Source: an uncultured Candidatus Saccharibacteria bacterium (GTDB lineage: Bacteria > Patescibacteriota > Minisyncoccia > Phycocordibacterales > Phycocordibacteraceae). Taken from it: a stretch of 64,000 nt of DNA. The notes beneath the pieces are model-generated. The model was not told the DNA's origin. It did no database searches and was given only the letters and a program-made list of their open reading frames with translations. This document shows positions 1-64,000 of this stretch, one piece after another. The stretch lies in the NCBI GenBank assembly GCA_964391975.1, contig CAYMNZ010000002.1, forward strand, positions 12,708-76,707, read 5' to 3'. Numbering within the stretch: position 1 is the first letter of the stretch; each line of letters opens with the position of its first letter. A program made the position numbers and the translations under genes.

Positions 1-1
1 C

Positions 2-592
2 GAAGACTACGTCTTTCGATACGACCCTGAATGGTTCTGGGGACTTCCTGAGGGCCCACTGTATTCCCTCTTCCGCCTGCTCGCCCCGAAGAGTTTGCGG
101 AACTCCGGTTTTTACAAGCGACAGTACGCAGCCGCTGCAAAACGTGCGGCCGCAAAGGGAGTCTCGCCGCTCAAGGACGACCAGGAACATTTGATTCAGG
201 ACTGGCAGGTGCCTTGGCCTGAGGCGAAAGTCCTTCTCGACTTCGCACTATCAACCGTCGACATTCTGGGCAAGCCGTGGCTCATCACGCCTATTGTCTC
301 GCCAGGAAAAGCGACGTCGTACCCAATCAAACCTGATACGTTGTATTTCAATCTCGGGTGCTATACGTTCGCGCGTAAGCAAGCGGGCAAAGAACCCTAC
401 TACAATACGAAAGTCATGGATGCATTCTGCTTTGCGCGTGGGGGCATAAAAATGCTCTATTCCTCAACCTTCATCAGCGAAGGAGAATTCGATCGCCTCT
501 ACGCGGGAGATGCCCGCGCTACGCTCAAACAGAAATACGACCCGAAGACTCTCCTCCCTACTTTGTACGAGAAGGTCGCGCGAGCCGCATAG
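2..592 (+). CDS. hypothetical protein, C-terminal part (gene starts upstream of the window)
   Basis: The frame is open from nt 2 to the TAG at 590-592 (EDYVFRYDPEWFWGLPEGPLYSLFRLL...). It is followed 1 nt later by the next gene. No confident family assignment; possibly the C-terminal region of an oxidoreductase-associated protein. Confidence 0.45.
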   Translation, partial: EDYVFRYDPEWFWGLPEGPLYSLFRLLAPKSLRNSGFYKRQYAAAAKRAAAKGVSPLKDDQEHLIQDWQVPWPEAKVLLDFALSTVDILGKPWLITPIVSPGKATSYPIKPDTLYFNLGCYTFARKQAGKEPYYNTKVMDAFCFARGGIKMLYSSTFISEGEFDRLYAGDARATLKQKYDPKTLLPTLYEKVARAA

Positions 593-593
593 T

Positions 594-1814
594 ATGAAAA
601 TCGCTATTATCGGTTCAGGAATGGCGGGATTGAGTGCCGCCTATGCCTTGCACACTCAGTGCGATATCGCCGTGTTCGAGAAAGACTCGAACATTGGTGG
701 ACATGCCCTCACCATAAACGCCGGGGAAACACGGGTAGATGTCGGTGTAAACGTCTTTAGCGAGCGCGATTACCCACAAGTCCTTGCTCTCTTCCGCCTG
801 CTTAAGGTCCCTCTTAGGAAGTGCAGTATGTCGTTTGCCATGGCGTGGGGGGACGGCAGGCTCGGGTGGTCAAGCATTGCTCCTCTGCGCCAACTCAGCT
901 TGTTCGTGAGACCAAGCACCTACTTCATGATTTTTGATTTCGTCCGTTTCTATTCCCACGTTCATACCAAAGCAATAGAGTCTAATCTAACGCTAGAGGA
1001 ATTCCTGAAGAAACATCGCTATGGAACAGCGTTTGCTCACCAACTCCTCCTTCCTATGGGATGCTCAATCTACACCTGCTCAGTAGATACGCTCTTACGT
1101 TTTTCAGCCAACACCTTCATCACGTTCTTTAAAAAGCACGGCGTCCTAGATGTGCTCCGCCTCCCTACTTGGTACAACATCCCCGGTGGATGCCGGGAAT
1201 ATCTTGAGCGCATGACTAAGTCCTTTGCATCGTCCATATACCTTACCTGTCCGGTCACACGCGTTGTGCGTGCGGCAGATGGTGTCACCGTACACAGTGC
1301 TCGAGGTGCTGAATCGTTCGACGCAGTCATCTTCGCTTGTCATCCAAACGACGCGCTCGATTTACTTGCAGACCCGACACCTGAGGAGCTTTCGGTATTG
1401 GGAGCCCTTACCTACAACCGAACTGAAGTGTGCACGCACACTGATACTTCAGTGATGCCACGAAAAAAGGAGTGCTGGGCAAGTTGGACGTACATATTGG
1501 ATGGTGTCCATTCTTCCGTACACTATTTCGTAAACCGCCTCCAGGGCCGCTCAACAAGCAATCCTGTGTTTGTAACGATAGGTCCCACTCGTCCTATAGC
1601 ATCGGAGTACCTCATTGATTCACGTAAGCTGTGGCACCCTGTTTTCGATCTTAACTTCGTCTCTGCGCAGAAAAAGCTTCCGCAACTTCAAGGAGTCCAT
1701 CAGACTTGGTACACCGGCGCGTACGCGGGTTATGGCTTCCACGAAGATGCCTTTATCAGCGGTCAGGCTGCCGCGCAAGAAATCCTTACACAGCTACCCG
1801 CGAGCGCAGAGTAA
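594..1814 (+). CDS. NAD(P)/FAD-dependent oxidoreductase (amine-oxidase-like Rossmann fold)
   Basis: ATG at 594 gives MKIAIIGSGMAGLSAAYAL...DIAVFEKDSNIGGHA, a classic GxGxxG dinucleotide-binding motif followed by an acidic residue and a GG motif. The product is 406 aa. Confidence 0.7.
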   Translation: MKIAIIGSGMAGLSAAYALHTQCDIAVFEKDSNIGGHALTINAGETRVDVGVNVFSERDYPQVLALFRLLKVPLRKCSMSFAMAWGDGRLGWSSIAPLRQLSLFVRPSTYFMIFDFVRFYSHVHTKAIESNLTLEEFLKKHRYGTAFAHQLLLPMGCSIYTCSVDTLLRFSANTFITFFKKHGVLDVLRLPTWYNIPGGCREYLERMTKSFASSIYLTCPVTRVVRAADGVTVHSARGAESFDAVIFACHPNDALDLLADPTPEELSVLGALTYNRTEVCTHTDTSVMPRKKECWASWTYILDGVHSSVHYFVNRLQGRSTSNPVFVTIGPTRPIASEYLIDSRKLWHPVFDLNFVSAQKKLPQLQGVHQTWYTGAYAGYGFHEDAFISGQAAAQEILTQLPASAE

Positions 1815-2127
1815 GAGCGTTCCCAAGCGCGATTCCCAATCCACGCGCAACCCAAAGGGCGGCAACAACCGCGAGCACCGCGAGCACCTGCACAATAAAT
1901 TCTGTGTGTACGAATGCTGCGACGAAGAAACGGAACATCGCAGCAAGGTCAAATACTGACGGCATGTTGGCGAACACTTTCGCCACCCACACCTGCTGAC
2001 CAATGCCATAGGCAGCGAGCACAAACAGAACAGGAGCAACGACGATGTCGCTTGTGAGCGGGCGGAGCATACGAATCGTATGCACCCTCCGCATAACTCG
2101 CTGTTTGATTTGGCTACTCATAGGCAT
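1786..2127 (-). CDS. small membrane protein, putative anti-sigma factor
   Basis: 113-aa ORF with a hydrophobic transmembrane segment. It overlaps the 3' end of the ECF sigma gene by 14 nt in the same orientation, the usual sigma/anti-sigma arrangement. Confidence 0.4.
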   Translation of the reverse strand: MPMSSQIKQRVMRRVHTIRMLRPLTSDIVVAPVLFVLAAYGIGQQVWVAKVFANMPSVFDLAAMFRFFVAAFVHTEFIVQVLAVLAVVAALWVARGLGIALGNALTLRSRVAV

Positions 2128-2671
2128 TGGTATCTTCTAGTGCTTGTTTAAATTGCTTCTTGGCTCGGTGCACCCGGGTCTTCACGGCAGACACGGTTGA
2201 GCCCTCTATCTCAGCGATTTCCTCCTGGGTCTTCCCCTCTATGAACTGGAGGCGAAGTACCCGCGCGCTGATGTCGGGAATCCTGGAGAGAGCGATGAGG
2301 ACTTCGCTACGAATCGAGAGGTCCTCTAAAAATTCGCTACTATCCGGGATCCTTTCATATAACTCAGGGTCTAACTCCTGGGTTACACCCCTGCTCTTCT
2401 TCAGTTTCTGGTACCGAGTGAAGCAGAGGCGGGTCAAAATAGCGTAGGCCCAAGAGGCGAAGGTTGCTCCCTCCTGCTTCTTGAACTTGTCGGCGTAGAC
2501 GTAGATGCGGGTGAAGCAGTCCTGCACCACCTCCTCTGCATCCTCTTTATTTCGCACAATGCTCTTGGCTTTCCGGAGAAACGCCTCCTCATAGCGGTCC
2601 ACCAGTATGCCGAAGTGGTCAGGGTTCTCCCTCGAGAGCGCCAGTATTTCCTCATCCTTGAGGTCATCCAT
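2114..2671 (-). CDS. RNA polymerase sigma factor, ECF (sigma-70 region 2 and 4) family
   Basis: 185 aa with sigma-70 region 2 (DAEEVVQDCFTRIY...FASWAYAILTRL) and a region 4 helix-turn-helix (EIAEIEGSTVSAVKTRVHRAKKQ). Confidence 0.85.
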   Translation of the reverse strand: MDDLKDEEILALSRENPDHFGILVDRYEEAFLRKAKSIVRNKEDAEEVVQDCFTRIYVYADKFKKQEGATFASWAYAILTRLCFTRYQKLKKSRGVTQELDPELYERIPDSSEFLEDLSIRSEVLIALSRIPDISARVLRLQFIEGKTQEEIAEIEGSTVSAVKTRVHRAKKQFKQALEDTNAYE

Positions 2672-2715
2672 GATGTCCTGTATGATACCCCTTAACCCGG
2701 TTCAGGGCATTTTTT

Positions 2716-3291
2716 ATGGCAATACTTTCCTACAACGAAATCCTCCAGAAGAAGGTCATCGTCTACAACGGCGACCCGTACAAGGTTATTTCCTCACACA
2801 TCTTCCGCATGCAGCAGAGGAAGCCAGTGAACCAGACTAAGCTCCAGCACTTGGTCTCCGGCAAGGTAACTGAAATCTCCTTCCACCAGAACGAGAGCGT
2901 TCCAGAGGCTGATATCGACACCATGAACGCGCTCTACCTCTACGCCGGGCGTGGCGAAGCGTGGTTCTGCGAGGCCGGCAATCCGAAGAATCGCTTCTCT
3001 TTCCCTGAAGAGGTTGTGCACGACAAGATTAAGTGGCTTATCTCCAACTCCCCTGTTGAAGTTCTCACCTACAACGAGAAGCCGATGACGGTAGATATTC
3101 CGGTGAAGGTTGACCTCAAGGTCACCGACGCCCCTCCTGCAGTTAAGGGAGACACGGCAACTGGCGGCACCAAGCAGGTGACGCTCGAGTCAGGCGCCAC
3201 TGTCCTCACTCCCCTGTTCATCAACGAGGGCGATATTCTTACCATCAACACCGAGACAGGCGATTACGTAGAAAGGAAGGAGAAAGCGTAA
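2716..3291 (+). CDS. efp: translation elongation factor P
   Basis: 191 aa. The EF-P signature KGDTATGGTKQVTLESGATVLTPLFINEGD matches the conserved KPATLETGAVVQVPLFI region. Confidence 0.9.
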   Translation: MAILSYNEILQKKVIVYNGDPYKVISSHIFRMQQRKPVNQTKLQHLVSGKVTEISFHQNESVPEADIDTMNALYLYAGRGEAWFCEAGNPKNRFSFPEEVVHDKIKWLISNSPVEVLTYNEKPMTVDIPVKVDLKVTDAPPAVKGDTATGGTKQVTLESGATVLTPLFINEGDILTINTETGDYVERKEKA

Positions 3292-3293
3292 AC

Positions 3294-3320
3294 AAAAACC
3301 GCCCTTTCGGGCGGTTTGTT
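3294..3320. terminator. bidirectional rho-independent terminator (efp / rpsR)
   Basis: aaaaaCCGCCCtttcGGGCGGtttgtt. A GC-rich hairpin flanked by A-run and T-run lies between the convergent efp and rpsR genes. Confidence 0.7.
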
Positions 3321-3322
3321 CG

Positions 3323-3529
3323 TTACGCCGCGAGGTACGGCAGGAGGGCCATGTAGCGGGCCCGCTTGATTGCCATAGCAATCTTCCTCTGCTGGGCGGC
3401 ATTCACGCCGGTGCGCCTCTTGGAGAGCATCTTTGCGTGTGGATTCACGAACTGGCGGAGGTACGGAATGTCCTTCCAGTTAATGAACTTCTTGTGCTCA
3501 ATTTCCTCGCGTTCTGATTGATATGCCAT
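3323..3529 (-). CDS. rpsR: 30S ribosomal protein S18
   Basis: 68 aa. FVNPHAKMLSKRRTGVNAAQQRKIAMAIKRARYMALLPY is the S18 signature. Confidence 0.9.
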   Translation of the reverse strand: MAYQSEREEIEHKKFINWKDIPYLRQFVNPHAKMLSKRRTGVNAAQQRKIAMAIKRARYMALLPYLAA

Positions 3530-3575
3530 AAGTCGAAGTACCTTACTCTAAAGGGAATGCCCTGTCAAAAACCTG

Positions 3576-4016
3576 TTAAAACGGAATGTCCTCCGGGTTT
3601 ATCTCCTCGTCCGGATACTGAATCTGCTCGCCGGAGTCTGCCGGACCAGATTGGTCCATGTCGTTACCAGGAGCTGCTCCCCTGCCCTCACCACCTCCTG
3701 CGCCGAACTGGAAGGTCTCAACGATAATCTCGGTGCGGTACTGCTTGGCACCATCTTTCTCCCATGAGCGGGTCTGGATGCGGCCCTCAACGAACATTGG
3801 GCGGCCCTTCTTCATGTACTGCGCAATCACCTCGGCGGTGCGGCCGAAAGCAACAACGTTATGAAATTCTGTCTGCTCCTGCTTAGCACCATTCTTATCC
3901 TTGTAGGTGCGATTGGTGGCAATAGCGAAGTTGACCACATTCTGGCCTGACGGGAGCGCTTTGAGTTCCGGGTCTCGTGTGAGGTTCCCGTAGAGCATTA
4001 CCTTGTTCAAGTACAT
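3576..4016 (-). CDS. ssb: single-stranded DNA-binding protein
   Basis: 146 aa with an OB-fold core (LYGNLTRDPELKALPSGQNVVNFAIATNRTYKDKNG), a Gly-rich linker and a C-terminal acidic tail ending DIPF. Confidence 0.9.
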   Translation of the reverse strand: MYLNKVMLYGNLTRDPELKALPSGQNVVNFAIATNRTYKDKNGAKQEQTEFHNVVAFGRTAEVIAQYMKKGRPMFVEGRIQTRSWEKDGAKQYRTEIIVETFQFGAGGGEGRGAAPGNDMDQSGPADSGEQIQYPDEEINPEDIPF

Positions 4017-4028
4017 GCTCGTATTGTA

Positions 4029-4520
4029 CTACACCCCGACTTCCTTGAGAGCGGCGTCGAGCTCGGTGTCGGAAACAGGCTCCTCAGCAGCTGGCTGGGT
4101 AGCGGCCTGGCGGATCATCTCCTGCATCTCAGCAAAGTGAGCGGCCTCTTCCTTGGTCGTGCGGAGGTCGAGGAAGCGGAAAATGCGGGTCTCGGCGCGT
4201 GCAGCGTCGGTAACCTTCTGGTGTCCTACCCCATCTGCCTCATATGCAATCCAGCAGAAGTAGCTGTTATCGAAGTCGCGGCGGCCTCCGTGCTCCATGC
4301 GAGAAACGGTGTAGGCAAGTTGAATCTTCTCAGGGGTGCCCTCGGCAACGATAGAACCTGCCCCCTCCATGAGGTCGCGCATGGTCTGGTAGACCTTCTT
4401 AGCCTCCTCCTGGGCGAGCTCTGGGTCTACATGGAAACCAAGCTCGTACACACGCACCTCGGCGTGGTCAGCATCAGCTTCCTCTTCGCGCATCTCGCGC
4501 TCCTCTGTGTCTTTTGCCAT
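4029..4520 (-). CDS. rpsF: 30S ribosomal protein S6 (with N-terminal acidic extension)
   Basis: VRVYELGFHVDPE...RIFRFLDLRT resembles the S6 core. It sits in the conserved rpsF-ssb-rpsR order. The start codon is ambiguous; several in-frame Met codons are possible. Confidence 0.7.
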   Translation of the reverse strand: MAKDTEEREMREEEADADHAEVRVYELGFHVDPELAQEEAKKVYQTMRDLMEGAGSIVAEGTPEKIQLAYTVSRMEHGGRRDFDNSYFCWIAYEADGVGHQKVTDAARAETRIFRFLDLRTTKEEAAHFAEMQEMIRQAATQPAAEEPVSDTELDAALKEVGV

Positions 4521-4569
4521 AGTCGCCGTATCCTAGCACGTGCCCCTGGGGCTCGCAAATACTGAGGTT

Positions 4570-5349
4570 TTAGGCCGTAGGAAGCCTGAAGGCCCTGAGT
4601 GCGTTCCCAAGTAGAGCCTCTCGCACCACCTCTTCATCTTCCCCTCGAATAGAAGCTACAGCCTTCACCACCTCCCTGACCGCCAGTGGGTCGTTCCGCT
4701 TCCCCCGGTTGGGTGCGGGCGCAACATAGGGAGCGTCAGTCTCGGAGAGAATATTCTCGAGCGGCAGGTACTTCACCACCTCATCGTAGTCGTGCGTGAA
4801 GGTCAGCACTGCGGTGAAGGAGAAGGTAAAGCCTAGTTCAAGAAACTTCTTCGTGGTCTCAACATCTCCTACGTAGAAATGCATGTTGCCCCGCACATTC
4901 TTTCCTTTGAGCATATCGATGGCATCGAGGTACGCATCCATGCTCCCTTTTGAAGGACGGGCATGAATCATGAGCGGCTTGTCAGTATCAAGCGCCAGCT
5001 GAATATGCTTATCAAACACTTCCTTCTGTCGCGTCTTCTCATTCTCCGGCTCTTCAGGGCGGAAGTAATCAAGCCCACACTCCCCTATCGCAACGACGTT
5101 CGGGTCTTCTGCGAGTTTCCGATAGTAGCTATCGTCGTAACCTTCGCGTGGCTTGTCGTTGGGATGCAAACCCACTGCAGCAAAGAGTGTCTTGCCGTCA
5201 GCGAGTTCTACTGCCCCCCGAGAGAGGGTACTGTCGGTGCCGACGATAAGTCCACCCACTTCTGCGTCTTTCATGGAAGCCAAGAGTTCAGTACGGTCTT
5301 CGTCGTACTGAGGGAATTGTATGTGGCAGTGTGCGTCGAAATACTTCAC
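4570..5349 (-). CDS. tatD: TatD-family metal-dependent deoxyribonuclease
   Basis: 259 aa. It begins MKYFDAHCHIQFP and contains GECGLDY, DAPYVAP and other TatD/YcfH hydrolase motifs. It is placed downstream of metG as in many bacteria. Confidence 0.85.
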   Translation of the reverse strand: MKYFDAHCHIQFPQYDEDRTELLASMKDAEVGGLIVGTDSTLSRGAVELADGKTLFAAVGLHPNDKPREGYDDSYYRKLAEDPNVVAIGECGLDYFRPEEPENEKTRQKEVFDKHIQLALDTDKPLMIHARPSKGSMDAYLDAIDMLKGKNVRGNMHFYVGDVETTKKFLELGFTFSFTAVLTFTHDYDEVVKYLPLENILSETDAPYVAPAPNRGKRNDPLAVREVVKAVASIRGEDEEVVREALLGNALRAFRLPTA

Positions 5350-6782
5350 GGAAGGCGCGGGAATAGGTTTTCGGGCTTTGTGTTCGTCTGTACCGCGGCC
5401 ATGATTGCGTTTGCAGTCGCTGGCATCAGCGGCGCCAGGTGCGCAGCAAGCTTCGCAAGGTGCACAACGAGTTTTGCAATAACAGCGCGCGCCTCTTCTG
5501 CAGTCGCCTCAACCTTAATCTTTTTGTACGGCTCCTCCGTTGTCATGTACTCGTCTCCCTTCGCAACATGCACGAAGATAAGGTCCACCGCCTCGTTGAA
5601 CTTGAACTCTTCGATAAGATTAGCGAAGGCTGGTTCTACTTCTATTTCATCGAGTGCGACTGGCGCCGATAGATGTTCCTCTGCAAGTTTCATCACGCGC
5701 GCGACCAGGTTCCCAAGTCCGTTCACTAAGTTCGCGGTGTACCACTCATCAAGGCGCTCCCAGGTAATGTCGGAATCTTCTACTGGGTGCACATGGCGGA
5801 GCAGCAAGTAGCGCGTCGCATCAGTCCCATACTTCTGCACGAGGTCGTAGGGATTGATGACGTTCCCCAAAGACTTGCTCATACGCTGACCTCCGGAGTT
5901 GATGAAGCCGTGATAGAAAACCTGGTCGGAGTTCTTTACGCCTGCCGAGAAAAGCATCGCCTGCCACATGAGTGACTGGAAGCGCACCTGGTCCTTCCCT
6001 GCCATCTGTAGCACATGCCCTCCCTCCCAGAATTTCTTGAAGTTTCCCTCTAGGTCCTCTGGCCAACCCAAGGTTGAGATGTAGCTGGTGAGCGCATCAA
6101 ACCAGACGTACATAACTTGGGAATCATCCCCTGGTACCGGCACGCCCCACGAAAGCCTGGCCTTCTCACGCGAGATACTGAAGTCCTCGAGACCCCCCTT
6201 CACAAAGGTGAGTGCCTCCTCGCGGCGCCATTCAGGAATGATGACGCTCGGGCGGCTTAGATAGGCCACGAGCCGCTCCTGGTAGTTAGAGAACTTAAAG
6301 AAGTAGTTCTCCTCGGAGATAGTCTCAGGAGTCAGCGAAGGATGGATGGTGCACTTTCCGTTCTCATCGAGCTCCTTCTCCGTCTTGTACGCCTCGCAGC
6401 CAACACAGTACAACCCTGAATAGGTCTTCTTGTAGATGTCACCTGCCGCATCACAGCGCCGCCACATCTCTTGTGCCGCTTTGTAATGAGATGGGTTCGT
6501 CGTGCGGATAAACGCGTCGTAGGAAAGGTCGAGTGCGCCTCCGAGTTTCTTGAACTCATCTGAGTAGTGGTCAACGTACGCGTGCACATCGGTTCCTGTC
6601 TTCTCTGCCGCCTGCAGTATCTTCTGACCGTGCTCGTCAGTACCTATATTGAAAAACACCTCCTCGCCCTTAAGGCGCAGGGTGCGTGCAAATGCATCAG
6701 CCTGGACAAATTCAAGTGCATTGCCGATGTGCGGGTCGGCATTCACGTACGGAAGTGTCGTCGTGAGGTAGCGTGAGCTCAT
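5346..6782 (-). CDS. metG: methionyl-tRNA synthetase, short form lacking the C-terminal tRNA-binding domain
   Basis: 478 aa. HIGH motif (PYVNADPHIGNA), KMSKS motif (RMSKSLGN) and the CxxC knuckle (CVGCEAY...C). There is a 4-nt overlap with tatD. Confidence 0.95.
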   Translation of the reverse strand: MSSRYLTTTLPYVNADPHIGNALEFVQADAFARTLRLKGEEVFFNIGTDEHGQKILQAAEKTGTDVHAYVDHYSDEFKKLGGALDLSYDAFIRTTNPSHYKAAQEMWRRCDAAGDIYKKTYSGLYCVGCEAYKTEKELDENGKCTIHPSLTPETISEENYFFKFSNYQERLVAYLSRPSVIIPEWRREEALTFVKGGLEDFSISREKARLSWGVPVPGDDSQVMYVWFDALTSYISTLGWPEDLEGNFKKFWEGGHVLQMAGKDQVRFQSLMWQAMLFSAGVKNSDQVFYHGFINSGGQRMSKSLGNVINPYDLVQKYGTDATRYLLLRHVHPVEDSDITWERLDEWYTANLVNGLGNLVARVMKLAEEHLSAPVALDEIEVEPAFANLIEEFKFNEAVDLIFVHVAKGDEYMTTEEPYKKIKVEATAEEARAVIAKLVVHLAKLAAHLAPLMPATANAIMAAVQTNTKPENLFPRLP

Positions 6783-6788
6783 TGAAAC

Positions 6789-7832
6789 TTACGCCTTCGC
6801 GCGCTTGCTCTTATCGAAGTCCATAAGAAACTCCTGGAACGCAGCAGCCACCGGCACCGAAAGAAGAACACCAAGGAACCCGGCGATATTGCCGCCCACG
6901 ATGATTGCGAGAATCACCATTAACGGAGGGAGACCGACGATCTTCTTCACCACGAGCGGGTAAATTAAGTTGGCCTGAAACAGGTTCATGATGAGGAAGA
7001 CTCCCGCGACGAGCACCATAAGAGTGACGCCGCCCGTTGAGAAACCAATGATGAGCGCAGGCACCGCTGCGATGAAGGAACCGAAGATAGGAATGAGTTC
7101 TGCAACAGCAGTCAGCGCAGCCAAGAGAAGCGCATAGGGCACGCCAAGGATAAGGAGCAGCAAATAGATGATGACGCCTGAGAGAAGCGAGAGAAGGAGT
7201 TGCCCCTGCATCCACTGCCCTATCTTCACGTGTGCGCGGCGCCAGAGGTTAAGCACATACGGCTCGTATTTCTGCGGGGTAACAATCTTAAGGAAGTCAT
7301 CAATGCCCGTCTCGCGGATGGCGAGATAGAAAGACAACACAATCACGAGGAGCAACGAGAAGATACCGCCGAAGAAGGAGGAGACAAGACGGAAGGCACC
7401 CTCTGAAGTGTCCGCGAATGCGGAGCGGAACGCGAAGATGGTATCGACAAGCGATGTCTGTCCTTCCGCTGCCTGCTCTGCTGCGACCGAAATAGAAGTA
7501 AGCGACGCTGGGAGGTCGAGTGTTTCAAGATACTGCGGAGCCGAAAGGAAGAACGCCTGCGTATCTTCCAAGAGTGGTGGGAGGAACACATAAACGATAC
7601 CGAAAAAGGACCCGAACAATAGAAGGTACATACCCAGAACCGCGAGCACGCGCGGAATCTTATATTTCATGAAAAAGGCCACGCCTGGCTCCACTGCCGA
7701 GGCAATCACAATGGCGGTCAGCACCAGAAGGGCGAGGTCTCGAAGGAACCACAGCAAATAGGCTGCAGTACAGATGAAGATAATCATCACTATCGTGCCC
7801 GGAGTGATGGAGACGTTTATCTGCTTATCCAT
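6789..7832 (-). CDS. AI-2E family transporter (UPF0118/PerM-like permease)
   Basis: 347 aa. The multi-TM profile and overall architecture are typical of AI-2E/YhhT permeases. Confidence 0.8.
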   Translation of the reverse strand: MDKQINVSITPGTIVMIIFICTAAYLLWFLRDLALLVLTAIVIASAVEPGVAFFMKYKIPRVLAVLGMYLLLFGSFFGIVYVFLPPLLEDTQAFFLSAPQYLETLDLPASLTSISVAAEQAAEGQTSLVDTIFAFRSAFADTSEGAFRLVSSFFGGIFSLLLVIVLSFYLAIRETGIDDFLKIVTPQKYEPYVLNLWRRAHVKIGQWMQGQLLLSLLSGVIIYLLLLILGVPYALLLAALTAVAELIPIFGSFIAAVPALIIGFSTGGVTLMVLVAGVFLIMNLFQANLIYPLVVKKIVGLPPLMVILAIIVGGNIAGFLGVLLSVPVAAAFQEFLMDFDKSKRAKA

Positions 7833-7868
7833 AGAGGAAATAGTAGCACAGTCCGTATTTTGAGGCGG

Positions 7869-8597
7869 TTAGAGCCACCGCTCGTTTTTGAACTCTCCTT
7901 CTTCCTGATGCCCAAGATTATTGAGCCTCTTGAGGAAAAGACGAGCTGATTCTTTGTACCGTTCGAAATCCTGACCGTCCCATTTTTGCTCAGTGGGAGC
8001 ATGAAATCCTCCAAAAATATCGAGGCCGAATGGCGAGCCTCCGTAATGAAATACGTTAATGAGCCGCTCGAGTATCATCATCTTTTCTTGTGCTGTCTCA
8101 GCTTTCCAGTAGGGATTTACAATGTCTTTCTCAACAATCTCTGTATTAAACATGTTCCCTTTCCATACCTGCAGATCCATGACTGGAGCAACCGCCTTCC
8201 AAAAACGATTGATGTACCCCTCGGTACTCTGGCTTATATTGTTGATGCCCCGTACGTTGATGTCTCGCTGAAGCATGAGGTGGAGGCGAATCAGTCCATA
8301 GGCATTCAGGCGCTGTCCTTCAAGCGCAGACTTAACGCGAGAAAAAGCTTCTTTCAAGGGCTCCGATGTCTTCCCTCCGTCCTCTGCCCTCAAATCGAGA
8401 TGGGATTTACTCCACCCCGTATCGTTGCTTTTTATCTTCGCAATCCAGGCAATCTCTTCTTTTGACGTAATACCGGCACTTTTCACGAGCCCCATATCTT
8501 CATTCCCAATAAAGGCCTCGGGGCTCAGCTTCGCCGCTACTGCAGCTAGCACTTCGTGATTGGGTTGTATGGCTTTAGGAATACCTTCCTTTTTCAT
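7869..8597 (-). CDS. hypothetical protein (locally low GC)
   Basis: 242-aa ORF with no recognisable motif. The nucleotide composition is visibly more AT-rich than the flanking genes. Confidence 0.5.
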   Translation of the reverse strand: MKKEGIPKAIQPNHEVLAAVAAKLSPEAFIGNEDMGLVKSAGITSKEEIAWIAKIKSNDTGWSKSHLDLRAEDGGKTSEPLKEAFSRVKSALEGQRLNAYGLIRLHLMLQRDINVRGINNISQSTEGYINRFWKAVAPVMDLQVWKGNMFNTEIVEKDIVNPYWKAETAQEKMMILERLINVFHYGGSPFGLDIFGGFHAPTEQKWDGQDFERYKESARLFLKRLNNLGHQEEGEFKNERWL

Positions 8598-8612
8598 ACA
8601 AGTGAAGAGACT

Positions 8613-9911
8613 CTAGAGCGCGGCGCGTAACTTCTCAACCACCGCCTCTACCGTTAGGCGCTCCTGCTCTCCCGTATTGCGGTCACGAACCGTGACTGTG
8701 CCGTCCTCGAGCGTATCGAAATCGATGGTGACACACCATGGCGTACCTATCTCATCCTGACGGCGATAGCGCTTACCAATGTTGCCGTTGTCGTCCCAGG
8801 CAATAGAAGGGTGCACCTTCCGTAGGGTCTCGCGCACTTCCCTCGCCTTGGCAACCAGCTCTGGCTTGTTCTTCAGAAGCGGAGAAACCATCGCCTTTAC
8901 CGGCGCAACCTTGGGTGCGAGCGCCAAGTACACACGCGTCTCTCCTCCAAGTTCGTCTTCGCGGTATGCAGAGGCGAGCACTGCAAGTACCGTGCGCCCG
9001 AGACCAAACGTCGGCTCAATCACGTGTGGGGTGAACTTCTCCTTCGTCTCCTCATCAAGATACGTGAGGTTCTCCCCGGACGCTTCCGCGTGGCGCGAAA
9101 GATCGTAGTCAGTGCGGTAAGCAAGACCATAGAGCTCTTTGCGTCCCATTGGGAAATCAAACTCGAAATCAATCGTGCGCTTAGAGTAATGCGCTCGGTC
9201 GTCAGCAGATACTTCAAGCTCGTGCACCGCATCCTTCTCAATACCCACTTCTTCAATCCACGCCCACATCTCTTTCCTCCAGTATTCAAAACGTTCCTCC
9301 CAGTCTGCTTCCTTGATGAAGTACTCGAACTCCATCAAATCGAATTCACGCACACGGAAGAGGAATTCGCGCGGTGCAATCTCGTTACGAAATGCCTTGC
9401 CGCTCTGCGCAATACCAAACGGCAGCTTCGGGTGGAAGGAATCGATAACGTTCTTAAAGTTTACAAACATTCCCTGTGCAATCTCGCCACGCAGGTAGCC
9501 GGTGGTCGTGCCGCCCTTTGCTGCTCCCATCTCAACCGGGAAGAGGAGGTTGAACTGCTTGGTAGCGCCGAGCTTCCCTCCACAATCTGGGCACTTCTCC
9601 CCTTCCACGTGGTCGGCACGGAAACGGTGCTTACACTTCTCACACTCAACCATTGGGTCGGTGAAGCCTTCAAGGTGGCCGGACGCCTTCCAGACTGCCT
9701 CCGGCATGACGATACTTGAATCGAGACCGTACATGTCGTCACGCGAGCTCACGAAGCGATTCCACCAGAGAGTCTCAATGTTTCTCTTGAGCGCAGCGCC
9801 CATCGGTCCGTAGTCGTACGTACCAGCAAGGCCTCCGTAAATCTCGGAACCCAGATAGACAAAGCCTCGGCGCTTGGCGAGGGCAACGAGCGTATCGAGT
9901 GAGACCTTCAT
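8613..9911 (-). CDS. glyQS: glycyl-tRNA synthetase (class II, alpha2 dimeric type)
   Basis: 432 aa. FVYLGSEIYGGLAGTYDYGPMG, the FRNEIAPR and GLAYRTDYDL class II motifs, and a C-terminal anticodon-binding domain. Confidence 0.9.
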   Translation of the reverse strand: MKVSLDTLVALAKRRGFVYLGSEIYGGLAGTYDYGPMGAALKRNIETLWWNRFVSSRDDMYGLDSSIVMPEAVWKASGHLEGFTDPMVECEKCKHRFRADHVEGEKCPDCGGKLGATKQFNLLFPVEMGAAKGGTTTGYLRGEIAQGMFVNFKNVIDSFHPKLPFGIAQSGKAFRNEIAPREFLFRVREFDLMEFEYFIKEADWEERFEYWRKEMWAWIEEVGIEKDAVHELEVSADDRAHYSKRTIDFEFDFPMGRKELYGLAYRTDYDLSRHAEASGENLTYLDEETKEKFTPHVIEPTFGLGRTVLAVLASAYREDELGGETRVYLALAPKVAPVKAMVSPLLKNKPELVAKAREVRETLRKVHPSIAWDDNGNIGKRYRRQDEIGTPWCVTIDFDTLEDGTVTVRDRNTGEQERLTVEAVVEKLRAAL

Positions 9912-9921
9912 ACCCCCGAGC

Positions 9922-11769
9922 TTACTTCACGCGCGCACCCGCGTCGATAGAGGGCGCGGTGGCGGTTACGGCTTCCTGAATATAGCGATCGAAGGCGGAG
10001 AGGGTCGGGCTGGTCACGATGACAGGACTTACCCCGACCTGCGAGAGGCTCGGGAGGAACGCAACCTCAAAGGAGGTTGAGCGAGGACTTGCGTGGGCCG
10101 CGAGGTCTCCAACGTTCCATGACAGCTCACGGGAAGTTGCGTTGTAAACGACCTCTGACCCACTCACGAAGCGGACATAGGACGGGAGCGTCGCCTTGGC
10201 TATAGCGCCAGCAACGGCATTGACCCCATTGCCAACCGAGAGAGTAACAACGTAGGAGGTCTCGACATCGGGGGTTGGTGGGTTGGGGCCGGCACTCCTG
10301 GAGGCGGTTGCGGTGAACGAGAGCTGACTTGCGACCTGGACGGTCCTTGAAAGCGTCGAAGTAATTTCCTCAGTCACACCCGTCTCCCCCACACGACGAC
10401 CAGCCACCGCCACGTTCACCGTAATGGAGGGATTGTGAAGCGTTGCAAGTTCGGCCGCAGATTTACTCGTGAACGTGAAGGAGCTCGCGCCACTATCACC
10501 CGGCTGCAGTGTGCGAAGTCCCGTGGTGGTATCTCGGTTGAAGACAATGGTCGTATCAGAAGAGCGGTAGAAGCCTCCACTGCTTGCAATTGATTTCTTA
10601 TCGAGCGCTGCACCGGAAAGATGAATTTCAATTTCGCCGTCGAGAATCTGCGTTGGAAGCGTGTTCTGCCAGGAGATGATGCCCTGCACTTCCGCTCCTG
10701 GCTTCACCGCAACCGAGTTCGCGTCACTACGATCAAGCGAGAGCGAGACTGCAATAAACGGACGCGTAATAGCAACGAGCGCCTCCTTCGTAATAAACGA
10801 GACGCTTAAGTCTCCCGAGCCGTCTGCCTTCGAGGTTCCGGCGGAGAAACGGAAGACGCGTTCGTCCTTATCTTGGCCGCCCAGGATGCCGCGTATAGAA
10901 ATGGTGCGCTGTTCGCCCGGCTGCAGTGTTCCAATCTTAAAGAGTGTATTGCCTACCGATGCCTGGGAGGCCCCAGTGAATGAGAACCCGAATGGGTATT
11001 CAGCGGTGATTGCGAGATTATCAATGGCTGCCGGTGCATTCGAACGTATCGTGATATCAAACGTCATCTCCTGGCCGGAGGAAACTTCAGAAAGCGCATC
11101 GACATTCACTGATACTGGCGATGTCCCGATAGTGAAGTCAAAGGATTCTTTCTTCTCGAACACCGCGTTTGAGCCTTCGGTGCGGTACTCAAGCGTCATT
11201 GGTATGGTGATGCCTTGATTCGCCTCCCCAAAGAGCGTGGCGCGTACGGTGCGCTTCACACTCTCACCTGGACCGATGGTCCCGATAGCAACTGCTTCAT
11301 GCGAGAGCGGCTGCGGGTCCTTATCTGCCGAGTACGTGCCATCGGGGAAATCAACGAGGAGTCTCGCATCAGTCAGTGTTGCCGGGTTCTCATTCTTGAT
11401 AACCAAGAACAGCGAGACCGTGTCTCCTCCAGCAATAGAGGTGGGAGGATTCTCAATCGTAATCTTTACGCGCTCGTTTGAGACAGAGCGTCCGCCCTGC
11501 ACCACGAGGAAGAACGCGACGATAAGCGCTATGAGAAAGAACCCCGCAGCACCCATAAGAAAGAGCGCGGAACGGGAGAGCCCCGGACGCTCTGGCCCCT
11601 GGGGTGCCTGCGGCTTCCCTGCTTCCTTGGTCCAGCCATGGGGCACTTTAGAGCCCTTCGCGGAAAGCGAGGAGGGATGTATATCAAACGAGGTCCCTGG
11701 GGAGTACAGCCGCTTTCGCGTCTCCTCAAGCGGCCCAGTGTCTTCTTGCGCGCCTGGCATGATACACAA
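9922..11769 (-). CDS. large membrane-anchored surface protein with repeated beta-rich (CARDB/DUF11-like) segments
   Basis: 615 aa. A single N-terminal TM helix (FLMGAAGFFLIALIVAFFLVV) is followed by a long Ser/Thr/Gly/Val-rich extracellular region with a recurring pattern. Confidence 0.55.
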   Translation of the reverse strand: MCIMPGAQEDTGPLEETRKRLYSPGTSFDIHPSSLSAKGSKVPHGWTKEAGKPQAPQGPERPGLSRSALFLMGAAGFFLIALIVAFFLVVQGGRSVSNERVKITIENPPTSIAGGDTVSLFLVIKNENPATLTDARLLVDFPDGTYSADKDPQPLSHEAVAIGTIGPGESVKRTVRATLFGEANQGITIPMTLEYRTEGSNAVFEKKESFDFTIGTSPVSVNVDALSEVSSGQEMTFDITIRSNAPAAIDNLAITAEYPFGFSFTGASQASVGNTLFKIGTLQPGEQRTISIRGILGGQDKDERVFRFSAGTSKADGSGDLSVSFITKEALVAITRPFIAVSLSLDRSDANSVAVKPGAEVQGIISWQNTLPTQILDGEIEIHLSGAALDKKSIASSGGFYRSSDTTIVFNRDTTTGLRTLQPGDSGASSFTFTSKSAAELATLHNPSITVNVAVAGRRVGETGVTEEITSTLSRTVQVASQLSFTATASRSAGPNPPTPDVETSYVVTLSVGNGVNAVAGAIAKATLPSYVRFVSGSEVVYNATSRELSWNVGDLAAHASPRSTSFEVAFLPSLSQVGVSPVIVTSPTLSAFDRYIQEAVTATAPSIDAGARVK

Positions 11770-11778
11770 AAGTATACC

Positions 11779-12312
11779 TTACAGACCGGAAGCAGCGATG
11801 CCCTGATTGATGCGTGCGATAATCTGCTTCCGATTCCCTTCAATGGAAGCTGGCACCTCTCCAGCATCAAGCCCGAGCGCGTTCACAATCCGGAGCGCGG
11901 CTAGGCACTCTGCGGCATCCTGTTTCTCCTCGTTCTCATCCTTAAGCGCGATGAGTAAATCGCGGAAGGCCCGAAAGAGTTCTGGCTCCTTTGTTTCCCC
12001 GTGAACAAGCCGCAAAAGGAGGAGCGAGATGCGCCCCGCTCGCACTCGCGCTGCAGGAGGCAGCTCTGTGAAGTGGTCTTCCACAAGCGAGGCACCTGAA
12101 AGGCGCCATCCTTCTTTTCCGTAGAGCAAGCTCGCGTCGAGCTCTGAGAGGGTCCGGAGCGCATGCGAGAGCTTTGCTCCTGATTTGCGCACTCCCTGCG
12201 CACGTGCACGAAGCAAACCAAAGTCTGCGGTGAGGAGTGTCACGAGCGCACTCGCCTCCCCGATAGACGTACGGGAGAGGACAATGGCCGGCGTGACGTA
12301 GTTAGGACGCAT
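11779..12312 (-). CDS. recO: DNA repair protein RecO (short form)
   Basis: MRPNYVTPAIVLSRTSIGEASALVTLLTADFGLL resembles the RecO N-terminal OB fold. The start at 12312 lies 10 nt after the ileS stop. The longer listed ORF would overlap ileS by about 150 nt. Confidence 0.6.
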   Translation of the reverse strand: MRPNYVTPAIVLSRTSIGEASALVTLLTADFGLLRARAQGVRKSGAKLSHALRTLSELDASLLYGKEGWRLSGASLVEDHFTELPPAARVRAGRISLLLLRLVHGETKEPELFRAFRDLLIALKDENEEKQDAAECLAALRIVNALGLDAGEVPASIEGNRKQIIARINQGIAASGL

Positions 12313-15300
12313 CGCGCGTAAGAGAGAAAGAAACGGGACCCGTTGAAAGCTCGGCGGTGTGAGGGCCACTTCCCTTAACCACTGAAACAGTATCGCGCGG
12401 TGAAAAGCCGGCGGTCTTGCGCGCTTCGGCGACCGCGCGGGCAAAGGCACGTTCATCCCCCTCCTGTACGAGTTCTGGGGTGAGCACCGTATCGAGCTTC
12501 ACCTCCGTTCCAACGACAATGTTTTTCACGTTCACTTCGTCAGCGACAATTGCTGAGAGCGCAGGTGATAGTGCTTCAGTGACCGTAAGCGTTGCAAGCG
12601 GCTGTCGCACTTTGATGTTCGCCTTCTGGCGAAGCATGAGTGCTTCGGAGGCAACCGCGCGGACCTTCTGCATATCAGCAATCAGCGCGTCCTCTTTGCG
12701 AGAGCCGAAGAACGGTTTCTTGATTTCCGGCCAGGAAGCCAAGTGCACACTCTCTGGGTCGTTGTCCTTCTTTACGTTCCTATAGAGTTCCTCTGCAACG
12801 AATGGCATTGCCGGAGCGATGACCTTGGAGAGCTCAAGAAGCACATGACGAAGCGTGCGGAGTGCTGCCTGCTTGTCTGCCTCATCCTCTCCCTTCATGC
12901 GGTCACGAGAACGCCTCAAGTACCAAGTCGAAAGGTCATCAATAAACTCGCGGTACGGGCGCACGGCACGCGGAACATCGTAGCGTTCAAGCGCGTCTGT
13001 TGCGTCCTCAATTACCTGCGTAAGGCGCGCGAGTATCCAGCGATCAAGTGGGTGCGTGCTCTTCCCCTCCCCTTCCTTAAGATCCTGCTTGAAGAGCAGA
13101 TAGAACGACAGCACATTGCGCAGCATGTTCACGACGCGCGCGTGCACATCCTTCACGTCTTCATCGCGGAACATGAGATCCTCTGCCTGCATCACGGGGC
13201 TTGAAAGCATGTAGTAGCGGAAGGCGTCAGCACCATACTGATCAAAGAGCGCGTACGGGTCCGTGTAGTTATTCTTGCTCTTAGAGAGCTTCGCACCATC
13301 CTTGGCCACCACGTTTCCGGTCGTGATGACGTTCTTGAAAGATTGGCGCCCGAAGATAGAGACGGAGATGGCGTGCATGTAATAGAACCATGCGCGCGTC
13401 TGACCAATGTACTCGGACACAAAGTCGCCCGGAGCTCGTTTTTCAAATTCCTTTTGGTTCTCGAACGGATAGTGGTATTCCGCAAACGGCATGGAGCCTG
13501 ACTCTACCCAACAGTCCACGACTTCTGGTGTGCGAGTAAGCGGCTCGCCGTCCTTCTCAAGCACTACGCGATCAAGGTATGGGAGATGGAAGTCGAGCTC
13601 GTAGTTGCGATTGTGCGGCAGCGGTACGAAGTTAAGCGGCACCATCTTTCCGCGCTCGGGGTACGGAATATCGACAATCTCCTTCGCTGTTGCCCCTCGC
13701 ACGATGCCATAGAGCATCCAGAGCGGCTCGCCGTGCGAGACGATGAGTATCTTCTTGTCTTTGTACTTCTCCTCAAGCGAGTAGAGGAAATCTCCCACAC
13801 GCTTCCTGAGGTCGTTAAGAGACTCCCCTCCTTCAGGCCCCTTCTCGAAGCGGGCGAGGTTGCTTTCTTTCGTATCCGGGAAGTGTTTGTGGAACTCGAT
13901 GAGCGTCTGTCCGTTAAGGAACCCGTGATTGTATTCCGAGAGTGCAGCATCAACGACGACCTGTTCAGGCTTGCAGCCGATGGCTTTCACGACAATCTCC
14001 GTGGTCTCGCGCGTGCGCACAAATGGAGAGGTAATAACGACATCGATATCGCACTTCTTGAGTTCCTCCGCAGCTTTGGCTACCTGTGCCTTCCCTTGCT
14101 CCGTGAGGTGTACAGGCTCCGTAGGGTCAGCGCTTATGCGACTCTCCACATTGCTGTCGGCTTCTCCGTGTCGGAGCGAGTAGTACGTATTCCCGCTCTT
14201 CTTCGTGAGCTGCTTGAGCTCATCAAGAGAACCGACCACTGTGACCTCCCCTTTCGGACTCTTCCATATAGGAAGCGGAGACGCCCAGAAACGATTGCGA
14301 GAAATGGTCCAATCAGGGGCACCTTCAAGAATGTGCTTGAAGCGTCCGTGCTTAAGATGCTCAGGCACCCACGTAATCTTCTCGTTCTCTGAAAGGAGCT
14401 TCTGCTTCACGTCTTGTATGTTGATGAACCAGGAAGACACCGCGTTGTAGATGAGCGCTGTACCACAGCGGTAACAGTGCGGGTAGGAGTGCGTATTCAT
14501 CGCACGCGCAAACATGAGGCCGCGCTTCTCAAGGTCTTCCTTTATAAGTGGTTCTGCCTTCTTGATGTACTGGCCGTGTACAAACTCAGGTGCGTCCGTG
14601 TTGTACGTACCGTTGGGGTTCAAGAGTGGGATCATCGGGAGTCCTTCCTTGAGACCGAGCGCGTAGTCATCTTCTCCGTATATGACGGCGGTGTGCACGA
14701 CGCCAGTACCGTCAGTGGTCGTGACAAAGTCTGCTGGGAGCACCATCCACTTCTTTCCTGTGTGTGCCGCTGCCTTCGCTATGGTGTAGAGCGGCTCGTA
14801 CTCAATGCCCACAAGTTCCTTCCCCACGAACTCCTTTGCCGGATTCGAAAGTCCAAGCGTCTCAGCACGCTCCTTTGCTGCAACAAGCGATACGCCGTCC
14901 TTCTCGTAGAGTGCGTATGAAATCTCCGGCCCCACCGCAAGTCCGACGTTCCCGGGAAGTGTCCACGGCGTCGTGGTCCACGCGAGTATATAGGTGTTCT
15001 CCGGAAGTCCGTGTTTCTCCGGATTCCTCACCTTGAACTTCACTGTTACCGCTTCCTCGGTAAGGTCCTTGTACGTGTTGTCCATCGCAATCTCTGCTTT
15101 GGCGAGTGGTGTCTCGCAGTGCGGACAGTACATAAGCACCTTCCTACCCTCATAGAGGCGGTTCTTCTTATGTATCTCCTTAAGTCCCCACCACACACTT
15201 TCGATGAAGCTGTTGTCCATCGTCTTGTAGGAGTTGTCGAAGTCGACGAAGCGTCCAAGGCGCTCAATGTAGCGCTTCCACTCATGCACATAATCAAGCA

Positions 15301-15667
15301 CCATCGAGCGAGCCGTCTCATTGAACGTCTCGATACCTATGGAAAGAATCTCTTTTTTGTTCTTGAGTCCAAGCTTCTTCTCCACGAGAGATTCAATCGG
15401 GAGACCGTGCGTGTCCCACCCCCAGCGCCTGCGTACCCTGTATCCGCGCATGGTCTTGTAGCGCGGGATGAAGTCCTTGGCGACCGAGGAGAGCAGCGAG
15501 CCTTGGTGCGGGAGACCAGTAGCGAACGGAGGACCATCATAGAAGGTGAACTCGCCTTTGGGGGCGGGCTTCTCAAGCGACTTCTCGAAAATCTGCTGCT
15601 CCTTCCAAAACGCGAGAACCTCTTCCTCGCGCGTGGCGACGTCTGTTTTAGCCGTAGTTTCAGCCAT
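12302..15667 (-). CDS. ileS: isoleucyl-tRNA synthetase (type 2) with an inserted histidine-phosphatase domain
   Basis: 1121 aa. HIGH-region (PPFATGLPHQGS), KMSKS variant (KLSKSKNN) and the CP1 editing region are present. Residues ~494-660 (nt ~13688-14188) have histidine-phosphatase motifs (LRHGEADSN, SPFVRTRETTE, LIVSHGEPLW) and are inserted between DWTISRNRFW and DCWVESGSMPF. Confidence 0.92.
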   Translation of the reverse strand: MAETTAKTDVATREEEVLAFWKEQQIFEKSLEKPAPKGEFTFYDGPPFATGLPHQGSLLSSVAKDFIPRYKTMRGYRVRRRWGWDTHGLPIESLVEKKLGLKNKKEILSIGIETFNETARSMVLDYVHEWKRYIERLGRFVDFDNSYKTMDNSFIESVWWGLKEIHKKNRLYEGRKVLMYCPHCETPLAKAEIAMDNTYKDLTEEAVTVKFKVRNPEKHGLPENTYILAWTTTPWTLPGNVGLAVGPEISYALYEKDGVSLVAAKERAETLGLSNPAKEFVGKELVGIEYEPLYTIAKAAAHTGKKWMVLPADFVTTTDGTGVVHTAVIYGEDDYALGLKEGLPMIPLLNPNGTYNTDAPEFVHGQYIKKAEPLIKEDLEKRGLMFARAMNTHSYPHCYRCGTALIYNAVSSWFINIQDVKQKLLSENEKITWVPEHLKHGRFKHILEGAPDWTISRNRFWASPLPIWKSPKGEVTVVGSLDELKQLTKKSGNTYYSLRHGEADSNVESRISADPTEPVHLTEQGKAQVAKAAEELKKCDIDVVITSPFVRTRETTEIVVKAIGCKPEQVVVDAALSEYNHGFLNGQTLIEFHKHFPDTKESNLARFEKGPEGGESLNDLRKRVGDFLYSLEEKYKDKKILIVSHGEPLWMLYGIVRGATAKEIVDIPYPERGKMVPLNFVPLPHNRNYELDFHLPYLDRVVLEKDGEPLTRTPEVVDCWVESGSMPFAEYHYPFENQKEFEKRAPGDFVSEYIGQTRAWFYYMHAISVSIFGRQSFKNVITTGNVVAKDGAKLSKSKNNYTDPYALFDQYGADAFRYYMLSSPVMQAEDLMFRDEDVKDVHARVVNMLRNVLSFYLLFKQDLKEGEGKSTHPLDRWILARLTQVIEDATDALERYDVPRAVRPYREFIDDLSTWYLRRSRDRMKGEDEADKQAALRTLRHVLLELSKVIAPAMPFVAEELYRNVKKDNDPESVHLASWPEIKKPFFGSRKEDALIADMQKVRAVASEALMLRQKANIKVRQPLATLTVTEALSPALSAIVADEVNVKNIVVGTEVKLDTVLTPELVQEGDERAFARAVAEARKTAGFSPRDTVSVVKGSGPHTAELSTGPVSFSLTRDAS

Positions 15668-15708
15668 AATCCTCCATCCTATCGTAGGGGGAAGGATTCC
15701 CCAAAAAC

Positions 15709-15987
15709 CTAGTTATCGATATGGGTGACGATGCGACCAGCGTCAGGCTTCCCGTGTCCCTGTATGACATGTACTTTCTGGTCGTGACTTGAATCCTTCA
15801 ACGCTCTAGTTACAGCCTCGCGGAGTTCGAGCTCGTTAGTGACTACGTACTGACGTGCATTACCGTGCTCGCCCCACGGCGCAATCAAAATCGGGTAGGC
15901 TGCCTTTTTGTCGGCAATCAACTGAAGAACCCCTTCCGCGTTCGTAGCGGAAAGCTGCTGAGGAAGTTGTTCGCCGCTCTGTTCCAT
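15709..15987 (-). CDS. hypothetical small protein
   Basis: 92-aa ORF in the same orientation between argS and ileS. No recognisable family. Confidence 0.4.
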   Translation of the reverse strand: MEQSGEQLPQQLSATNAEGVLQLIADKKAAYPILIAPWGEHGNARQYVVTNELELREAVTRALKDSSHDQKVHVIQGHGKPDAGRIVTHIDN

Positions 15988-15999
15988 ATGTAAACGATA

Positions 16000-17646
16000 C
16001 TACATCTTCGCTGGCGTCGGAATGGCAAGAAGCCAGAGACCATTCTCCATCGTGGTGACGAACGCACGGGCAACAAGCAGCTTGTACGCCTCATGCTCCC
16101 CGCCAAGGATGCGGTTGGCTGCATAGAAAGAGTTCCACTCCCCTGCCAGTTGCGTAAGGTACTGCGCCACATGATGTGGAGCGCGTTCGCGTTCAGCACG
16201 TGCAGCAACTTCTGGGAAGCGCGTAATCAGGCGCTCGATAAGATACGGCTCTGCTGGTGCGTCCTTCGCGTCTCCATCGTTACCCGCGGTCGCAAGAATC
16301 GACTTTGCGCGCACCATCGCGTACTGCAGATACGGACCTGAATCCCCCTCTAGAGAAAGGGACTTCTCAGGATCGAAGATTATGTTCGAACCGAGTGCCT
16401 GGCGGAGAATTGGATACTTAATCGCACCAAGCGCTACCTGCTCAGCAACAATCGGATCCTCGCTCTTTTCGGACACCTGCTCGATAAGATCGTTGATGAA
16501 CGTTCGTGCGGTCACCACGTTCCCTTCGCGCGACGACATCTTGCCCGACGGAAGCTTCAACATGCCGTGCGCAAGGTGCGAGGTCTTCTCGCCAAGAGCC
16601 GGGGCTACCTCTTTGAGCGCCTCGAGCACGACCATGAAGTGCCCGACCTGTTCAGTTGCAGTAACGATGATGGAAACATCTGCGGGCCAGCGCTCTTCTT
16701 TAAGGAAGGCGAGTCCAATCTCTTTCGTCTCGTAGGTGGGCGTACCCTGTGACGTGATGAACACACGAGTGTGCTTCCCCTTTTTCTCTCCCTTGTACAC
16801 GATGGCACCATCGCTTTCTTCGAAGACACCGTTCTCGAGATTCTTGCGCACGATGTCGAGACCGATAGGAGCAGTCTCACTTTCAAAGAAGTAGTAGTCG
16901 AACTTTGTGCCGAGCACTTTGTAGATTTCCTCAAACGCTGCAAGCGATACTTCCCTGCCCTTGCGCCAGAGTTCTGCGAGTTCCCGGTCTTCATTCTTGT
17001 AGATAGCCCGGTTGAGCGCATCTATCTCCGCTTTCGCATCAGGACTCTCTTCGTACGCTTTCGCTCCGTGGGTGTATGCCTTCCCGATGTCAGTAGCGTT
17101 TGCGGGCTCCAGGTTCCCAACCTTCTGCAACCCCCAAAGACACTTAGCCACGTGCGGGCCAACGTCTCCTTCGTAGTTCACATGCGAGACGGTAGCACCG
17201 GAGAATTCAATCAAGCGCGCGACTGATTCCCCAATCGCGTTACTCATGAGGTGCCCAATGTGCATCTCCTTAAATGGATTCGGGTCCGTGTACTCCATCA
17301 TCACGCGCACTCCCTCGTTTGCGGTTCCGCGCCCCCAGTCTTTTCCTGTTGCGCGTAGAATCTCGCTCGTGATGACACTCCGTGCGAGTGTGACGTTAAT
17401 GAATCCAGGTCCTGCAACCGTGACGCTCGTGACCTCCTCTTTGAGGGCCTTCGTGATGCCTGAAGCGATAGTGTCAGCAACTTCCTTAGGGTTCTTCCCC
17501 AGAATCTTGGCCACCACCAGGGCGGCGTTTATGGCGTAGTCGCCGTGAGAGTGGTCAGCTGGGCGCTCTACGGCGAAGGCAACATCGGGAGCTCCGATAT
17601 CTGCCAGTGCCGCCGCTACGACGTCCCTAATGCGAGTTTCCATCAA
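16000..17646 (-). CDS. argS: arginyl-tRNA synthetase
   Basis: 548 aa. It has the N-terminal Arg-tRNA binding region, the HIGH motif (PNPFKEMHIGHLMS) and the C-terminal DALR anticodon-binding region. Confidence 0.9.
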   Translation of the reverse strand: MMETRIRDVVAAALADIGAPDVAFAVERPADHSHGDYAINAALVVAKILGKNPKEVADTIASGITKALKEEVTSVTVAGPGFINVTLARSVITSEILRATGKDWGRGTANEGVRVMMEYTDPNPFKEMHIGHLMSNAIGESVARLIEFSGATVSHVNYEGDVGPHVAKCLWGLQKVGNLEPANATDIGKAYTHGAKAYEESPDAKAEIDALNRAIYKNEDRELAELWRKGREVSLAAFEEIYKVLGTKFDYYFFESETAPIGLDIVRKNLENGVFEESDGAIVYKGEKKGKHTRVFITSQGTPTYETKEIGLAFLKEERWPADVSIIVTATEQVGHFMVVLEALKEVAPALGEKTSHLAHGMLKLPSGKMSSREGNVVTARTFINDLIEQVSEKSEDPIVAEQVALGAIKYPILRQALGSNIIFDPEKSLSLEGDSGPYLQYAMVRAKSILATAGNDGDAKDAPAEPYLIERLITRFPEVAARAERERAPHHVAQYLTQLAGEWNSFYAANRILGGEHEAYKLLVARAFVTTMENGLWLLAIPTPAKM

Positions 17647-17666
17647 ACGAGTATAGCAAAAGCGCC

Positions 17667-18053
17667 CTAGTCCCGAAGGACCTTGATGAGCGCATATTTC
17701 TCCTTCTTCAACATGCCAAACCCGTTCTTCTCGAAGAGTTCTTTGGCGCCGGTGATGGAGAGCACCTCATATACCTTTTTCTTATCGGCGAGTGCAACAC
17801 AGGCATCAATGAGTTCGGTTGCAATGCCCTTCCCTCGAAACGCTTTGGATACCGCAAGTGAGCGAATCTCTGCAAGACGCTTGGAGTAAATGACGAGCGC
17901 GCAACAGCCAACAATACGAGCAGGCTTCCCATCTACCGCAACAAAGAATTCTGTTGTGCGCGGCAGATGATCCTGCAGCAGGATTCCTGCATGCTCGCGT
18001 ATGAGCTTATGAATGGACTTTGCGTCCTTGCTGGTAGCTTTGCGTACTTTCAT
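17667..18053 (-). CDS. GNAT family N-acetyltransferase
   Basis: 128 aa. GNAT motif A is EIRSLAVSKAFRGKGIATELI. Confidence 0.75.
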   Translation of the reverse strand: MKVRKATSKDAKSIHKLIREHAGILLQDHLPRTTEFFVAVDGKPARIVGCCALVIYSKRLAEIRSLAVSKAFRGKGIATELIDACVALADKKKVYEVLSITGAKELFEKNGFGMLKKEKYALIKVLRD

Positions 18054-19328
18054 CTAGCGAAACGACTCTGGAACCGGATGCTTCTCTGCCATCGTCTTGA
18101 TTTCTGCTTTGGCTTTCGCGACGGTGTCTGCGTCGCGTTTGCGAAGTATCTCAATCATGAGTTCAGCGACACGTACGCACTCCGCTTCTTTGAAGCCACG
18201 CGTGGTAATTGCTGGAGTTCCAAAGCGAATACCAGAAGGATCCATCGGCTTGCGCGTATCGTCAGCAATCGAGTTCTTGTTGAGCGTAATGCCCGCCTCA
18301 TCCAAGAGCGTCTCTGCATCGTGTCCTGAAATCTGGTACGAGCCCCAGACGTCAGCGAGGATAAGGTGGTTACTGGTACCGCCCGTAATCAAGCGGGCAC
18401 CGTCCTTGAGGAATACATCCGCCATTGCAGCGGCGTTTACTACCACCTGCTTGGCGTAGGTCTCAAAGGAAGGCTCAAGTGCCTCACCGAAACAGACTGC
18501 CTTGGCAGCAATCATGTGCATGAGTGGGCCGCCCTGGAACCCTGGGAAGACGGACTTATCAATCTTCTTTGCGATGTCTGCATCCTCGCGTGTGAGAATC
18601 ATGCCGCCGCGTGGGCCACGCAGTGTCTTATGCGTCGTGGTAGTCATCACGTCGAAGCCGTAATCAAACGGATTTTTTACTGCCTTACCAGCGATGAGAC
18701 CAGCGATGTGCGCGACGTCCATGACGGCAACAGCTCCCACTTCGCGCGCGATTGCGACGAACTTCGCATAGTCGAGCTCGCGTGGATACGCAGAGTAGCC
18801 AGCAAGCAACATCTTAGGTTTCTCCTTCTTCGCAACCTCGAGCATTGCATCGTAATCGATTTCTCCCGTCTCAATGTTCTTCATCTTATAGCGCACGAAG
18901 TTGAAGATTTTAGTGAGGTAGGTCACTGGGTGTCCGTGTGTGAGGTGTCCACCGTGGGAGAGGTCCATGCCGAGAATCGTGTCTCCGGGCTCAAGAAGCG
19001 CGAAGTACATCGCAACGTTTGCGGGAGCACCTGCGTGTGGCTGCACGTTTGCGAATCCTGCACCAAAGAGTTTCTTCGCACGATCACGCGCAAGGTCCTC
19101 GACAACGTCGGTGTACTGCTGGCCGCCGTAGTAGCGCTTGCCCGGATACCCTTCCGAGTACTTGTTGGTGAGGACAGAGCCCATCGCCTCGCGTACTGCG
19201 AGCGACACGTAGTTCTCAGAAGGAATAAGCTCGAGGCCTTCGCGCTCGCGCTTCTCTTCTCCCTCTATTGCACTCCAAACTTCCGGGTCATCACGCTTCA
19301 CGTGATCGTAGCTGTTCATAAGAGACAC
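18054..19328 (-). CDS. glyA: serine hydroxymethyltransferase
   Basis: 424 aa. LIPSENYVS, the PLP-lysine region TTTTHKTLRGPRGG and GYPGKRYYGG. Confidence 0.95.
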   Translation of the reverse strand: MSLMNSYDHVKRDDPEVWSAIEGEEKREREGLELIPSENYVSLAVREAMGSVLTNKYSEGYPGKRYYGGQQYTDVVEDLARDRAKKLFGAGFANVQPHAGAPANVAMYFALLEPGDTILGMDLSHGGHLTHGHPVTYLTKIFNFVRYKMKNIETGEIDYDAMLEVAKKEKPKMLLAGYSAYPRELDYAKFVAIAREVGAVAVMDVAHIAGLIAGKAVKNPFDYGFDVMTTTTHKTLRGPRGGMILTREDADIAKKIDKSVFPGFQGGPLMHMIAAKAVCFGEALEPSFETYAKQVVVNAAAMADVFLKDGARLITGGTSNHLILADVWGSYQISGHDAETLLDEAGITLNKNSIADDTRKPMDPSGIRFGTPAITTRGFKEAECVRVAELMIEILRKRDADTVAKAKAEIKTMAEKHPVPESFR

Positions 19329-19348
19329 ACTAGGCTTCTAAGTACCGA

Positions 19349-20026
19349 TTATACAAGGAGTCCTTTGACTACCCTATACACATCCTCGTGGATTGCCTCC
19401 CGAGGCCTCATCTGGCCATTTTCCGCGCATTCAATGACGTGCCAGTTAGGCTGGCGCTCGGCAAGCCATTTGGCTGCCTCGTAGCTGCGCTCCATATAGT
19501 CTTGGTCCTTCTCCACTACATCCTTGCCGTCCGTATTCTTCACCTCCCGCTTCTCATCGAGGAGCTTGAGGGAAATCTCAAGTGGCACATGGAAGTAGAT
19601 GACGGCGTCAGGCTTTGGGACACCAAGGGTGGTGTGCTCCATGCCATCGAGCCAGATAAGGAACTCCTCGCGTTCCTCTGTCGCGGAAATCTTGCCTCCT
19701 TGGTGTATCTGGTTGGAGGAGGAAAAGCGGTCCGTAATCACTACCTTCCCCTGGTCGAGCGCATGCTTAATTCTAGGCGTCTCCTCGAAGCGGTCCAGCG
19801 CGTAGAGGGTGGAGGCAATTTTTGGGTCGAGGTTGGCGAAGTCTCCGCACTTCCCGGCAAGGCAGGCGGCAAGGAGGGTCCCAAAGAAGTTGCGGTTGTA
19901 GGAGGGGAAGTTGAGCGCTTCGTGCTCTACATCGTCTTTCTGGAGGCGCTCAGACAGAAGCCTGGTCTGGGTCGCCTTCCCAGAGCCGTCATTGCCGTCG
20001 AGGACTATAAACACCCCTTTTTTCAT
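19349..20026 (-). CDS. tmk: thymidylate kinase
   Basis: 225 aa. The P-loop [15 protein letters not shown] and DRF...S lid region are present. It is divergent from thyA with about 22 bp between start codons. Confidence 0.85.
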
Positions 20027-20048
20027 ACCCTTAGTATACTGCCTGTAT

Positions 20049-20882
20049 ATGGAACAACCCTACCTAGACGTCCTTACAAAGATCCTTGAAGAAGGGAAAG
20101 ATAAAGATGACCGCACAGGCGTAGGTACCCGCAACCTGTTCGGCTTTCAGATGCGCTTTGATCTCTCCAAAGGCTTCCCTGCGATGACTACCAAGAAGCT
20201 CGCATTCAAGGCCGTGAAAAGCGAACTCCTATGGTTTCTGGAGGGCAGCAGCGATGACAATCGTCTTAAGGAATTAAACGGTTCCGAGCGCTCTATCTGG
20301 ACAGCCAATGGCGAAGCCGATTACTGGAAGCCAAAAGCAAAATTTCCTGGGGACCTCGGTCGCGTCTACGGCGTGCAATGGAGAAGTTGGCAGAAGCCCG
20401 ATGGCGGCACCGTCGATCAGATTAAGGATGTAATCGAGCGCATCAAAAAAAATCCTAACGACCGTCGTCTCATCGTGTCTGCATGGAATCCAGGCGAGCT
20501 AGACCTCATGGTGCTTCCTCCGTGCCACATGATGTTCCAGTTTTTCGTCGCAGACGGAAAGCTCTCGCTACAGATGTATCAGCGCAGCTGCGACATGTTC
20601 CTCGGCGTCCCGTTCAACATCGCATCCTATTCCCTTCTACTTTCGATGGTCGCGCAAGTGACAGGCCTGAAAGTCGGAGAATTCGTACACGTACTTGGCG
20701 ACGCTCATATATATATGAACCACATGGACGCGGTAAAAGAACAGCTCGCGCGCGAACCAATGCCGTCTCCAACTCTGTGGCTCAATCCTGAGATTACAGA
20801 CATCGACAAGTTCACCATGGATGACATCAAGCTTGAGAATTACGAGTCACATCCTTCCATAAAAGCGCCGATGGCCGTATGA
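20049..20882 (+). CDS. thyA: thymidylate synthase
   Basis: 277 aa from the ATG ([17 protein letters not shown]...) at track coordinate 20049. The catalytic region is [12 protein letters not shown]. Coordinates follow the ORF track because the printed row 20041-20100 is shifted by 2 nt. Confidence 0.93.
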
Positions 20883-21604
20883 GCGCAGAGAGGCCGATAA
20901 CACCTGAGTCAAAAGAATATACCCGCGAAGACCTGGAGAATTTGTTCTTCTGGTCCTTTTATCCCTCACAAGGAAGCAAAGCACTTCATACACTTACCTT
21001 CATCGTGCTTCTTACGGAAAACCCGGGACTCGTTTCAGAAGTTGAGAAACTACACCAGGAACTTGGTAACTATTCTCCCGCGTGGCTCGATACGCCATTT
21101 GCTGCTCGGCTTGTTGATCGTGTTGGGCGCCGCCGAACAAGCCCTATTCACAGCACTAATCTTTCCCGCCCTCCACTCGAAGCTGAAAAAGAAGTACGCG
21201 ACCGATTGCAGACATTGTTTGAGGCAGCTGAGGCTGCAAAACTGTACCGACAGCACCCAGAAGCAGCGCCGCTTGAAGCATTTGCTCGAGAAACCCTGAG
21301 TCGCGAAATAGTACTCTACAAACAGGCAGAAAGTGGTGAGAAAGAGGGGCTTATGGAAGCCCGCACGCGCGTCGGATTCTCTATGGCGTGCTTCTATGGC
21401 CTCTCTCCTAACCGCGAGACCCATCTTGCAGGAAGTCGTCAAACCCCTCCCCAACCAGGGGAATACCAGGACATGTGGAGGAAAGTTGGAGACTTCTTGA
21501 AAACTTCCTACCCAACGCTCGGATCTGAAACAAAGGATAGGCTTGATCGACTCGTTGAACTCTACCAGAGTGCTACCGGCGAAACGCTTACTCTCCCACA
21601 GTAA
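20879..21604 (+). CDS. hypothetical protein, translationally coupled to thyA
   Basis: 241-aa ORF whose ATG overlaps the thyA stop (ATGA). It lies between thyA and dcd and has no recognisable motif. Confidence 0.5.
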
Positions 21605-21643
21605 TTTTGCATTTCCCTTTCCCCGCTGTATTCTCTTTCTACT

Positions 21644-22342
21644 ATGGCTCTCTCCGACAAGAAGATTCTCGAACACATGAAGGCCGGCACGGTCGTCATC
21701 GAGCCGTTTGATAAAGACAACCTCTGCACGTCCTCAATGGACGTTACCCTCGGCGAGTGGTTCTACCGCGAACAGCGCCCGAAACGCTACAAGAACCTCT
21801 TCAACCTCTACAGCAAAGAGGATACTGAACTTATCTGGGGCACAGAGCCACATCGCGCAAGCTTTGCGAAAGATTGCCTTAACGATTTCAACTTTAAGTT
21901 CGAAGGCATCCGCCCTGACGACAAGGTTATCCTCCTTGAGCCGGGCGAGACGATTCTTGCGCACACCAACGAGTTCATCGGCGGACGCGATACGGTCACT
22001 ACTATGATGAAGGCGCGCTCCTCTCTCGGGCGTAACTTCATCAACGTTTGTAAGTGCGCTGGCTGGGGGGATGTCGGTTACATCAACCGCTGGACGATGG
22101 AGATTTCAAACTCCTCCCGCCACTACATCATCCCGCTCGTCGTTGGTCGCCGCATCGCGCAGCTGGTTTTCTTTGAGACCGGACCTATTCTCAAAAAGGA
22201 TTACGCATCCACGGGCAAGTACCAGACCTCAACCGAGCTCAAGAAGCTCAAACGTGATTGGAAGCCGGAGATGATGCTCCCTCGTCTTTGGAACGATCGC
22301 GATATTAAGAAGCGACAACCGTGGCACAAGAAATCAAAATAA
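21644..22342 (+). CDS. dcd: dCTP deaminase family protein (dCTP deaminase/dUTPase fold)
   Basis: 232 aa. The N-terminus MALSDKKILEHMKAGTVVIEPFD...SSMDVTLGEWF matches the Dcd/Dut beta-barrel start. The context is pyrimidine and thymidylate metabolism. Confidence 0.65.
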   Translation: MALSDKKILEHMKAGTVVIEPFDKDNLCTSSMDVTLGEWFYREQRPKRYKNLFNLYSKEDTELIWGTEPHRASFAKDCLNDFNFKFEGIRPDDKVILLEPGETILAHTNEFIGGRDTVTTMMKARSSLGRNFINVCKCAGWGDVGYINRWTMEISNSSRHYIIPLVVGRRIAQLVFFETGPILKKDYASTGKYQTSTELKKLKRDWKPEMMLPRLWNDRDIKKRQPWHKKSK

Positions 22343-22767
22343 GTAACACCCTAAGCGCCTATGGCGCTTTCGTTACCTACGTCCCGCTCAAGGGCGAAGT
22401 CCCCTTCAACGACTACCTCACACTTCCCAAGGAAGCAGCGCAATACAAAATTACACCCCGCGCTTCTCTCAATCCCGAGCGCGAAGCTGAAGCTGCACGC
22501 GCCGCTGCCAAGGGACTTCCAGTTGCTATCCTCATGCCAGGACGCGCCTTTGATCTTCACGGCACACGGCATGGCCAAGGCGGCGGCTGGTACGACCGCT
22601 TCCTTGGGTTTGTTCCCAAGAACTGGCTGCGGGTTGGATTCTGCTACCCTACTCAATTCTTTGAGGGCCCCATCACCCGGGAGCCGTGGGATCAGGTCAT
22701 GGACTACGTCTGCGTGGCCGAAGGAAGTGGGCTCGTGGTCTATCACACCAAAGCGCGTGGCATTTGA
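22321..22767 (+). CDS. 5-formyltetrahydrofolate cyclo-ligase-like protein (short)
   Basis: 148 aa. GQGGGWYDRFL matches the MTHFS family signature GxGGGYYDRxL. It overlaps the dcd end and precedes folA. Confidence 0.6.
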   Translation: MAQEIKISNTLSAYGAFVTYVPLKGEVPFNDYLTLPKEAAQYKITPRASLNPEREAEAARAAAKGLPVAILMPGRAFDLHGTRHGQGGGWYDRFLGFVPKNWLRVGFCYPTQFFEGPITREPWDQVMDYVCVAEGSGLVVYHTKARGI

Positions 22768-22779
22768 TACTCTAAGGAC

Positions 22780-23268
22780 ATGATTGCTGCCATTGCTGCT
22801 ATCGGAGCTACCACCAACGTCCTCGGAAAGGACAACGATCTCGTATGGGAAATCCCCGAAGACCTTGAGCGGTTCCGAAACTTCACCCGCAACCACCCCA
22901 TCATCATGGGCCGCAAGACCTGGGAATCGCTGCCTGCCGAACGCCGACCACTCCCCAAGCGCACCAACATCGTGGTGACACGCCAAGCTGACTACGATGC
23001 TCCGGGCGCAGTGGTTGTGTCTTCAGTTGAAGCTGCTGTTGAAGCGGCAAGGAACTCACCAGGAGCTGAAGAGATTTATATCATTGGTGGCAGCGGGATT
23101 TTCAAAGATTCCTTCCCGTATACTGACCGTCTCTATCTCACGCTAGTGCATGACGACGCAGAAGGTGATGTGCACTTCCCCGACTACGGGGAGTTCACGA
23201 AAGTAATTGAGCGCATCGAGCACCTCGACCACACGCCGCCCTACACGTATCTCACCCTTGAACGCTAG
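22780..23268 (+). CDS. folA: dihydrofolate reductase
   Basis: 162 aa. MIAAIAAIGATTNVLGKDNDLVWEIPEDLERF, the IIMGRKTWESLP NADPH/folate motif and GG..I are present. Confidence 0.9.
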   Translation: MIAAIAAIGATTNVLGKDNDLVWEIPEDLERFRNFTRNHPIIMGRKTWESLPAERRPLPKRTNIVVTRQADYDAPGAVVVSSVEAAVEAARNSPGAEEIYIIGGSGIFKDSFPYTDRLYLTLVHDDAEGDVHFPDYGEFTKVIERIEHLDHTPPYTYLTLER

Positions 23269-24089
23269 CGTGCGTAGTACTGCGTACTGAAGATAGAAAT
23301 GAGAAGTTCAACTCTGCTCCGCAGTGCGGGGGGAAGTTCTTTCTCTTCGAGAAGCGTCCCCGCAGTCGTCAGTGCTTTCCCCAACATAGTGCTCGTGATA
23401 GCTCCTATCTTCATAAAATAGCGCGACTGGTCGCCCGTATGTCTATACTCGGCAACAATGGGCTCGAACGCCCTACGGAACTCGGCAAGTTCTTCGGGTA
23501 GTTCCTTAAGGGCCTGTGCAAACAGTGGGCCGTAGTAGCGAAGTGCTTCGACGCCCTGCGTGTCTTTGTGCATGCGTTTCGCGAGCGTACGACAGATAGC
23601 AGCTACGAGTTCGTTATTTATAACGGGCTGCGGAAGATCGCGCGCACCACCGAGGTAGAGCTGGCGTTCAAGCAATTTCATGATGACAATGATGCGTTCG
23701 CTATTCATCTCCAGTTCTTTGCGATCTTCAACCGTAAAGAAGACCCGGATAAGAATGGCGAGCGCTGTACATTTTTCACGCTCCCAAATCCACGCGGCAT
23801 TGCTGGCATCTATTTCCCGATTTATTCCCCGTGCAGCATGCGCGGTAGTCGCATTCTCTCCATACTTCTCAACAAGATTTTCCGGAAGCGGTGTCTGCAT
23901 AAAACGCATAATCGCTTCAGCGGGGTTCTGCGTATTCAAGAGGTCTTCAATCATGCCGATGGCAATGCCCTGAAGTACCTGCGGGAACACCAGGTTCATG
24001 TCTCTGGCGCGCTCAAAGATTGGGGTAATCTCCGCCACAGACATGGGTCCTTTCTCAGGATTGGAGGCTGTCTCAGGAGTGTTCGACAT
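23265..24089 (-). CDS. hypothetical protein
   Basis: 274-aa ORF. It is predicted helical and has no recognisable motif. Confidence 0.5.
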   Translation of the reverse strand: MSNTPETASNPEKGPMSVAEITPIFERARDMNLVFPQVLQGIAIGMIEDLLNTQNPAEAIMRFMQTPLPENLVEKYGENATTAHAARGINREIDASNAAWIWEREKCTALAILIRVFFTVEDRKELEMNSERIIVIMKLLERQLYLGGARDLPQPVINNELVAAICRTLAKRMHKDTQGVEALRYYGPLFAQALKELPEELAEFRRAFEPIVAEYRHTGDQSRYFMKIGAITSTMLGKALTTAGTLLEEKELPPALRSRVELLISIFSTQYYAR

Positions 24090-24107
24090 GCGCGTATTCT
24101 ACACAAG

Positions 24108-24136
24108 AAAAAACCCCGCTTTCGCGGGGCTGGTTC
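24108..24136 (-). terminator. rho-independent terminator downstream of rplK
   Basis: On the minus strand, GC hairpin CCCCGC-gaaa-GCGGGG is followed by TTTTTT. Confidence 0.7.
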
Positions 24137-24556
24137 TTATTTAACGTTGATTCCCATCGAGCGGGCGGTGCCTTCAATGATGCGGTCGGCCGCTTCAGGA
24201 GAGCCTGCGGAGAGGTCCGGCATCTTCTGCTCAGAGACCTTGCGAACCTGGTCCTTGGTCAAGGTTGCAACCGGCTTGCCGCCTGGCTTCTGAGAACCCT
24301 TATCCATACCAAGAATCTTGAGAATAAGACGAGAAGCTGGAGGGGTCTTGAGAACGAAGGAGAAGGTGCGGTCCTCGTAGACGGAAAGGTCCACAGGGAT
24401 GATATCTCCCATCTTGTCCTTGGTGGCCTCGTTGAACTTGTTAACGAAATCTCCAATGTTCACACCGGCTGGACCGAGGACGGTACCGACTGGAGGCGCA
24501 GGGGTGGCCTTCCCTGCGGGGATTTGGAGCTTAATCTTCTTTACGACTTTAGGCAT
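24137..24556 (-). CDS. rplK: 50S ribosomal protein L11
   Basis: 139 aa. [26 protein letters not shown] is the L11 signature. Confidence 0.95.
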
Positions 24557-24573
24557 AGTTGAATGACTTTACG

Positions 24574-25143
24574 CTAGAGCTTGCGAACCTGCAAGAAATC
24601 GAGCTCGACCGGGGTCTCACGGCCGAACATGGCCACGAGGACCTTCACCTTGCCGCGCTCCTCGTCGACCTCCCCTACCTTACCCTCAAGGTCCTTAAAC
24701 GGACCGTCAGCAATGACCACAGGGTCGTCCTTGCCGAGGTCGATGCGGTGCTTAGGAGCCTCTGCATCCATGCGCTTCATGAGCGAGGAGACCTCGTCGT
24801 CACTCATAGGGACTGGGGTAACCCCTGAGCCTACAAAGCCGGTGACGCGAGGCGTGTTGCGCACCACGAACCAGGAATCCTCGTCCACAATCATGCGCAC
24901 GAGGATGTAGCCCGGGTAAATCTTCTCTTCCTCAACAACGCGCTTGCCGCCCTTTACGCGAATCTTCTTCTCGGTAGGTACGACTACCTCGAAAATCTTC
25001 CCTTCCATGCCAAGGGATTCAATGCGCTGCTTGAGGTTACGCTCAACGGCGTTCTCGTAACCAGCGTAGGTGTGGATGGTGTACCAGCGAGGCTCCGGGT
25101 TAATGGAGTCTTCGGAGAAACTGGGCGAGGTGCGCATTTCCAT
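24574..25143 (-). CDS. nusG: transcription termination/antitermination factor NusG
   Basis: 189 aa. The NGN domain (WYTIHTYAGYENAV) and a C-terminal KOW domain (GPFKDLEGKVGEVDEERGKVKVLV) are present. Confidence 0.9.
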   Translation of the reverse strand: MEMRTSPSFSEDSINPEPRWYTIHTYAGYENAVERNLKQRIESLGMEGKIFEVVVPTEKKIRVKGGKRVVEEEKIYPGYILVRMIVDEDSWFVVRNTPRVTGFVGSGVTPVPMSDDEVSSLMKRMDAEAPKHRIDLGKDDPVVIADGPFKDLEGKVGEVDEERGKVKVLVAMFGRETPVELDFLQVRKL

Positions 25144-25153
25144 AAGAAGAGTG

Positions 25154-25336
25154 TTAGCGAATAAAGGAGCCGACGAGGTTCGTGAACACGTAGTCGAACC
25201 CGGAGATAATAAGTGCGAAGATGACCGAAATCACGATGATGAGCAACGTGTGGGTAGCGGCCGTGCGCGGCTTAGGCCACACGACATGTTCGAGTTCTGC
25301 GCGTACGTTCTTAAGATAGGTGAAGAGTGACTTCAT
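25154..25336 (-). CDS. secE: preprotein translocase subunit SecE
   Basis: 60 aa with a single TM segment. It lies immediately upstream of nusG in the conserved secE-nusG-rplK order. Confidence 0.8.
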   Translation of the reverse strand: MKSLFTYLKNVRAELEHVVWPKPRTAATHTLLIIVISVIFALIISGFDYVFTNLVGSFIR

Positions 25337-25416
25337 GGTCCAAAATAAAAAGCCCCGAGGGCCTTTGATACAAGAGGATAGTACAACCCTGGCCGGGGGG
25401 CGTCAAGATAACGAAA

Positions 25417-25443
25417 AACCGCCCCAGAAGGGGCGGTTTTTCA
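25417..25443. terminator. bidirectional rho-independent terminator
   Basis: aaaaaCCGCCCCagaaGGGGCGGttttt lies just downstream of the minus-strand SIMPL-domain gene. Confidence 0.7.
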
Positions 25444-25453
25444 GAGAGTCTGT

Positions 25454-26260
25454 TTAACGAATCTCGTAGGTCACCATCACGGTGATGGAAGTCTCATTCT
25501 CCCCTACTGGAAGAGATGGGGCTGGGCGGTTGCTCACTCCCGCATCCATGGCCATTTCAGCCTTGCCGCCGTAGCCGTACTCATACGGGTAGTAGCCAGT
25601 GTTCTCTGAGAAGGAAACGACCTTGCCGAGAGAAACGCCGAGCTCGCTCGCAAGTTTCTTGGCCTTTTCCTTTGCCTCCTTGATTGCTGCATCGCGTGCC
25701 TCTTCGCGAACCGAATCAGCATCGTCTAGAACGAAGTTCGGGCCCGAGATGTTCTGCACGCCGGCGCTGCCAAGACCTTGGAGGACCTCGCCCGCCTTAG
25801 CCGTGTCGCGAACCTTAACCTCTACTCCCTGGGATACTTCGTAGCCCGTGATACGTGGGCTTGAAGCTACTGGAGGGCAAACGCCTGAGTAACAAGGCTG
25901 TGGGTATTCATACGTTGGGTTAACGCTGTAGTACGTAGTCTTCACATCAGCCTCTTCGATGTCCATGTCCTCCACAGAGGCGAGGGCGGCGTCGATGCGA
26001 GCAGTTGCTTTGTCCTGTGCTTCAGCAACGGTTGCTCCGCGCTCCATGACCGTAAAGGAAATCTGTGCGACGTCCGGAATAGCAGTTGCCTCTCCGGTGC
26101 CCTCCACCGTAATGGTGCGTGCTGGGTACATCTCGGAATTACCGAGAGCATAGAGACCGTCGATTGTCTTTACAAGAAGAAAGAGGGCGAGCAGCGTTAC
26201 TGCTGCAATAGCTGCAAAGCGGAATGCCTTTGAGCCCGTGAGTTCATTAAATGTGTCCAT
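25454..26260 (-). CDS. SIMPL-domain (DUF541) periplasmic/secreted protein
   Basis: 268 aa. An N-terminal TM anchor is followed by ITVEGTGEATAIPD and an alpha/beta SIMPL-like region. Confidence 0.75.
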   Translation of the reverse strand: MDTFNELTGSKAFRFAAIAAVTLLALFLLVKTIDGLYALGNSEMYPARTITVEGTGEATAIPDVAQISFTVMERGATVAEAQDKATARIDAALASVEDMDIEEADVKTTYYSVNPTYEYPQPCYSGVCPPVASSPRITGYEVSQGVEVKVRDTAKAGEVLQGLGSAGVQNISGPNFVLDDADSVREEARDAAIKEAKEKAKKLASELGVSLGKVVSFSENTGYYPYEYGYGGKAEMAMDAGVSNRPAPSLPVGENETSITVMVTYEIR

Positions 26261-26356
26261 AGCTATGTATAGTGTCTGTTATTGGTTGAGTTTATCATGA
26301 GCGATGACGCTCCGTGGGGGTAAACATTACCGGCCCTCTATGCTACCGTTCCCTTC

Positions 26357-27112
26357 ATGACGCCCTTGATTTCAAGTCTTCTTGCCGTTGGTGTGGTGAG
26401 TATTGTCTCCCTGGTTGGGGCCGCGACTCTGTCTCTCAAGGAAAGCTTCCTCCGCAAGACACTCTTTCTGCTGATTTCACTTGCCGCAGGTGCCCTTCTG
26501 GGAGATGCCTTTATCCATCTTCTCCCAGAAGCCTTTGAGGAGGCCGCACCTCTCACGGTCTCTATCCTCGTTTTGGTCGGCTTCTTTTCCTTCTTCGTGC
26601 TCGAGAAATTCCTGCACTGGCACCACAGTCACGGGGACGATGAGTTCTCTCCTGAGCACGCGCGTATCCACCCAGTGGGCCACCTGGTACTCATCTCCGA
26701 CGGCGTTCATAACCTTATCGATGGTCTTGCTATTGGGGCTGCCTTCCTCGTCTCGCCAGAAGTAGGTATTGCGACCACCATCGCTATCGTGCTGCATGAG
26801 ATACCTCAGGAGATTGGAGACTTCGGCCTCTTGATTCACGCCGGGTACTCACGTGCAAAGGCACTCTTTATGAACTTCCTATCTGCCCTCTTCGCTTTCG
26901 TTGGTGTAGGACTTGTCTTCTGGCTCTCAACTGCAGCTGAGGGAGCTGCGCCGCTTATCGCCGCGTTCGCTGCAGGAAACTTTATCTACATCGCGGCCTC
27001 CGACCTTATACCAGAGCTCCACAAAACCACCGCCCCGTGGCAGTCGGCACTCCAGTTTGCAACCATCGTTCTTGGCCTTATCGCGATGGTACTTCTGCTT
27101 GGGCTCGAGTAG
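26357..27112 (+). CDS. zupT: ZIP family metal (zinc) transporter
   Basis: 251 aa. His-rich metal-binding motifs are LHWHHSHGDD and HNLIDGLAIGAAF...HEIPQEIGDF. Confidence 0.85.
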   Translation: MTPLISSLLAVGVVSIVSLVGAATLSLKESFLRKTLFLLISLAAGALLGDAFIHLLPEAFEEAAPLTVSILVLVGFFSFFVLEKFLHWHHSHGDDEFSPEHARIHPVGHLVLISDGVHNLIDGLAIGAAFLVSPEVGIATTIAIVLHEIPQEIGDFGLLIHAGYSRAKALFMNFLSALFAFVGVGLVFWLSTAAEGAAPLIAAFAAGNFIYIAASDLIPELHKTTAPWQSALQFATIVLGLIAMVLLLGLE

Positions 27113-27781
27113 CTACGGAAGCGTTGCAAGCCACGCACGCAGTGTGGCGTGCTCGGGAAGATTCTTCACTGAAAGTGTTGGCTCCATCCAATCAATCACG
27201 TCGCGCTCGATAACGGTGAAGAGGAAGAGATCGTCGCCCATTGGTAGGTAGTAGGCGCTTTCCACCTGTGCCTCGAAGCGCTCGATAACGATTGAGTAAA
27301 AGGTGTGAGCACCAATCGTTACCTTCTCGAACTGGTCAATGGATTCGGTTGCCATATCAGCTGGCTGCAGACGAGTCGTGCGTACGATGTCGGCTTCGGC
27401 GCCTTCTGCGGAAACACCAAGGTGGTGCACCCGGATGATGTGGGAGACGCTCGGAGACAGAGAGGGTTTTGTGAATTCTCGAACAATAGTCATATCGCCA
27501 CCAGCATTCATGTTGACGTTAGGATTCGGGTTCTCTGTGTACCCTTCAGGAACTGAGAGCGTGCTCACGTTAAAGGAGTTGGTTGGGCACGGTGCAAATG
27601 CGCAGGCAGGGCCTATGCGTCCGACCGACGAGCCATCAGGACACACCATGGCGTCCATCGGGCACGCGGTGATAGGGCCTGGGGTCTGAAGCGCATTGCG
27701 ATAAAAGAATCCGGCGATACCAAGCAGCACGAGAAGCACGACGCCCATAAGAAGCTGTTTCATATTCAAAAAGTCTAGCAT
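27113..27781 (-). CDS. hypothetical secreted/membrane-anchored protein
   Basis: An N-terminal signal anchor (MKQLLMGVVLLVLLGIAG) and a Cys-containing N-terminal region. The likely start is the internal Met at 27763. Confidence 0.5.
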   Translation of the reverse strand: MLDFLNMKQLLMGVVLLVLLGIAGFFYRNALQTPGPITACPMDAMVCPDGSSVGRIGPACAFAPCPTNSFNVSTLSVPEGYTENPNPNVNMNAGGDMTIVREFTKPSLSPSVSHIIRVHHLGVSAEGAEADIVRTTRLQPADMATESIDQFEKVTIGAHTFYSIVIERFEAQVESAYYLPMGDDLFLFTVIERDVIDWMEPTLSVKNLPEHATLRAWLATLP

Positions 27782-27784
27782 GTT

Positions 27785-28162
27785 CTATTTCTGCGCCTTG
27801 AGGAGGTCCCTGATTTCTTCAAGAAGCTTCACCTCTGCTGGCGTGGACTCAGCCTTTGGTTTCTCCTTTGCAAACTTGGTGATGAATTTTATAAAGAGGA
27901 AGAGTGCAAACGCGGTGATAATGAAACTCACAAGAGCTTGGAGGAAGAGTCCGTACGCGATAGTGACGTCCCCGCCAAGCGAGAGGGAGAGCGCACTGAA
28001 ATCAACACCTCCCATCAGAAGTCCAAGTGGGGGCGTCAGTACATTGTTCACCAGTGAGGTGACAATGCTGTTGAACGCAGCGCCGATGACCACACCGACC
28101 GCAAGGTCGAGTGCATTGCCACGAAGTGCGAAGGATTTGAATTCTTTGAGGAAGGAGTTCAT
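27785..28162 (-). CDS. mscL: large-conductance mechanosensitive channel
   Basis: 125 aa. FKEFKSFALRGNALDLAVGVVIGAAF is the MscL TM1 signature. Confidence 0.9.
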   Translation of the reverse strand: MNSFLKEFKSFALRGNALDLAVGVVIGAAFNSIVTSLVNNVLTPPLGLLMGGVDFSALSLSLGGDVTIAYGLFLQALVSFIITAFALFLFIKFITKFAKEKPKAESTPAEVKLLEEIRDLLKAQK

Positions 28163-28176
28163 GTCCTAAGTATATC

Positions 28177-28252
28177 TTGGGGCGACTAGAGAGAATCGAA
28201 CTCTCGATGCCTGGACCACAACCAGGAGTTTTACCACTAAACTATAGTCGCC
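28177..28252 (-). tRNA. tRNA-His (GTG), encoded G-1 and CCA
   Basis: The cloverleaf folds on the minus strand. The anticodon loop is TTGTGGT, a 5' G-1 pairs with C73, and the 3' CCA is encoded. Confidence 0.8.
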
Positions 28253-28331
28253 ATGTACCGAGTTTTTATAGCACAGGAACAGGAAACGCGCCCTGAACGA
28301 GAAAGACCGGCAGTGCCGGTCTTTGTGCCTG

Positions 28332-28413
28332 TGCCCGGGAGAGGACTCGAACCTCCATGCCTTTCGACACTACCACCTCAAGGTAGCCTGTATACCAATT
28401 TCAGCACCCGGGC
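28332..28413 (-). tRNA. tRNA-Leu (GAG)
   Basis: Type II tRNA with a long variable arm. The anticodon loop is TTGAGGT and the T-arm is GGAGGTTCGAGTCCTCT. Confidence 0.8.
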
Positions 28414-28442
28414 AGGTGTCCCGTACTATACCCACTAGCTAC

Positions 28443-28466
28443 AAAAAAGGCCAGGTTTCCCTGGCC
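28443..28466 (-). terminator. rho-independent terminator downstream of rplS
   Basis: GGCCAGG-gaaa-CCTGGCC hairpin followed by TTTTTT on the minus strand. Confidence 0.7.
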
Positions 28467-28471
28467 GTTTG

Positions 28472-28981
28472 TTAGGCTGCTGCCTTCTCTTCCTCCTTCT
28501 CCTCAGGAACTGCCTCTGCAATCACCTCGGCTACAGTCTCTTCAATGACGTCTGCTGGAGTCTCTTCAGTCACTGCCGCAAGTACTTCCTCGACTACCTC
28601 AGGCTCAGCAAAGTCGGTAGTGGAGACATTCATCATGCGCATGTTGCGGAGCTGGCGGCGGACCTCACGAGCAACCTTCTCGCGGATGAAGTAGAGCTTC
28701 GCGCGGCGAACCTTTGAGCGCTTCACAATCTCAATCTTCTCGATAAACGGAGCGTAGAGGGGGAAGACGCGCTCAACACCAATGCCCGAGAGCGTAGCGC
28801 GAACCGTGAAGGAGGCACCTGCTTCGGTACCGTGCTTAACGGCAATCACGAGACCCTCAAATACCTGGAGGCGGGTCTTGCCCTTCTCGATAATCTTCTG
28901 GTGGACGCGGACAGTGTCACCCGGCTTAATGCCGAGCTTGGTGCGCTCTTCCGTCTTTACCGGAGTGATTATCTTTCCCAT
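28472..28981 (-). CDS. rplS: 50S ribosomal protein L19 with a C-terminal acidic extension
   Basis: 169 aa. The L19 core is [29 protein letters not shown]. It is followed by about 50 aa of Glu/Ala/Val-rich tail. Confidence 0.9.
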
Positions 28982-29005
28982 AGTCGCCGCACTCTATCAC
29001 AGCGC

Positions 29006-29746
29006 CTATATAGAGGCAATCGCGTCCTCACTCCCTGGGAATGCCTTGAGCGCGGCGGCCATATCAGGCGGCAGCGGGGCGGTTAGCTCGAGAGTCTCGC
29101 CCGTGGGGGTCGGAAGTACGAGCCTGTAGGCGTGGAGGCCGAGGGTCTTGAACCCGAGCTCGCAGGGATGGTTAGGAGCATAGAGGGGGTCGCAGACCAC
29201 TGGGTGATGAATGGCCTTCAGGTGCACACGAATCTGATGCGTACGGCCAGTTTCAGGCATTACTTTCATAAGGGAGTACTTCTCGTTGTCAGCAAGCACG
29301 AGGTAGTTGGTGATGGCTTCGCGGAGTGTGCCTTTCGCTTTGGGTTGTGCGGAGCGGAGACGGAAATCTTTCCGAGAGCGTCCAATCGAGAAATCAATGG
29401 TCCCTTTCCGTTCTTTTGGTACGCCGTAGGTAAAGGCGAGGTAGGTCTTCTTGGCCAGTCGGTCCTTGAAGGCTTGTTTCAAGAATTCATGCGCTTCAGG
29501 TGTCTTCGCGAATACCAGCACACCTGAGGTCTCTCGGTCGAGCCGATGCACGACGCCCGGGCGCCTAATCTCAGTACCGTTTTGCAGTCGTTGTGTCTCC
29601 CCCACCTCCGCACTTCCTGGATACGTGCGCGCAAACCAATCGCTTCCGGTCTCTTCGTCCCCTTTCCCATCAGGGTGCGTCATCACGCCCGCCGGCTTAT
29701 TCACCGCAACGAGTGTGTCATCTTCGTAGATGATGGGGAGTTCCAT
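29006..29746 (-). CDS. RluA-family pseudouridine synthase
   Basis: 246 aa. The catalytic motif HRLDRETSGVLVFAK and the downstream RTHQIRVH motif are present. There is no S4 domain. Confidence 0.85.
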   Translation of the reverse strand: MELPIIYEDDTLVAVNKPAGVMTHPDGKGDEETGSDWFARTYPGSAEVGETQRLQNGTEIRRPGVVHRLDRETSGVLVFAKTPEAHEFLKQAFKDRLAKKTYLAFTYGVPKERKGTIDFSIGRSRKDFRLRSAQPKAKGTLREAITNYLVLADNEKYSLMKVMPETGRTHQIRVHLKAIHHPVVCDPLYAPNHPCELGFKTLGLHAYRLVLPTPTGETLELTAPLPPDMAAALKAFPGSEDAIASI

Positions 29747-29760
29747 TTCCCTACCCTACC

Positions 29761-30441
29761 TTATTTACCGAGACGGCGCTCACGCGACGCGTACTGCGCG
29801 AGGATGGAATCGAATTCTTCTTTGGTAAACGCAGGCCACTTGGTCTTCGGAAAGAAGAGCTCACTGTAGGCAGATTGCCAGGTGAGAAAGTTCGAGAGGC
29901 GCTGGTCCCCACCGGTGCGGATGATGAGGTCTGGGTACGCAAGGTCTGCGCTCCACATTGCTTTACGAAATCCTTCTTCATCGATGCTTTTCACTCCCGA
30001 GGCAAGAAGCGTGTTCGTTGCCGCGACAATCTCTGCGCGCCCGCCATAGGAAATAGCAACGGTAAATATTCCTTTTGTGCCCTCCTTCGTCTTCTCTTCA
30101 GCCTCCTGCATCTTTTTCTGCAGTGTCTGCGGCAAACGCTCACGCTGCCCGATGAAGCGAATCTTCACACCTTTCTGTTCAAGGTCCTTCGCGAATGTAT
30201 CAAAAGATTCCTCAAACAGATTCATGAGGTACTGCACTTCTTCTTTCGAGCGGTTCCAGTTCTCCGTTGAGAACGCGTAGAGGATAATTTCTTTCACACC
30301 TGCTTCCTGTGCCCAGTCTGCAAGCTCGCGTACCTTCTCGAGTCCACGACGGTGCCCCTCAAGCTGGGGCATGCCGTTCTCTTTCGCGAAGCGGCGATTG
30401 CCGTCCATGATGACGCCCACTGATGTGGGGACGTTACTCAT
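29761..30441 (-). CDS. uppS: undecaprenyl diphosphate synthase (isoprenyl transferase)
   Basis: VGVIMDGNRRFAKENG, ENW and RTGGDQRLSNFL motifs are present. The start is taken at MSNVPTS (30441); the listed ORF could extend to 30462. Confidence 0.88.
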   Translation of the reverse strand: MSNVPTSVGVIMDGNRRFAKENGMPQLEGHRRGLEKVRELADWAQEAGVKEIILYAFSTENWNRSKEEVQYLMNLFEESFDTFAKDLEQKGVKIRFIGQRERLPQTLQKKMQEAEEKTKEGTKGIFTVAISYGGRAEIVAATNTLLASGVKSIDEEGFRKAMWSADLAYPDLIIRTGGDQRLSNFLTWQSAYSELFFPKTKWPAFTKEEFDSILAQYASRERRLGK

Positions 30442-30712
30442 AGGAGATAACAAAATCCACAAACTCTCCGGTTGCCGGCAGGAATGTTGGCCTCACATCC
30501 TCCACCTTCGAGAACAGGGAGCCTTTCTTGAGACGCTCAATGTAGAGTTCGAGCCTTTCGCGTGGTCCTTCGGCGATAACTTCGACCATTCCGTCTGTTC
30601 GATTGCGCACATAACCTACTAATGAGAGCCCACTTCCCTTCCGTTGGGCAAAATCACGGTACATCACGCCCTGTACGCGCCCCGATACCGTGGCCTTAAG
30701 CCGTTCATTCAT
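30434..30712 (-). CDS. acyP: acylphosphatase
   Basis: 92 aa. VSGRVQGVMYRDF and GYVRNRTDGMVEV are the acylphosphatase signatures. Confidence 0.8.
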   Translation of the reverse strand: MNERLKATVSGRVQGVMYRDFAQRKGSGLSLVGYVRNRTDGMVEVIAEGPRERLELYIERLKKGSLFSKVEDVRPTFLPATGEFVDFVISYE

Positions 30713-30784
30713 ATATATAAGAACTGAGCATACGCTACGGTGGTTGCTTCCAAAACAGCGCCGGGTGCGCTATCGTCTTCACAT

Positions 30785-30857
30785 CGGGCGCTTAGCTCAG
30801 TTGGTAGAGCACCCCGTTTACACCGGGATGGTCAGAGGTTCGAGTCCTCTAGCGCCC
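30785..30857 (+). tRNA. tRNA-Val (TAC)
   Basis: GGGCGCTTAGCTCAGTTGGTAGAGC...TTCGAGTCCTCTAGCGCCCA, with anticodon loop TTTACAC. Confidence 0.8.
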
Positions 30858-30877
30858 ACACCGTATATTGGAAGTAT

Positions 30878-31421
30878 CATGTCCGACGAAGACAAATTCA
30901 CGAGACGGAAGGTCACCGAAGCGTTGATAGCCGGAGCTGCAGCAAGCGCGCTCACGGGGGACACAGAGCAACCATGGCCACCTGCCGATGGCCTCTCCGA
31001 CCACGACATAGATCGGCTCGTGCACTGGGGCCAAGGAGCGGATGCAGACGGACGCCCGTACGGTGCCTACCAAGGTGTGCGCACTCGCATTTACGAAGCT
31101 CGCAGAGAACGCCAGAGCATCACACCCATCCTCGAGCAATTACACGCTGAACGACAGCGCATTACTCCAATGGTGATGTACGAGCATCTCCTCGATATTC
31201 TTATCGCCTACGACCACGGAAATGGGCTAACCATCGCAGAACGTCAGGGTATCTGCGAGATCGTCGCATCGTGGCCACAGCAGTTTGAAGTGAACGGCGT
31301 AACGAAGACTCGCATTAGTCTTGTCGACGGCATCGTGGGCACCGCACCCGTCATGCGCGAGCTTTTGATAAACGAAACGATTCTATCGAGAGAAGAGCTT
31401 GAACTCTTCAATCAAGGATAG
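30878..31421 (+). CDS. hypothetical protein (between tRNA genes)
   Basis: 181 aa from the ATG at 30878 (MSDEDKFTRRKV...). The longer listed ORF from 30690 would run through tRNA-Val. No family recognised. Confidence 0.45.
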
Positions 31422-31503
31422 TGGGCATGAGAGGACTTGAACCTCCAAGGATTGCTCCACACGAGTCTGAGTCGTGCGCGTATACCAATTCCGCCACATG
31501 CCC
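31422..31503 (-). tRNA. tRNA-Leu (CAG)
   Basis: Type II tRNA on the minus strand with a long variable arm. Anticodon loop CTCAGAC, T-arm GGAGGTTCAAGTCCTCT. Confidence 0.75.
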
Positions 31504-31526
31504 GCACTGCTCGCTTCCGCCAGCTG

Positions 31527-31598
31527 TGCCCCCACCAGGAATCGAACCTAGATCAACGGCTTAGAAGTCCGCTGCTTTATCCATTAAGCTATGGGGGC
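31527..31598 (-). tRNA. tRNA-Arg (TCT)
   Basis: GCCCCCATAGCTTAATGGATAAAGC...anticodon loop CTTCTAA...GGTTCGATTCCTGGTGGGGGCA on the minus strand. Confidence 0.7.
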
Positions 31599-31617
31599 AA
31601 CTTCACACTACCCTGCC

Positions 31618-31917
31618 TTAGCGCGCCGGGTCAACGAATTCGTAAAAGCTGCGATATCTCGTCTCCTCCGACGCACGAATCTCGAGCACCTCACGGGCTT
31701 TAGGGAGCGCATTGAGCGCAGGCGTTGAAGCTGCCGGCGCCTCTACGGTGAAGCCCTCCCCATTCGTCACGCGGTAGAAAAGCCACGCGTTCCAAGCAAC
31801 ACTCGCGATAAGAAGGATGAGTGCAGCGGCAAGGAGCACGAACCAGTCGCGTACGGGACGAATGCGATCGCCGTAGCCAATCTTTGGAATGTGTTTTGTG
31901 AGTCCTTGGAGGTTCAT
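31618..31917 (-). CDS. small membrane protein, fourth gene of the pilMNO operon
   Basis: 99 aa from the Met at 31917 (MNLQGLTKHIPKIG...), with a single TM segment. Its ATG overlaps the pilO-like stop (ATGA). Confidence 0.4.
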   Translation of the reverse strand: MNLQGLTKHIPKIGYGDRIRPVRDWFVLLAAALILLIASVAWNAWLFYRVTNGEGFTVEAPAASTPALNALPKAREVLEIRASEETRYRSFYEFVDPAR

Positions 31918-32480
31918 ACGTCGAGTTCTTCCTCTACTGGGGCTGCGGTCGGAGTAGGCGGTGGCGCCACTACCCCCGCAGGGTTCATCCCCACTGAAAC
32001 CACGCCGGTTGCTGTCCACTCCCCTTCGCTGCTGGCGTTAGTGTCGAGCGTAAGGTTCATCATTGATGCATCATACGAACCAAATTCAATCGCCCCGAGT
32101 GTGCGCATGACAGAAGCGAATGAGCCGGTGGCACGGAACGAAATGGAGAGACGTGCATTGCCTGCCGGAGTCACCGATACAACCTCAACTAAACTTCCAA
32201 GCTCATCTCCGGTAGTCTCCAGGTTCTCAAGGTACGAGACGACGGTGCTCGTTGAAACGAAATAGGAACCGAAGAATGCTTCGTCCGCCACGAGTTTCGA
32301 AAGCGCAGAACGTGCGGAGGCGATGTCTGCGGCTGCCTTGTCTGCCTGCTCCGCCTGAGTCGCAAGTTCCGCCACCTCTTGCTCAAGCGCCGTCACCCGT
32401 GCGTACCAAAATACGTAGGCAGTGCCCGCAGCAGCGAGCAGCACAAGCGCAATCACCAGATGTATCAGTGACTTCTTCAT
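31914..32480 (-). CDS. pilO: type IV pilus assembly protein PilO-like
   Basis: 188 aa. An N-terminal TM segment is followed by a coiled-coil (ALEQEVAELATQAEQADKAAADIASA) and a C-terminal beta-rich domain. It is positioned after pilN with a 4-nt overlap. Confidence 0.55.
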   Translation of the reverse strand: MKKSLIHLVIALVLLAAAGTAYVFWYARVTALEQEVAELATQAEQADKAAADIASARSALSKLVADEAFFGSYFVSTSTVVSYLENLETTGDELGSLVEVVSVTPAGNARLSISFRATGSFASVMRTLGAIEFGSYDASMMNLTLDTNASSEGEWTATGVVSVGMNPAGVVAPPPTPTAAPVEEELDV

Positions 32481-33043
32481 GGTGTAGGGGCAAAGGTACC
32501 GGAGAGTGTGATGGTGAACGGTATGTCGCTTTCTTTGGCATACGCACTTATGGGAAGGTCAGCGCCTGAAACCCCCGGCAATGTCGCAAGCGTGCTCTGG
32601 TAGCGCCTCAAGGCGTCACGAGACGCTGCGGTGCCAGTGACCTTCATCTGCCCCACGGCCTTCCCTGCAGGCGGCGTGAACGAGAACCCGGTAAGACTGA
32701 TGCCTGAGCGCGGCAGCGTAAGAATGGAGCGCACGCTCGCGACTGCCGACGGAGTGCCTCCAATCTTTGCGAGGTGCTCGGTCTCACTATCTAGCGCTGA
32801 GAGGCGACCAACAATCTCCTGGTCTCCCGAAGAGGCAAGACGCTCAGCAATTGCATCAAGACGACCCTGCTCAAGAGATTTTGATTGCTGCAGGTTGAAG
32901 TAGGCAGGGGCGAGCAGGATGCCGTGAATAACGATAAGCAGCGAAAGGATGAGCGCGGTTATCGTGCCTAGACGAAAGAAGTAGTCGTTCTGAAATGCTC
33001 GACGACGCTCATCCGGGAGTAGGCGAATAAGTTTGGTAATCAT
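32477..33043 (-). CDS. pilN: type IV pilus assembly protein PilN
   Basis: 188 aa. The PilN N-terminal signature IRLLPDERRRAFQNDYFFR (INLLP..R...R) precedes a TM segment. There is a 4-nt overlap with pilM. Confidence 0.7.
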   Translation of the reverse strand: MITKLIRLLPDERRRAFQNDYFFRLGTITALILSLLIVIHGILLAPAYFNLQQSKSLEQGRLDAIAERLASSGDQEIVGRLSALDSETEHLAKIGGTPSAVASVRSILTLPRSGISLTGFSFTPPAGKAVGQMKVTGTAASRDALRRYQSTLATLPGVSGADLPISAYAKESDIPFTITLSGTFAPTP

Positions 33044-34122
33044 GGTACGTGTTGCCGAAGCGCGAGCCCAATAGCGGTTCCATACGCAAGTGACTGCATG
33101 TAATCAAGCGGTGGAAGCCAGTCATCGCGTGAGGCAAGATTTACAAACACGTCGCCGAGCTCAACAGGGAGCTTGAAGCCGGCCTCAAGATATTCTGGAA
33201 GGCCACGCACCGTTGCATTGCCCCCTACGAGAATGGCCCGCGTGACCGGATCGTTGCCGCTTTCTTTCGCATGCGACTGCCAGTAGTCGAGGCGCTGCCC
33301 AATCTCCTCGCGAATCACCGCTGCAGTTGAAAGCATGGCTGCCACATACTCTTCTCCCTCACTTCCAGAGACGATGCCCTTCTCTGCTTTAATCTTGCGC
33401 GCTTCTTCTTCTGAAACACCAAAATGTTTTTCAATGGCGAGCGTAAGCGCATGCCCGCCAATGTCGAGCGTCGTTGCAAGCCGAGGAATGCGGGCAGTAA
33501 CAATGAGGAGCTTGGTGGTGGTCTTACCAATATCAATGATGAGTACCGTCTCGGTGTCTCCGTGCTGGAGCAAGGCGCGCGGGAGCGCAAAGTTCTCGCT
33601 CTCCACTCCGCGAACGGTAATGCCCGCTTCTTCGAGCGCAGAAACTGATTCCTCAATCACACGGCGCGCGTACCCGATGCCAGCTACACGAACTGCCCCC
33701 TTCCCTTCCTTGAGCGGAACAATATCGAACATCACCTCTGCTGGGGGAATCGGTACGTACTCATCAATGTGCGCCTCTATTGAAGTCCTTCGAGCTGCGT
33801 CGGTGTCGCCTTCTGCATCTGCTTCAAAGAGGTAGCCACGCGATTCCGGGAGCGCGATATTGGCAAAGTGAATGCTGTGCTTTTTTGCGAGCGTCTTGAG
33901 CCCTGAGACAACCGCTGCGCGGTCGGCAATTTCACCGTTAGCGACCGCCCCGAGTGCAAGATGTTCTTCACCGAAGCCAGAGAGTTCAAGACCATCGGCG
34001 TGCTCTGTAAGAAAGGCAATCTTAATGCCACTCGTTGAGATGTCGACGCCCGCAGTTGGGAGCGCGAGGTAGCCGGGAGGTGCAAGCTCCACGCGCGCAA
34101 ATCGAGCGAGCGATCCTTTCAT
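33040..34122 (-). CDS. pilM: type IV pilus assembly ATPase-like protein PilM (actin/FtsA fold)
   Basis: 361 aa from the Met at 34122. It has an FtsA/actin-like architecture (GVDISTSGIKIAFL...IDIGKTTTKLLIV...VGGNATVRGLPEYLEAG). Confidence 0.8.
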   Translation of the reverse strand: MKGSLARFARVELAPPGYLALPTAGVDISTSGIKIAFLTEHADGLELSGFGEEHLALGAVANGEIADRAAVVSGLKTLAKKHSIHFANIALPESRGYLFEADAEGDTDAARRTSIEAHIDEYVPIPPAEVMFDIVPLKEGKGAVRVAGIGYARRVIEESVSALEEAGITVRGVESENFALPRALLQHGDTETVLIIDIGKTTTKLLIVTARIPRLATTLDIGGHALTLAIEKHFGVSEEEARKIKAEKGIVSGSEGEEYVAAMLSTAAVIREEIGQRLDYWQSHAKESGNDPVTRAILVGGNATVRGLPEYLEAGFKLPVELGDVFVNLASRDDWLPPLDYMQSLAYGTAIGLALRQHVP

Positions 34123-34144
34123 CCCTATGAGTATAGCAAAGGGA

Positions 34145-34471
34145 TTAGTGCGCTCCGGTTCCTGGAGGCACTTGTTTGTGAGGAGTGAGGAACGCGAACG
34201 AGTCACCCTCGCCTACCGCAAAGAGCATGCCGTTGCTTTCGAGTCCTTTAATAGTTCTCGGTTCGAGGTTGGTCACAAAGGAGAGTTGCTTACCCACGAG
34301 CTCCTCAGGGTCAGTAACATACATATTGATACCCGAGACTATCTGGCGTGGGGACTCTTCCCCGAGGTCCACCATAAGCCGCAGGAGCTTGTCGGTTTCG
34401 GGTACGCGTTCAGCCGAAAGCACGGTGCCTACCTTTATTTCTGCTTTCTTTAAATCTTCAAGCGTTATCAT
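34145..34471 (-). CDS. stand-alone tRNA-binding protein (Trbp111/CsaA/EMAP OB-fold domain)
   Basis: 108 aa. MITLEDLKKAEIKVGTVLSAERVPETDKLLRLMVDLGEE...QLSFVTNLEPRTIKG matches the MetRS C-terminal-type tRNA-binding domain. Confidence 0.75.
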   Translation of the reverse strand: MITLEDLKKAEIKVGTVLSAERVPETDKLLRLMVDLGEESPRQIVSGINMYVTDPEELVGKQLSFVTNLEPRTIKGLESNGMLFAVGEGDSFAFLTPHKQVPPGTGAH

Positions 34472-34856
34472 GGGCTTCAATATAGTGGGTAAGGATAAGC
34501 GCTGCAGCGGAGGCGTCAACGGTACCACCTGAAACACGCGAGCCGTCGGGCATACGACGAGCTTCTTCGGTAGTCAGTACCTCGGGCATGAAGTGGAGCG
34601 GGATGCCTGCCTTCTCCGCTAGTGCTTCGGCAAACGCGCGAGCAGGTTTGGCGACCGCATTCTCCTCCCCTTGGTAGTTCATGGACTCTCCCACAACAAT
34701 TGCTCCCGCTCCTTCTTTCTGTATGAGGGCGAGAACGGTGTTCATGAGCTTCCCGTCGTTCGGCACCACTGAGTGTGGAAATCCCATGCGACCAGCGTCG
34801 TCCGTGAGCGCGAGGCCTATCTTGCGCATGCCGAAATCAATTCCCAGGTACTTCAT
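34458..34856 (-). CDS. ruvX: Holliday junction resolvase-like protein RuvX/YqgF
   Basis: 133 aa from the Met at 34856. MKYLGIDFGMRKIGLALTDDAGRMGFPH is the YqgF signature. Confidence 0.85.
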   Translation of the reverse strand: MKYLGIDFGMRKIGLALTDDAGRMGFPHSVVPNDGKLMNTVLALIQKEGAGAIVVGESMNYQGEENAVAKPARAFAEALAEKAGIPLHFMPEVLTTEEARRMPDGSRVSGGTVDASAAALILTHYIEAHDNA

Positions 34857-34880
34857 ATGCTGATGGTATACTCTACCTCT

Positions 34881-35162
34881 ATGTATAGTCCATTCGGCGC
34901 AGAGATGTTCCCTTTCATGGGTGCGTTCGCAGGACTCTTTGTTGTCGTCATGCTCTGGACCTTGGTCTGGAAAGGTATCGCGCTCTGGCGCGCCGCTAAG
35001 AACGGTCAGGTCCTTTGGTTTGTCGCGTTTCTCCTCATTCACACGGCAGGCATCCTCGAGATTGTGTACCTCGTGTGGTTCCGTAAGGATCGGGCTACTG
35101 TTCCCTTCCGCTCACTTTTCGTGTACAAAGCCTCTACGGCGCCTGAGTCATCAGCGCTGTAG
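34881..35162 (+). CDS. small membrane protein
   Basis: 93 aa from the ATG at 34881 with two hydrophobic helices (FAGLFVVVMLWTLVWKGIALW, VLWFVAFLLIHTAGILEIVYLVWF). It is divergent from ruvX. Confidence 0.45.
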   Translation: MYSPFGAEMFPFMGAFAGLFVVVMLWTLVWKGIALWRAAKNGQVLWFVAFLLIHTAGILEIVYLVWFRKDRATVPFRSLFVYKASTAPESSAL

Positions 35163-35166
35163 ATTG

Positions 35167-35251
35167 GGAGGAGTGGCAGAGTGGTCTATCGCACCTGTCT
35201 TGAAAACAGGAGTGCCGCAAGGTACCGTGAGTTCGAATCTCACCTCCTCCG
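35167..35251 (+). tRNA. tRNA-Ser (TGA)
   Basis: Type II tRNA with a long variable arm. Anticodon loop CTTGAAA, T-arm GTGAGTTCGAATCTCAC. Confidence 0.75.
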
Positions 35252-35253
35252 CA

Positions 35254-36150
35254 CTAGTTCGCCGGAACGTTAAAATACCCCACGAGTTCGTCCTCAATGT
35301 GGTAGTGGTGTAGCTGTTTATTGAATCTGTTTTCGATAGGAATCTGTATTGGATGGAACCCAGGCTTGAAGTACAAGAGCCAGTACTTGACCACCAGATA
35401 GTAAACGCCTTTCTTCCCAAGAAGGTACGGCAGCCCTGTTTGCCACATGCTCCATTTCCACAGGAGTTTTTTCTTTACGAGAAAATCTATGAGGCAAGGA
35501 ATATGTGTGGACAGAAAGAGTAGGCTCACAAACGCTCCGATGCTTACGCGAAGAAAGTATCCACCGCCGAGCGCACGATAGAGGTCCATTGCCGTTGAGC
35601 GGTGTTCCATCTCTTCAATACAGTGCCAGCTCCATATGCGATCCATGCGTTCGTCCGTGTCTTCTCCCTCAAGTACACCCACTTCTATAACCTGTTTCGA
35701 GAAAATGGCAGTGAAATGTTCAATGATGGTGCAGGTCACGAGCCGCATCTTGAGCGTAAATATCCTTTCAAAGAACAGCAGCAGGACCTTGGTTTCTGCG
35801 ACATGCTTTGAGGCAGGAAGTCCCTGGGAATCCAAGTAGCGATTATAGGCGTCGTGCATCGCAGCATGAGCGAGCTCCTCGTGTATGAGAATCTCTGCCT
35901 GCTTCTTGAGCACGGGGTCACTTACCAGTTTCTGCGCGTCTTCTACCGCACGCACGATGAATCGCTCTCCTTCAGGCACTGTTGCGGAGCTCGCATTAAA
36001 GGCGAAGGTGAGAAGCGCGTTGTCCTTACACCACCATTCTTGAATGGGCACCCGGTCCCGGGTCAATTTGAGCGCCGCCTGTCGTTCCCGCTCATTTATG
36101 ACCGCTTCCTCCATATAGAGAAAGTATAGCGTGCCGCTCCCCTCCCTCAT
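35254..36150 (-). CDS. putative metal-dependent hydrolase-like protein
   Basis: His/Glu motifs HEELAHAAMHD and WSWHCIEEMEH suggest a di-iron or metal-binding helical fold. The start is taken at the Met at 36150 because the longer listed ORF to 36819 overlaps guaA by more than 600 nt. Confidence 0.45.
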   Translation of the reverse strand: MREGSGTLYFLYMEEAVINERERQAALKLTRDRVPIQEWWCKDNALLTFAFNASSATVPEGERFIVRAVEDAQKLVSDPVLKKQAEILIHEELAHAAMHDAYNRYLDSQGLPASKHVAETKVLLLFFERIFTLKMRLVTCTIIEHFTAIFSKQVIEVGVLEGEDTDERMDRIWSWHCIEEMEHRSTAMDLYRALGGGYFLRVSIGAFVSLLFLSTHIPCLIDFLVKKKLLWKWSMWQTGLPYLLGKKGVYYLVVKYWLLYFKPGFHPIQIPIENRFNKQLHHYHIEDELVGYFNVPAN

Positions 36151-36180
36151 CAAGATGAAGGCGTTGTGGTACCATAGGTC

Positions 36181-37713
36181 ATGATTGTTGTTCTCAACTA
36201 CGGGAGCCAATTCGCCCACCTTATAGCCAGGCGCGTACGCGACCTTGGGGTTCGTGCCGAAATTCTCCCCGGGGACGCCTCCATTGCTGCTATTCAGAAG
36301 CTCAATCCAGCCGGCATCATTCTCTCCGGTGGTCCTAAGTCTGTGCTTGAGAAGGGAGCTCCCCTTCCAGACAAAGGCGTCTTCACCCTCGGCGTCCCGG
36401 TACTCGGTATCTGCTACGGCCACCAGGCCATGGCACATATGCTCGGCGGTAAGGTAACGCTCGGGAAAGAGCGCGAGTTCGGAAAGGAGACCATTAAGGT
36501 CACCTCGAAGAAGGGCGTGCTCAAAGGACTCGCTGCAAGCGAAGTCGTATGGTTCTCGCACGGCGACCAGGCAACCAAACTTCCGAAGGGCTTCAAGCCA
36601 ACTGCCTCCACCTCCACCTGCCGCTACGCGGGATTTATTGATGAGAAGCGCCACTTCTACGGCATCCAGTTCCATCCGGAGGTAACGCATACAAAGAAGG
36701 GAAAGAAGATTCTTGAGAACTTCGTCTTCGACATCGTGCGCGCAAAGAAGGATTGGAAGATTTCTAAGGTCGGCGAAAAGATTATCGCGGATGTGAAAGC
36801 AGAAGTTGGTAAGGACCACGTGTTGGTAGGTATTTCAGGTGGCGTTGATTCTCTTGTTGCGGCGACACTCATTCACCGCGCAATCGGCAACCAACTCCAC
36901 GCCGTCTTTGTCGACACCGGCATGCTACGCAAGGGAGAAGTTGAGCAAGTCTCAACGTATCTTAAGAAGCACGGTTTCAAGGGGCTCCATGTGGTGGATG
37001 CCTCAAGGACCTTCCTCACGCGCCTTAAGGGTGTTACTGACCCCGAGCAGAAACGCCGCATCATCGGTCACACCTTCGTTGAGGTGTTCGAGAAAGCAAT
37101 TGAGGAAGAGCTCTCTGACTTCCCTATCAAGTACCTAGCGCAGGGCACCATCTACCCGGACCGCATCGAGAGCGCAGCAACCGGCAAGCAAGCGTCAAAG
37201 ATTAAGAGCCACCACAACCTTACCCTTCCCGAGCGCTTCGGTCTCAAGGTTCTTGAGCCAATCAAGGATTTGTATAAGGACGAGGTACGCCGTGTTGGCC
37301 TCACCCTTGAGTTGCCTAAGGAACTTATCTGGCGCCACCCGTTCCCAGGTCCAGGACTTGCCATCCGCATCGTCGGCGAAGTTACCCCCGAGCGCCTTTC
37401 CATACTGCGCGAAGCAGACGCTGTGTATATAGAGGAACTGAAGAAAGCCGGGGAGTACGAGAAGATTTGGCAGGCCTTTGCTGCACTCCTTCCACTTAAG
37501 GTAGTGGGCGTTATGGGGGACGCGCGCACCTACGAGTACGTGCTCGCCCTTCGCGCCGTTGATTCAGTCGACGGCATGAGCGCCGACTGGCACAAGATGC
37601 CACCGGAACTCATGGAGCGCATCTCAAGCGCCATCGTGGGCAAAGTACGTGGCGTCAACCGCATTCTCTACGACGTTACCCAGAAGCCGCCAGCAACGAT
37701 TGAGTACGAATAG
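36181..37713 (+). CDS. guaA: GMP synthase (glutamine-hydrolysing)
   Basis: 510 aa. A GATase domain (GICYGHQ) and an ATP-PPase domain (GISGGVDSLV) are present. Confidence 0.95.
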   Translation: MIVVLNYGSQFAHLIARRVRDLGVRAEILPGDASIAAIQKLNPAGIILSGGPKSVLEKGAPLPDKGVFTLGVPVLGICYGHQAMAHMLGGKVTLGKEREFGKETIKVTSKKGVLKGLAASEVVWFSHGDQATKLPKGFKPTASTSTCRYAGFIDEKRHFYGIQFHPEVTHTKKGKKILENFVFDIVRAKKDWKISKVGEKIIADVKAEVGKDHVLVGISGGVDSLVAATLIHRAIGNQLHAVFVDTGMLRKGEVEQVSTYLKKHGFKGLHVVDASRTFLTRLKGVTDPEQKRRIIGHTFVEVFEKAIEEELSDFPIKYLAQGTIYPDRIESAATGKQASKIKSHHNLTLPERFGLKVLEPIKDLYKDEVRRVGLTLELPKELIWRHPFPGPGLAIRIVGEVTPERLSILREADAVYIEELKKAGEYEKIWQAFAALLPLKVVGVMGDARTYEYVLALRAVDSVDGMSADWHKMPPELMERISSAIVGKVRGVNRILYDVTQKPPATIEYE

Positions 37714-37754
37714 ACCCCTTCCACGCTAGCGGAGGTGGTATCATGAGGTGAGTT

Positions 37755-38228
37755 ATGGCACGCGCCATCATCTATGAATGGGAGGGCCGCGAGTACGAGT
37801 TCGGCGAGAAAGGCGCTGACTGGTATTGGGCACTCGGTATCATCGCGACTGCTGCGGTGGTTGCCTGCATTCTCTTCAACAACATTCTGCTAGCGCTGGT
37901 GATTGCTACCGGTGCAGGAGCCGTTGCTGTACGCACCGCTCGCCACCCGCGCATACATCGCTTCTCAGTGCGTGAGGAAGGTGTCGCCATTGATGACACG
38001 CTCTATCTCTACGCAGACATGCTCCACTTCTCGGTCCTCGAGTACATAGAGAAAGACCTGCCGCCTGCGCTCTCTATAAAGACCCGCCACGTACTCTCCC
38101 CTCACCTTCTCGTTCCTATTGTTGGGCACGACCCACTCAAGGTGTACACCTACATCAGCCAGCATGTACCGGAAGGCAACCACGAGCATTCCATTGTCGA
38201 TCGTCTCATAGAATCGATGCGGCTCTAA
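37755..38228 (+). CDS. hypothetical membrane protein
   Basis: 157 aa with a TM region (WYWALGIIATAAVVACILFNNILLALVIATGAGAV). Confidence 0.45.
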   Translation: MARAIIYEWEGREYEFGEKGADWYWALGIIATAAVVACILFNNILLALVIATGAGAVAVRTARHPRIHRFSVREEGVAIDDTLYLYADMLHFSVLEYIEKDLPPALSIKTRHVLSPHLLVPIVGHDPLKVYTYISQHVPEGNHEHSIVDRLIESMRL

Positions 38229-38270
38229 TCCTTGCGGAAGCTCGCGAAGGGCGATAGAGTCAGGCCTATT

Positions 38271-38342
38271 GCTCCCGTCGTTCAATGGATAGGACGCATC
38301 CTTGCGGAGGATGTAATGTAGGTTCGATTCCTACCGGGAGCA
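38271..38342 (+). tRNA. tRNA-Arg (GCG)
   Basis: GCTCCCGTCGTTCAATGGATAGGAC...anticodon loop TTGCGGA...GGTTCGATTCCTACCGGGAGCA. Confidence 0.65.
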
Positions 38343-38345
38343 CTA

Positions 38346-39152
38346 CTAGATGGTTTTTAAGAACGCGTTCGTGTCAGCTGCTTCTGGTGGCACCGGTTCA
38401 GAAACGCTCCATACGATATCGAAATTCGCCTTAATAAGGGAAGCAAAGTTGCTACTCTGCACTACGAATCCGAACCCTTCTTTCTTCGAAGAAACGAAGA
38501 TGACCTTATCAAGGTAGAGCCAGTAGCTCATCTGCCACTTGATGCCGCGCGGTGCGATTCTTCGTTCGCGCAGATGCTTCTTCCCAACTCCAATGAAGGG
38601 GTATTTCTTCTGATCAGCTGACTCCCCTCGCGGCCATATACTTTTTACCGAGATGTTTCGGCGAATACGCTTACGATTGAATTCCTCAAGGAACTCCGCA
38701 CCAAGTATTTCCACCATGTCATGGGTTGGCCACATGGTGTACGTCTCAATATCGTCATGCCAGAGCATCTCGTTGAGTATTTTCTTAATGTTATCTGCAC
38801 CCGAATAGGATTTGATGCGTGGGACACTCACTTCGTCTTCGCTGGCATACTTTGGTAAGAGTTTCGCAATTGTTTCGCTTTCCTTAGTAAACGACTCAAT
38901 GTTCCCCTGGATGTAGCCCATGAGCTGGGCTGGGTCCTCGACGTGGAACATCTTCTTATTGTCCTCCCCCATTTCCGTCACGAGCCCGTGGTTAATGAGG
39001 AGTTTGAGGTGGTCATAGACCGAAGGGCGCGAGATATCGAGGTACTCAGCCAGCTGGCGTGCTGATGCTTTCTTTATCTCAAGGAGACGCAAGTAGAGTC
39101 TCGCTGCGTTCTCGCTGAGGCCGATGTTGATGAGTGATTGCTGCAGATCCAT
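38346..39152 (-). CDS. TrmB-family transcriptional regulator
   Basis: An N-terminal winged helix-turn-helix (INIGLSENAARLYLRLLEIKKASARQLAEYLDISRPSVYDHLKLLINHGLV) is followed by a C-terminal ligand-binding-type domain. The start is taken at the Met at 39152. Confidence 0.65.
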   Translation of the reverse strand: MDLQQSLINIGLSENAARLYLRLLEIKKASARQLAEYLDISRPSVYDHLKLLINHGLVTEMGEDNKKMFHVEDPAQLMGYIQGNIESFTKESETIAKLLPKYASEDEVSVPRIKSYSGADNIKKILNEMLWHDDIETYTMWPTHDMVEILGAEFLEEFNRKRIRRNISVKSIWPRGESADQKKYPFIGVGKKHLRERRIAPRGIKWQMSYWLYLDKVIFVSSKKEGFGFVVQSSNFASLIKANFDIVWSVSEPVPPEAADTNAFLKTI

Positions 39153-39214
39153 AGTTTGTCGCTTTTCGACGACAGTCTGACACAAATTAGGCCGAAGTCT
39201 ACTATCACGAATCT

Positions 39215-39964
39215 ATGGCGGACAACCTTTCGAATCTGGCGGGAGCGGCGGAGTTCTTCGACTCCCCTACTTCCCCGAGCTTCATCGAGCGGCTCGCACG
39301 CATGTACATGCTTCAGGATCCAGCGTGCCTTGTGGTGCGCGGTCTTCCGGTAACTGGTGACCCACGCCCGGACGACCTCGACATTGAAATCACTCATAAG
39401 GAACAGGCTGGTGAGCGCTATAGTCGAGAAGTATTCGAGCTTCTCAACGAACGTATCGGCGGCAACCGCGTCACTACGCATATGGGAAATGTCATACGGG
39501 TGATTGACCCTGACGATCCGTCCGTCATACGTGTAGAGCCTACGCATACGCACCCGGAAACGGGTGTTAACAATATGTTCTGCAATATCGCGGACGGGGC
39601 AATATCACACGTCACATTCGTCGATGACATATGGAGAAATGCCACGGGATATGAACGTGACGCGTACCAGAAATACGGAATGATAAACCTTAAGGACGGA
39701 AGAGCTCTTTGGTACGCGGAATTCGTCAATTGCCATGACATATTCGAGAAGCTAGAAAAACTGTCTGTACTTCCCAATCAGGACCTAATGACAGCAGCCA
39801 CTGCGCTCGCCCAAGCAATCAGGAATAGTGCGCGTGAATATTACCTACGTGAAGGGGATTTTATATTCTTCTCCCAACTTAAGACTCTGCGCGGTGCACC
39901 AGCGTACCCGGCTCCCACATCAGGCATTGAGAGGCGCTGGTACCAGAGCATGACGTACGCGTGA
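39215..39964 (+). CDS. hypothetical protein with nucleotidyltransferase-fold motif
   Basis: 249 aa. VVRGLPVTGDPRPDDLDIEI matches the minimal NTase hG[GS]...D.D/E motif, as in AadA-type adenylyltransferases. Confidence 0.45.
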   Translation: MADNLSNLAGAAEFFDSPTSPSFIERLARMYMLQDPACLVVRGLPVTGDPRPDDLDIEITHKEQAGERYSREVFELLNERIGGNRVTTHMGNVIRVIDPDDPSVIRVEPTHTHPETGVNNMFCNIADGAISHVTFVDDIWRNATGYERDAYQKYGMINLKDGRALWYAEFVNCHDIFEKLEKLSVLPNQDLMTAATALAQAIRNSAREYYLREGDFIFFSQLKTLRGAPAYPAPTSGIERRWYQSMTYA

Positions 39965-39997
39965 GCCGGAGAGTCCAATCATGTATACTCGCCTGAC

Positions 39998-40072
39998 GCT
40001 CTCGTCGTTCAATGGATAGGACATCTCCCTCCGAAGGAGGAAATGTAGGTTCGATTCCTACCGAGAGCACCA
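39998..40072 (+). tRNA. tRNA-Arg (CCG), CCA encoded
   Basis: GCTCTCGTCGTTCAATGGATAGGAC...anticodon loop CTCCGAA...GGTTCGATTCCTACCGAGAGCACCA. It is a paralogue of the tRNA-Arg at 38271 with nearly identical acceptor, D and T arms. Confidence 0.7.
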
Positions 40073-40090
40073 TTGTGCTACCGTATTGCT

Positions 40091-40384
40091 ATGGGATTTC
40101 ACGAAGATTGGGGGAAGTTCATCGACGCGGTTTCCCCGGGGACCAAGGAGTACCGGAAGCAGCGAGAGCGCGCAAACGAAGGCCCTCTCTCCGCATGCTT
40201 TAAAAACTATCAAGCAGAGAGTGCCCAGGGGGAAGTGTCTGCCAGTACTCGCGCACGCCTTACTGAGATGTACCGTTCATTTAAAACAATCTGGCCGGCG
40301 GTCGAGTGGAACGAAGTTAACAAACCCAAACGTGTTGAGGTAAACAAGCTTCTCAATAAGATAGGGACCGAGCTTGGTGAATAG
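40091..40384 (+). CDS. hypothetical small protein
   Basis: ORF directly 3' of tRNA-Arg(CCG). The start is taken at MGFHEDWGKF. No family recognised. Confidence 0.35.
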   Translation: MGFHEDWGKFIDAVSPGTKEYRKQRERANEGPLSACFKNYQAESAQGEVSASTRARLTEMYRSFKTIWPAVEWNEVNKPKRVEVNKLLNKIGTELGE

Positions 40385-40385
40385 A

Positions 40386-40410
40386 AAAACCGCCCTTCCG
40401 GGCGGTTTTG
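40386..40410. terminator. bidirectional rho-independent terminator (rpsT / upstream ORF)
   Basis: aaaaaCCGCCCttccGGGCGGtttt. Confidence 0.7.
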
Positions 40411-40411
40411 C

Positions 40412-40678
40412 TTAGGCTGTTGCGCGCTTGAGGGCGGCAGCGAGGCGAGACTTCTTCCTCGATGCGGTGTTCTTCTTGATGACGCCGCGCTTTGCTGCCT
40501 TATCAATTGCCTTGTAGGCGGCAGAAAGTGAAGCGGCTGCATCCTTTGCCTTTCCCCCAGAGAGGAGCGTGCGGACTTCCTTGGTGGTGTCGGCGAGTGC
40601 GCGCTTGCGGCGAAGGTTGAACACGTGCTTATTAAGCGACGCGCGGTGGGCCTTCTTTGCTGATTTCGTAATTGCCAT
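40412..40678 (-). CDS. rpsT: 30S ribosomal protein S20
   Basis: 88 aa. MAITKSAKKAHRASLNKHVFNLRRK...AIDKAAKRGVIKKNTASRKKSRL is the S20 signature. Confidence 0.9.
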   Translation of the reverse strand: MAITKSAKKAHRASLNKHVFNLRRKRALADTTKEVRTLLSGGKAKDAAASLSAAYKAIDKAAKRGVIKKNTASRKKSRLAAALKRATA

Positions 40679-40732
40679 GTCGCGGCATAGTACGCTATCC
40701 GTCCTTTTCCTGCAAATGGTAGGATTAAGCGG

Positions 40733-41287
40733 ATGATACGGCAGATACGCGGTCGGGTGGTGTCGGTAAGCCCTGAAGGAGCAGTCATTGATGTCTCCGG
40801 TTGGGGCGTTTCAGTGTCCATGCCTTCGACGGCAACGCTTGTTGTAGGGAGCGAAGTTACGCTTGATACACACCTTGCGATGAAGCAGGACGGGGTTGAG
40901 CTGTATGCCTTTTCCGACCCAGCAGACCTCCGCTTCTTCCAGATGACCCTGCTTGTTCCTGGTGTTGGCCCGAAGACCGCGCTTTCGCTTCTGCGCCGCG
41001 CTCCACGAGAGGCGCTTGAGGGAGCAATTGCCAAGCGCGACATCTCCTACCTCACTCGTGTGGTTGGTCTCGGAAAGAAGGCGGCTGAGAAACTTGCGCT
41101 GGAACTTTCGGAGAAAATTGGCACTGACGGCGCTCCACACGACAGCGAGGATGCTGATGTCTTCGATACGCTGGTGGCGCTCGGCTACACCGACCGCGAA
41201 GCACGTCGTGCAGTCTCCGGCATTCCTTCTGAGGTGGTTGGAAAAGATGCGCGGCTCAAGGCAGCACTCTCTTCTGCTGCCCACTAA
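40733..41287 (+). CDS. ruvA: Holliday junction branch-migration complex subunit RuvA
   Basis: 184 aa. MIRQIRGRV..., helix-hairpin-helix motifs (VPGVGPKTALSLL, VGLGKKAAEKLALEL) and a C-terminal domain III are present. Confidence 0.85.
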   Translation: MIRQIRGRVVSVSPEGAVIDVSGWGVSVSMPSTATLVVGSEVTLDTHLAMKQDGVELYAFSDPADLRFFQMTLLVPGVGPKTALSLLRRAPREALEGAIAKRDISYLTRVVGLGKKAAEKLALELSEKIGTDGAPHDSEDADVFDTLVALGYTDREARRAVSGIPSEVVGKDARLKAALSSAAH

Positions 41288-41289
41288 CT

Positions 41290-42549
41290 ATGGGATTCCT
41301 TCGGAAGGTACTGCAGGTGCTGCTCCCCCGGCCCCTCTATCGCGGACTCCTAACTGGTTACCATTATCTCTGGGCACTCGGGAGTGCGCTTTGGTATGGC
41401 TTCCCTGCTAAGAAGCTGGTGGTCATTGGTGTCACCGGCACCAAGGGCAAGTCTTCTGTCTGCGAGATGCTCGCTGCATGTTTGGAGGAAGGCGGAAAAC
41501 AGGTAGCGCTTTCAAGCACCATTCGCTTCAAGCTCGGCAGCACCTCAGACGGCAACCTCTATAAGATGACCCTGCCAGGGCGCGGGTTCCTGCAGTCGTT
41601 TCTACACAACGCGCGTAAGGCCCGCTGCACACATGCAGTAGTGGAGCTTACGAGCGAAAGCGCCGTGCAGTATCGGCATTCGTTCACGTATCTCAACGCA
41701 CTGGTGTTCACGAACCTCGCAAAAGAACACATTGAGTCACATGGAGGAATGGAAAACTACTTCCAGGCCAAGTATCGACTGGGAGATGCTCTCGCACGTT
41801 CCCCCAAGCGACCGCGTGCCATCATCGCGAACGCAGATGATGAGTACGGAAAGCGCTTCCTCAAGCTCCCACTTGAAGAACAGATTGGGTTCTCGCTTAC
41901 CGATGTTACGGACGTGGTAATGGAAAACGATGGCGTCGCCTTCACGCTCGATGGTGTGCGCTTCTCGCTTCCCCACCCAGGAAACTTCTCGATTCTGAAC
42001 GCACTTGCTGCAGCGAAGGCCGCGCGTTTCCTAGGTGTGCCGCTTGAAGTGAGCGCAAAAGCGCTTGCGAAACTGTCGCGCATTCCCGGACGCGCAGAAA
42101 AGATAGAGGGCGGACAGAAGTTCCTCGCCGTTGTCGACTACGCGCACACACCGGATTCTCTTCGCGCGCTCTACAGTGCGTACCCGTCACGTCGGAAAAT
42201 ATGCGTGTTAGGAAACACTGGCGGCGGGCGCGATACCTGGAAGCGGCCGGAAATGGGGGCCATCGCAGAGGAATATTGCGACGAGGTTATTCTCACGAAC
42301 GAAGACCCCTACGACGAAGACCCTGACGCGATAGTAGCTGCAATGGCGGAGAGGATGCAGAAGAAGCCGCGCATTGTGATGGATAGGCGTGAGGCAATCA
42401 AGACTGCACTCTCGCTCGCACAACCAGGGGACGCTGTGCTTATCACCGGCAAAGGCACCGACCCCTATATCATGGGCGCTCAAGGCTTGCGCACTCCTTG
42501 GAGTGATGCGCGGGTTGTGAAGGACGAACTCGAGAAGCTGGTATCATAG
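41290..42549 (+). CDS. murE: Mur ligase family protein (MurE-like, lacks N-terminal domain)
   Basis: 419 aa. ATP-binding motif VIGVTGTKGKSS, the central ligase domain and a C-terminal domain (ITGKGTDPY). Confidence 0.7.
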   Translation: MGFLRKVLQVLLPRPLYRGLLTGYHYLWALGSALWYGFPAKKLVVIGVTGTKGKSSVCEMLAACLEEGGKQVALSSTIRFKLGSTSDGNLYKMTLPGRGFLQSFLHNARKARCTHAVVELTSESAVQYRHSFTYLNALVFTNLAKEHIESHGGMENYFQAKYRLGDALARSPKRPRAIIANADDEYGKRFLKLPLEEQIGFSLTDVTDVVMENDGVAFTLDGVRFSLPHPGNFSILNALAAAKAARFLGVPLEVSAKALAKLSRIPGRAEKIEGGQKFLAVVDYAHTPDSLRALYSAYPSRRKICVLGNTGGGRDTWKRPEMGAIAEEYCDEVILTNEDPYDEDPDAIVAAMAERMQKKPRIVMDRREAIKTALSLAQPGDAVLITGKGTDPYIMGAQGLRTPWSDARVVKDELEKLVS

Positions 42550-42553
42550 ACGC

Positions 42554-43453
42554 ATGAGTAGCAACGCAGTTTTCTTCCTTGGCGTTCTCATCTTTATATT
42601 CGTGCTCTGGGCCATCACCGGCGGCCCTTCCAAACCGTTCTCCTTTGCAGGCCCGTACCTAAAGCCTATTAGCGGGCCAGGCCAGGTTGCCGAGCCCTAT
42701 GACCTCAAGGCTGGCACCTCCTCAACAAGCGGAACATCCGGGAGCTTCTTTGACCTTGAGGCGCAGATAGACGACCTCTCCTCCTTCGGAGAAGCTTCGG
42801 AGTATCGTGGCCTAGTCTTCATTAGCCGCAACCCGAGCGGCCCACGCAACACGGACGCCAAGCAGGAGTACCTTTCTATCTCCGTCTCACGAAGAGTCGC
42901 TGACCCTATTACCTTTTCAGGGTGGAAGCTCGAGAGCGCATCGACTGATGTTGCAGTAAGCATTCCGCAAGGTGTCGAGGTGCCGCACTCCGGGAAGGTG
43001 AACTCGCTTTCAAATATCACACTCGGCCCTGGTGACACGGCCGTCGTAACGAGCGGCCGCTCTCCAATCGGCGTCTCTTTCCGCGAGAATATCTGTACGG
43101 GGTACCTTTCCGAGTTCCAGGACTTCTCTCCCGAGCTCGCACAACAGTGCCCGAGTGCCCAGTCAGAAATACGTGACGCGGGGGGAGATGACGAGTGTAT
43201 CGACTTTGGCTACACCGTCCCGCGCTGCTCGGTAGTCTCGAGAGCCCCGTCGAGCCTCTCCAATTCCTGCGAGGACATCCTCGGAGACCTCAACTACAAT
43301 TCCTGCGCCGCGCGGCACGTGGACGAGCCGTCATTCATCGGGGGCACCTGGCGCGTCTTCCTTGGTAAGAGTAGCGAGCTCTGGCGAGAGAATCATGAGA
43401 CCATCCGGTTGCTTGACGCTGAGGGTAAGACTGTCGACGTGCTCGCGTACTAG
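42554..43453 (+). CDS. hypothetical secreted protein
   Basis: 299 aa. An N-terminal signal anchor is followed by a Ser/Thr-rich region and multiple Cys in the C-terminal half. Confidence 0.5.
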   Translation: MSSNAVFFLGVLIFIFVLWAITGGPSKPFSFAGPYLKPISGPGQVAEPYDLKAGTSSTSGTSGSFFDLEAQIDDLSSFGEASEYRGLVFISRNPSGPRNTDAKQEYLSISVSRRVADPITFSGWKLESASTDVAVSIPQGVEVPHSGKVNSLSNITLGPGDTAVVTSGRSPIGVSFRENICTGYLSEFQDFSPELAQQCPSAQSEIRDAGGDDECIDFGYTVPRCSVVSRAPSSLSNSCEDILGDLNYNSCAARHVDEPSFIGGTWRVFLGKSSELWRENHETIRLLDAEGKTVDVLAY

Positions 43454-43469
43454 TGGTAGCGTAGCCAAA

Positions 43470-43543
43470 GCCGCCCGTAGCTCAGTTGGTAGAGCAGCTC
43501 CCTTTTAAGGAGACGGTCCCAGGTTCGAGCCCTGGCGGGCGGA
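43470..43543 (+). tRNA. tRNA-Lys (TTT)
   Basis: Body close to canonical tRNA-Lys (TAGCTCAGTTGGTAGAGCAG...anticodon loop CTTTTAA...GGTTCGAGCCCTGGCGGGCGGA). The 5' acceptor side appears 1 nt longer than standard. Confidence 0.7.
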
Positions 43544-44302
43544 CTATTTTTCTTTCACCTCGGAACCAAAGAGGAGATGTTGTACAACGTTGCCCACGAC
43601 CACAAGCATGAGCGCGAAGAGCGCGAGGCCTGATAACATGGTCACGCTCGCAATGACCTTCCCCCACGCGGTCTGGGGAATGAGGTCCCCGTACCCCACC
43701 GTGGTGATGGTCACCATGGCCCACCACATACCATCCGGGATGGTAGGGAAATGCGTTCCAGGAAGCGTGCCTTCTGCCAAGAACATAAGAGTTCCAGAGA
43801 AGACAACCACGAGTACGAGGGCAAAGAGATAAATCTCGACGTTAATCCAATGAATCTTATGAAGGAGACGGCCGAGACGGCTGCGGGTGCGCTCCGAGGG
43901 CGCGATGAAACGCACCAGGCGCACGGTACGCAGAAGCCGGAGTATGCGCAGGAGCCTGAACACCCAAAGAAGACCGAGCGCCCCAAGTGGGGGACCGAAG
44001 AGTGCGAATCCAGGCAGGATGGAGATGAGGTCGATAAGCCCCATCGGGCTTGAGATGTACTTCCACTTGTGAGGTGCCGTGTAGATACGCAGGGCATACT
44101 CAATGGTAAAGAACGCCAGGAAGAATGCTTCGGCCCAGAAAAAGAATGCAGTGTAGTTAGTTACGAGTGCGGGGACTGTTTCGAGAATGACGATGGTAAC
44201 CGAAACGACAATCGCCAGCGCGAGCAACGTATTCACCAAGATGTAGAGCTTCGAATGCTCCTCGTGGAAGGCGCGGAGCGCGAGCCGGTGAAGAGATACC
44301 AT
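43544..44302 (-). CDS. voltage-gated potassium channel (ion transport protein)
   Basis: 252 aa. The S4 voltage sensor is RLLRILRLLRTVRLVR, and the pore helix plus selectivity filter is TTVGYGD. Confidence 0.8.
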   Translation of the reverse strand: MVSLHRLALRAFHEEHSKLYILVNTLLALAIVVSVTIVILETVPALVTNYTAFFFWAEAFFLAFFTIEYALRIYTAPHKWKYISSPMGLIDLISILPGFALFGPPLGALGLLWVFRLLRILRLLRTVRLVRFIAPSERTRSRLGRLLHKIHWINVEIYLFALVLVVVFSGTLMFLAEGTLPGTHFPTIPDGMWWAMVTITTVGYGDLIPQTAWGKVIASVTMLSGLALFALMLVVVGNVVQHLLFGSEVKEK

Positions 44303-44321
44303 AGGAAAATCCTAGCACGCG

Positions 44322-44873
44322 CTACCTCTTCTCGTAGATCATGATGCGCGCCTGATAGATAGCGCCAATGGTCTGTATAACACCCATGATGACGAAGAGC
44401 GCGGTGAAGGAGTAGTAGCTGACGATGAGACCGCCGATCAGGATGGAGACCGCGGTGAGCATCTGCTCCAGGCCGTGGGAGAGACCCCAGCTTAGCCCCG
44501 CCGTCTTAGGGTTCTCGAATTTGGCATAGAGCGCGTCCCAGGTCGGATCCGCAAGCGCGAGTGCGACACCGAGTCCCGCCTGCACGATGAAGAGACCGAG
44601 CGTGCTGTCGACAAAGATATAACCGAAGGTAAAGAGTGCGTTTAACGCATAGCCTGCGGTCATGAGCTTGGCGTGTCCTATCTTGTCGGCCCATCGACCG
44701 ACGACGAGCGAGAGAGCGCCAGTAACAAACAGATAGATTGCCCATGCCCACGTAATCTCAAGAATGTCTCCTCCTACTTTTCCGGCGAAGACCGCAAACA
44801 ATGGACCGAGGAGCCCTTCTCCAAACCACCAGAAAGCCGCTCCGTAAAGGAGAATGCGTTCTTCTTTCCTCAT
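44322..44873 (-). CDS. half-size MFS-like membrane protein (6 TM), possibly a truncated remnant
   Basis: 183 aa, about 6 predicted TM segments, with an MFS motif-A-like GRWADKIG. No partner half is adjacent. Confidence 0.45.
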   Translation of the reverse strand: MRKEERILLYGAAFWWFGEGLLGPLFAVFAGKVGGDILEITWAWAIYLFVTGALSLVVGRWADKIGHAKLMTAGYALNALFTFGYIFVDSTLGLFIVQAGLGVALALADPTWDALYAKFENPKTAGLSWGLSHGLEQMLTAVSILIGGLIVSYYSFTALFVIMGVIQTIGAIYQARIMIYEKR

Positions 44874-45520
44874 ACGGAAAGCGCAAACCGCTCAAGTGCG
44901 AGCGAAAGCTCCAGGTTTCCGCTCCTAGAATCAGAAAGGAGTTCAATCAAATCTCTCGAAAGCTTGCGCGCGCCGTCCTTACCCCACTTCGGGCTTCCCT
45001 TCTGCATCATGTCGCGCGCTTTCCAGTGTAGAAGGCCGTGCACCATCTCAGGAGCATCTCCTTGGCGCAGTGCTGTGGTGATTTCCTTCCAGAGCGCCTC
45101 GCGGTCTTTGGAAGCGAGTGCGTTTACCAGTCCTGAGTTGAACCCTCGTTGAGCCTTCTTCTCCTTGAGGTCTGAGACAAATACCTTCTCGGCCTTCGCC
45201 TCAAGTTTCTTTGCGCGTGCTGCAAGCAGCTTCGGCGCCAGTATCGCAATTGGGTTCGTAGATTCTGCGAGCGCATCAAGATGGTTGAGTAGCACTTCGC
45301 CGGATTCTGCTAGTGAGAATGGGTCATCAATAAGGACGAGTGCTTTCTTGAAGAAGAGTCCTTGAGTGGCAATGGCTTCTGAAAGTGTGTCTTCGGTGAT
45401 GGACTGCGCATCAAGTCGTATATAAGGAGCGTCCGGTTGTTTGCCGCGAGAAGCAGCAATCCACTGAAATGCCTTGGCTCTGGCCTTTCCTGCGTCCGAG
45501 CCGTGGAAGAGGTAGATCAT
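44870..45520 (-). CDS. holA: DNA polymerase III delta subunit-like (short)
   Basis: The start at the Met at 45520 (MIYLFHGSD...) overlaps the polA stop by 4 nt. The length and N-terminal pattern are compatible with HolA. Confidence 0.55.
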   Translation of the reverse strand: MIYLFHGSDAGKARAKAFQWIAASRGKQPDAPYIRLDAQSITEDTLSEAIATQGLFFKKALVLIDDPFSLAESGEVLLNHLDALAESTNPIAILAPKLLAARAKKLEAKAEKVFVSDLKEKKAQRGFNSGLVNALASKDREALWKEITTALRQGDAPEMVHGLLHWKARDMMQKGSPKWGKDGARKLSRDLIELLSDSRSGNLELSLALERFALSV

Positions 45521-47904
45521 ATACGCTCCATGGTACCCCAATTAGGGCCTAGCTTAGCCTCCGCAACGATAGGCACGTTATGCGCTTCGTCTGGAGGAAG
45601 CACGTCTTCCATGAGCGCCTTGATTCGAGGAGTGAGCTCCTTAGCGCGCTCCTCGCTCATTTCGTAGACCAATTCGTCGTGCACCTGGAGCAAAAGGTGC
45701 GCGTTCTTGTCGTTGCCTTCCTGTTCAAGGAAGTTGTCGATGCGCACCATCGCAAGCTTGATGATGTCGGACTGTGTTCCTTGGATAGGAGCATTGATGG
45801 CCATGCGCTCTGCCTGCGCGCGCACATACGGAAGCGGAGACTTCATCTCCGGAAACTGACGACGACGACCGAACAGTGTTTCGGTGTAGCCGTTCTTACG
45901 AGCAAAGCCCTTGGTTTTCTCAAGATACTCCGCAAGCGTGCTGAAGGTGTGGAAATAGTCGTCGTAGAACTGGTGCGCCTCAGCAGTCGTCGTACCGAGC
46001 GCACTTCTGAGCGAATTCACCCCCATGCCGTAGAGAATGCCGAAGTTAATTGCTTTAGCGCGTCTGCGCATTTCTGCATCCACCTTATCGGGCGCAACCT
46101 TGAAGACGGCTGCTGCTACTTCTGTATGCACATCGCGCCCGCTGCGGAAAATGTCCCCGAGCTTTTCGTCACCCGAAACAATAGCTGCAATGCGCAGTTC
46201 TATCTGCGAGTAGTCGAGTGCAACCAGTACGCAGCCTTCCGGTGCTGCGAAAGCATTTCGTATAGCGCGACCGCGTTCGCTTCTAATCGGAATGTTTTGA
46301 AGGTTCGGGTTGGCGCTCGCCATGCGGCCGGTTGAAGCACCCGTCTGTATGAAATCTGCGTGCAATCTTCCTCCCTTGTCGAGCAAGGGAGTAATCGCCT
46401 CTATATAGGTAGAGAGAATCTTCTGAATCTCACGATACTCAAGAATGTCCGCAACAATTGGGTGGAGGTCGCGTATCTTCTCAAGCTCAGACTCCCTCGT
46501 GGAGCGCTGCCCGCCCGCAGTCTTCTTCTGTCCTTTGGCAGAAAGCTCAAGTTCATCAAAGAGCACGACGCCCAGCTGCTTGGGGGAACTGATGTTGAAC
46601 TCGTGGCCTGCTGCTTTGTGGATGCGCTTCTCGATTCCCTCGAGTTCTGCTCGGTACGTCTTCTCGAGCTTCGCGAGCACCTTCTTATCGATGTAGACGC
46701 CAACTTCTTTCATCTTTGCGAGCACCGGCACGAGGGGCTTCTCAATGTTCTCGTACACCTCCCAAAGCCTGCCGGTTGCTTTGAGTTGCTTCTCGAGCTC
46801 TGCGTACGCTTCGTCAAACGAGTTGGTCTTAGTGAATGCGAGCACGTCATCAAGAGAGGGGTTGGAGAACTCAGAGTGCAGGAGCCAGAGCATCACCTTT
46901 GATTCCGCCAGGCGCTGAGCTGGAATATCGTCCTCACTCGGCTCCTCTCCCATGTCTCCCTCCTCGTCTTCATCCTCTTCGTCCCCACCAAAGAGCACCG
47001 CACGAGCGCGGCCCCGTAGCGAACGGAACCCAAGCTCATCGAAAAGCGCGAGCACCTTCTTGCCTCGGTCAGCGTGGCGTTCTGCGTCGCCAATAGCAAA
47101 CGCAATCGGGGCGTCGGTACGAATAGTCGCGAGCATCTTTGAGAACATGGCGTCTTCTTCGTGTTCTTTGAGAAGAGCGACGATTCTTGCTTTGATGCCC
47201 TTCTCAAGAAACGGCTTCTCGCTCTTCTTAAGCTTCTTGTATATCTCCTCGACGCTGCCGAAGTTGCAGATAAGGTCGGTCGCCGTCTTCTCACCAATAC
47301 CTGGAATACCTTTGATGTTGTCGGAGGGGTCGCCGCGCAGTCCCTTGTAGTCAGGAATGAGGGCTGGAGGAAACCCGAAGCGGTCCTGTACGGCCTTCTC
47401 GTCGTACATGATGGTATCGTTCAATCCTTTCTTAAGCGTGTAGACCTTCACGCGCTTACCTTCGACTAACTGGAGGCAATCCATGTCGCCGGAGGCAATG
47501 ATGACCTCTACCTCCTTATCGTCGCGAAGCATGTGGGCGATGGTGCCAAGCACATCATCGGCCTCGAAGCCCTCGCGTTCATATATAGGTATGCAAAACG
47601 CCTTGAAAACATCCCTGGAGGTCTTGAGCTGCGCGATGAGTGCATCGTCGGTCTTTGCGCGCGTTCCCTTGTAGTCGGCATACGCCTCGTGGCGTACCGT
47701 GGGCTTTGGAAGGTCGTAACAAGCAGCAACGTAATCAGGCTTCAGGTCCGCAAGGATGCGAAGCAGCATTGAAGAGAGCCCGTAGAGAGCGCCGCTCGGT
47801 TCTCCTGTGGGCGTCGTGAAGTCCGGAAGCGCGTGATACGCACGATGAATAATCGCGTGCGCGTCGAGCAGTATCAGCCGTTTGGTGTCGGTTTTCTTAG
47901 GCAT
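45517..47904 (-). CDS. polA: DNA polymerase I (5'-3' exonuclease plus polymerase domains)
   Basis: 795 aa. An N-terminal 5' nuclease domain (LILLDAHAIIHRAYHA...GIPGIGEKTA) and a C-terminal family-A polymerase domain (DYSQIELRI...QVHDELV) are present. Confidence 0.95.
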   Translation of the reverse strand: MPKKTDTKRLILLDAHAIIHRAYHALPDFTTPTGEPSGALYGLSSMLLRILADLKPDYVAACYDLPKPTVRHEAYADYKGTRAKTDDALIAQLKTSRDVFKAFCIPIYEREGFEADDVLGTIAHMLRDDKEVEVIIASGDMDCLQLVEGKRVKVYTLKKGLNDTIMYDEKAVQDRFGFPPALIPDYKGLRGDPSDNIKGIPGIGEKTATDLICNFGSVEEIYKKLKKSEKPFLEKGIKARIVALLKEHEEDAMFSKMLATIRTDAPIAFAIGDAERHADRGKKVLALFDELGFRSLRGRARAVLFGGDEEDEDEEGDMGEEPSEDDIPAQRLAESKVMLWLLHSEFSNPSLDDVLAFTKTNSFDEAYAELEKQLKATGRLWEVYENIEKPLVPVLAKMKEVGVYIDKKVLAKLEKTYRAELEGIEKRIHKAAGHEFNISSPKQLGVVLFDELELSAKGQKKTAGGQRSTRESELEKIRDLHPIVADILEYREIQKILSTYIEAITPLLDKGGRLHADFIQTGASTGRMASANPNLQNIPIRSERGRAIRNAFAAPEGCVLVALDYSQIELRIAAIVSGDEKLGDIFRSGRDVHTEVAAAVFKVAPDKVDAEMRRRAKAINFGILYGMGVNSLRSALGTTTAEAHQFYDDYFHTFSTLAEYLEKTKGFARKNGYTETLFGRRRQFPEMKSPLPYVRAQAERMAINAPIQGTQSDIIKLAMVRIDNFLEQEGNDKNAHLLLQVHDELVYEMSEERAKELTPRIKALMEDVLPPDEAHNVPIVAEAKLGPNWGTMERI

Positions 47905-48334
47905 AGGACATGAGGCGAGAACCGTCAGCCTGGGGCGCGAGCCGTATGGCGATGGCGGATGCAGGGAGCGCGCTGGCTACATTCTCCGGCCACTCAAGAA
48001 GAATCAGATTCCCCTCTTCCTTCAGTAAGGCGTCCCAGCCGAGTACCTTGAGCTCGTCCGCGCTCTCCAAGCGATACGCATCAATATGTATAAGGTGCGC
48101 AAACCCGCTCTCTTTGGGAAGCGCATACACCTTCTCGAGTACGAAGGTGGGGCTCGTCACACTCTCAGAGACTCCGTACGCTTTAGCGACCGCCTGCGTG
48201 AACGCAGTCTTCCCTGCCCCAAGCTCTCCTGAGAGGGTAACGAGTGTTGCGGCCCCTGGTGTAGGAGAAAGGCGCCCGGCAAGGGCGCGTGCTTCTAGTT
48301 GAAGGTCAGCAAGGGATGAGAGGACTTTCTCCAT
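47897..48334 (-). CDS. tsaE: tRNA threonylcarbamoyladenosine biosynthesis protein TsaE
   Basis: The start is taken at MEKVLSS (48334). The P-loop is LSGELGAGKTAFTQ and the family TsaE/YjeE. Confidence 0.7.
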   Translation of the reverse strand: MEKVLSSLADLQLEARALAGRLSPTPGAATLVTLSGELGAGKTAFTQAVAKAYGVSESVTSPTFVLEKVYALPKESGFAHLIHIDAYRLESADELKVLGWDALLKEEGNLILLEWPENVASALPASAIAIRLAPQADGSRLMSYA

Positions 48335-48380
48335 GTACCCATTGTACCAAGAGGGCCCTCGCGCGATACTATGAGGAACT

Positions 48381-50057
48381 ATGGCCGACCACACAAAGTT
48401 CGATGATGCTGGGCAAGACGCTAAGCTTGCCGCGATACGAGAGAAGGAGGAGGAGGACCTCGCGCAGGTTCTCTCGGGTCGCTATGGCCTTTCCTACACT
48501 GACCTTGGAGTCGTACCCATTGATGTGGACGCGCTACGTCTTATCCCTGAGGAGCGGGCGCGCGCCGCAGAGGTAGTGGCCTTCGCAAAGATTGCCCACC
48601 AGGTCTCGGTAGCGCTCAGAAACCCCAAGAACCCTACGCTTGAAGCAGAGCTTGCCGAGCTTGAGACACGGGGCTTCGTGCTTACGAAATTCCTCGTCTC
48701 GCCTAAAAGTCTCAAGAAAGCCTACTCCCGCTATGCGGATCTTTCGCTCGCCACCGTAAGCACGGCCGGTACATTTGATATCTCAGGAGAGGAGCTTGAG
48801 AAACTTTCGGCAGAACTCACCACACTCGGCGCGCTTAAGGACCGTCTTAGCGCAACTATTGCGGAAAAGAAGGGTGCGCAGGTGTCTAAAATCTTTGAAG
48901 AAATTCTTGCTGCTGCATTCGTGATGAAGGCATCCGACATCCATATTGAGCCTGAGGAAGATACTGCGCGCATTCGTCTGCGCCTGGACGGCATGCTGAC
49001 CGACATATTCGCCTTCGACCACCATGTGTATCGGTCGCTCAACTCCCGCATCAAGCTGCTCTCCGGTCTTAAATTGAACGTCACTGACCGAGCACAGGAC
49101 GGGCGCTTCACCGTGGTCGTCAACGGCATGGAAATCGAAATTCGCTGTTCGGTGATTCCAGGAAACTACGGCGAGTCGGTGGTGCTACGTATTCTTGATC
49201 CACGCGCCATTCAACGCACGTTGAGCGACATCGGCATCAACCCCAAATTGCTTGCACGCCTGCAGAAAGAAATCCGCCGCCCAACCGGCATGCTCCTCAA
49301 CACTGGTCCGACTGGTTCCGGTAAAACGACCAGTCTCTATACGTTCATGCGGGACATCCACTCCCCTGAAATTAAGATCGTCACCATTGAAGACCCGGTG
49401 GAATACCACATTCAGGGCATCGTGCAGACACAGGTGGGGCCCGATTACACCTTTGCCGCAGGACTCCGCTCGGTGCTGCGTCAGGACCCGGACGTCATCA
49501 TGGTGGGAGAAATCCGCGATGCGGAAGTCGCCGAGACCGCGATTCAAGCGGCACTTACCGGACACTTTGTGTTCTCAACGCTCCACACCAACAACGCTGC
49601 CGGCACCTTCCCCCGCCTCGTTGACCTTGAGGTAGACCCGAAGCTCTTTGCGTCTGCCGTTACGGTCTCGATGGCTCAAAGACTTGTACGCACCCTTGAT
49701 GACACCACGAAGAAGTCGCGCCCAGCGACCGCTGAAGAGAAGCGCATGATGGAGACGGTCCTTTCTACTCTTACAGACAAAACACTCATCCCTCCTTCTA
49801 TGGATACGGTATGGGTCGCTGTTCCTGGCGAAGATGGTTCCACCGGCTACAAGGGCCGCATGGGCATCCACGAAGCAATCTTCATGGACGATGAGCTCGG
49901 CGAGTTCCTCCGCGACAATCCGTCCGAAAGCGATATTGCCAAACACGTACTGCGCCAGGGCTTCCCCACACTTACACAAGACGGCATCATCAAAGTGCTC
50001 CAAGGAAAGACATCGATTGAAGAACTCGCACGTGTCGTTGACCTTCCGCTCGGGTAA
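48381..50057 (+). CDS. pilB: type IV pilus assembly / type II secretion ATPase (PilB/GspE family)
   Basis: 558 aa. Walker A (GPTGSGKTTS), Asp box, Walker B (DPDVIMVGEIRD) and His box (GHFVFSTLHTNNA) are present. Confidence 0.9.
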   Translation: MADHTKFDDAGQDAKLAAIREKEEEDLAQVLSGRYGLSYTDLGVVPIDVDALRLIPEERARAAEVVAFAKIAHQVSVALRNPKNPTLEAELAELETRGFVLTKFLVSPKSLKKAYSRYADLSLATVSTAGTFDISGEELEKLSAELTTLGALKDRLSATIAEKKGAQVSKIFEEILAAAFVMKASDIHIEPEEDTARIRLRLDGMLTDIFAFDHHVYRSLNSRIKLLSGLKLNVTDRAQDGRFTVVVNGMEIEIRCSVIPGNYGESVVLRILDPRAIQRTLSDIGINPKLLARLQKEIRRPTGMLLNTGPTGSGKTTSLYTFMRDIHSPEIKIVTIEDPVEYHIQGIVQTQVGPDYTFAAGLRSVLRQDPDVIMVGEIRDAEVAETAIQAALTGHFVFSTLHTNNAAGTFPRLVDLEVDPKLFASAVTVSMAQRLVRTLDDTTKKSRPATAEEKRMMETVLSTLTDKTLIPPSMDTVWVAVPGEDGSTGYKGRMGIHEAIFMDDELGEFLRDNPSESDIAKHVLRQGFPTLTQDGIIKVLQGKTSIEELARVVDLPLG

Positions 50058-50073
50058 AGGTAGCACTACTGCA

Positions 50074-50793
50074 ATGGAAAACGGGCCGGAGACAGTTGCG
50101 GCAGCGAAAAAAATAGGCGAGGAATCGCAGAAGGAGGATTTTCCATACCTTATAGACCCCGAGGAAGTGTTCGGACTTAAGATTGAAATACATGAGGGGG
50201 TATTCTCTCCAAAATACGCTAAAGCATATTCGTTCTTCACTCCCCATCTTCCGAATCTTGTCGGCAAACAAGCTCTCGAAATTGGGTCCGGACACGGAGT
50301 AACTTCCTGTTATCTTGCCCGTTCCGCAGATTTCGTACTTGCTACTGATATAAATGGAGCCGCGGTAGAGAATACGAAGGTGAACGCGGCGCTTAACGGG
50401 CTGAAAAACATAGAGGCACGACAAAGTAATGTCTATTCGGGCATTAGACCTGAGGAGAAATTCGACCTCATTTATTGGAATACCCCCTGGGTGAAGGTGC
50501 CGAAAGAGTTCGAGGCACAGATGTCTGCCGCAGATTACGGAGTGTTCGACCCTGGGTACGAATCAATCTCTCAATTCATCCTTGAAGGACCGAGGCACCT
50601 GACCCCGGGAGGATCCCTATATATGGGCTTCGGGGACCACGGCGCCGATACAGAACTAATCGAGAAGCTAATCCTTCAGGCCAATCTGAAGAAGGAAACG
50701 GTGGCCGACACGACGTATGCACCTCCAGAAACGGGTCCGGAATCTGCGGCGCCCCCGTATACGCTACGGTTATATAAGCTGACTCCTGTATAA
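50074..50793 (+). CDS. class I SAM-dependent methyltransferase (small-domain, N6-adenine/Gln-methyltransferase-like)
   Basis: 239 aa from the ATG at 50074. SAM-binding motif LEIGSGHG and a (D/N)PP(Y/W)-like motif DLIYWNTPW. It lies directly downstream of pilB. Confidence 0.65.
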   Translation: MENGPETVAAAKKIGEESQKEDFPYLIDPEEVFGLKIEIHEGVFSPKYAKAYSFFTPHLPNLVGKQALEIGSGHGVTSCYLARSADFVLATDINGAAVENTKVNAALNGLKNIEARQSNVYSGIRPEEKFDLIYWNTPWVKVPKEFEAQMSAADYGVFDPGYESISQFILEGPRHLTPGGSLYMGFGDHGADTELIEKLILQANLKKETVADTTYAPPETGPESAAPPYTLRLYKLTPV

Positions 50794-50796
50794 AGA

Positions 50797-50826
50797 AAAA
50801 CACGCTTCTAGAAAGCGTGTTGTGTT
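50797..50826 (+). terminator. putative rho-independent terminator
   Basis: aaaaACACGCTTctagAAAGCGTGTtgtgtt. Confidence 0.55.
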
Positions 50827-51048
50827 GGGAGATTCTGCGCATTACCCTCCAGGCTGAACGAAACGCCTGAGGATGACATCAGCACTTCCGCAATGAAGCG
50901 GACACCAATGCGTCCTTGGGGAGTCGCCCTAAGCCGTCAGACCTTTGCCTAGAGGGTGATGCGCACAATCAATTGCAAAGAAAAAGAACCCGAAGGTTCT
51001 GACCTCTCCGAACTGAGGTATAATGGGATACTAGCATACCCTGTTTTT

Positions 51049-52041
51049 ATGTCAAGTACCCCCCTAGAACCCAAGAAAGAGGAGGTCCTGCGCGATCAAG
51101 CGCTTGATGCGGCGCTACGGCCCACTATTTGGGACGAATATGTGGGCCAGGGACACGTCAAAGCCAACGTCAAAGTGGTACTTGAAGCAGCTAAGAAGCG
51201 CGGTGACATGCCCGAGCACCTTCTCTTCTATGGTCCTCCGGGAGTTGGTAAGACGACGCTTGCTCACTTGGTTGCCGCGACACTTGAACGCCCAATTCGA
51301 AGCACCTCCGGTGTCGCAATTGAGCGCGCGGGTGACCTTGCTGCCATTCTCACGAACCTGGAACCCAACTCCATCCTCTTTATAGATGAGATTCATCAGC
51401 TTGGAAGCAAAGTGGAGGAGCTTTTGTACCCTGCCCTTGAGTCCGGCACGCTCGACATCGTGCTCGGCAAAGGACCATCCGCTCGCACAGTTGAACTTTC
51501 ACTCCCCCGCTTCACCTTGGTGGGTGCGACGACCAAGGTCTCACACATTTCAGGTCCGCTGCGTTCTCGTTTTGGTGGAGGAGTCTACCAACTCGACTTT
51601 TATTCTGATGAGGACCTCCGCTCCATTGTGAAGCGCTCCATTCGCATGCTTGGACTTAAAGCTCCGGACAATGTGATTGAACAGATTGCGGGACGCAGCC
51701 GTGCCACACCGCGCGTTGCTAATGCTCTATTGAAGCGCGTGCGTGATTACGCCGAGGTTGCCGAGAAAGACATCACCACTGAGGTTTGTGACCTCGCCTG
51801 CCAAATGTTCGGCATCGACACGCTTGGCCTTACCAAGGACGACCGTCGATACCTCGAGACGTTGGAGAAAGGATTCAGAGGAGGCCCAGCCGGTATTCGT
51901 GCGCTCGCCTCTGCGCTCCACGAGGATCCGGACACGCTTGAGAACGTGTACGAGCCATTCCTGCTTCGACTTGGGTTTGTTGAGCGCTCTTCGAGAGGGC
52001 GTGTGCTTACGGAGAAGGGGCGAGCGTACTTAGCGGCTTAG
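51049..52041 (+). CDS. ruvB: Holliday junction branch-migration ATPase RuvB
   Basis: 330 aa from the ATG at 51049. Walker A (GPPGVGKTTLA), sensor motifs and a C-terminal winged helix are present. A TATAAT-like box lies about 25 nt upstream. Confidence 0.95.
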   Translation: MSSTPLEPKKEEVLRDQALDAALRPTIWDEYVGQGHVKANVKVVLEAAKKRGDMPEHLLFYGPPGVGKTTLAHLVAATLERPIRSTSGVAIERAGDLAAILTNLEPNSILFIDEIHQLGSKVEELLYPALESGTLDIVLGKGPSARTVELSLPRFTLVGATTKVSHISGPLRSRFGGGVYQLDFYSDEDLRSIVKRSIRMLGLKAPDNVIEQIAGRSRATPRVANALLKRVRDYAEVAEKDITTEVCDLACQMFGIDTLGLTKDDRRYLETLEKGFRGGPAGIRALASALHEDPDTLENVYEPFLLRLGFVERSSRGRVLTEKGRAYLAA

Positions 52042-52593
52042 CACTTTGTTTATAAGTGCGATTCGTTCTTCCAAAGAGACGGGTGGGATACGAATAGGTT
52101 CATAGCCGTCAGCTAGATACTGTTGGTGTGCGAGTTCAGTAAGCTTCAGGGAATCCTCGTGGGTGAACGTACGTCCCGTGTCCCCCCGACCGTCAAACTC
52201 GGGAAGGGTGTCGCAGATGAGTACGAGGTCGTACCGGTTCTCCTTTGCGTGCCGAAGTGCGCGTTCGGTAGGAACGACCCCCACATACCGTTCCATCACG
52301 ATGGTGTCCTGGATGCCTCTGTCGAGGAAGAGAAAATCTGCATCAGTGGATGCTGCAGCTTCGTTGGCAATCTGCGCGTCCTCAATCATCTCGAAGAATT
52401 CTTGTGCGTTCGTCTTGCGCCATGCACGATATTCTTCAAGCCCCATCTCGTCCTTGAGTCGCGTCATAATCGGAATTGCCGCTTCCGCAACAACAGGATA
52501 CCCCGCATCACGGTAGTGCTCGATGAGCGTCGTTTTACCGCAATGCGTACCGCCAGCGATAACTATTTTTTTCATGAGCGTGAGATGGTCCAC
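52030..52593 (-). CDS. P-loop NTPase, AAA_28/NadR-kinase-like
   Basis: 187 aa. The Walker A is IAGGTHCGKTTL. It has the size and profile of small nucleoside/nucleotide kinase-like ATPases. Confidence 0.55.
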   Translation of the reverse strand: MDHLTLMKKIVIAGGTHCGKTTLIEHYRDAGYPVVAEAAIPIMTRLKDEMGLEEYRAWRKTNAQEFFEMIEDAQIANEAAASTDADFLFLDRGIQDTIVMERYVGVVPTERALRHAKENRYDLVLICDTLPEFDGRGDTGRTFTHEDSLKLTELAHQQYLADGYEPIRIPPVSLEERIALINKVLSR

Positions 52594-53123
52594 TTCTCTC
52601 GAACGAGCGCAACGAGCTTGCTAGCTGATTCTTCAAATGTCCCCTCGTTCTCAAAAACGATATCAGCGTCTTCAATATCTTCAAACTTCTGTTTGAAAAT
52701 TTCATAGGTACCTATGGGGTCTTTAAGCAGATGCCCTTCACGAATGCGGGTCAGGCGCTCTTTTATGGCAGCGTCGGGAGTCTTTACCCAAACAGTCATA
52801 TACCCACCGAAGTGGGTACGAGCAGTATCAAACAGCATGTCGCGCAACGATTTCTTGTACAGCATTTCGTCCACGATGAAATGCTCTTGGGCGGCGGCGA
52901 GTGCCTTGAGTCGCCGTGCAGCTTCTTCGTACACCTTGATGTGAACCTCTTCTGACAAGGGAATGTTGTTATCAAGCTTATGCATGAAATCCGGATCGAG
53001 CGAGGGGTAGAGCTCTCGTTTAATTTCGTCAATTTCAAAACGCGGTATGTCGAGCGCTTCGGACACTACCTTTGAGAGAGACGACTTCCCTGCTCCTGGA
53101 AGACCTGCAAGAAAGAGAATCAT
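52572..53123 (-). CDS. P-loop kinase (AAA_33-like)
   Basis: 183 aa. The Walker A is LAGLPGAGKSSLS. There is a 22-nt overlap with the downstream gene. Confidence 0.55.
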   Translation of the reverse strand: MILFLAGLPGAGKSSLSKVVSEALDIPRFEIDEIKRELYPSLDPDFMHKLDNNIPLSEEVHIKVYEEAARRLKALAAAQEHFIVDEMLYKKSLRDMLFDTARTHFGGYMTVWVKTPDAAIKERLTRIREGHLLKDPIGTYEIFKQKFEDIEDADIVFENEGTFEESASKLVALVREKWTISRS

Positions 53124-53920
53124 GTCTGCTTTGATTTTGTCCGATATCCTGCGGCGAGTTCGTGAACTGTGTCCATACGTAGAGCGTGTCGTTCGCCATC
53201 AAACTCTACAGCAATGCTAGTCTCTCCCTTGTCGTTCGTCTTCACCAGTATCTTGACGTCATCAAGGTAGCGGATAGAGCCCTTCGTTTTGAGAACCGCC
53301 TCACCATTTTCAACCGCGTATTTTATAAACGCTGCCAGCATGAACTCGTGCGTAACGTTTGAGAAATCTACCTTCGAGCCATCTTTGAGACGTTTAGCCA
53401 TCTCAATCTGTCTCAATATATGGGACGCCACACCGGCGGCCACCTCTTTTGGAGCGGTGGTTTCTGAATCTGGTTGGTTCTCCCCGAACGCGAGCCACTC
53501 TTGCATGGTCTGAATTTCTGCTTCGTGCACTTTCTGCCATCGAATCTCTTCAGGTTGTTTGTGCGCCTCCTGAAGACGTTTGCGCAGGACGTCTCTGAAA
53601 AACGGCGAAAAGTCTGCTGTTGGCGTCTGCAGTGCACTTATGGAAAGTTCCGACCGCACGCGTGACTTCATGTGCCTTTTGGACGGTGTTCCTGCTTCAA
53701 GCGCCTCTCGCGTGCTCACCACCCTCGGGGCAGCGCTGGTATACCCCTTAACCGTGTCCGAAAAACCGAAGCCGGGCGCAGCTGCCTTCGCCTCTTCATA
53801 CCCACGTGCGCTCAGGCTCCCGTCGTCCGCTTTCTCGCCGTGCCGAACAAGGTGAATGGTTATTTCGACATTCCTCCCCTTCTCGGGCGAAACAGGGCGT
53901 TCCGCATTGCTCATGAGCAA
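53120..53920 (-). CDS. histidine phosphatase family protein (PGAM-like)
   Basis: 266 aa. RHG motif (IHLVRHGEKADDGS) and a C-terminal catalytic His region (THEFMLAAF). It is the first gene of a 3-gene overlapping operon. Confidence 0.65.
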   Translation of the reverse strand: MLMSNAERPVSPEKGRNVEITIHLVRHGEKADDGSLSARGYEEAKAAAPGFGFSDTVKGYTSAAPRVVSTREALEAGTPSKRHMKSRVRSELSISALQTPTADFSPFFRDVLRKRLQEAHKQPEEIRWQKVHEAEIQTMQEWLAFGENQPDSETTAPKEVAAGVASHILRQIEMAKRLKDGSKVDFSNVTHEFMLAAFIKYAVENGEAVLKTKGSIRYLDDVKILVKTNDKGETSIAVEFDGERHALRMDTVHELAAGYRTKSKQT

Positions 53921-53953
53921 ACAATATCATGGTCCCTTTGGTATAGTGGCCTC

Positions 53954-54511
53954 ATGTCAGGGCACTCTAAGTGGTCTCAAATAAAGCGCCAGAAGGGGGT
54001 GACGGACGCTGCCCGCTCTCGCGTCTTCTCTCGTTTCGCACGCGAGCTCGCGCTTGAGTCTAAGAAAGCTGGAGGGAATGTGTCCTCTCCGGGTCTCGCA
54101 GCTGTCATTACTCGTGCCAAGGCAGCCAACATGCCCAAGGACAACATCGACCGCGCGATTACCAAGGGTGCATCCAAGGATTCCAGCGAACTCGAGCAGG
54201 TCGCCTACGAGTTCTACGGCCCTGGCGGCATCGCCATCATTGCGAGCGCCGTTACCGACAGCAAGAACCGCACCACGCAGGAGATAAAGCATTTACTTTC
54301 AAAGAATGGGTACGAGCTCGGCACACCAGGAAGTGCGTCGTGGGCATTTACCAAGAGTCCTGACGGTCGCTACGCCGCGAACGATCCGAAGATGCCTGTT
54401 GCAGAAGGAGAGGAAGGAAAACTTGAAGAGATACTCACGCTCCTTGATGACCAGGAAGATGTGCAGGAGGTGTTCACTAACGCCGAGGGCTATGAGAATA
54501 CTGGCGATTGA
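53954..54511 (+). CDS. yebC: YebC/PmpR family DNA-binding protein (short form)
   Basis: 185 aa from the ATG at 53954. MSGHSKWSQIKRQKGVTDAARSRVFSRFAREL is the YebC N-terminal signature. It lies upstream of ruvC. Confidence 0.8.
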   Translation: MSGHSKWSQIKRQKGVTDAARSRVFSRFARELALESKKAGGNVSSPGLAAVITRAKAANMPKDNIDRAITKGASKDSSELEQVAYEFYGPGGIAIIASAVTDSKNRTTQEIKHLLSKNGYELGTPGSASWAFTKSPDGRYAANDPKMPVAEGEEGKLEEILTLLDDQEDVQEVFTNAEGYENTGD

Positions 54512-54965
54512 CCCGGGCTACGACCGCCTTGGTATCGCTGTCGTTGAAGGAACGGGCAATAAGCCCGTGCTCGTCTGGAGTGACTGCCTTATTCCTGCCA
54601 AAGGTGCGCACCATGACCGTCTTTCTGAGGTACGCATGGCGGTGGAAGAAGCGCTCGCCAAATACCAGCCAGACATGCTCGCCATTGAGAAGCTCTTCTT
54701 TAGCGTAAACAAGTCGAGCGCCATGGGAGTGGCTGAGGCGCGCGGCGCGGTGCTGGCTGCTATCGGCAGGACCGGGGTGCCTGTACAGGAGTTCGCTCCG
54801 GGGACCATAAAGCTTGCGGTTACCGGCAATGGAGCGGCGGACAAAGCGGCAATAGCCAAGATGCTGCCCCTCCTTATAACGCTTCCGGAGAAGAAGCGGC
54901 TGGACGATGAGCTTGATGCCATCGCCATAGGTATAACGGCTCTTTCGGTCGGTTTTCCCCACTAG
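54492..54965 (+). CDS. ruvC: crossover junction endodeoxyribonuclease RuvC
   Basis: 157 aa. MRILAIDPGYDRLGIAVVE and catalytic acidic residues (DAIAIGITA) are present. There is a 20-nt overlap with yebC. Confidence 0.9.
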   Translation: MRILAIDPGYDRLGIAVVEGTGNKPVLVWSDCLIPAKGAHHDRLSEVRMAVEEALAKYQPDMLAIEKLFFSVNKSSAMGVAEARGAVLAAIGRTGVPVQEFAPGTIKLAVTGNGAADKAAIAKMLPLLITLPEKKRLDDELDAIAIGITALSVGFPH

Positions 54966-55052
54966 AGGTTGTCCCCCGTTGCAAAGGAGCGGAAGTCTGG
55001 TCAAATAGAGGCACTCCCGGCATACGGGGCCTTGAAAAAGTAACTTTTGCAC

Positions 55053-55172
55053 ATGGACGACGATGCAATGAAAGATGACGACGTGCTCGACCTCGATGAC
55101 GACATGGATGAGGATGAGGACGGCGAAGAGACCGCAGACGAAGAAACTGAAGAAGAAAAGGAAGCCTACTAA
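55053..55172 (+). CDS. putative small highly acidic peptide (39 aa)
   Basis: The ATG at 55053 encodes MDDDAMKDDDVLDLDDDMDEDEDGEETADEETEEEKEAY*. It is followed immediately by a strong terminator. It is not in the ORF track because it is shorter than 60 aa. Confidence 0.3.
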   Translation: MDDDAMKDDDVLDLDDDMDEDEDGEETADEETEEEKEAY

Positions 55173-55182
55173 GGCTCTCTCG

Positions 55183-55215
55183 AAGGCCCGCTTATCGCGG
55201 GCCTTTTGCTTTTTG
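55183..55215 (+). terminator. rho-independent terminator
   Basis: AAGGCCCGCttatcGCGGGCCTTttgctttttg. Confidence 0.7.
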
Positions 55216-55231
55216 TGATAGCATTCTCCCA

Positions 55232-57307
55232 ATGCCTCGTAAGAAGCGCACCCACCCCATCACCCGAAGACTCTTTGTCTTTGCTGGCGTTCTCTTCTGT
55301 ATTGCAGGCGCAGGCCTGATTCTCATGGCACTCACACCAGTGCCTGATCTCGATTCCCTTTCCTACCGCAAGGTGACGCAGTCGACCAAGATTTATGACC
55401 GCACCGGCGACACTGTTCTCTACGACCTCAACACCGATGTGCGCCGCAACATTGTTCCGCTCTCGGCAATCTCCGAGAACATACGCAATGCCTCCATTGC
55501 TATTGAAGACGATACCTTCTACCAGCACATGGGTGTGCGTCCTATTTCCTTCCTGCGCGCGGTGTTGGTGAACCTTACGACTGGGTCTTTCAGCCAAGGA
55601 GGCTCAACCATCACCCAACAGGTAGTGAAGATGACACTGCTCACCGGTGAGAAAACCATCATCCGAAAGGTGCATGAGTGGGTGCTCGCATTGAAGTTGG
55701 AGCAGCGCTTCACCAAGGATGAGATTCTTGAGCTCTACCTCAACAACACTCCTTATGGCGGCACGCTCTACGGTGTTGAGGCGGCGTCCCGCGCCTTCTT
55801 CGGGAAGAGCGCAAGGGACATCACTATTGGCGAAGCAGCGTATCTTGCCGCGCTTCCACAGTCCCCTACTCGCTATTCTCCCTACGGCAACCACCGTGAT
55901 GAGCTTGATGCCCGCAAGAACCTCGTGCTTGAGCGCATGAAGAAGGTTGGGTTCCTCACTGATGAGCAGTACGCGGCAGCGAAGGCAGAGGTTGTTACCT
56001 TTAGCGGGCAGCCGAACTCTTCGATTATCGCGCCGCACTTTGTCTTCTATGTGCGTGAGTATCTTGAGGAGAAATACGGACCGGAAGTAGTCGAGGAAGG
56101 GCTTACGGTCATCACCTCAATTGATGCCGAGATGCAGCACGAGGCTGAGGCGATTGTCTCTGAGTACGGAGCGGCCAACGTCGAGAAGTTCAATGCCAAT
56201 AACGCCGCGCTTGTCGCGATCGACCCTAAGACCGGCGAGATTCTTTCTATGGTGGGTTCACGCGATTACTTCAACGAAGAAATTGATGGTAGCTACAACT
56301 CAGTGACCGCAAACCGCCAGCCAGGTTCTTCCTTCAAACCGTTTGTGTACGCAGCTGCACTCCTCAAGGGCTTCACGCCACAAACTATTATCTTTGACCT
56401 CCCTACCCAGTTCTCTACCTCCTGTAGTGCAGCCGACAACTTTAATGCCGCATACCCGTGCTACGCACCAGGTAACTTCGACAACAACTTCCGAGGCCCG
56501 ATGACCTTCACAACGGCACTCGCTCAGTCGATTAACATCCCGGCAGTGAAGACCATTTATCTAGCGGGGGTTAATAACACCATCGCGCTTGCAAGCCAGA
56601 TGGGCATTAGCACCCTTACGAACGCCGACCAGTACGGCCTCTCGCTTGCTCTTGGTGCCGGAGAAGTGAAGCTGCTTGAGCTTACGAGCGCCTTTGGTGT
56701 CTTCGCCAATGACGGCGTACGTGTGCCTCCTGTGGCCGTCCTTAAGGTCACTGACATGAAGGGCACGGTGCTTGAAGAATACGAGGCGCACCCAGAGCCT
56801 GTGCTCGATTCAGGGGTAGCTCGCGACATCTCCTCAATGCTTTCCAATAACCAGGCGCGCATTCCTTCCTATCGTCCGGACAACCCGTTCAACATCCCAG
56901 GCTATGACGTTGCTGCTAAGACTGGTACCACCAACGAGTACCGCGACACGTGGACTGTGGGCTACACTCCTTCCCTTGCGGTTGGTGTCTGGGCCGGCAA
57001 CAACGACAACACCCCGATGGTGCATGAGACCGCAGGCTACGTGGTTGCTCCTATGTGGAGGGCGTTCATGGATGTCGCACTTCCAAAGCGCCCCAAAGAA
57101 TTCTTTGGTGAGCCGCGTGGTATTCCAGAGAACGCTCCGCCTGCACTCCGCGGTGTGTTCATTGGCGACGAAGGCATCCACGACATTCTCTACTGGGTAG
57201 ATAAGGACAATCCACTAGGCGGGGGTAGCTCGAGGAGAGACGCACAGAACGCGCACTGGGAGTATCCGATTCAGGCGCTGAATGCGAGTGGGTTTACGGG
57301 GCAGTAA
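55232..57307 (+). CDS. mrcA: class A penicillin-binding protein (PBP1A, transglycosylase plus transpeptidase)
   Basis: 691 aa. The N-terminal TM anchor is followed by GT51 motifs (EDDTFYQHMGV, GGSTITQQVVK) and transpeptidase motifs (SSFKPFVY, SxN, KTGTTN). Confidence 0.9.
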   Translation: MPRKKRTHPITRRLFVFAGVLFCIAGAGLILMALTPVPDLDSLSYRKVTQSTKIYDRTGDTVLYDLNTDVRRNIVPLSAISENIRNASIAIEDDTFYQHMGVRPISFLRAVLVNLTTGSFSQGGSTITQQVVKMTLLTGEKTIIRKVHEWVLALKLEQRFTKDEILELYLNNTPYGGTLYGVEAASRAFFGKSARDITIGEAAYLAALPQSPTRYSPYGNHRDELDARKNLVLERMKKVGFLTDEQYAAAKAEVVTFSGQPNSSIIAPHFVFYVREYLEEKYGPEVVEEGLTVITSIDAEMQHEAEAIVSEYGAANVEKFNANNAALVAIDPKTGEILSMVGSRDYFNEEIDGSYNSVTANRQPGSSFKPFVYAAALLKGFTPQTIIFDLPTQFSTSCSAADNFNAAYPCYAPGNFDNNFRGPMTFTTALAQSINIPAVKTIYLAGVNNTIALASQMGISTLTNADQYGLSLALGAGEVKLLELTSAFGVFANDGVRVPPVAVLKVTDMKGTVLEEYEAHPEPVLDSGVARDISSMLSNNQARIPSYRPDNPFNIPGYDVAAKTGTTNEYRDTWTVGYTPSLAVGVWAGNNDNTPMVHETAGYVVAPMWRAFMDVALPKRPKEFFGEPRGIPENAPPALRGVFIGDEGIHDILYWVDKDNPLGGGSSRRDAQNAHWEYPIQALNASGFTGQ

Positions 57308-57348
57308 GCTCGTATTCTTTCGACCGCACTGCCGGGTGTGGTGCCGGG

Positions 57349-58047
57349 TTAGTTTTTATTTCGCACGATAAACGAAAGAGGCTCCTCCCATCCATACCCA
57401 GAATTTTCCCACGCCTTGGCTTGCGATTTCTGCGGGTCGTTAATGGCCATCATGCGCGTCCCTTTGTGAAAACCTAGTTCGCGTATTATCTCTCCAATTT
57501 GCTGAGAGGTAGCAAGCCCACCAAAGTGAGCCTGAATGAAGGGGGCGTTTGGTTTAAGAGTGCGCGCAACTTCTTGAAAAAAATCCCGAATATTCTTGAA
57601 GTAGAAATCTACGCTGTCGTGTGAGCCGAAGACGTGTGCATTTATAAAGTTTGACGAAATTATGCCGTCGAGTGAGTGGTCGGCAAACGGGAGACGAAAC
57701 GCGTCGGCCACCACGCCATCCTTCCCATCGGCAGTTGTTTTTCTAACCGCACTTTCAGACGCATCAAGGCACACAGGAGTTACCCCAAGTTCCACCATTG
57801 CATCGTGTAGGCGTGATCCGACGCCCGAACCTATATCAACCACTACCCCTTCACGCATGGCCGCCAAGTCCTCACCAAGAGCGGCGCTGATTTGCATGCG
57901 GTAGTCTTCCTGTGAAAGAGGTTCGTATTGACTAAACGCTAGGTACGGAGCGACAGACGGATCCTCCGCCCCAGACATATTCTGCTGCCATTCTTTTGTT
58001 TTTTCCTCTCGATACTTTTTCCATCCCTCGTTCTCAGCTTCACTCAT
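57349..58047 (-). CDS. class I SAM-dependent methyltransferase
   Basis: 232 aa. Motif I is VVDIGSGVGSRL. Confidence 0.65.
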   Translation of the reverse strand: MSEAENEGWKKYREEKTKEWQQNMSGAEDPSVAPYLAFSQYEPLSQEDYRMQISAALGEDLAAMREGVVVDIGSGVGSRLHDAMVELGVTPVCLDASESAVRKTTADGKDGVVADAFRLPFADHSLDGIISSNFINAHVFGSHDSVDFYFKNIRDFFQEVARTLKPNAPFIQAHFGGLATSQQIGEIIRELGFHKGTRMMAINDPQKSQAKAWENSGYGWEEPLSFIVRNKN

Positions 58048-58058
58048 ACCTAGACCAG

Positions 58059-59159
58059 TTACTGATTCATCGGCATCACCAAATACAGGAAGCTCGTGTC
58101 CCCTACTCCCTTGATGATTAGCGGCCTGCCTATGCCTCCTGCGGATAGCGTAATGCTCTCAGAGGTAATAAGAGGTAGCGGGGTGTGTAGGTAACGGTGG
58201 TTGAAGGAGAGCTCAAGAGACTCGCCAGAAAAGGCCGCAGTTATTGGCTCTACGGACTCCCCCACATCTGCATTGTGTGCCGAAAGGGCCAGCTTCTTTC
58301 CTGTTACATCAAAGCTCAGGCGAACCTTCTGGAAGGAGTCAGAGAAGACAGCAGTGCGACGAAGCGCTCCTTCAAAGTCCTTACGAAGCAGTGTCGCCTC
58401 AACCGAGAAGGACTTTGGAATAATCTGCGTGTAGTCAGGGTAGCTTGCTGAAACGAGACGCGTTGTGATGGTGCTCTTTGCCCATAGAACGGCGCACTGG
58501 TGCTCACCCACACGCACCTCAACCTCATCATCAGGAATCGTCTGCGCAAGGTCGAGTGCGTTCTTTGCAGGAATCAGTATGGAGAAGTTCCCAATCTTTC
58601 CCTTCACCGACATCTTCTTCTCTGCAAGACGGAAGGAATCAGTTGCGACCGCCTTCACCATCCCTCCTTCAGAAGAGATAAGAACAGAGGCGAGTTCAGG
58701 ACGAATGGTAGAGGTGGACGCACACGGAGCGACAGTGCTTATAAGTGCCTTTAATGCAGCACCAGCGATGGTAAACGTCGTCTTAGGGTTCTCTGGGAGA
58801 GGAAGGGTTGGGAAATCCTCAAACGGAAGCGTTTTCATAGTGCTCTTGGCGGAACCAGAGCTTATAACAGCAGTATCTCCACTGTGCTCAATAATCACCT
58901 GACCCTCCCCAGAGAAGGAGGAGGAAATCTCACGAAGAATGGTCGACGGAAGAACAATGGCGCCCGGATTCTTAATCGTTCCTTCGATGTGAATATCTAC
59001 TCCCGTCTCAAGATTGGTGGCACGAACTTTAATTCCATCGTCCCCTGCAACAATTGCGATTCCAGAAAGTGCAGGAACTGTTGCTGAACGTCTGTCAGCA
59101 AACCGAGATACCATCCCCACTACCTCTGCGAATTCTTTTTTATTTAAAATAATTACCAT
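58059..59159 (-). CDS. dnaN: DNA polymerase III beta subunit (sliding clamp)
   Basis: 366 aa with a three-domain clamp architecture. It lies downstream of dnaA. Confidence 0.9.
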   Translation of the reverse strand: MVIILNKKEFAEVVGMVSRFADRRSATVPALSGIAIVAGDDGIKVRATNLETGVDIHIEGTIKNPGAIVLPSTILREISSSFSGEGQVIIEHSGDTAVISSGSAKSTMKTLPFEDFPTLPLPENPKTTFTIAGAALKALISTVAPCASTSTIRPELASVLISSEGGMVKAVATDSFRLAEKKMSVKGKIGNFSILIPAKNALDLAQTIPDDEVEVRVGEHQCAVLWAKSTITTRLVSASYPDYTQIIPKSFSVEATLLRKDFEGALRRTAVFSDSFQKVRLSFDVTGKKLALSAHNADVGESVEPITAAFSGESLELSFNHRYLHTPLPLITSESITLSAGGIGRPLIIKGVGDTSFLYLVMPMNQ

Positions 59160-59369
59160 ACCTTCTTATTAGTCCTGTTGATACGTGGAAAACGATAGTC
59201 AGCCAGTAAGTACGACGTGTTACTGCAATCGATAGACTGAGAAGGTGTGGAGAACTGCGCGGAACACGCGGATACTGTACGAGAATTCTTGCGGCGAACG
59301 ACACGAACGCGAGTCCTTCCTCCTCTTACCCACATGACTATCTGAGAGTTATCCATAGCCTATACACAA
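59160..59369. promoter_or_regulatory. dnaA-dnaN intergenic region with DnaA-box-like 9-mers (candidate oriC/DnaA regulatory region)
   Basis: TTATCCATA (~59345) and TTACCCACA (~59325) are each 1 mismatch from TTATCCACA. TGTGGAGAA matches in reverse orientation. An AT-rich stretch lies at ~59125-59165. Confidence 0.4.
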
Positions 59370-60725
59370 CTATACCAACAGCCCACGAATATCCTGAATC
59401 TCTTTTGCAAGCTCAGTGTCGTCCACAATCTCCCTCTTCACCTTCTCACAGGAGTGGATGACGGTAGTGTGGTCGCGCCCACCAAGCTTACTTCCGATGG
59501 TTGGGTAGGACACAGAGAAGTCCTCACGAAGGAGGTACATGATGACCTGGCGCGGCCTCACTACCTCCCTACGGCGGGTCTTCTCATAGATAGACTCTTC
59601 ATCTATGCCGTAGAACTCAGCCACCTTGGAGACCACGTGTTTGACTGAAACCGTCTTAGTAGGCCGTGAAAAGGCCCTTAGAGACTGCCTGACCTCAGCC
59701 AAATCTGGAGGAACTCCCTTCACTTGGGTGTGGCAAACCACACTGTTAATAACCCCCTCAAGCTCCCTGATAGAGCCCGAGACTGAGGTGGCCACGTACT
59801 CAATGACGTCCTCGCTCAAGGTGACCCCGTGAGAGGCCGCCTTGCGGCGCACAATGGCCATACGGCTCTCCGTGTCCGGTTCCCCGATGTCTACTGTCAT
59901 ACCGCTTGAGAGGCGGCCGCGCACGCGGTCTGCGATGTCAGGAATAGCCTGGGGAGAGCGGTCGGAGGAGAAGATAATCTGGCGGTTGTTGTCATGGAGC
60001 GCATTGAAGAGGTGGAAAAGCTCCTCCTGCGTCTTCTCTTTCTTCGCCAAGAACTGCACGTCGTCCATGATGAGCAAATCGTACTGACGATACTTCTCCT
60101 TGAAGCGGTTAGCGTTACCTGCCTGAATAGAGTCGGTGTAATCCACCGCAAAACGCTCCGAGGTTAGGTAAAACACTTTGCGCGTTGGGTACAACTTCTT
60201 GTAGTGGTTCCCTATTGCTTGGATGAGGTGCGTCTTTCCGCGTCCGGTATCACCGTAGATAAACAAAGGATTGTACGTAATGCCCGGGCGATTGAGCACC
60301 GCTTGCGCAGCGGAGTACGCGAGTTCGTTAAAGGAACCAATCACGAAGGTTTCGAAGGTATATTTCGGGTTTAAGTTGTCGCTCTTGTTGATGTAGAACT
60401 CATCAAGGGGCATTTCAATGGAAGGCTCCCTTCTCTTTTGCTCTCGTGGCTTACGGGACGCGTCCTTCACAATCATGTATTCGATATTCCGGAACTCGTA
60501 GGAGACCCCGCGGATGATTTTAAGGAGCAGCGGGTGGAACTTCTTCAGGTACCAGTCCCTAAAGAACTGGCTCGGCACACCGATGTACACAATTCCGTCC
60601 TCAATCTTTACAATTGAGCTCTCGCGGAACCAGGTATTAAAGTTTGCTGGAGAAATTGAAAGCTCGACCTGCGACAACACATGTTCCCAAAGTTCGCGAG
60701 GATCTGACTTATTCATCGTTGGCAC
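59370..60725 (-). CDS. dnaA: chromosomal replication initiator protein DnaA
   Basis: 451 aa. AAA+ Walker A ([10 protein letters not shown]) and the C-terminal DnaA-box-binding HTH ([14 protein letters not shown]...) are present. Confidence 0.95.
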
Positions 60726-60823
60726 AGTATACGCGTGAACGTCGTCTCGTGAAGCCTCCCCTTTTGTTGCAGGCCGCTGGGGAAACTGTTAGTATCCTGT
60801 GGACATCACTACAACACACGAAC

Positions 60824-60967
60824 ATGCCTAAACGAACGTACCAGCCGAAGAAAAGGAAGCGCGCAAAGACCCACGGGTTCCGCGCCAGGGCCGCAACCCC
60901 AGGTGGAAAGCGCGTTGTTGCTCGCCGCCGCCGCAAGGGCCGCGTCTCCCTCTCGACCTCTAAGTAG
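60824..60967 (+). CDS. rpmH: 50S ribosomal protein L34
   Basis: 47 aa. [40 protein letters not shown] is the L34 signature. Confidence 0.9.
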
Positions 60968-60968
60968 C

Positions 60969-61289
60969 ATGCTGCCGCGCCGCCTGCGTCTTACCCGGCG
61001 GACCTTCCCTGTCGCCGCTGGCGCCAGGGCCTCAAGCACCCATTTCTCCCTCTCCCTAGGGCCTGCCGCCCCAGGACACGGCGGCTGTGCCGTTGTGGTC
61101 TCCAAGAAGGTCGCCCGCCTCTCAGTGGCCCGCCACCTCCTCAAGCGCCGGATGCTTGCCGCTATGCGCCCCTGGTGCAATGCGGACCAGTCCTTGGTCG
61201 CCTACGCCCGCTCAGGAGCCCAGCTCCTTCCTTATAAGGAGCTCGCAAGTGAGTTATCCGCCCTTCTCACCAAGACGCTTCGCGCGTAG
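60969..61289 (+). CDS. rnpA: ribonuclease P protein component
   Basis: 106 aa from the ATG at 60969. MLPRRLRLTRRTF...VVVSKKVARLSVARHLLKRRM is basic and RnpA-like. The rpmH-rnpA-yidC order is conserved. Confidence 0.8.
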   Translation: MLPRRLRLTRRTFPVAAGARASSTHFSLSLGPAAPGHGGCAVVVSKKVARLSVARHLLKRRMLAAMRPWCNADQSLVAYARSGAQLLPYKELASELSALLTKTLRA

Positions 61290-61298
61290 TATGCCCGT

Positions 61299-62048
61299 AT
61301 GATTGAATTCTTCCACGAGTGGCTCTACGTTCCTATCTATAACCTCCTCATTTGGCTTGTAGGGGTGCTCCCTAACGGCGACGGAGGGCTCGCGGTTATC
61401 GTCGTCACACTTATCGTGAAGGTGGTCACCCTCCCATTCACGATTGCCGCCATCAAGACGCAGAAGGCGATGAAGGCGATGGAGCCGGAGCTTAAAAAGC
61501 TCAAGGACCTCTACGCTGACGACAAAGAGCGCCAGGCAAAAGAAATGTTTGCGCTCTACAAGAAGTACAACGTGAAGCCATTCGCGAGCTTCCTCGCGCT
61601 TCTCATCCAGATTCCGGTACTCATCTCCCTCTACCTCGTGTTCCAGCAGCACGCCCTCTCGCAGGTGGATGTTCCGCTCCTCTACTCATACATTCCTGTT
61701 CCGGAGACCGTCTCCATTCTCTTCCTTGGCATCTTCCCTATTGTTGGCGCAAGTCTCGTGCTCGCTATTCTTGCAGCAGCAACGCAGTTCGCTCACGCGA
61801 TGGTCGCCATTCCAGTGCCGCCAAAGAACACCTCTTCGGCTCCCGCCTCTATGCAGGAGGAGTTTGGTCGCGCCATGGCACTCCAGGCCCGCTTCGCCCT
61901 CCCTTTGATTATTGGTCTCGTTGCTTTCTCTTCAGGCGCCATCGCCCTCTACTTCATCACGAGCAACGTCTTTACGTTCCTGCAGGAGATACTTATCGCG
62001 CGTAGGATGCGCGCTACACCGCTCGTCGTAAAAGAGGCCGCGGACTAA
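61299..62048 (+). CDS. yidC: membrane protein insertase YidC (short Oxa1-like form)
   Basis: 249 aa, multi-TM. Its position after rnpA and its profile are compatible with YidC. Confidence 0.8.
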   Translation: MIEFFHEWLYVPIYNLLIWLVGVLPNGDGGLAVIVVTLIVKVVTLPFTIAAIKTQKAMKAMEPELKKLKDLYADDKERQAKEMFALYKKYNVKPFASFLALLIQIPVLISLYLVFQQHALSQVDVPLLYSYIPVPETVSILFLGIFPIVGASLVLAILAAATQFAHAMVAIPVPPKNTSSAPASMQEEFGRAMALQARFALPLIIGLVAFSSGAIALYFITSNVFTFLQEILIARRMRATPLVVKEAAD

Positions 62049-63289
62049 AGGTCGTACACCCAGAGGGAGCCGTCCTTCTTGTTGGTGAACACAAGGACGT
62101 CGTTCGTAGGGTCAGGCGTAAGCGAGACGGCATCAATATCGATGCGTCCGACCTCAGTAGGATCAAGAAGAAGCGTTGCCGAACGATCTGCAATGCTTAC
62201 CTGCCAGATGCGGTCAGAGAACGAAACGACACCGCGGTACCAGTCATCTGGAAGTGTTCCGTCGAGGGTCTTTGGAACCGCACAGTACGCAAGTGCGCCA
62301 GAGGAAGAGAAGGTGCACTTCTCAGCAAGTGTCGAAATAGGAAGTGGTACGGGCGTGTGCGTTGCCGTGTCCATAAGGGTGGTCCTGACTGCGCCATTGG
62401 TTGCGTATGAATAGAGCACTTCAGCTCCTGTTTGATTTCCAATAACTGAGAGACCCGCAAGTGGTCCGAGAAGACGGGTCCAGGTTCCAGCACTCGAGAC
62501 GGAGAACGAGTACCCTGAAAGTCCCACGGAGGGCTTGGTCGAGACGAGGTACCCTCGCCCAAAGAAGGAGCTGACGATTGAAGAGAGTGTCGTTGTGAAT
62601 GCGGTTTTTGGTGCGGAGCCGTCTGCGCTCGCGATGGTGCCAATGGCTCCGTTGGTATCAGACTGAAGTGTCAAAAGCCCGGTGGTGCTTGTTGCTGCCA
62701 CGTCCATCAAATCCTGCTCAAGGAAGAATCCTCCCTCCCCCTCTGCTGGAAGCGCATAGGTTTCCATGTGCACCCCGGAATCCTCCGACAAGAAGCGCAG
62801 GTACGTTTGAGAACCATCGGAAAGCCACACTGCTTCGCGTACTCCGGGAATCGTCTGGTTTGAAATGCGCGTAAGGGTGCGTGCGTGGACTCGGTAGGCG
62901 TAGAGGTTACCGCTCTGCCGCTCGACGAAGCGCACCTCGATGTCTGGCGGGATGGCAGGGATGATGACGCCCTCGGTCGTCGTTGCTGCGGGCACTTCAG
63001 GTATATAGAGGGCCGCAACTCCGTAGGCGACGGGAGCGGCGGTGATGCGCACGAGACGGGGACCAACTTGAACGCCAGCGTCGCCAGAGAACTCAATACC
63101 TCCATCAAGAACGCTCGGCGCCCCACCTCCGGGGAAGTCGCCGGAGCCGGCTCCACCAAACGGATCACCATCAACGACGCCCGGAGGTGTGACAGTGCGG
63201 AAGAAGACGAAGTACACCGCAACCAAGATAATAATCACTGCGATGACGCTGCCGAGGATGATGGGGAGTCTTTTTCGAAGGAAGTCCAT
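62045..63289 (-). CDS. hypothetical membrane-anchored protein with predicted beta-propeller-like C-terminal region
   Basis: 414 aa. An N-terminal TM anchor and a Gly-rich linker are followed by a long beta-rich region ending DGSLWVYDL. Confidence 0.5.
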   Translation of the reverse strand: MDFLRKRLPIILGSVIAVIIILVAVYFVFFRTVTPPGVVDGDPFGGAGSGDFPGGGAPSVLDGGIEFSGDAGVQVGPRLVRITAAPVAYGVAALYIPEVPAATTTEGVIIPAIPPDIEVRFVERQSGNLYAYRVHARTLTRISNQTIPGVREAVWLSDGSQTYLRFLSEDSGVHMETYALPAEGEGGFFLEQDLMDVAATSTTGLLTLQSDTNGAIGTIASADGSAPKTAFTTTLSSIVSSFFGRGYLVSTKPSVGLSGYSFSVSSAGTWTRLLGPLAGLSVIGNQTGAEVLYSYATNGAVRTTLMDTATHTPVPLPISTLAEKCTFSSSGALAYCAVPKTLDGTLPDDWYRGVVSFSDRIWQVSIADRSATLLLDPTEVGRIDIDAVSLTPDPTNDVLVFTNKKDGSLWVYDL

Positions 63290-63292
63290 GGT

Positions 63293-63955
63293 TTAGACGC
63301 TACTTGGTACGCACTCGACTGAGCTAACGCTAATTTGCGAGTCTGCTGCCGCCGCTACATTCGTACGGAATGCGCTACACGCAGTTGACGGCGTCTCGCA
63401 CACTATTGACCCGGTCGCCCAGTTACGTACGCGCGCGGGGGTTACATCAGCAACGCAGGCCGCGCTCGTGGCGGAGACGTGGATGAAGCTGCCACTGCGG
63501 ACCAGCTTGTGAGTCTCTTCTCCCATGGTCACCATGACCGACTGGAAGCGGTGTTGTGTTGGGGAAATGTTGCTTGGACGACAGTCGCAGAAGTACCGCA
63601 CGTTCCCTTGTTCGTTTGGCACCACCGTCGCGGCGCAATGGATGTTGCCTGGTCCTGAACGCACCTTCTCCGAGCAGGCGGAGGTGCATGTTGAGAGTGA
63701 CGGATCGGTAGAGTTCCAGGTAAAGGCGCCGTTCGGCAACTCACCGTTCGTGAACTGTGTCACCGTCTCCATACTCTCAGGGTCTGCTTGAAGGTAGGAG
63801 CATACGCCGGTAGCCTCAGTCCCTCCCGTGACAGGAGATCCTGTCCCCGTTGGCGCGAGCGAGCCGAAGTTTATCTGGAGATTCAGAATCCGCTTGTCGA
63901 TGAGTCCGAAGACAATGACTGGGGAGAGAACGAGGAGGAGCCCCACCACCGACAT
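63293..63955 (-). CDS. hypothetical Cys-rich secreted/membrane protein (may extend beyond window end)
   Basis: 220 aa from the Met at 63955. A TM/signal segment and about 12 Cys are present. The frame remains open upstream to nt 64000, so the true start may lie outside the window. Confidence 0.4.
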   Translation of the reverse strand: MSVVGLLLVLSPVIVFGLIDKRILNLQINFGSLAPTGTGSPVTGGTEATGVCSYLQADPESMETVTQFTNGELPNGAFTWNSTDPSLSTCTSACSEKVRSGPGNIHCAATVVPNEQGNVRYFCDCRPSNISPTQHRFQSVMVTMGEETHKLVRSGSFIHVSATSAACVADVTPARVRNWATGSIVCETPSTACSAFRTNVAAAADSQISVSSVECVPSSV

Positions 63956-64000
63956 CAGGATGAGGCCGCGCGCCTCCTTCTTCTCAGTGATGCTGTCTCC

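What the first reader, a model, noticed from the sequence alone, without database searches (positions are those of the whole stretch)
13600..14200. Complete histidine-phosphatase (PGAM-like) domain inserted inside the isoleucyl-tRNA synthetase catalytic core
Insertion boundaries:
- Canonical IleRS has roughly 45-75 residues between the conserved DWxISRxR(Y/F)W element and the downstream (D/E)(V/C)(F/W)(D/E)SGSMP element.
- Here about 265 residues separate DWTISRNRFW (aa ~453) and DCWVESGSMPF (aa ~718).
- The extra ~190 aa (aa ~494-660) carry the three histidine-phosphatase hallmarks in correct order and spacing: the RHG motif (YYSLRHGEADSN), the second Arg region (ITSPFVRTRETTE) and the C-terminal catalytic His (LIVSHGEPLW).
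- The reading frame is continuous in the ORF track (1121 aa).
- The flanking IleRS segments resume with canonical sequence (LDFHLPYLDRV...).

So this looks like a clean domain insertion with apparently intact catalytic residues. It does not look like an intein, a frameshift or two genes. A phosphatase embedded in an aaRS could act on a nucleotide, on phosphorylated tRNA ends, or on an alarmone such as Ap4A that aaRSs generate. I am not aware of a described IleRS with this architecture.
Basis: partly seen in the sequence, partly recalled or inferred. Interest (0 to 1): 0.8.

Follow-up and report, generated by a model that had tools for sequence, protein, structure and literature searches.

The report
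Phosphatase domain nested inside isoleucyl-tRNA synthetase
An apparently intact phosphatase enzyme is built into the middle of the enzyme that loads isoleucine onto tRNA in a large group of tiny uncultured bacteria; related bacteria encode the same phosphatase as a separate gene right in front of that enzyme's gene, so the two seem to work together in a way I found no description of.

Summary

It is not an artefact. All 120 closest homologues, all Patescibacteria (CPR), carry it. R499, H500, R551, E578 and H645 are invariant, although the rest of the insert evolves fast.

New findings:
- The closest free-standing relatives (about 190 aa) are always encoded directly upstream of an insert-less ileS, in the same argS-ileS-recO gene order as the window. 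This held in 47 of 47 informative metagenome loci; 28 further loci had the embedded form.
- Some IleRS carry two copies, in tandem or at other sites.
- ValRS of Gracilibacteria and Peregrinibacteria carries 1-4 copies at the same CP3 site.

I conclude that this is a dedicated, probably active phosphatase partner of IleRS. The substrate is unknown. I lean towards a phosphorylated tRNA end or nucleotide at the active-site entrance, but this is inference. I found no published description.

The parts
12302..15667 (-). Complete gene for the 1121-aa type-2 isoleucyl-tRNA synthetase with the nested phosphatase (stop codon TAA at 12302-12304)
   Evidence: ORF list; TIGR00392 ileS 814.8 bits; best structural matches are IleRS2 and eukaryote-type IleRS
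14204..15667 (-). IleRS N-terminal part, aa 1-488: first half of the Rossmann fold, CP1 editing domain, CP2, and the first half of CP3
   Evidence: Aligns to 1ILE residues 12-480; editing motif TTTPWTLPGN at aa 231-240
15497..15508 (-). HIGH signature, here HQGS (fourth His replaced by Ser)
   Evidence: HxGS in 53 of 59 close homologues
14276..14314 (-). DWTISRNRFWASP motif (aa 452-464), the CP2-CP3 linker; in yeast IleRS this linker lines the pocket where the tRNA CCA end binds
   Evidence: PMC7955072
13598..14203 (-). The insert, aa 489-690: histidine-phosphatase domain with short linkers, nested in CP3
13667..14176 (-). Pfam His_Phos_1 (PF00300) match, aa 498-667
14165..14173 (-). RHG motif (R499, nucleophile H500, G501)
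   Evidence: Invariant in 59 homologues; 271 of 280 domain copies
14015..14017 (-). R551, second phosphate-binding arginine (SPFVRTRET)
   Evidence: Invariant
13934..13936 (-). E578, predicted general acid
   Evidence: Invariant in A1; Glu or Asp in 278 of 280 copies
13733..13735 (-). H645, second catalytic histidine (IVSHGE)
   Evidence: Invariant
12305..13597 (-). IleRS C-terminal part, aa 691-1121: second half of CP3, second half of the Rossmann fold (DCWVESGSMPF at 13484-13516; KLSKS at 13277-13291), anticodon-binding and C-terminal domains
   Evidence: Aligns to 1ILE residues 488-819; Anticodon_1 and DUF5915
16000..17646 (-). Arginyl-tRNA synthetase gene directly upstream. In lineages with a free-standing phosphatase, that gene lies between argS and ileS
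   Evidence: Pfam; synteny
11779..12456 (-). recO directly downstream, part of the conserved argS-ileS-recO-...-class II aaRS gene order shared with the comparison loci

Best explanation
The segment is a folded histidine phosphatase of the small PhoE / phosphoserine-phosphatase type, with every catalytic residue in place. It is nested in a loop of the CP3 subdomain of an otherwise complete type-2 IleRS.

It is the fused form of a dedicated IleRS partner. In sister Patescibacteria lineages the same phosphatase is a separate gene of about 190 aa that abuts the start of an insert-less ileS (argS-phosphatase-ileS-recO). In this lineage the domain sits inside IleRS, in the same gene order.

Shown here:
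- the domain identity and fold;
- the exact insertion point;
- strict conservation of R499, H500, R551, E578 and H645 against a fast-evolving background;
- that the separate and embedded states are alternatives in every locus examined;
- repeated duplication and re-insertion;
- the same CP3 insertion in ValRS.

Inferred:
- The domain is an active phosphomonoesterase working through a phospho-His500 intermediate.
- What matters is being tethered to, or produced in step with, the synthetase, not an exact geometry.
- Its substrate is a phosphate-bearing species met at the synthetase. Because CP3 springs from the linker that lines the tRNA CCA-end pocket, my favoured candidate is a 2'/3'-phosphorylated tRNA end or a nucleoside phosphate at the mouth of the synthetic site, removed so that charging can proceed.

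I put about 0.85 on 'dedicated, catalytically active IleRS partner' and only about 0.25 on that specific substrate class.
For: Domain identity and fold.

Insertion point inside CP3.

Not an artefact: all 120 best homologues (62-96% identity over full length, plus one 100%-identical fragment; Patescibacteria, Paceibacterota, Kaiserbacteria and others) carry PF00300 together with PF00133. In the species-genome survey, 39 loci have the insert and 40 IleRS from other phyla and some CPR lineages lack it.

Selection on catalysis: the pentad is invariant in 59 sequences, while mean column conservation is 0.56 in the insert against 0.84 in the flanks. RHR(E/D)H is intact in 265 of 280 domain copies, and nearly all of the remaining 15 are truncated fragments.

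Partnership:
- Free-standing homologues P0132, P0145 and P0141 lie next to argS and/or ileS.
- Of 80 metagenome loci, 47 have a separate ORF directly upstream of an insert-less ileS (44 clusters at 90% identity), 28 have the embedded form, 5 are uninformative, and none has a free-standing copy elsewhere.
- Independent gene calls give argS, His_Phos (191-193 aa), ileS (957-964 aa, no PF00300), recO.
- The window shows the same gene order.

Tethering rather than geometry:
- Tandem pairs at site A in Peregrinibacteria.
- Extra copies after aa ~745 and between aa ~861 and ~871.
- The copies are old (30-50% identical to each other) yet each keeps the pentad.

Same site in a paralogue: 71 of 120 ValRS relatives carry 1-4 copies between DWxISRQ and the next Rossmann motif.
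Against: - No substrate is identified and no biochemistry exists.
- By fold, the nearest relatives are metabolic small-molecule phosphatases (PSP1, GpgP, PhoE, CobC), not enzymes that act on nucleic acid or protein.
- The embedded domains are slightly acidic (mean net charge -2.6), and the substrate-cap region is poorly conserved.
- In ValRS about a third of copies have lost the general-acid Glu, and nine have also lost the second His. So at least there the domain can persist without full catalytic machinery.
- Some CPR lineages have neither the insert nor the adjacent gene, so the function is dispensable or replaceable.
- I could not read the model's coordinates, so I never measured how the phosphatase pocket is oriented relative to the synthetic site.
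Confidence: 0.6

Rival explanations
1. The phosphatase is an ordinary metabolic enzyme (for example a phosphoserine, sugar-phosphate or cofactor-phosphate phosphatase). It merely rides on ileS for expression. The fusion reflects genome compaction and CP3 being a tolerant loop, not a shared function.
For: The closest folds are metabolic phosphatases. The protein is viable as a separate polypeptide. Insertion at several sites suggests no geometric requirement. Some CPR lack it altogether.
Against: - Linkage was 47 of 47 across 24 clusters at 70% identity.
- Repeated independent fusions are always to class Ia synthetases: IleRS at three sites, ValRS at the same CP3 site, and one C-terminal ArgRS fusion.
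- Extra copies are retained with intact pentads.
- Scores fall far below the cut-offs of every characterised NCBIfam equivalog: dPGM 74 against 225, CobC 73.5 against 162.9, PspA 71.8 against 350.
- The substrate cap is poorly conserved, which is unusual for a specific metabolic enzyme.
Confidence: 0.17
2. The domain is mainly a non-catalytic module. It would serve as a phosphate- or ligand-binding sensor, or as a structural extension of CP3, modulating IleRS or contacting tRNA or another partner. Turnover would be incidental.
For: ValRS-embedded copies often lack the general acid, and sometimes the second His, while keeping the RH...R phosphate-binding residues. Multi-copy arrays resemble scaffold repeats. 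L043 has a non-phosphatase insert at the same site.
Against: In IleRS-linked copies, including every copy of the multi-domain proteins, the full pentad with the general acid is conserved. That is not needed for binding alone. The free-standing forms keep it too.
Confidence: 0.13
3. It is a protein phosphatase, as SixA, PGAM5 and Sts are, that keeps IleRS or a neighbouring translation component dephosphorylated, for example against a kinase toxin of the HipA type.
Against: It is structurally and by sequence closer to small-molecule phosphatases. No kinase is conserved in the neighbourhood. No phosphosite is known.
Confidence: 0.07
4. Artefact: an assembly chimera, a frameshifted pair of genes, an intein or a mobile insertion.
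For: None beyond prior suspicion. One related locus (L030) does show IleRS split into two ORFs at the start of the insert.
Against: - The ORF is continuous and composition is uniform.
- Independent assemblies give identical or near-identical proteins.
- The architecture is conserved over hundreds of divergent sequences.
- No Pfam match to an intein or endonuclease.
- The domain is predicted to fold as an excursion from a well-folded CP3.
Confidence: 0.01

Closest known systems
Type-2 (eukaryote-like) IleRS, e.g. Priestia megaterium IleRS2 (8C8U/8C8V), T. thermophilus IleRS (1ILE), yeast and Candida IleRS (7D5C, 6LDK)
   Same: The whole synthetase body matches: Rossmann fold, CP1 editing domain with TTTPWTLPxN, CP2, CP3, KMSKS (KLSKS), anticodon-binding and C-terminal domains.
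   Different: About 200 extra residues inside CP3. The CP3 zinc cysteines are lost in this clade. The HIGH motif reads HQGS.
Small broad-specificity histidine phosphatases: H. thermophilus phosphoserine phosphatase PSP1 (4IJ5), Geobacillus PhoE (1H2E/1EBB), mycobacterial glucosyl-3-phosphoglycerate phosphatase (6S2Q), CobC (6E4B)
   Different: Only 20-26% identical. Below every NCBIfam equivalog cut-off. Never free in this lineage: it is nested in a synthetase, or elsewhere encoded directly upstream of ileS.
Mycobacterial bifunctional RNase H / acid phosphatase (Rv2228c/RnhC type; NCBIfam PRK07238)
   Same: It is the best NCBIfam phosphatase hit for the insert (100.6 bits). It is a precedent for a CobC/PhoE-like histidine phosphatase fused to a nucleic-acid enzyme; from memory, the logic of that fusion is also unclear.
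   Different: That is an end-to-end fusion, not a nested one, and the partner enzyme differs. The score is far below the cut-off (326).
Other accessory domains on class I synthetases: IleRS with an N-acetyltransferase domain (NCBIfam NF040702), CP1 editing domains, the leucine-specific domain of LeuRS
   Same: The general theme is the same: functional modules inserted into or appended to the class Ia catalytic domain.
   Different: None of them is a phosphatase. The window protein does not match the GNAT-containing family (329 bits against a cut-off of 1999).

Membership tests
Isoleucyl-tRNA synthetase (TIGR00392 ileS equivalog) | Whole-protein HMM score above the curated cut-off | tested here: met
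   814.8 bits against a cut-off of 621.4, matched in two stretches on either side of the insert
Isoleucyl-tRNA synthetase | Class I signature motifs HIGH and KMSKS | tested here: inconclusive
   KLSKS is present and conserved. HIGH reads HQGS: H54 and G56 are invariant, but the fourth position is Ser in 53 of 59 homologues. The effect on activity is unknown.
Isoleucyl-tRNA synthetase | CP1 editing domain with the threonine-rich motif | tested here: met
   WTTTPWTLPGN at aa 230-240 is invariant. Isolated CP1 structures match at E 1e-26 to 1e-32.
Type-2 (eukaryote-like) IleRS | Closer to IleRS2, eukaryotic and Thermus enzymes than to type-1 bacterial IleRS; DUF5915-type C-terminus instead of the bacterial zinc-binding domain | tested here: met
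   1ILE, yeast and P. megaterium IleRS2 at E 1e-190 or better, against type-1 (8C9E, 1FFY) at E 1e-92 to 1e-99; Foldseek ranking agrees; weak DUF5915 hit
Mupirocin-resistance IleRS MupA/MupB | Score above the curated exception cut-off | tested here: not met
   631 and 602 bits against a cut-off of 1900
Histidine phosphatase superfamily, branch 1 (PF00300) | HMM score above the gathering threshold | tested here: met
   120 bits in context and 124 bits excised, against 21.7
Histidine phosphatase superfamily, branch 1 | Catalytic set: RHG nucleophile His, two Arg, general-acid Glu, second His | tested here: met
   R499, H500, R551, E578 and H645 are all present and invariant
Histidine phosphatase superfamily, branch 1 | Alpha/beta fold of the family | tested here: met
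Histidine phosphatase superfamily, branch 1 | Phosphatase or mutase activity | not testable with these tools
   Needs an enzyme assay
Cofactor-dependent phosphoglycerate mutase (dPGM) | Equivalog HMM cut-off | tested here: not met
   dPGM_arch 74.4 against 225; GpmB 66 against 261; PRK01295 47.6 against 316
Alpha-ribazole phosphatase CobC | Equivalog HMM cut-off | tested here: not met
   TIGR03162 73.5 against 162.9
Phosphoserine phosphatase PspA / PSP1 | Equivalog HMM cut-off | tested here: not met
   NF045917 71.8 against 350; PRK13463 57.7 against 277. It is nevertheless the nearest solved fold.
Intein | Hint or endonuclease domain, and an insertion that interrupts a conserved host motif | tested here: not met
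   No such Pfam family at E <= 0.01. The insert is a phosphatase in a surface loop of CP3.
IleRS with N-acetyltransferase domain (NF040702) | Exception HMM cut-off | tested here: not met
   329 bits against 1999

The most novel reading that the evidence does not exclude
In a large part of the Candidate Phyla Radiation, charging of tRNA by class Ia synthetases (IleRS, and ValRS in other lineages) is coupled to an obligatory dephosphorylation step. One possibility is removal of a 2'/3'-phosphate, cyclic phosphate or pyrophosphate from the tRNA CCA end, that is, repair or anti-toxin activity built into the synthetase. Another is destruction of a phosphorylated inhibitor or by-product at the active-site entrance. 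Either would be a synthetase accessory activity in a class with editing, and I found no description of one.
Probability: 0.2. Interest if true: 0.9.

Novelty: new variant of a known kind. Interest (0 to 1): 0.75.

Why it matters
Aminoacyl-tRNA synthetases are among the best-studied enzymes. Their accessory domains (editing, tRNA-binding, signalling) have each opened a field.

Here a complete enzyme of a different chemistry is nested in the catalytic domain of an essential synthetase across a very large bacterial radiation. Three independent lines tie it to the synthetase:
- an alternative form as a separate gene abutting ileS;
- repeated duplication;
- convergent insertion at the same site in ValRS.

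That points to an unrecognised requirement in tRNA charging, or in its protection, in ultra-small symbiotic bacteria whose biology is largely unknown. It is directly testable with recombinant protein.

It also has practical consequences. NCBI annotation pipelines name these proteins only 'class I tRNA ligase family protein'. The free-standing partner is annotated as a generic 'histidine phosphatase family protein' or 'PhoE'.

Tried and rejected
- **Artefact, chimera or intein:** rejected on continuity, composition and conservation.
- **dPGM, CobC, PspA or SixA identity:** rejected, because all scores are below the curated cut-offs.
- **Link between the HxGS variant of HIGH and the insert:** not supported. 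Among the loci where my motif pattern found it (well under half), divergent insert-bearing IleRS mostly have HxGH (20 of 23). The first regex was too strict and many loci were not scored.
- **RNA elements or a T-box in the argS-ileS spacer:** Rfam found only tRNAs in the window, and the promoter/terminator scan showed nothing notable.
- **Measuring distances in the AlphaFold model:** not possible, because coordinates are not exposed.
- **First metagenome scan with a 26-sequence alignment:** failed for lack of a conserved stretch. It was redone with 10 sequences.
- **L043's 199-aa spacing at the same site as a decayed phosphatase:** not significant (score -2.3, E 0.16).
- **Direction of evolution (fusion or fission):** rough NJ trees of IleRS bodies interleave the embedded, separate and absent states, with 8-10 parsimony changes in 30 bootstraps. 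These trees are too weak to decide. One group of separate-gene loci was missed by my motif filter.
- **A free-standing phosphatase next to an insert-less valS:** not seen in the one locus examined.
- **Literature:** nine full-text searches found no description of the architecture.
Full report
**1. The observation**

The minus-strand ORF at window 12302-15667 is continuous and encodes 1121 aa. Pfam finds the class I synthetase catalytic domain split in two (E 2e-121). His_Phos_1 lies at aa 498-667 (E 1.3e-34), followed by the anticodon-binding domain. NCBIfam identifies the protein as IleRS, above the curated equivalog cut-off (814.8 against 621.4 bits).

Alignment to T. thermophilus IleRS places query residue 488 opposite residue 480, and query 691 opposite 488. 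About 200 residues therefore replace a linker of about 7. The excised segment (window 13598-14203) is by itself a strong His_Phos_1 match.

Base composition and GC3 are uniform across the junctions.

**2. It is real and widespread**

- All 120 best database homologues carry both PF00133 and PF00300. They are 62-96% identical over full length (1106-1193 aa), plus one 814-aa fragment that is 100% identical over the 73% of the query it covers.
- Where these homologues are named, they come from Patescibacteria, Paceibacterota, Parcubacteria, Kaiserbacteria or Pacebacteria.
- I surveyed one genome per species and measured the distance between the DWxISRxR motif and the next Rossmann motif.
- That distance is 68-97 aa in IleRS of other phyla and of some CPR lineages, with no phosphatase.
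- It is 244-286 aa with one phosphatase in Paceibacteria-type genomes.
- It is about 450 aa with two tandem phosphatases in Peregrinibacteria and Peribacteria.

**3. Where it sits**

Structural papers define CP3 as residues 473-534 in Candida IleRS and 459-526 in yeast IleRS (PMC7191050; PMC7955072). The Thermus CP3 holds a zinc motif.

The insertion point maps to the middle of CP3. Divergent insert-bearing relatives keep CxxC pairs on both sides of the insert, while the window's clade has lost them.

In yeast, the DWxxSRxRxWG linker that leads into CP3 forms part of the pocket where the tRNA CCA end binds. So the phosphatase hangs from a subdomain rooted at the mouth of the synthetic site. 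I could not measure the actual geometry, because the model's coordinates are not exposed.

**4. Is it an enzyme?**

- AlphaFold models the insert at pLDDT 90-97.
- Protein phosphatases score lower: SixA 15.9 and PGAM5 14.3.
- R499, H500, R551, E578 and H645 are invariant in 59 homologues, although the insert is the least conserved part of the protein (0.56 against 0.84 mean column conservation).
- Over 280 domain copies, 265 keep RHR(E/D)H, and nearly all of the rest are truncated fragments.
- It falls below every curated cut-off for dPGM, CobC, PspA and the other named families. It is therefore a histidine phosphatase of unassigned specificity.

**5. The key new evidence: a dedicated partner**

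- The closest free-standing relatives of the insert are about 190 aa and 35-46% identical to it. In every informative case they are encoded next to synthetase genes.
- A metagenome scan returned 80 loci.
- In 47 loci, a separate phosphatase ORF lies directly upstream of ileS on the same strand, with a projected spacing of -54 to +121 nt, usually between argS and ileS. That IleRS lacks the insert.
- In 28 loci the phosphatase is inside IleRS. Five loci were too short to tell. No locus had a free-standing copy anywhere else.
- The 47 loci form 44 clusters at 90% identity and 24 at 70%.
- Independent gene calls on long contigs show argS, His_Phos (191-193 aa), ileS (957-964 aa, no PF00300), recO and a class II synthetase. 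This is the same gene order as the window.
- The 1121-aa window protein is roughly the length of such an IleRS plus the phosphatase.
- Non-CPR loci show no phosphatase near ileS, and a few CPR lineages have neither form.

**6. Variants**

- Some IleRS carry a second copy after the position equivalent to window aa ~745.
- Others carry one between aa ~861 and ~871.
- Others have tandem copies at the CP3 site.
- Copies within one protein are only 30-50% identical, yet each keeps the pentad. In Peregrinibacteria the first and second copies form separate orthologous series, so the duplication is old and both copies are maintained.
- The four-copy protein P0123 is a ValRS.
- Among its 120 best relatives, mostly Gracilibacteria and Peregrinibacteria, 71 carry one to four copies between DWxISRQ and the next Rossmann motif. 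This is the same CP3 position.
- In ValRS, however, about a third of copies have lost the general-acid Glu, and nine have also lost the second His. I confirmed this by eye.
- One representative is an ArgRS with a C-terminal phosphatase.

**7. Interpretation**

The separate and embedded forms were alternatives in every locus I could classify. Together with the tight packing against ileS, the repeated fusions to class Ia synthetases and the conservation of catalytic residues, this argues that the phosphatase is a functional partner of IleRS. It does not look like a random passenger. The variety of sites and copy numbers argues that proximity or stoichiometry matters more than a fixed orientation.

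What it dephosphorylates is not shown. I favour a phosphate-bearing tRNA end or nucleotide at the active-site entrance, at about 0.25, because of where CP3 is rooted and because the hosts are tRNA enzymes.

Three observations cut the other way:
- the nearest folds are metabolic phosphatases;
- the embedded domains are mildly acidic and the substrate cap is variable;
- the degenerate ValRS copies show that a non-catalytic role is possible.

**8. Novelty**

Nine full-text searches found no description of an IleRS or ValRS with a histidine-phosphatase domain, or of the operon form. That library covers only open-access papers and preprints.

Databases label the proteins 'class I tRNA ligase family protein' or 'isoleucyl-tRNA synthetase', and the free-standing form 'histidine phosphatase family protein' or 'PhoE'. 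None of the 50 top-ranked solved structures in the Foldseek search is annotated as anything other than a plain IleRS, ValRS or LeuRS.

I rate this a new variant of a known kind: synthetases with accessory domains. If the coupling to charging is real, it could turn out to be more than that.

Noticed in passing
window 15497-15508 (-), IleRS aa 54-57: The class I HIGH signature reads HQGS. The fourth position is Ser in 53 of 59 close homologues and His in 6. Among more distant insert-bearing IleRS loci where the motif could be located, most have HxGH, so the change looks clade-specific and unrelated to the insert.
   Followed up: partly
P0123 and P0390-P0507 (proteins): ValRS of Gracilibacteria and Peregrinibacteria carries 1-4 histidine-phosphatase domains at the CP3-equivalent site (71 of 120 relatives). 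A few have an extra copy upstream of the DW motif. About a third of the copies have lost the general-acid Glu, and nine read RHR(S/A)N.
   Followed up: partly
P0235 (689 aa): The non-phosphatase part matches ArgRS best, and the phosphatase is at the C-terminus (residues 505-672). This looks like an argS-phosphatase fusion of the two adjacent genes, or a missed stop codon.
   Followed up: no
L043:1195-5040 (MAG 'bacterium isolate GLR2_GL5_UP_2_concoct_31'): This IleRS has a 199-aa spacing at the same CP3 site, and the phosphatase profile does not match the extra sequence significantly (score -2.3, E 0.16). It also has an extra segment of about 120 aa in the N-terminal part.
   Followed up: partly
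L030:1699-5176 (Candidatus Yanofskybacteria RIFOXYD1_FULL_42_10): IleRS is broken into two overlapping ORFs (516 and 653 aa) right at the start of the phosphatase insert. This could be a frameshift, an assembly error or a genuine split gene.
   Followed up: no
window 5346-17646: Four synthetase genes lie within 12 kb: MetRS at 5346-6782, a class II aaRS at 8613-9911, IleRS, and ArgRS at 16000-17646. The order argS-ileS-recO-(large surface-type protein, here DUF11 at 9922-11769)-class II aaRS is conserved across many CPR contigs.
   Followed up: partly
window 12302-12456: As mechanically listed, the IleRS ORF and the recO ORF overlap by 155 nt. The RecO_N match starts only at residue 49 of that ORF, so the real recO start is probably further downstream.
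   Followed up: no
L081:2682-5609: The insert-less IleRS next to the free-standing phosphatase P0132 was called as two genes (412 and 554 aa), although blastx aligns it almost continuously to the window IleRS. Here the phosphatase is convergent with ileS rather than upstream of it.
   Followed up: no
P0245 (450 aa) and P0170 (387 aa): These proteins contain phosphatase domains of this subfamily (two in P0245) but have no detectable synthetase part. They may be fragments or another architecture.
   Followed up: no

Follow-up and report, generated by a model that had tools for sequence, protein, structure and literature searches.

Organization of the locus

The window analysed here is a stretch of 64,000 nucleotides from an uncultured Candidatus Saccharibacteria bacterium, in which tmk diverges from thyA, an unassigned gene that we call X, dcd, a short MTHFS-like gene and folA (Table 1). 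Open reading frames and Pfam matches confirm this order, which an earlier note on the same DNA had described with the same ORF coordinates. That note missed glyA, which lies immediately downstream of tmk, just beyond the left boundary of the stretch first described; its product regenerates 5,10-methylene-THF, and glyA completes the ThyA-DHFR-SHMT cycle at the locus. The claim that the dCTP to dUMP to dTMP to dTDP route and folate recycling lie together is thus borne out by a set more complete than was proposed. ThyA, DHFR, SHMT, dTMP kinase and dCTP deaminase are all full length and are encoded adjacently in one divergent operon pair, and their Pfam matches all exceed the gathering score; tmk also matches NF005923 (2.4e-34, under the cut-off), and its product is 96% and 95% identical in amino acids to those of the relatives L012 and L010 respectively.

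Table 1. Features of the thymidylate/folate locus (window coordinates)
Feature	Coordinates	Strand	Basis
glyA (serine hydroxymethyltransferase)	18054..19328	-	PF00464, E 2.2e-148, 495 bits
tmk (dTMP kinase)	19349..20026	-	PF02223, E 1.3e-20, 74 bits
tmk-thyA divergent intergenic region, 22 bp	20027..20048		palindrome AGTATACT
thyA (thymidylate synthase)	20049..20882	+	PF00303, E 1.1e-113, 379 bits
X, 241 aa	20879..21604	+	no family assigned
thyA + X recombinant block	20049..21604	+	identity drop, tree, GC3
X-dcd spacer, 39 nt	21605..21643	+	junction sequences
dcd (dCTP deaminase family)	21644..22342	+	PF22769, E 5.3e-33, 115 bits
MTHFS-like, 148 aa	22321..22767	+	PF01812, E 6.6e-15, 55.9 bits
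folA (dihydrofolate reductase)	22780..23268	+	PF00186, E 1.8e-46, 158 bits
Y, orphan ORF	23265..24089	-	no family assigned

The cluster is not special, because it is common in Patescibacteria and Paceibacteria. Its order recurs in L009–L012, L014, L016–L018, L021, L024, L027, L030 and others, glyA is beside tmk in most of the Paceibacteria loci compared, and dcd or folA is within about 45 nt of thyA in approximately 45 of 67 loci (L009–L075). Its closest known counterparts are the bacterial thyA-folA operons of the thymidylate cycle. The arrangement glyA-tmk / thyA-dcd-(MTHFS)-folA near rplK is found in dozens of Patescibacteria genomes, and the locus in the window is a standard Paceibacteria thymidylate-cycle operon beside rplK-nusG-secE. 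Being ordinary for the lineage, the cluster itself teaches little; what sets this genome and a few relatives apart is the additional, unrelated 241-aa ORF between thyA and dcd.

Each strand of the palindrome in the tmk-thyA gap carries a -10-like hexamer, TATACT, which lies 8 nt ahead of the ATG of thyA and 6 nt ahead of that of tmk, and the gap is identical in L012 and near-identical in L010. We regard the palindrome as a putative promoter from its sequence, although a consensus scan did not find a full sigma-70 site in the gap. Within the operon, a promoter and terminator scan gave nothing significant and no internal terminator, and Rfam and tRNA scans of the region had no match.

At the other end of the operon the orphan ORF Y is convergent with folA and encodes 274 aa from its longest start, or 257 aa as called by JGI, with no family match in Pfam, NCBIfam or PHROGs. 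It is present in L009 (47% identity) and, split, in L012; it is absent from L011, from L089 and from a contig of a co-occurring strain (L003), and L010 has only a remote homologue. Y is a variable, indel-type gene outside the pathway.

The dcd and MTHFS-like genes

The dcd product scores 91.0 against TIGR02274, for which the cut-off is 92.8. Its best PDB relative is the bifunctional deaminase/diphosphatase of M. jannaschii, 1OGH (6.6e-14, query residues 1–179 to 1–169); the Dcd entries in PDB rank below it and their matches cover the C-terminal half only. By sequence, the enzyme is possibly of the bifunctional, dUMP-forming type.

The MTHFS-like gene has a GTG start and overlaps dcd by 22 nt. 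Its product aligns to positions 88–185 of the 186 in PF01812, with 1–87 unmatched, its alignments to PDB entries start at target residues 73–131, and it scores 57.4 against TIGR02727, under the cut-off of 84.9. It shares the C-terminal GQGGGWYDRF signature of 5-formyltetrahydrofolate cyclo-ligase (MTHFS), and differs from that enzyme in having no segment for roughly the first 87 profile positions. An AlphaFold2 model (pLDDT 87.7) recovers the fold in Foldseek searches (1wkc, 4.7e-7; 1sbq, 5.2e-6; 3hy6, 7e-5), with a probability of 1.00 and a TM score, normalised to the query, of 0.55–0.60. The length and signature given in the earlier note are correct, but the protein is not unusual, since the short form is normal in Patescibacteria: among the best 120 of its 250 homologues, almost all have 120–168 aa. 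We consider it an MTHFS-family protein of a length typical for its clade that, according to the model, keeps the MTHFS fold, and predict that it is a 5-formyl-THF cyclo-ligase.

Distribution of X and its exchange with thyA

The ATG of X, at 20879–20881, lies within the end of thyA (GCC GTA TGA), and the sequence confirms that X starts in the thyA stop codon with an ATGA overlap. The X frame is open stop-to-stop from 20837 and has no other start codon before the conserved region, leaving this ATG as the sole possible start. The overlap alone is weak evidence of a functional link, because tight packing is usual on this contig: a 20-kb gene table has about 20 junctions between genes on the same strand, of which four overlap and most of the rest span less than 30 nt. 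X is nevertheless a real gene for an uncharacterised protein. Its absence from annotation is all that speaks for a chance ORF in a spacer, a reading of negligible probability that is already refuted by a conserved family with invariant residues, by an AlphaFold2 pLDDT of 92 from a 17-sequence alignment, and by 17 contigs, drawn from several samples, that encode the identical protein.

We compared 80 thyA loci, all from species-representative genomes, and X is missing from 78 of the 79 loci other than that of the window, L010 being the sole carrier among them. L012, L009 and L011, the three closest relatives that share the operon, have operon proteins otherwise 80–100% identical to those of the window, and in all three 12 nt separate the thyA stop from the dcd ATG; the 39-nt spacer between X and dcd is near-identical in the X-bearing sister L010. 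A single sub-lineage has X inserted between thyA and dcd. The thyA-X junction is also kept in four other lineages, as a gtATGA overlap in three and as TAA, 4 nt and ATG in L092, with X proteins 34–49% identical to that of the window. Conservation of the coupling in relatives, which the earlier note had wished to see examined, therefore holds in these four lineages and fails in the closest relatives.

The block formed by thyA and X departs from its surroundings. The flanking genes encode proteins 91–100% identical to those of sister species, whereas ThyA reaches just 86% with its counterparts in L012 and L010, a pair that shares 97% identity. Nucleotide identity falls from 0.90–0.94 to 0.73–0.81 exactly at the thyA start, and similarity to L010 resumes right after the X stop. 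In the X tree the copy in the window groups with those of L089 and L091, from a distant lineage, and not with that of the sister L010 (bootstrap 85–88), and its GC3 is 0.46, versus 0.57–0.71 in neighbouring genes. Together thyA and X constitute a recombinant block in which thyA is a xenologous allele, and in this genome the two genes have been exchanged horizontally as a unit; this replacement is documented as a single event. The locus is a clean natural case of gene-scale recombination in Paceibacteria, with thyA and X swapped and Y gained or lost between co-occurring strains.

These observations bear on the proposal, drawn in the earlier note from the coupling, that X acts in the thymidylate pathway. 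In its strong form X would be integral to the pathway, either supplying a missing dUTPase or nucleotidase step between Dcd and ThyA or serving as an obligate subunit of ThyA. Its position between thyA and dcd, an ATGA overlap kept in four genomes in all, a cluster with no separate dut gene and the joint movement of thyA and X are all in keeping with such a role. However, an obligate member would be present wherever close relatives have the cluster, and X is cleanly absent from the three closest of them, an outcome that the earlier note had itself named as refuting. Just one other among the thyA loci compared has X, and its relatives elsewhere are coupled to another enzyme or stand alone (see below). 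X also has no likeness in sequence or fold to dimeric dUTPase, MazG or HD phosphohydrolases (Pfam, NCBIfam, PDB and Foldseek), and no step need be missing, because the closest full-length match to Dcd is a bifunctional dUMP-forming enzyme. The absence from sister genomes already largely refutes an integral role, which we consider very unlikely; with thyA abutting dcd in sister species, X is dispensable for the operon and is not a core pathway component.

The X family

An exhaustive HMMER scan of 1.84 billion representative proteins defines the X family as 17 homologous cluster representatives; a word-indexed search with X found nothing besides X itself, and a profile re-search with the family alignment A1 added at least one further homologue, P0019. 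One candidate, P0016 (1999 aa), is a Big_9/cadherin-repeat protein matched over a 42-aa low-information stretch and was discarded as spurious. Family members are about 212–283 aa long and 21–57% identical in pairs, and share the motifs NLxFWSFxxSQGS, H91, RxxxGxSMxCxYGLSxxRE, LPxExQxLW and YxxxTGExxxL, all of which are present in the X of the window (261.7 bits against the family HMM). R162, G166, S168, W200 and T233 are invariant in alignment A1, and the conserved polar residues (W25-S26, S30-Q31-G32, H91, R162, G166, S168, S176, E195, W200, T233 and E235), of which two only are acidic, appear to lie mostly at helix ends and in loops.

The remote homology search and structure prediction that the earlier note had suggested gave a confident all-alpha AlphaFold2 model of 13 helices (pLDDT 92.4, pTM 0.88) and no relative in sequence or fold in Pfam, NCBIfam, PHROGs, PADLOC, PDB or BFVD, and its statement that X has no recognisable motif holds against the first four of these databases and PDB sequences. 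The best Foldseek match in PDB has an E of 0.83 and a TM of 0.23, and a PDB profile search returned designed helical repeat proteins only, at E above 0.1; as a control, the MTHFS model recovers its own family at 16–25% identity where the X model recovers nothing. Searches for a relationship to Y (hhalign probability 0.9%) and for an internal duplication within X (1.9%) led us to reject both. A metagenome locus search with alignment A3 returned only the already known contig FTGQ01000081, and we found nothing relevant to X in the literature. The family is very small and fast-diverging, and found only in Paceibacteria-type contigs.

A derivation from a sigma factor or other HTH protein, with X as a degenerate regulator of the nucleotide operon, would fit in that the all-helical make-up of X and its length of about 240 aa resemble those of small sigma factors. 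The C-terminal extension of the member P0008 matches Sigma70_r4 at residues 227–259 (E 6e-5, 22.9 bits), and the family-wide Y...TGE..L motif corresponds to the first part of this match. However, P0008 is the one member of 17 to match PF04545, below the gathering cut-off of 24.1 bits; the X of the window stops just after TGETLTLPQ, with no recognition helix; no sigma or HTH protein is among the Foldseek matches; and most members have an acidic to neutral pI. We therefore think such an origin highly improbable.

Outside the thyA locus, four genomes have an X homologue (X') 1 nt downstream of the gene for a nucleotide phosphoribohydrolase of the LOG type (TIGR00730/PF03641), in the order RNase_T-LOG-X' and with junction sequences TGAtATG or TAGgtATG; one of these genomes, JAIETW01, has no X at its thyA locus. 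These homologues share family (HMM E 1e-58 to 1e-77), length and motifs with the X of the window and, like the thyA-coupled copies, are translationally coupled to a nucleoside-monophosphate-binding enzyme, but differ in upstream partner and locus and are 25–34% identical to it. LOG coupling is the most widespread arrangement of the family, and in the family tree the LOG-coupled members fall into two deep clades (bootstrap 96 and 100) while the thyA-coupled copies form one derived clade. Because the LOG-X' pair keeps its place among housekeeping genes even between very divergent genomes, it looks like a conserved operon and not a mobile element. A further three homologues stand alone, each with a TATAAT-like box of its own, and their neighbourhoods are unrelated (ClpB; XRE-type HTH; DUF1653/PIF1).

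Possible roles of X

X might instead be a hitchhiker, selfish or involved in conflict (as a mobile cassette, a gene akin to freestanding homing endonucleases, or a defence or anti-defence gene), that settles downstream of housekeeping genes with good expression and has thyA as an incidental neighbour. X is present or absent at a single, precise position between two conserved genes, it diverges very fast and has a deviant GC3, its phylogeny is discordant with that of the host, and the adjacent thyA has been replaced, as co-conversion would give; solo homologues stand next to HTH_3 and PIF1-helicase genes, and the neighbouring orphan Y is similarly variable. In T-even phages, freestanding homing-endonuclease genes lie between nucleotide-metabolism genes, such as mobE between nrdA and nrdB, and the seg genes. 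The likeness is a functional analogy only, of an optional ORF with patchy distribution at a fixed intergenic site and a conserved neighbour replaced along with it; X resides in a cellular (CPR) host, has no GIY-YIG, HNH or LAGLIDADG signal and lacks phage relatives, both IMG/VR (a locus search with alignment A2) and INPHARED phages (tblastn with X and P0008) yielding none. Furthermore, none of the 17 family members has a nuclease or integrase Pfam domain, PADLOC defence models give no match to X and one weak match to a family member (PDC-S24, E 0.0067), the X of the window has no PHROG match, flanking repeats are not seen at its junctions, and the LOG-X' synteny is stable. On balance a hitchhiker seems rather unlikely to us.

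In the reading that we favor as the best, X is an accessory protein, dispensable and fast-evolving, that is translated on the back of thyA. X would be made at the ATGA by re-initiation of ribosomes finishing thyA, because it has neither a promoter of its own nor a spacer at this locus. ThyA and LOG would be two independent recurrent partners of the family, and since both are inferred to bind nucleoside 5′-monophosphates, X may be a binding partner or modulator, or a protein that binds a nucleotide ligand, and may tune enzymes of the nucleotide pool without itself catalysing any reaction on the way to dTMP. An ordinary operon with a non-essential X that either binds or modulates the upstream enzyme, or else binds a nucleotide ligand, seems to us somewhat probable, its mechanism being suggested by guilt by association. 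Nonetheless, the coupling to thyA may be incidental, because tight gene packing is normal in this genome, and a strict enzyme-partner model is weakened because three homologues stand solo. More specifically, the family could be a new-fold partner or regulator of NMP-processing enzymes in CPR bacteria that was ancestrally paired with LOG and later recruited to ThyA, tuning dTMP and NMP turnover; we put this forward as a speculation, and a doubtful one.

The useful result is a negative one: X does not belong to the pathway merely by being translationally coupled to thyA. Left over is a rare protein family, specific to CPR bacteria, with a confident predicted structure, no detectable relatives by sequence or fold, and repeated coupling to two enzymes that act on nucleotides. 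Should a specific interaction of X be real, it would be a new regulatory element in the nucleotide salvage of ultra-small symbionts, and if its partners are indeed NMP-processing enzymes, it would represent a lineage-specific tuning of dTMP and NMP turnover in nucleotide-scavenging episymbionts.

A widespread thymidylate operon

The ORF table of the window places every gene of the thymidylate locus exactly where the earlier note had put it. The note's description of a single locus carrying the route from dCTP to dTDP together with folate recycling also holds, and the whole ThyA-DHFR-SHMT cycle is present, beside Tmk, Dcd and the MTHFS-type enzyme (5-formyl-THF cyclo-ligase family), once glyA, which the note did not mention, is counted. 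A thyA-seeded scan of species-representative genomes gave 80 loci, with the best matches in Patescibacteria / Candidatus Paceibacterota MAGs, and a search of the window's proteins against the six-frame ORFs of these loci shows that the order glyA-tmk / thyA-dcd-(MTHFS)-folA beside rplK is widespread in Patescibacteria/Paceibacterota; dcd or folA follows thyA within ~45 nt in roughly 45 of 67 loci (L009-L075). What had been called a super-cluster is therefore the ordinary thymidylate operon of this lineage. A promoter/terminator scan found no terminator-like site inside thyA-folA.

Features of the thymidylate locus and of related loci; positions are those of the window unless a fetched locus (L) is named
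Feature	Position	Strand	Remarks
Class-I aminoacyl-tRNA synthetase, 1121 aa	~12302-15667 (L001 1424-4789)	-	tRNA-synt_1 and Anticodon_1 matches
GNAT acetyltransferase, 128 aa	17667-18053	-	0-nt spacing to glyA
glyA (SHMT)	18054-19328	-	PF00464, 2.2e-148; directly downstream of tmk
tmk	19349-20026	-	Pfam
tmk/thyA intergenic region, 22 bp	20027-20048		palindrome AGTATACT
thyA	20049-20882	+	Pfam
X, 241 aa	20879-21604	+	no Pfam family
dcd, 232 aa	21644-22342	+	Pfam
MTHFS-like, 148 aa	22321-22767	+	Pfam
folA	22780-23268	+	Pfam
Y, 274 aa from longest start (257 aa as JGI call)	23265-24089	-	no family in Pfam, NCBIfam or PHROGs
RNase_T - LOG - X'	L097 5638-7819		genes overlapping or 1-2-nt-spaced
RNase_T - LOG - X'	L100 5630-7816		genes overlapping or 1-2-nt-spaced
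RNase_T - LOG - X'	L098 3-1554 (LOG - X' only)		genes overlapping or 1-2-nt-spaced
RNase_T - LOG - X'	L102 3-1080 (LOG - X' only)		genes overlapping or 1-2-nt-spaced
P0008, solo homologue of X	L095 1600-2412

On each strand the palindrome between the divergent tmk and thyA genes supplies a -10-like hexamer, TATACT, at a distance of 8 nt from the thyA ATG and 6 nt from the tmk ATG, which suggests that both transcripts could be leaderless or have very short leaders. The intergenic region is 100% conserved in the close relative L012. The GNAT acetyltransferase is 91-94% identical in the closest relatives, and its gene may be co-transcribed with glyA-tmk. The aminoacyl-tRNA synthetase has a precomputed Pfam match to His_Phos_1 (histidine-phosphatase family) between two tRNA-synt_1 segments, also seen in L093, which if real would be an unusual inserted domain.

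Among PDB sequences, Dcd has its greatest full-length similarity to the M. jannaschii bifunctional dUMP-forming dCTP deaminase/dUTPase (1OGH, 6.6e-14), so that there is no obvious gap for a separate dUTPase to fill. Compared with characterised Dcd enzymes, this one has about 30-40 additional residues, among them a basic C-terminal tail (…KKLKRDWKPEMMLPRLWNDRDIKKRQPWHKKSK); the MTHFS-like gene, which begins with GTG, overlaps at its start the DNA encoding this tail. The MTHFS-like protein had been described as unusually short, and it does match only the C-terminal half of PF01812, with a score under the TIGR02727 cut-off, but its length is typical of the clade and no anomaly of this locus: among 120 listed of its 250 homologues almost all are 120-168 aa, and these mostly bear, where the source gives a name, that of 5-formyl-THF cyclo-ligase in Patescibacteria. 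Between species that differ at 55% of four-fold sites the protein is 95% conserved, and its AlphaFold2 model (pLDDT 87.7) matches twelve MTHFS structures with a Foldseek probability of 1.00.

An optional gene between thyA and dcd

The orphan ORF between thyA and dcd, X, encodes a real protein that is accessory and fast-diverging. Its start does lie within the thyA stop codon (GCC GTA TGA; the ATG of X is at 20879), no alternative start is available to the reading frame, and the exact protein is present on 17 metagenome contigs of up to 742 kb. As the earlier note had held, it has no recognisable motif, with no match in Pfam, NCBIfam, PHROGs or PDB sequences. A word-indexed search returned nothing besides X itself; HMMER, run exhaustively over 1.84 billion representative proteins, gave 18 matches, including a spurious one to a repeat protein (P0016). 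With this excluded, the homologues are 212-283 aa, plus one fragment, with pairwise identities of 21-57%; where checked, their 90%-identity clusters have 1-4 members, and the homologues are 'hypothetical' wherever a source names them. Their alignment reveals the motifs NLxFWSFxxSQGS, H91, RxxxGxSMxCxYGLSxxRE, LPxExQxLW and YxxxTGExxxL, with R162, G166, S168, W200 and T233 invariant, and the AlphaFold2 model built from it (pLDDT 92.4, pTM 0.88) has 13 helices and no strands. Foldseek, for which the model of the 148-aa neighbour served as a positive control by recovering its own family at 16-25% identity, found no fold relatives of X in the PDB (best E 0.83, TM 0.23) or among BFVD viral models; the X profile matched only designed helical repeat proteins among PDB sequences (E above 0.1), and Pfam and PADLOC scans of the 17 members found no shared family.

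Coupling of X to thyA recurs in four other lineages but is not a constant feature of the operon. The gtATGA overlap is present with homologues P0002 (L089; 47% BLASTP identity to the window's X), P0003 (L091; 38%) and P0005 (sister species L010, the same as L093; 34%), and P0004 (L092; 35%) has TAA, 4 nt and ATG. X is cleanly absent from L012, L009 and L011, the three closest relatives with the same operon, where thyA ends in GTA TAA and is followed after 12 nt by the dcd ATG (...GCCGTATAATCCTGCAACTATGG...). The flanking proteins of all three are highly similar to the window's, and in L012 the identities are 98% for GlyA, 96% for Tmk, 98% for Dcd, 95% for MTHFS, 96% for FolA and 100% for RplK. 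The family HMM, run on all six-frame ORFs, detected X among the 80 thyA loci only in L010, and found no second copy in the window. MTHFS presence is independent of X: of the two genes, L012 has only MTHFS, and L089 and L091 only X. The earlier note had drawn a role in the thymidylate pathway from the coupling; absence of X from close relatives with the same cluster, which the note itself had named as evidence to the contrary, speaks against this, and a core-pathway role is essentially excluded.

Joint replacement of thyA and X

Of the proteins of this set, ThyA usually has the highest conservation; the window's ThyA is only 86% identical to those of L012 and L010, which are 97% identical to each other, and between the window and L012 every other gene of the region has an identity of 91-100%. 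Nucleotide comparison with L012 gives an identity of 0.90-0.94 for glyA and tmk and only 0.73-0.81 for thyA. The drop coincides exactly with the start codon of thyA and follows the fully conserved intergenic region, and the 39-nt spacer just past the X stop codon is again near-identical to L010. A neighbour-joining tree joins the window's X to the copies from L089 and L091 and not to that of the sister species L010 (bootstrap 85-88), and its GC3 of 0.46, the lowest in the cluster, resembles that of the lower-GC L089 lineage. From the divergence of ThyA, the block edges, the grouping of X and its GC3 it follows that thyA and X arrived jointly, through homologous replacement by DNA of a more distant Paceibacterium. 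Such a replacement shows physical co-transfer, and is compatible with co-adaptation of the two genes without proving it. The main rival to the reading of X as a partner or modulator of nucleotide-pool enzymes (see below) is that X is a selfish or conflict-type hitchhiker; its indel polymorphism and its discordant phylogeny favour this, as does the orphan Y nearby, which behaves alike.

Y is convergent with folA, overlapping its stop by 4 nt, and is not related to X (0.9% probability in hhalign). L012 has a split copy of 87% identity and L009 one of 47%, and Y is absent from L011 and L089; L010 has a 266-aa ORF at this position with remote similarity only (26% over 91 aa, E 2e-5). A co-occurring strain (L003, JGI 3300020195; window ~13,700-24,300) is base-for-base identical through thyA-X-dcd to about 22386, and beyond this diverges within MTHFS-folA, to about 94% identity where the two were compared; it has no Y at all, and the rplK terminator comes right after the folA stop. 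The pattern suggests strain-level mosaic recombination and a Y indel within one community.

Other contexts of the X family

Four homologues (X') lie behind a gene for a LOG-type nucleotide phosphoribohydrolase (PF03641 and PF18306): P0018 (L097), P0019 (L098/L099), P0013 (L100/L101) and P0011 (L102). The spacing is 2 nt in L097 (TAGgtATG) and 1 nt in the other three (TGAtATG). A gene for an RNase_T-family exonuclease precedes LOG in L097 and L100/L101, and the other two contigs end before it. The three genes, in a conserved arrangement, stand among housekeeping genes (rplI, rpmA) and may form a nucleic-acid/NMP salvage module of Paceibacteria. L100 is contig JAIETW010000001.1, and the thyA locus of the same genome (L009) is without X. 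The stable LOG-X' synteny weighs against the hitchhiker reading, and so does the fact that no signal of a nuclease, of a defence system or of phages was found.

The solo homologues P0006, P0008 and P0009 have a TATAAT-like box just upstream and lie in unrelated neighbourhoods. P0008 has a ~30-aa C-terminal extension that matches Sigma70_r4 with 22.9 bits, just under the cut-off of 24.1 (E 6e-5). The first part of this HTH match corresponds to the Y...TGE..L motif found across the family, the window's X terminates before the matching helix, and an XRE-type HTH gene adjoins the P0008 gene on the opposite strand.

The neighbour-joining tree puts the LOG-coupled members into two deep clades (bootstraps of 96 and 100) and the thyA-coupled ones into a single clade (51-67), which makes it likely that LOG coupling is the older arrangement and thyA coupling a derived, lineage-specific one. 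The family thus has two recurrent upstream partners, ThyA and LOG, both of which bind nucleoside monophosphates. We suggest that X would be expressed by termination-reinitiation from thyA, and that it may be a non-essential partner or modulator of nucleotide-pool enzymes, or a ligand-binding protein for them. The earlier observation is confirmed and its interpretation partly supported: a familiar type of operon here carries an unusual, optional insert whose protein family is uncharacterised.
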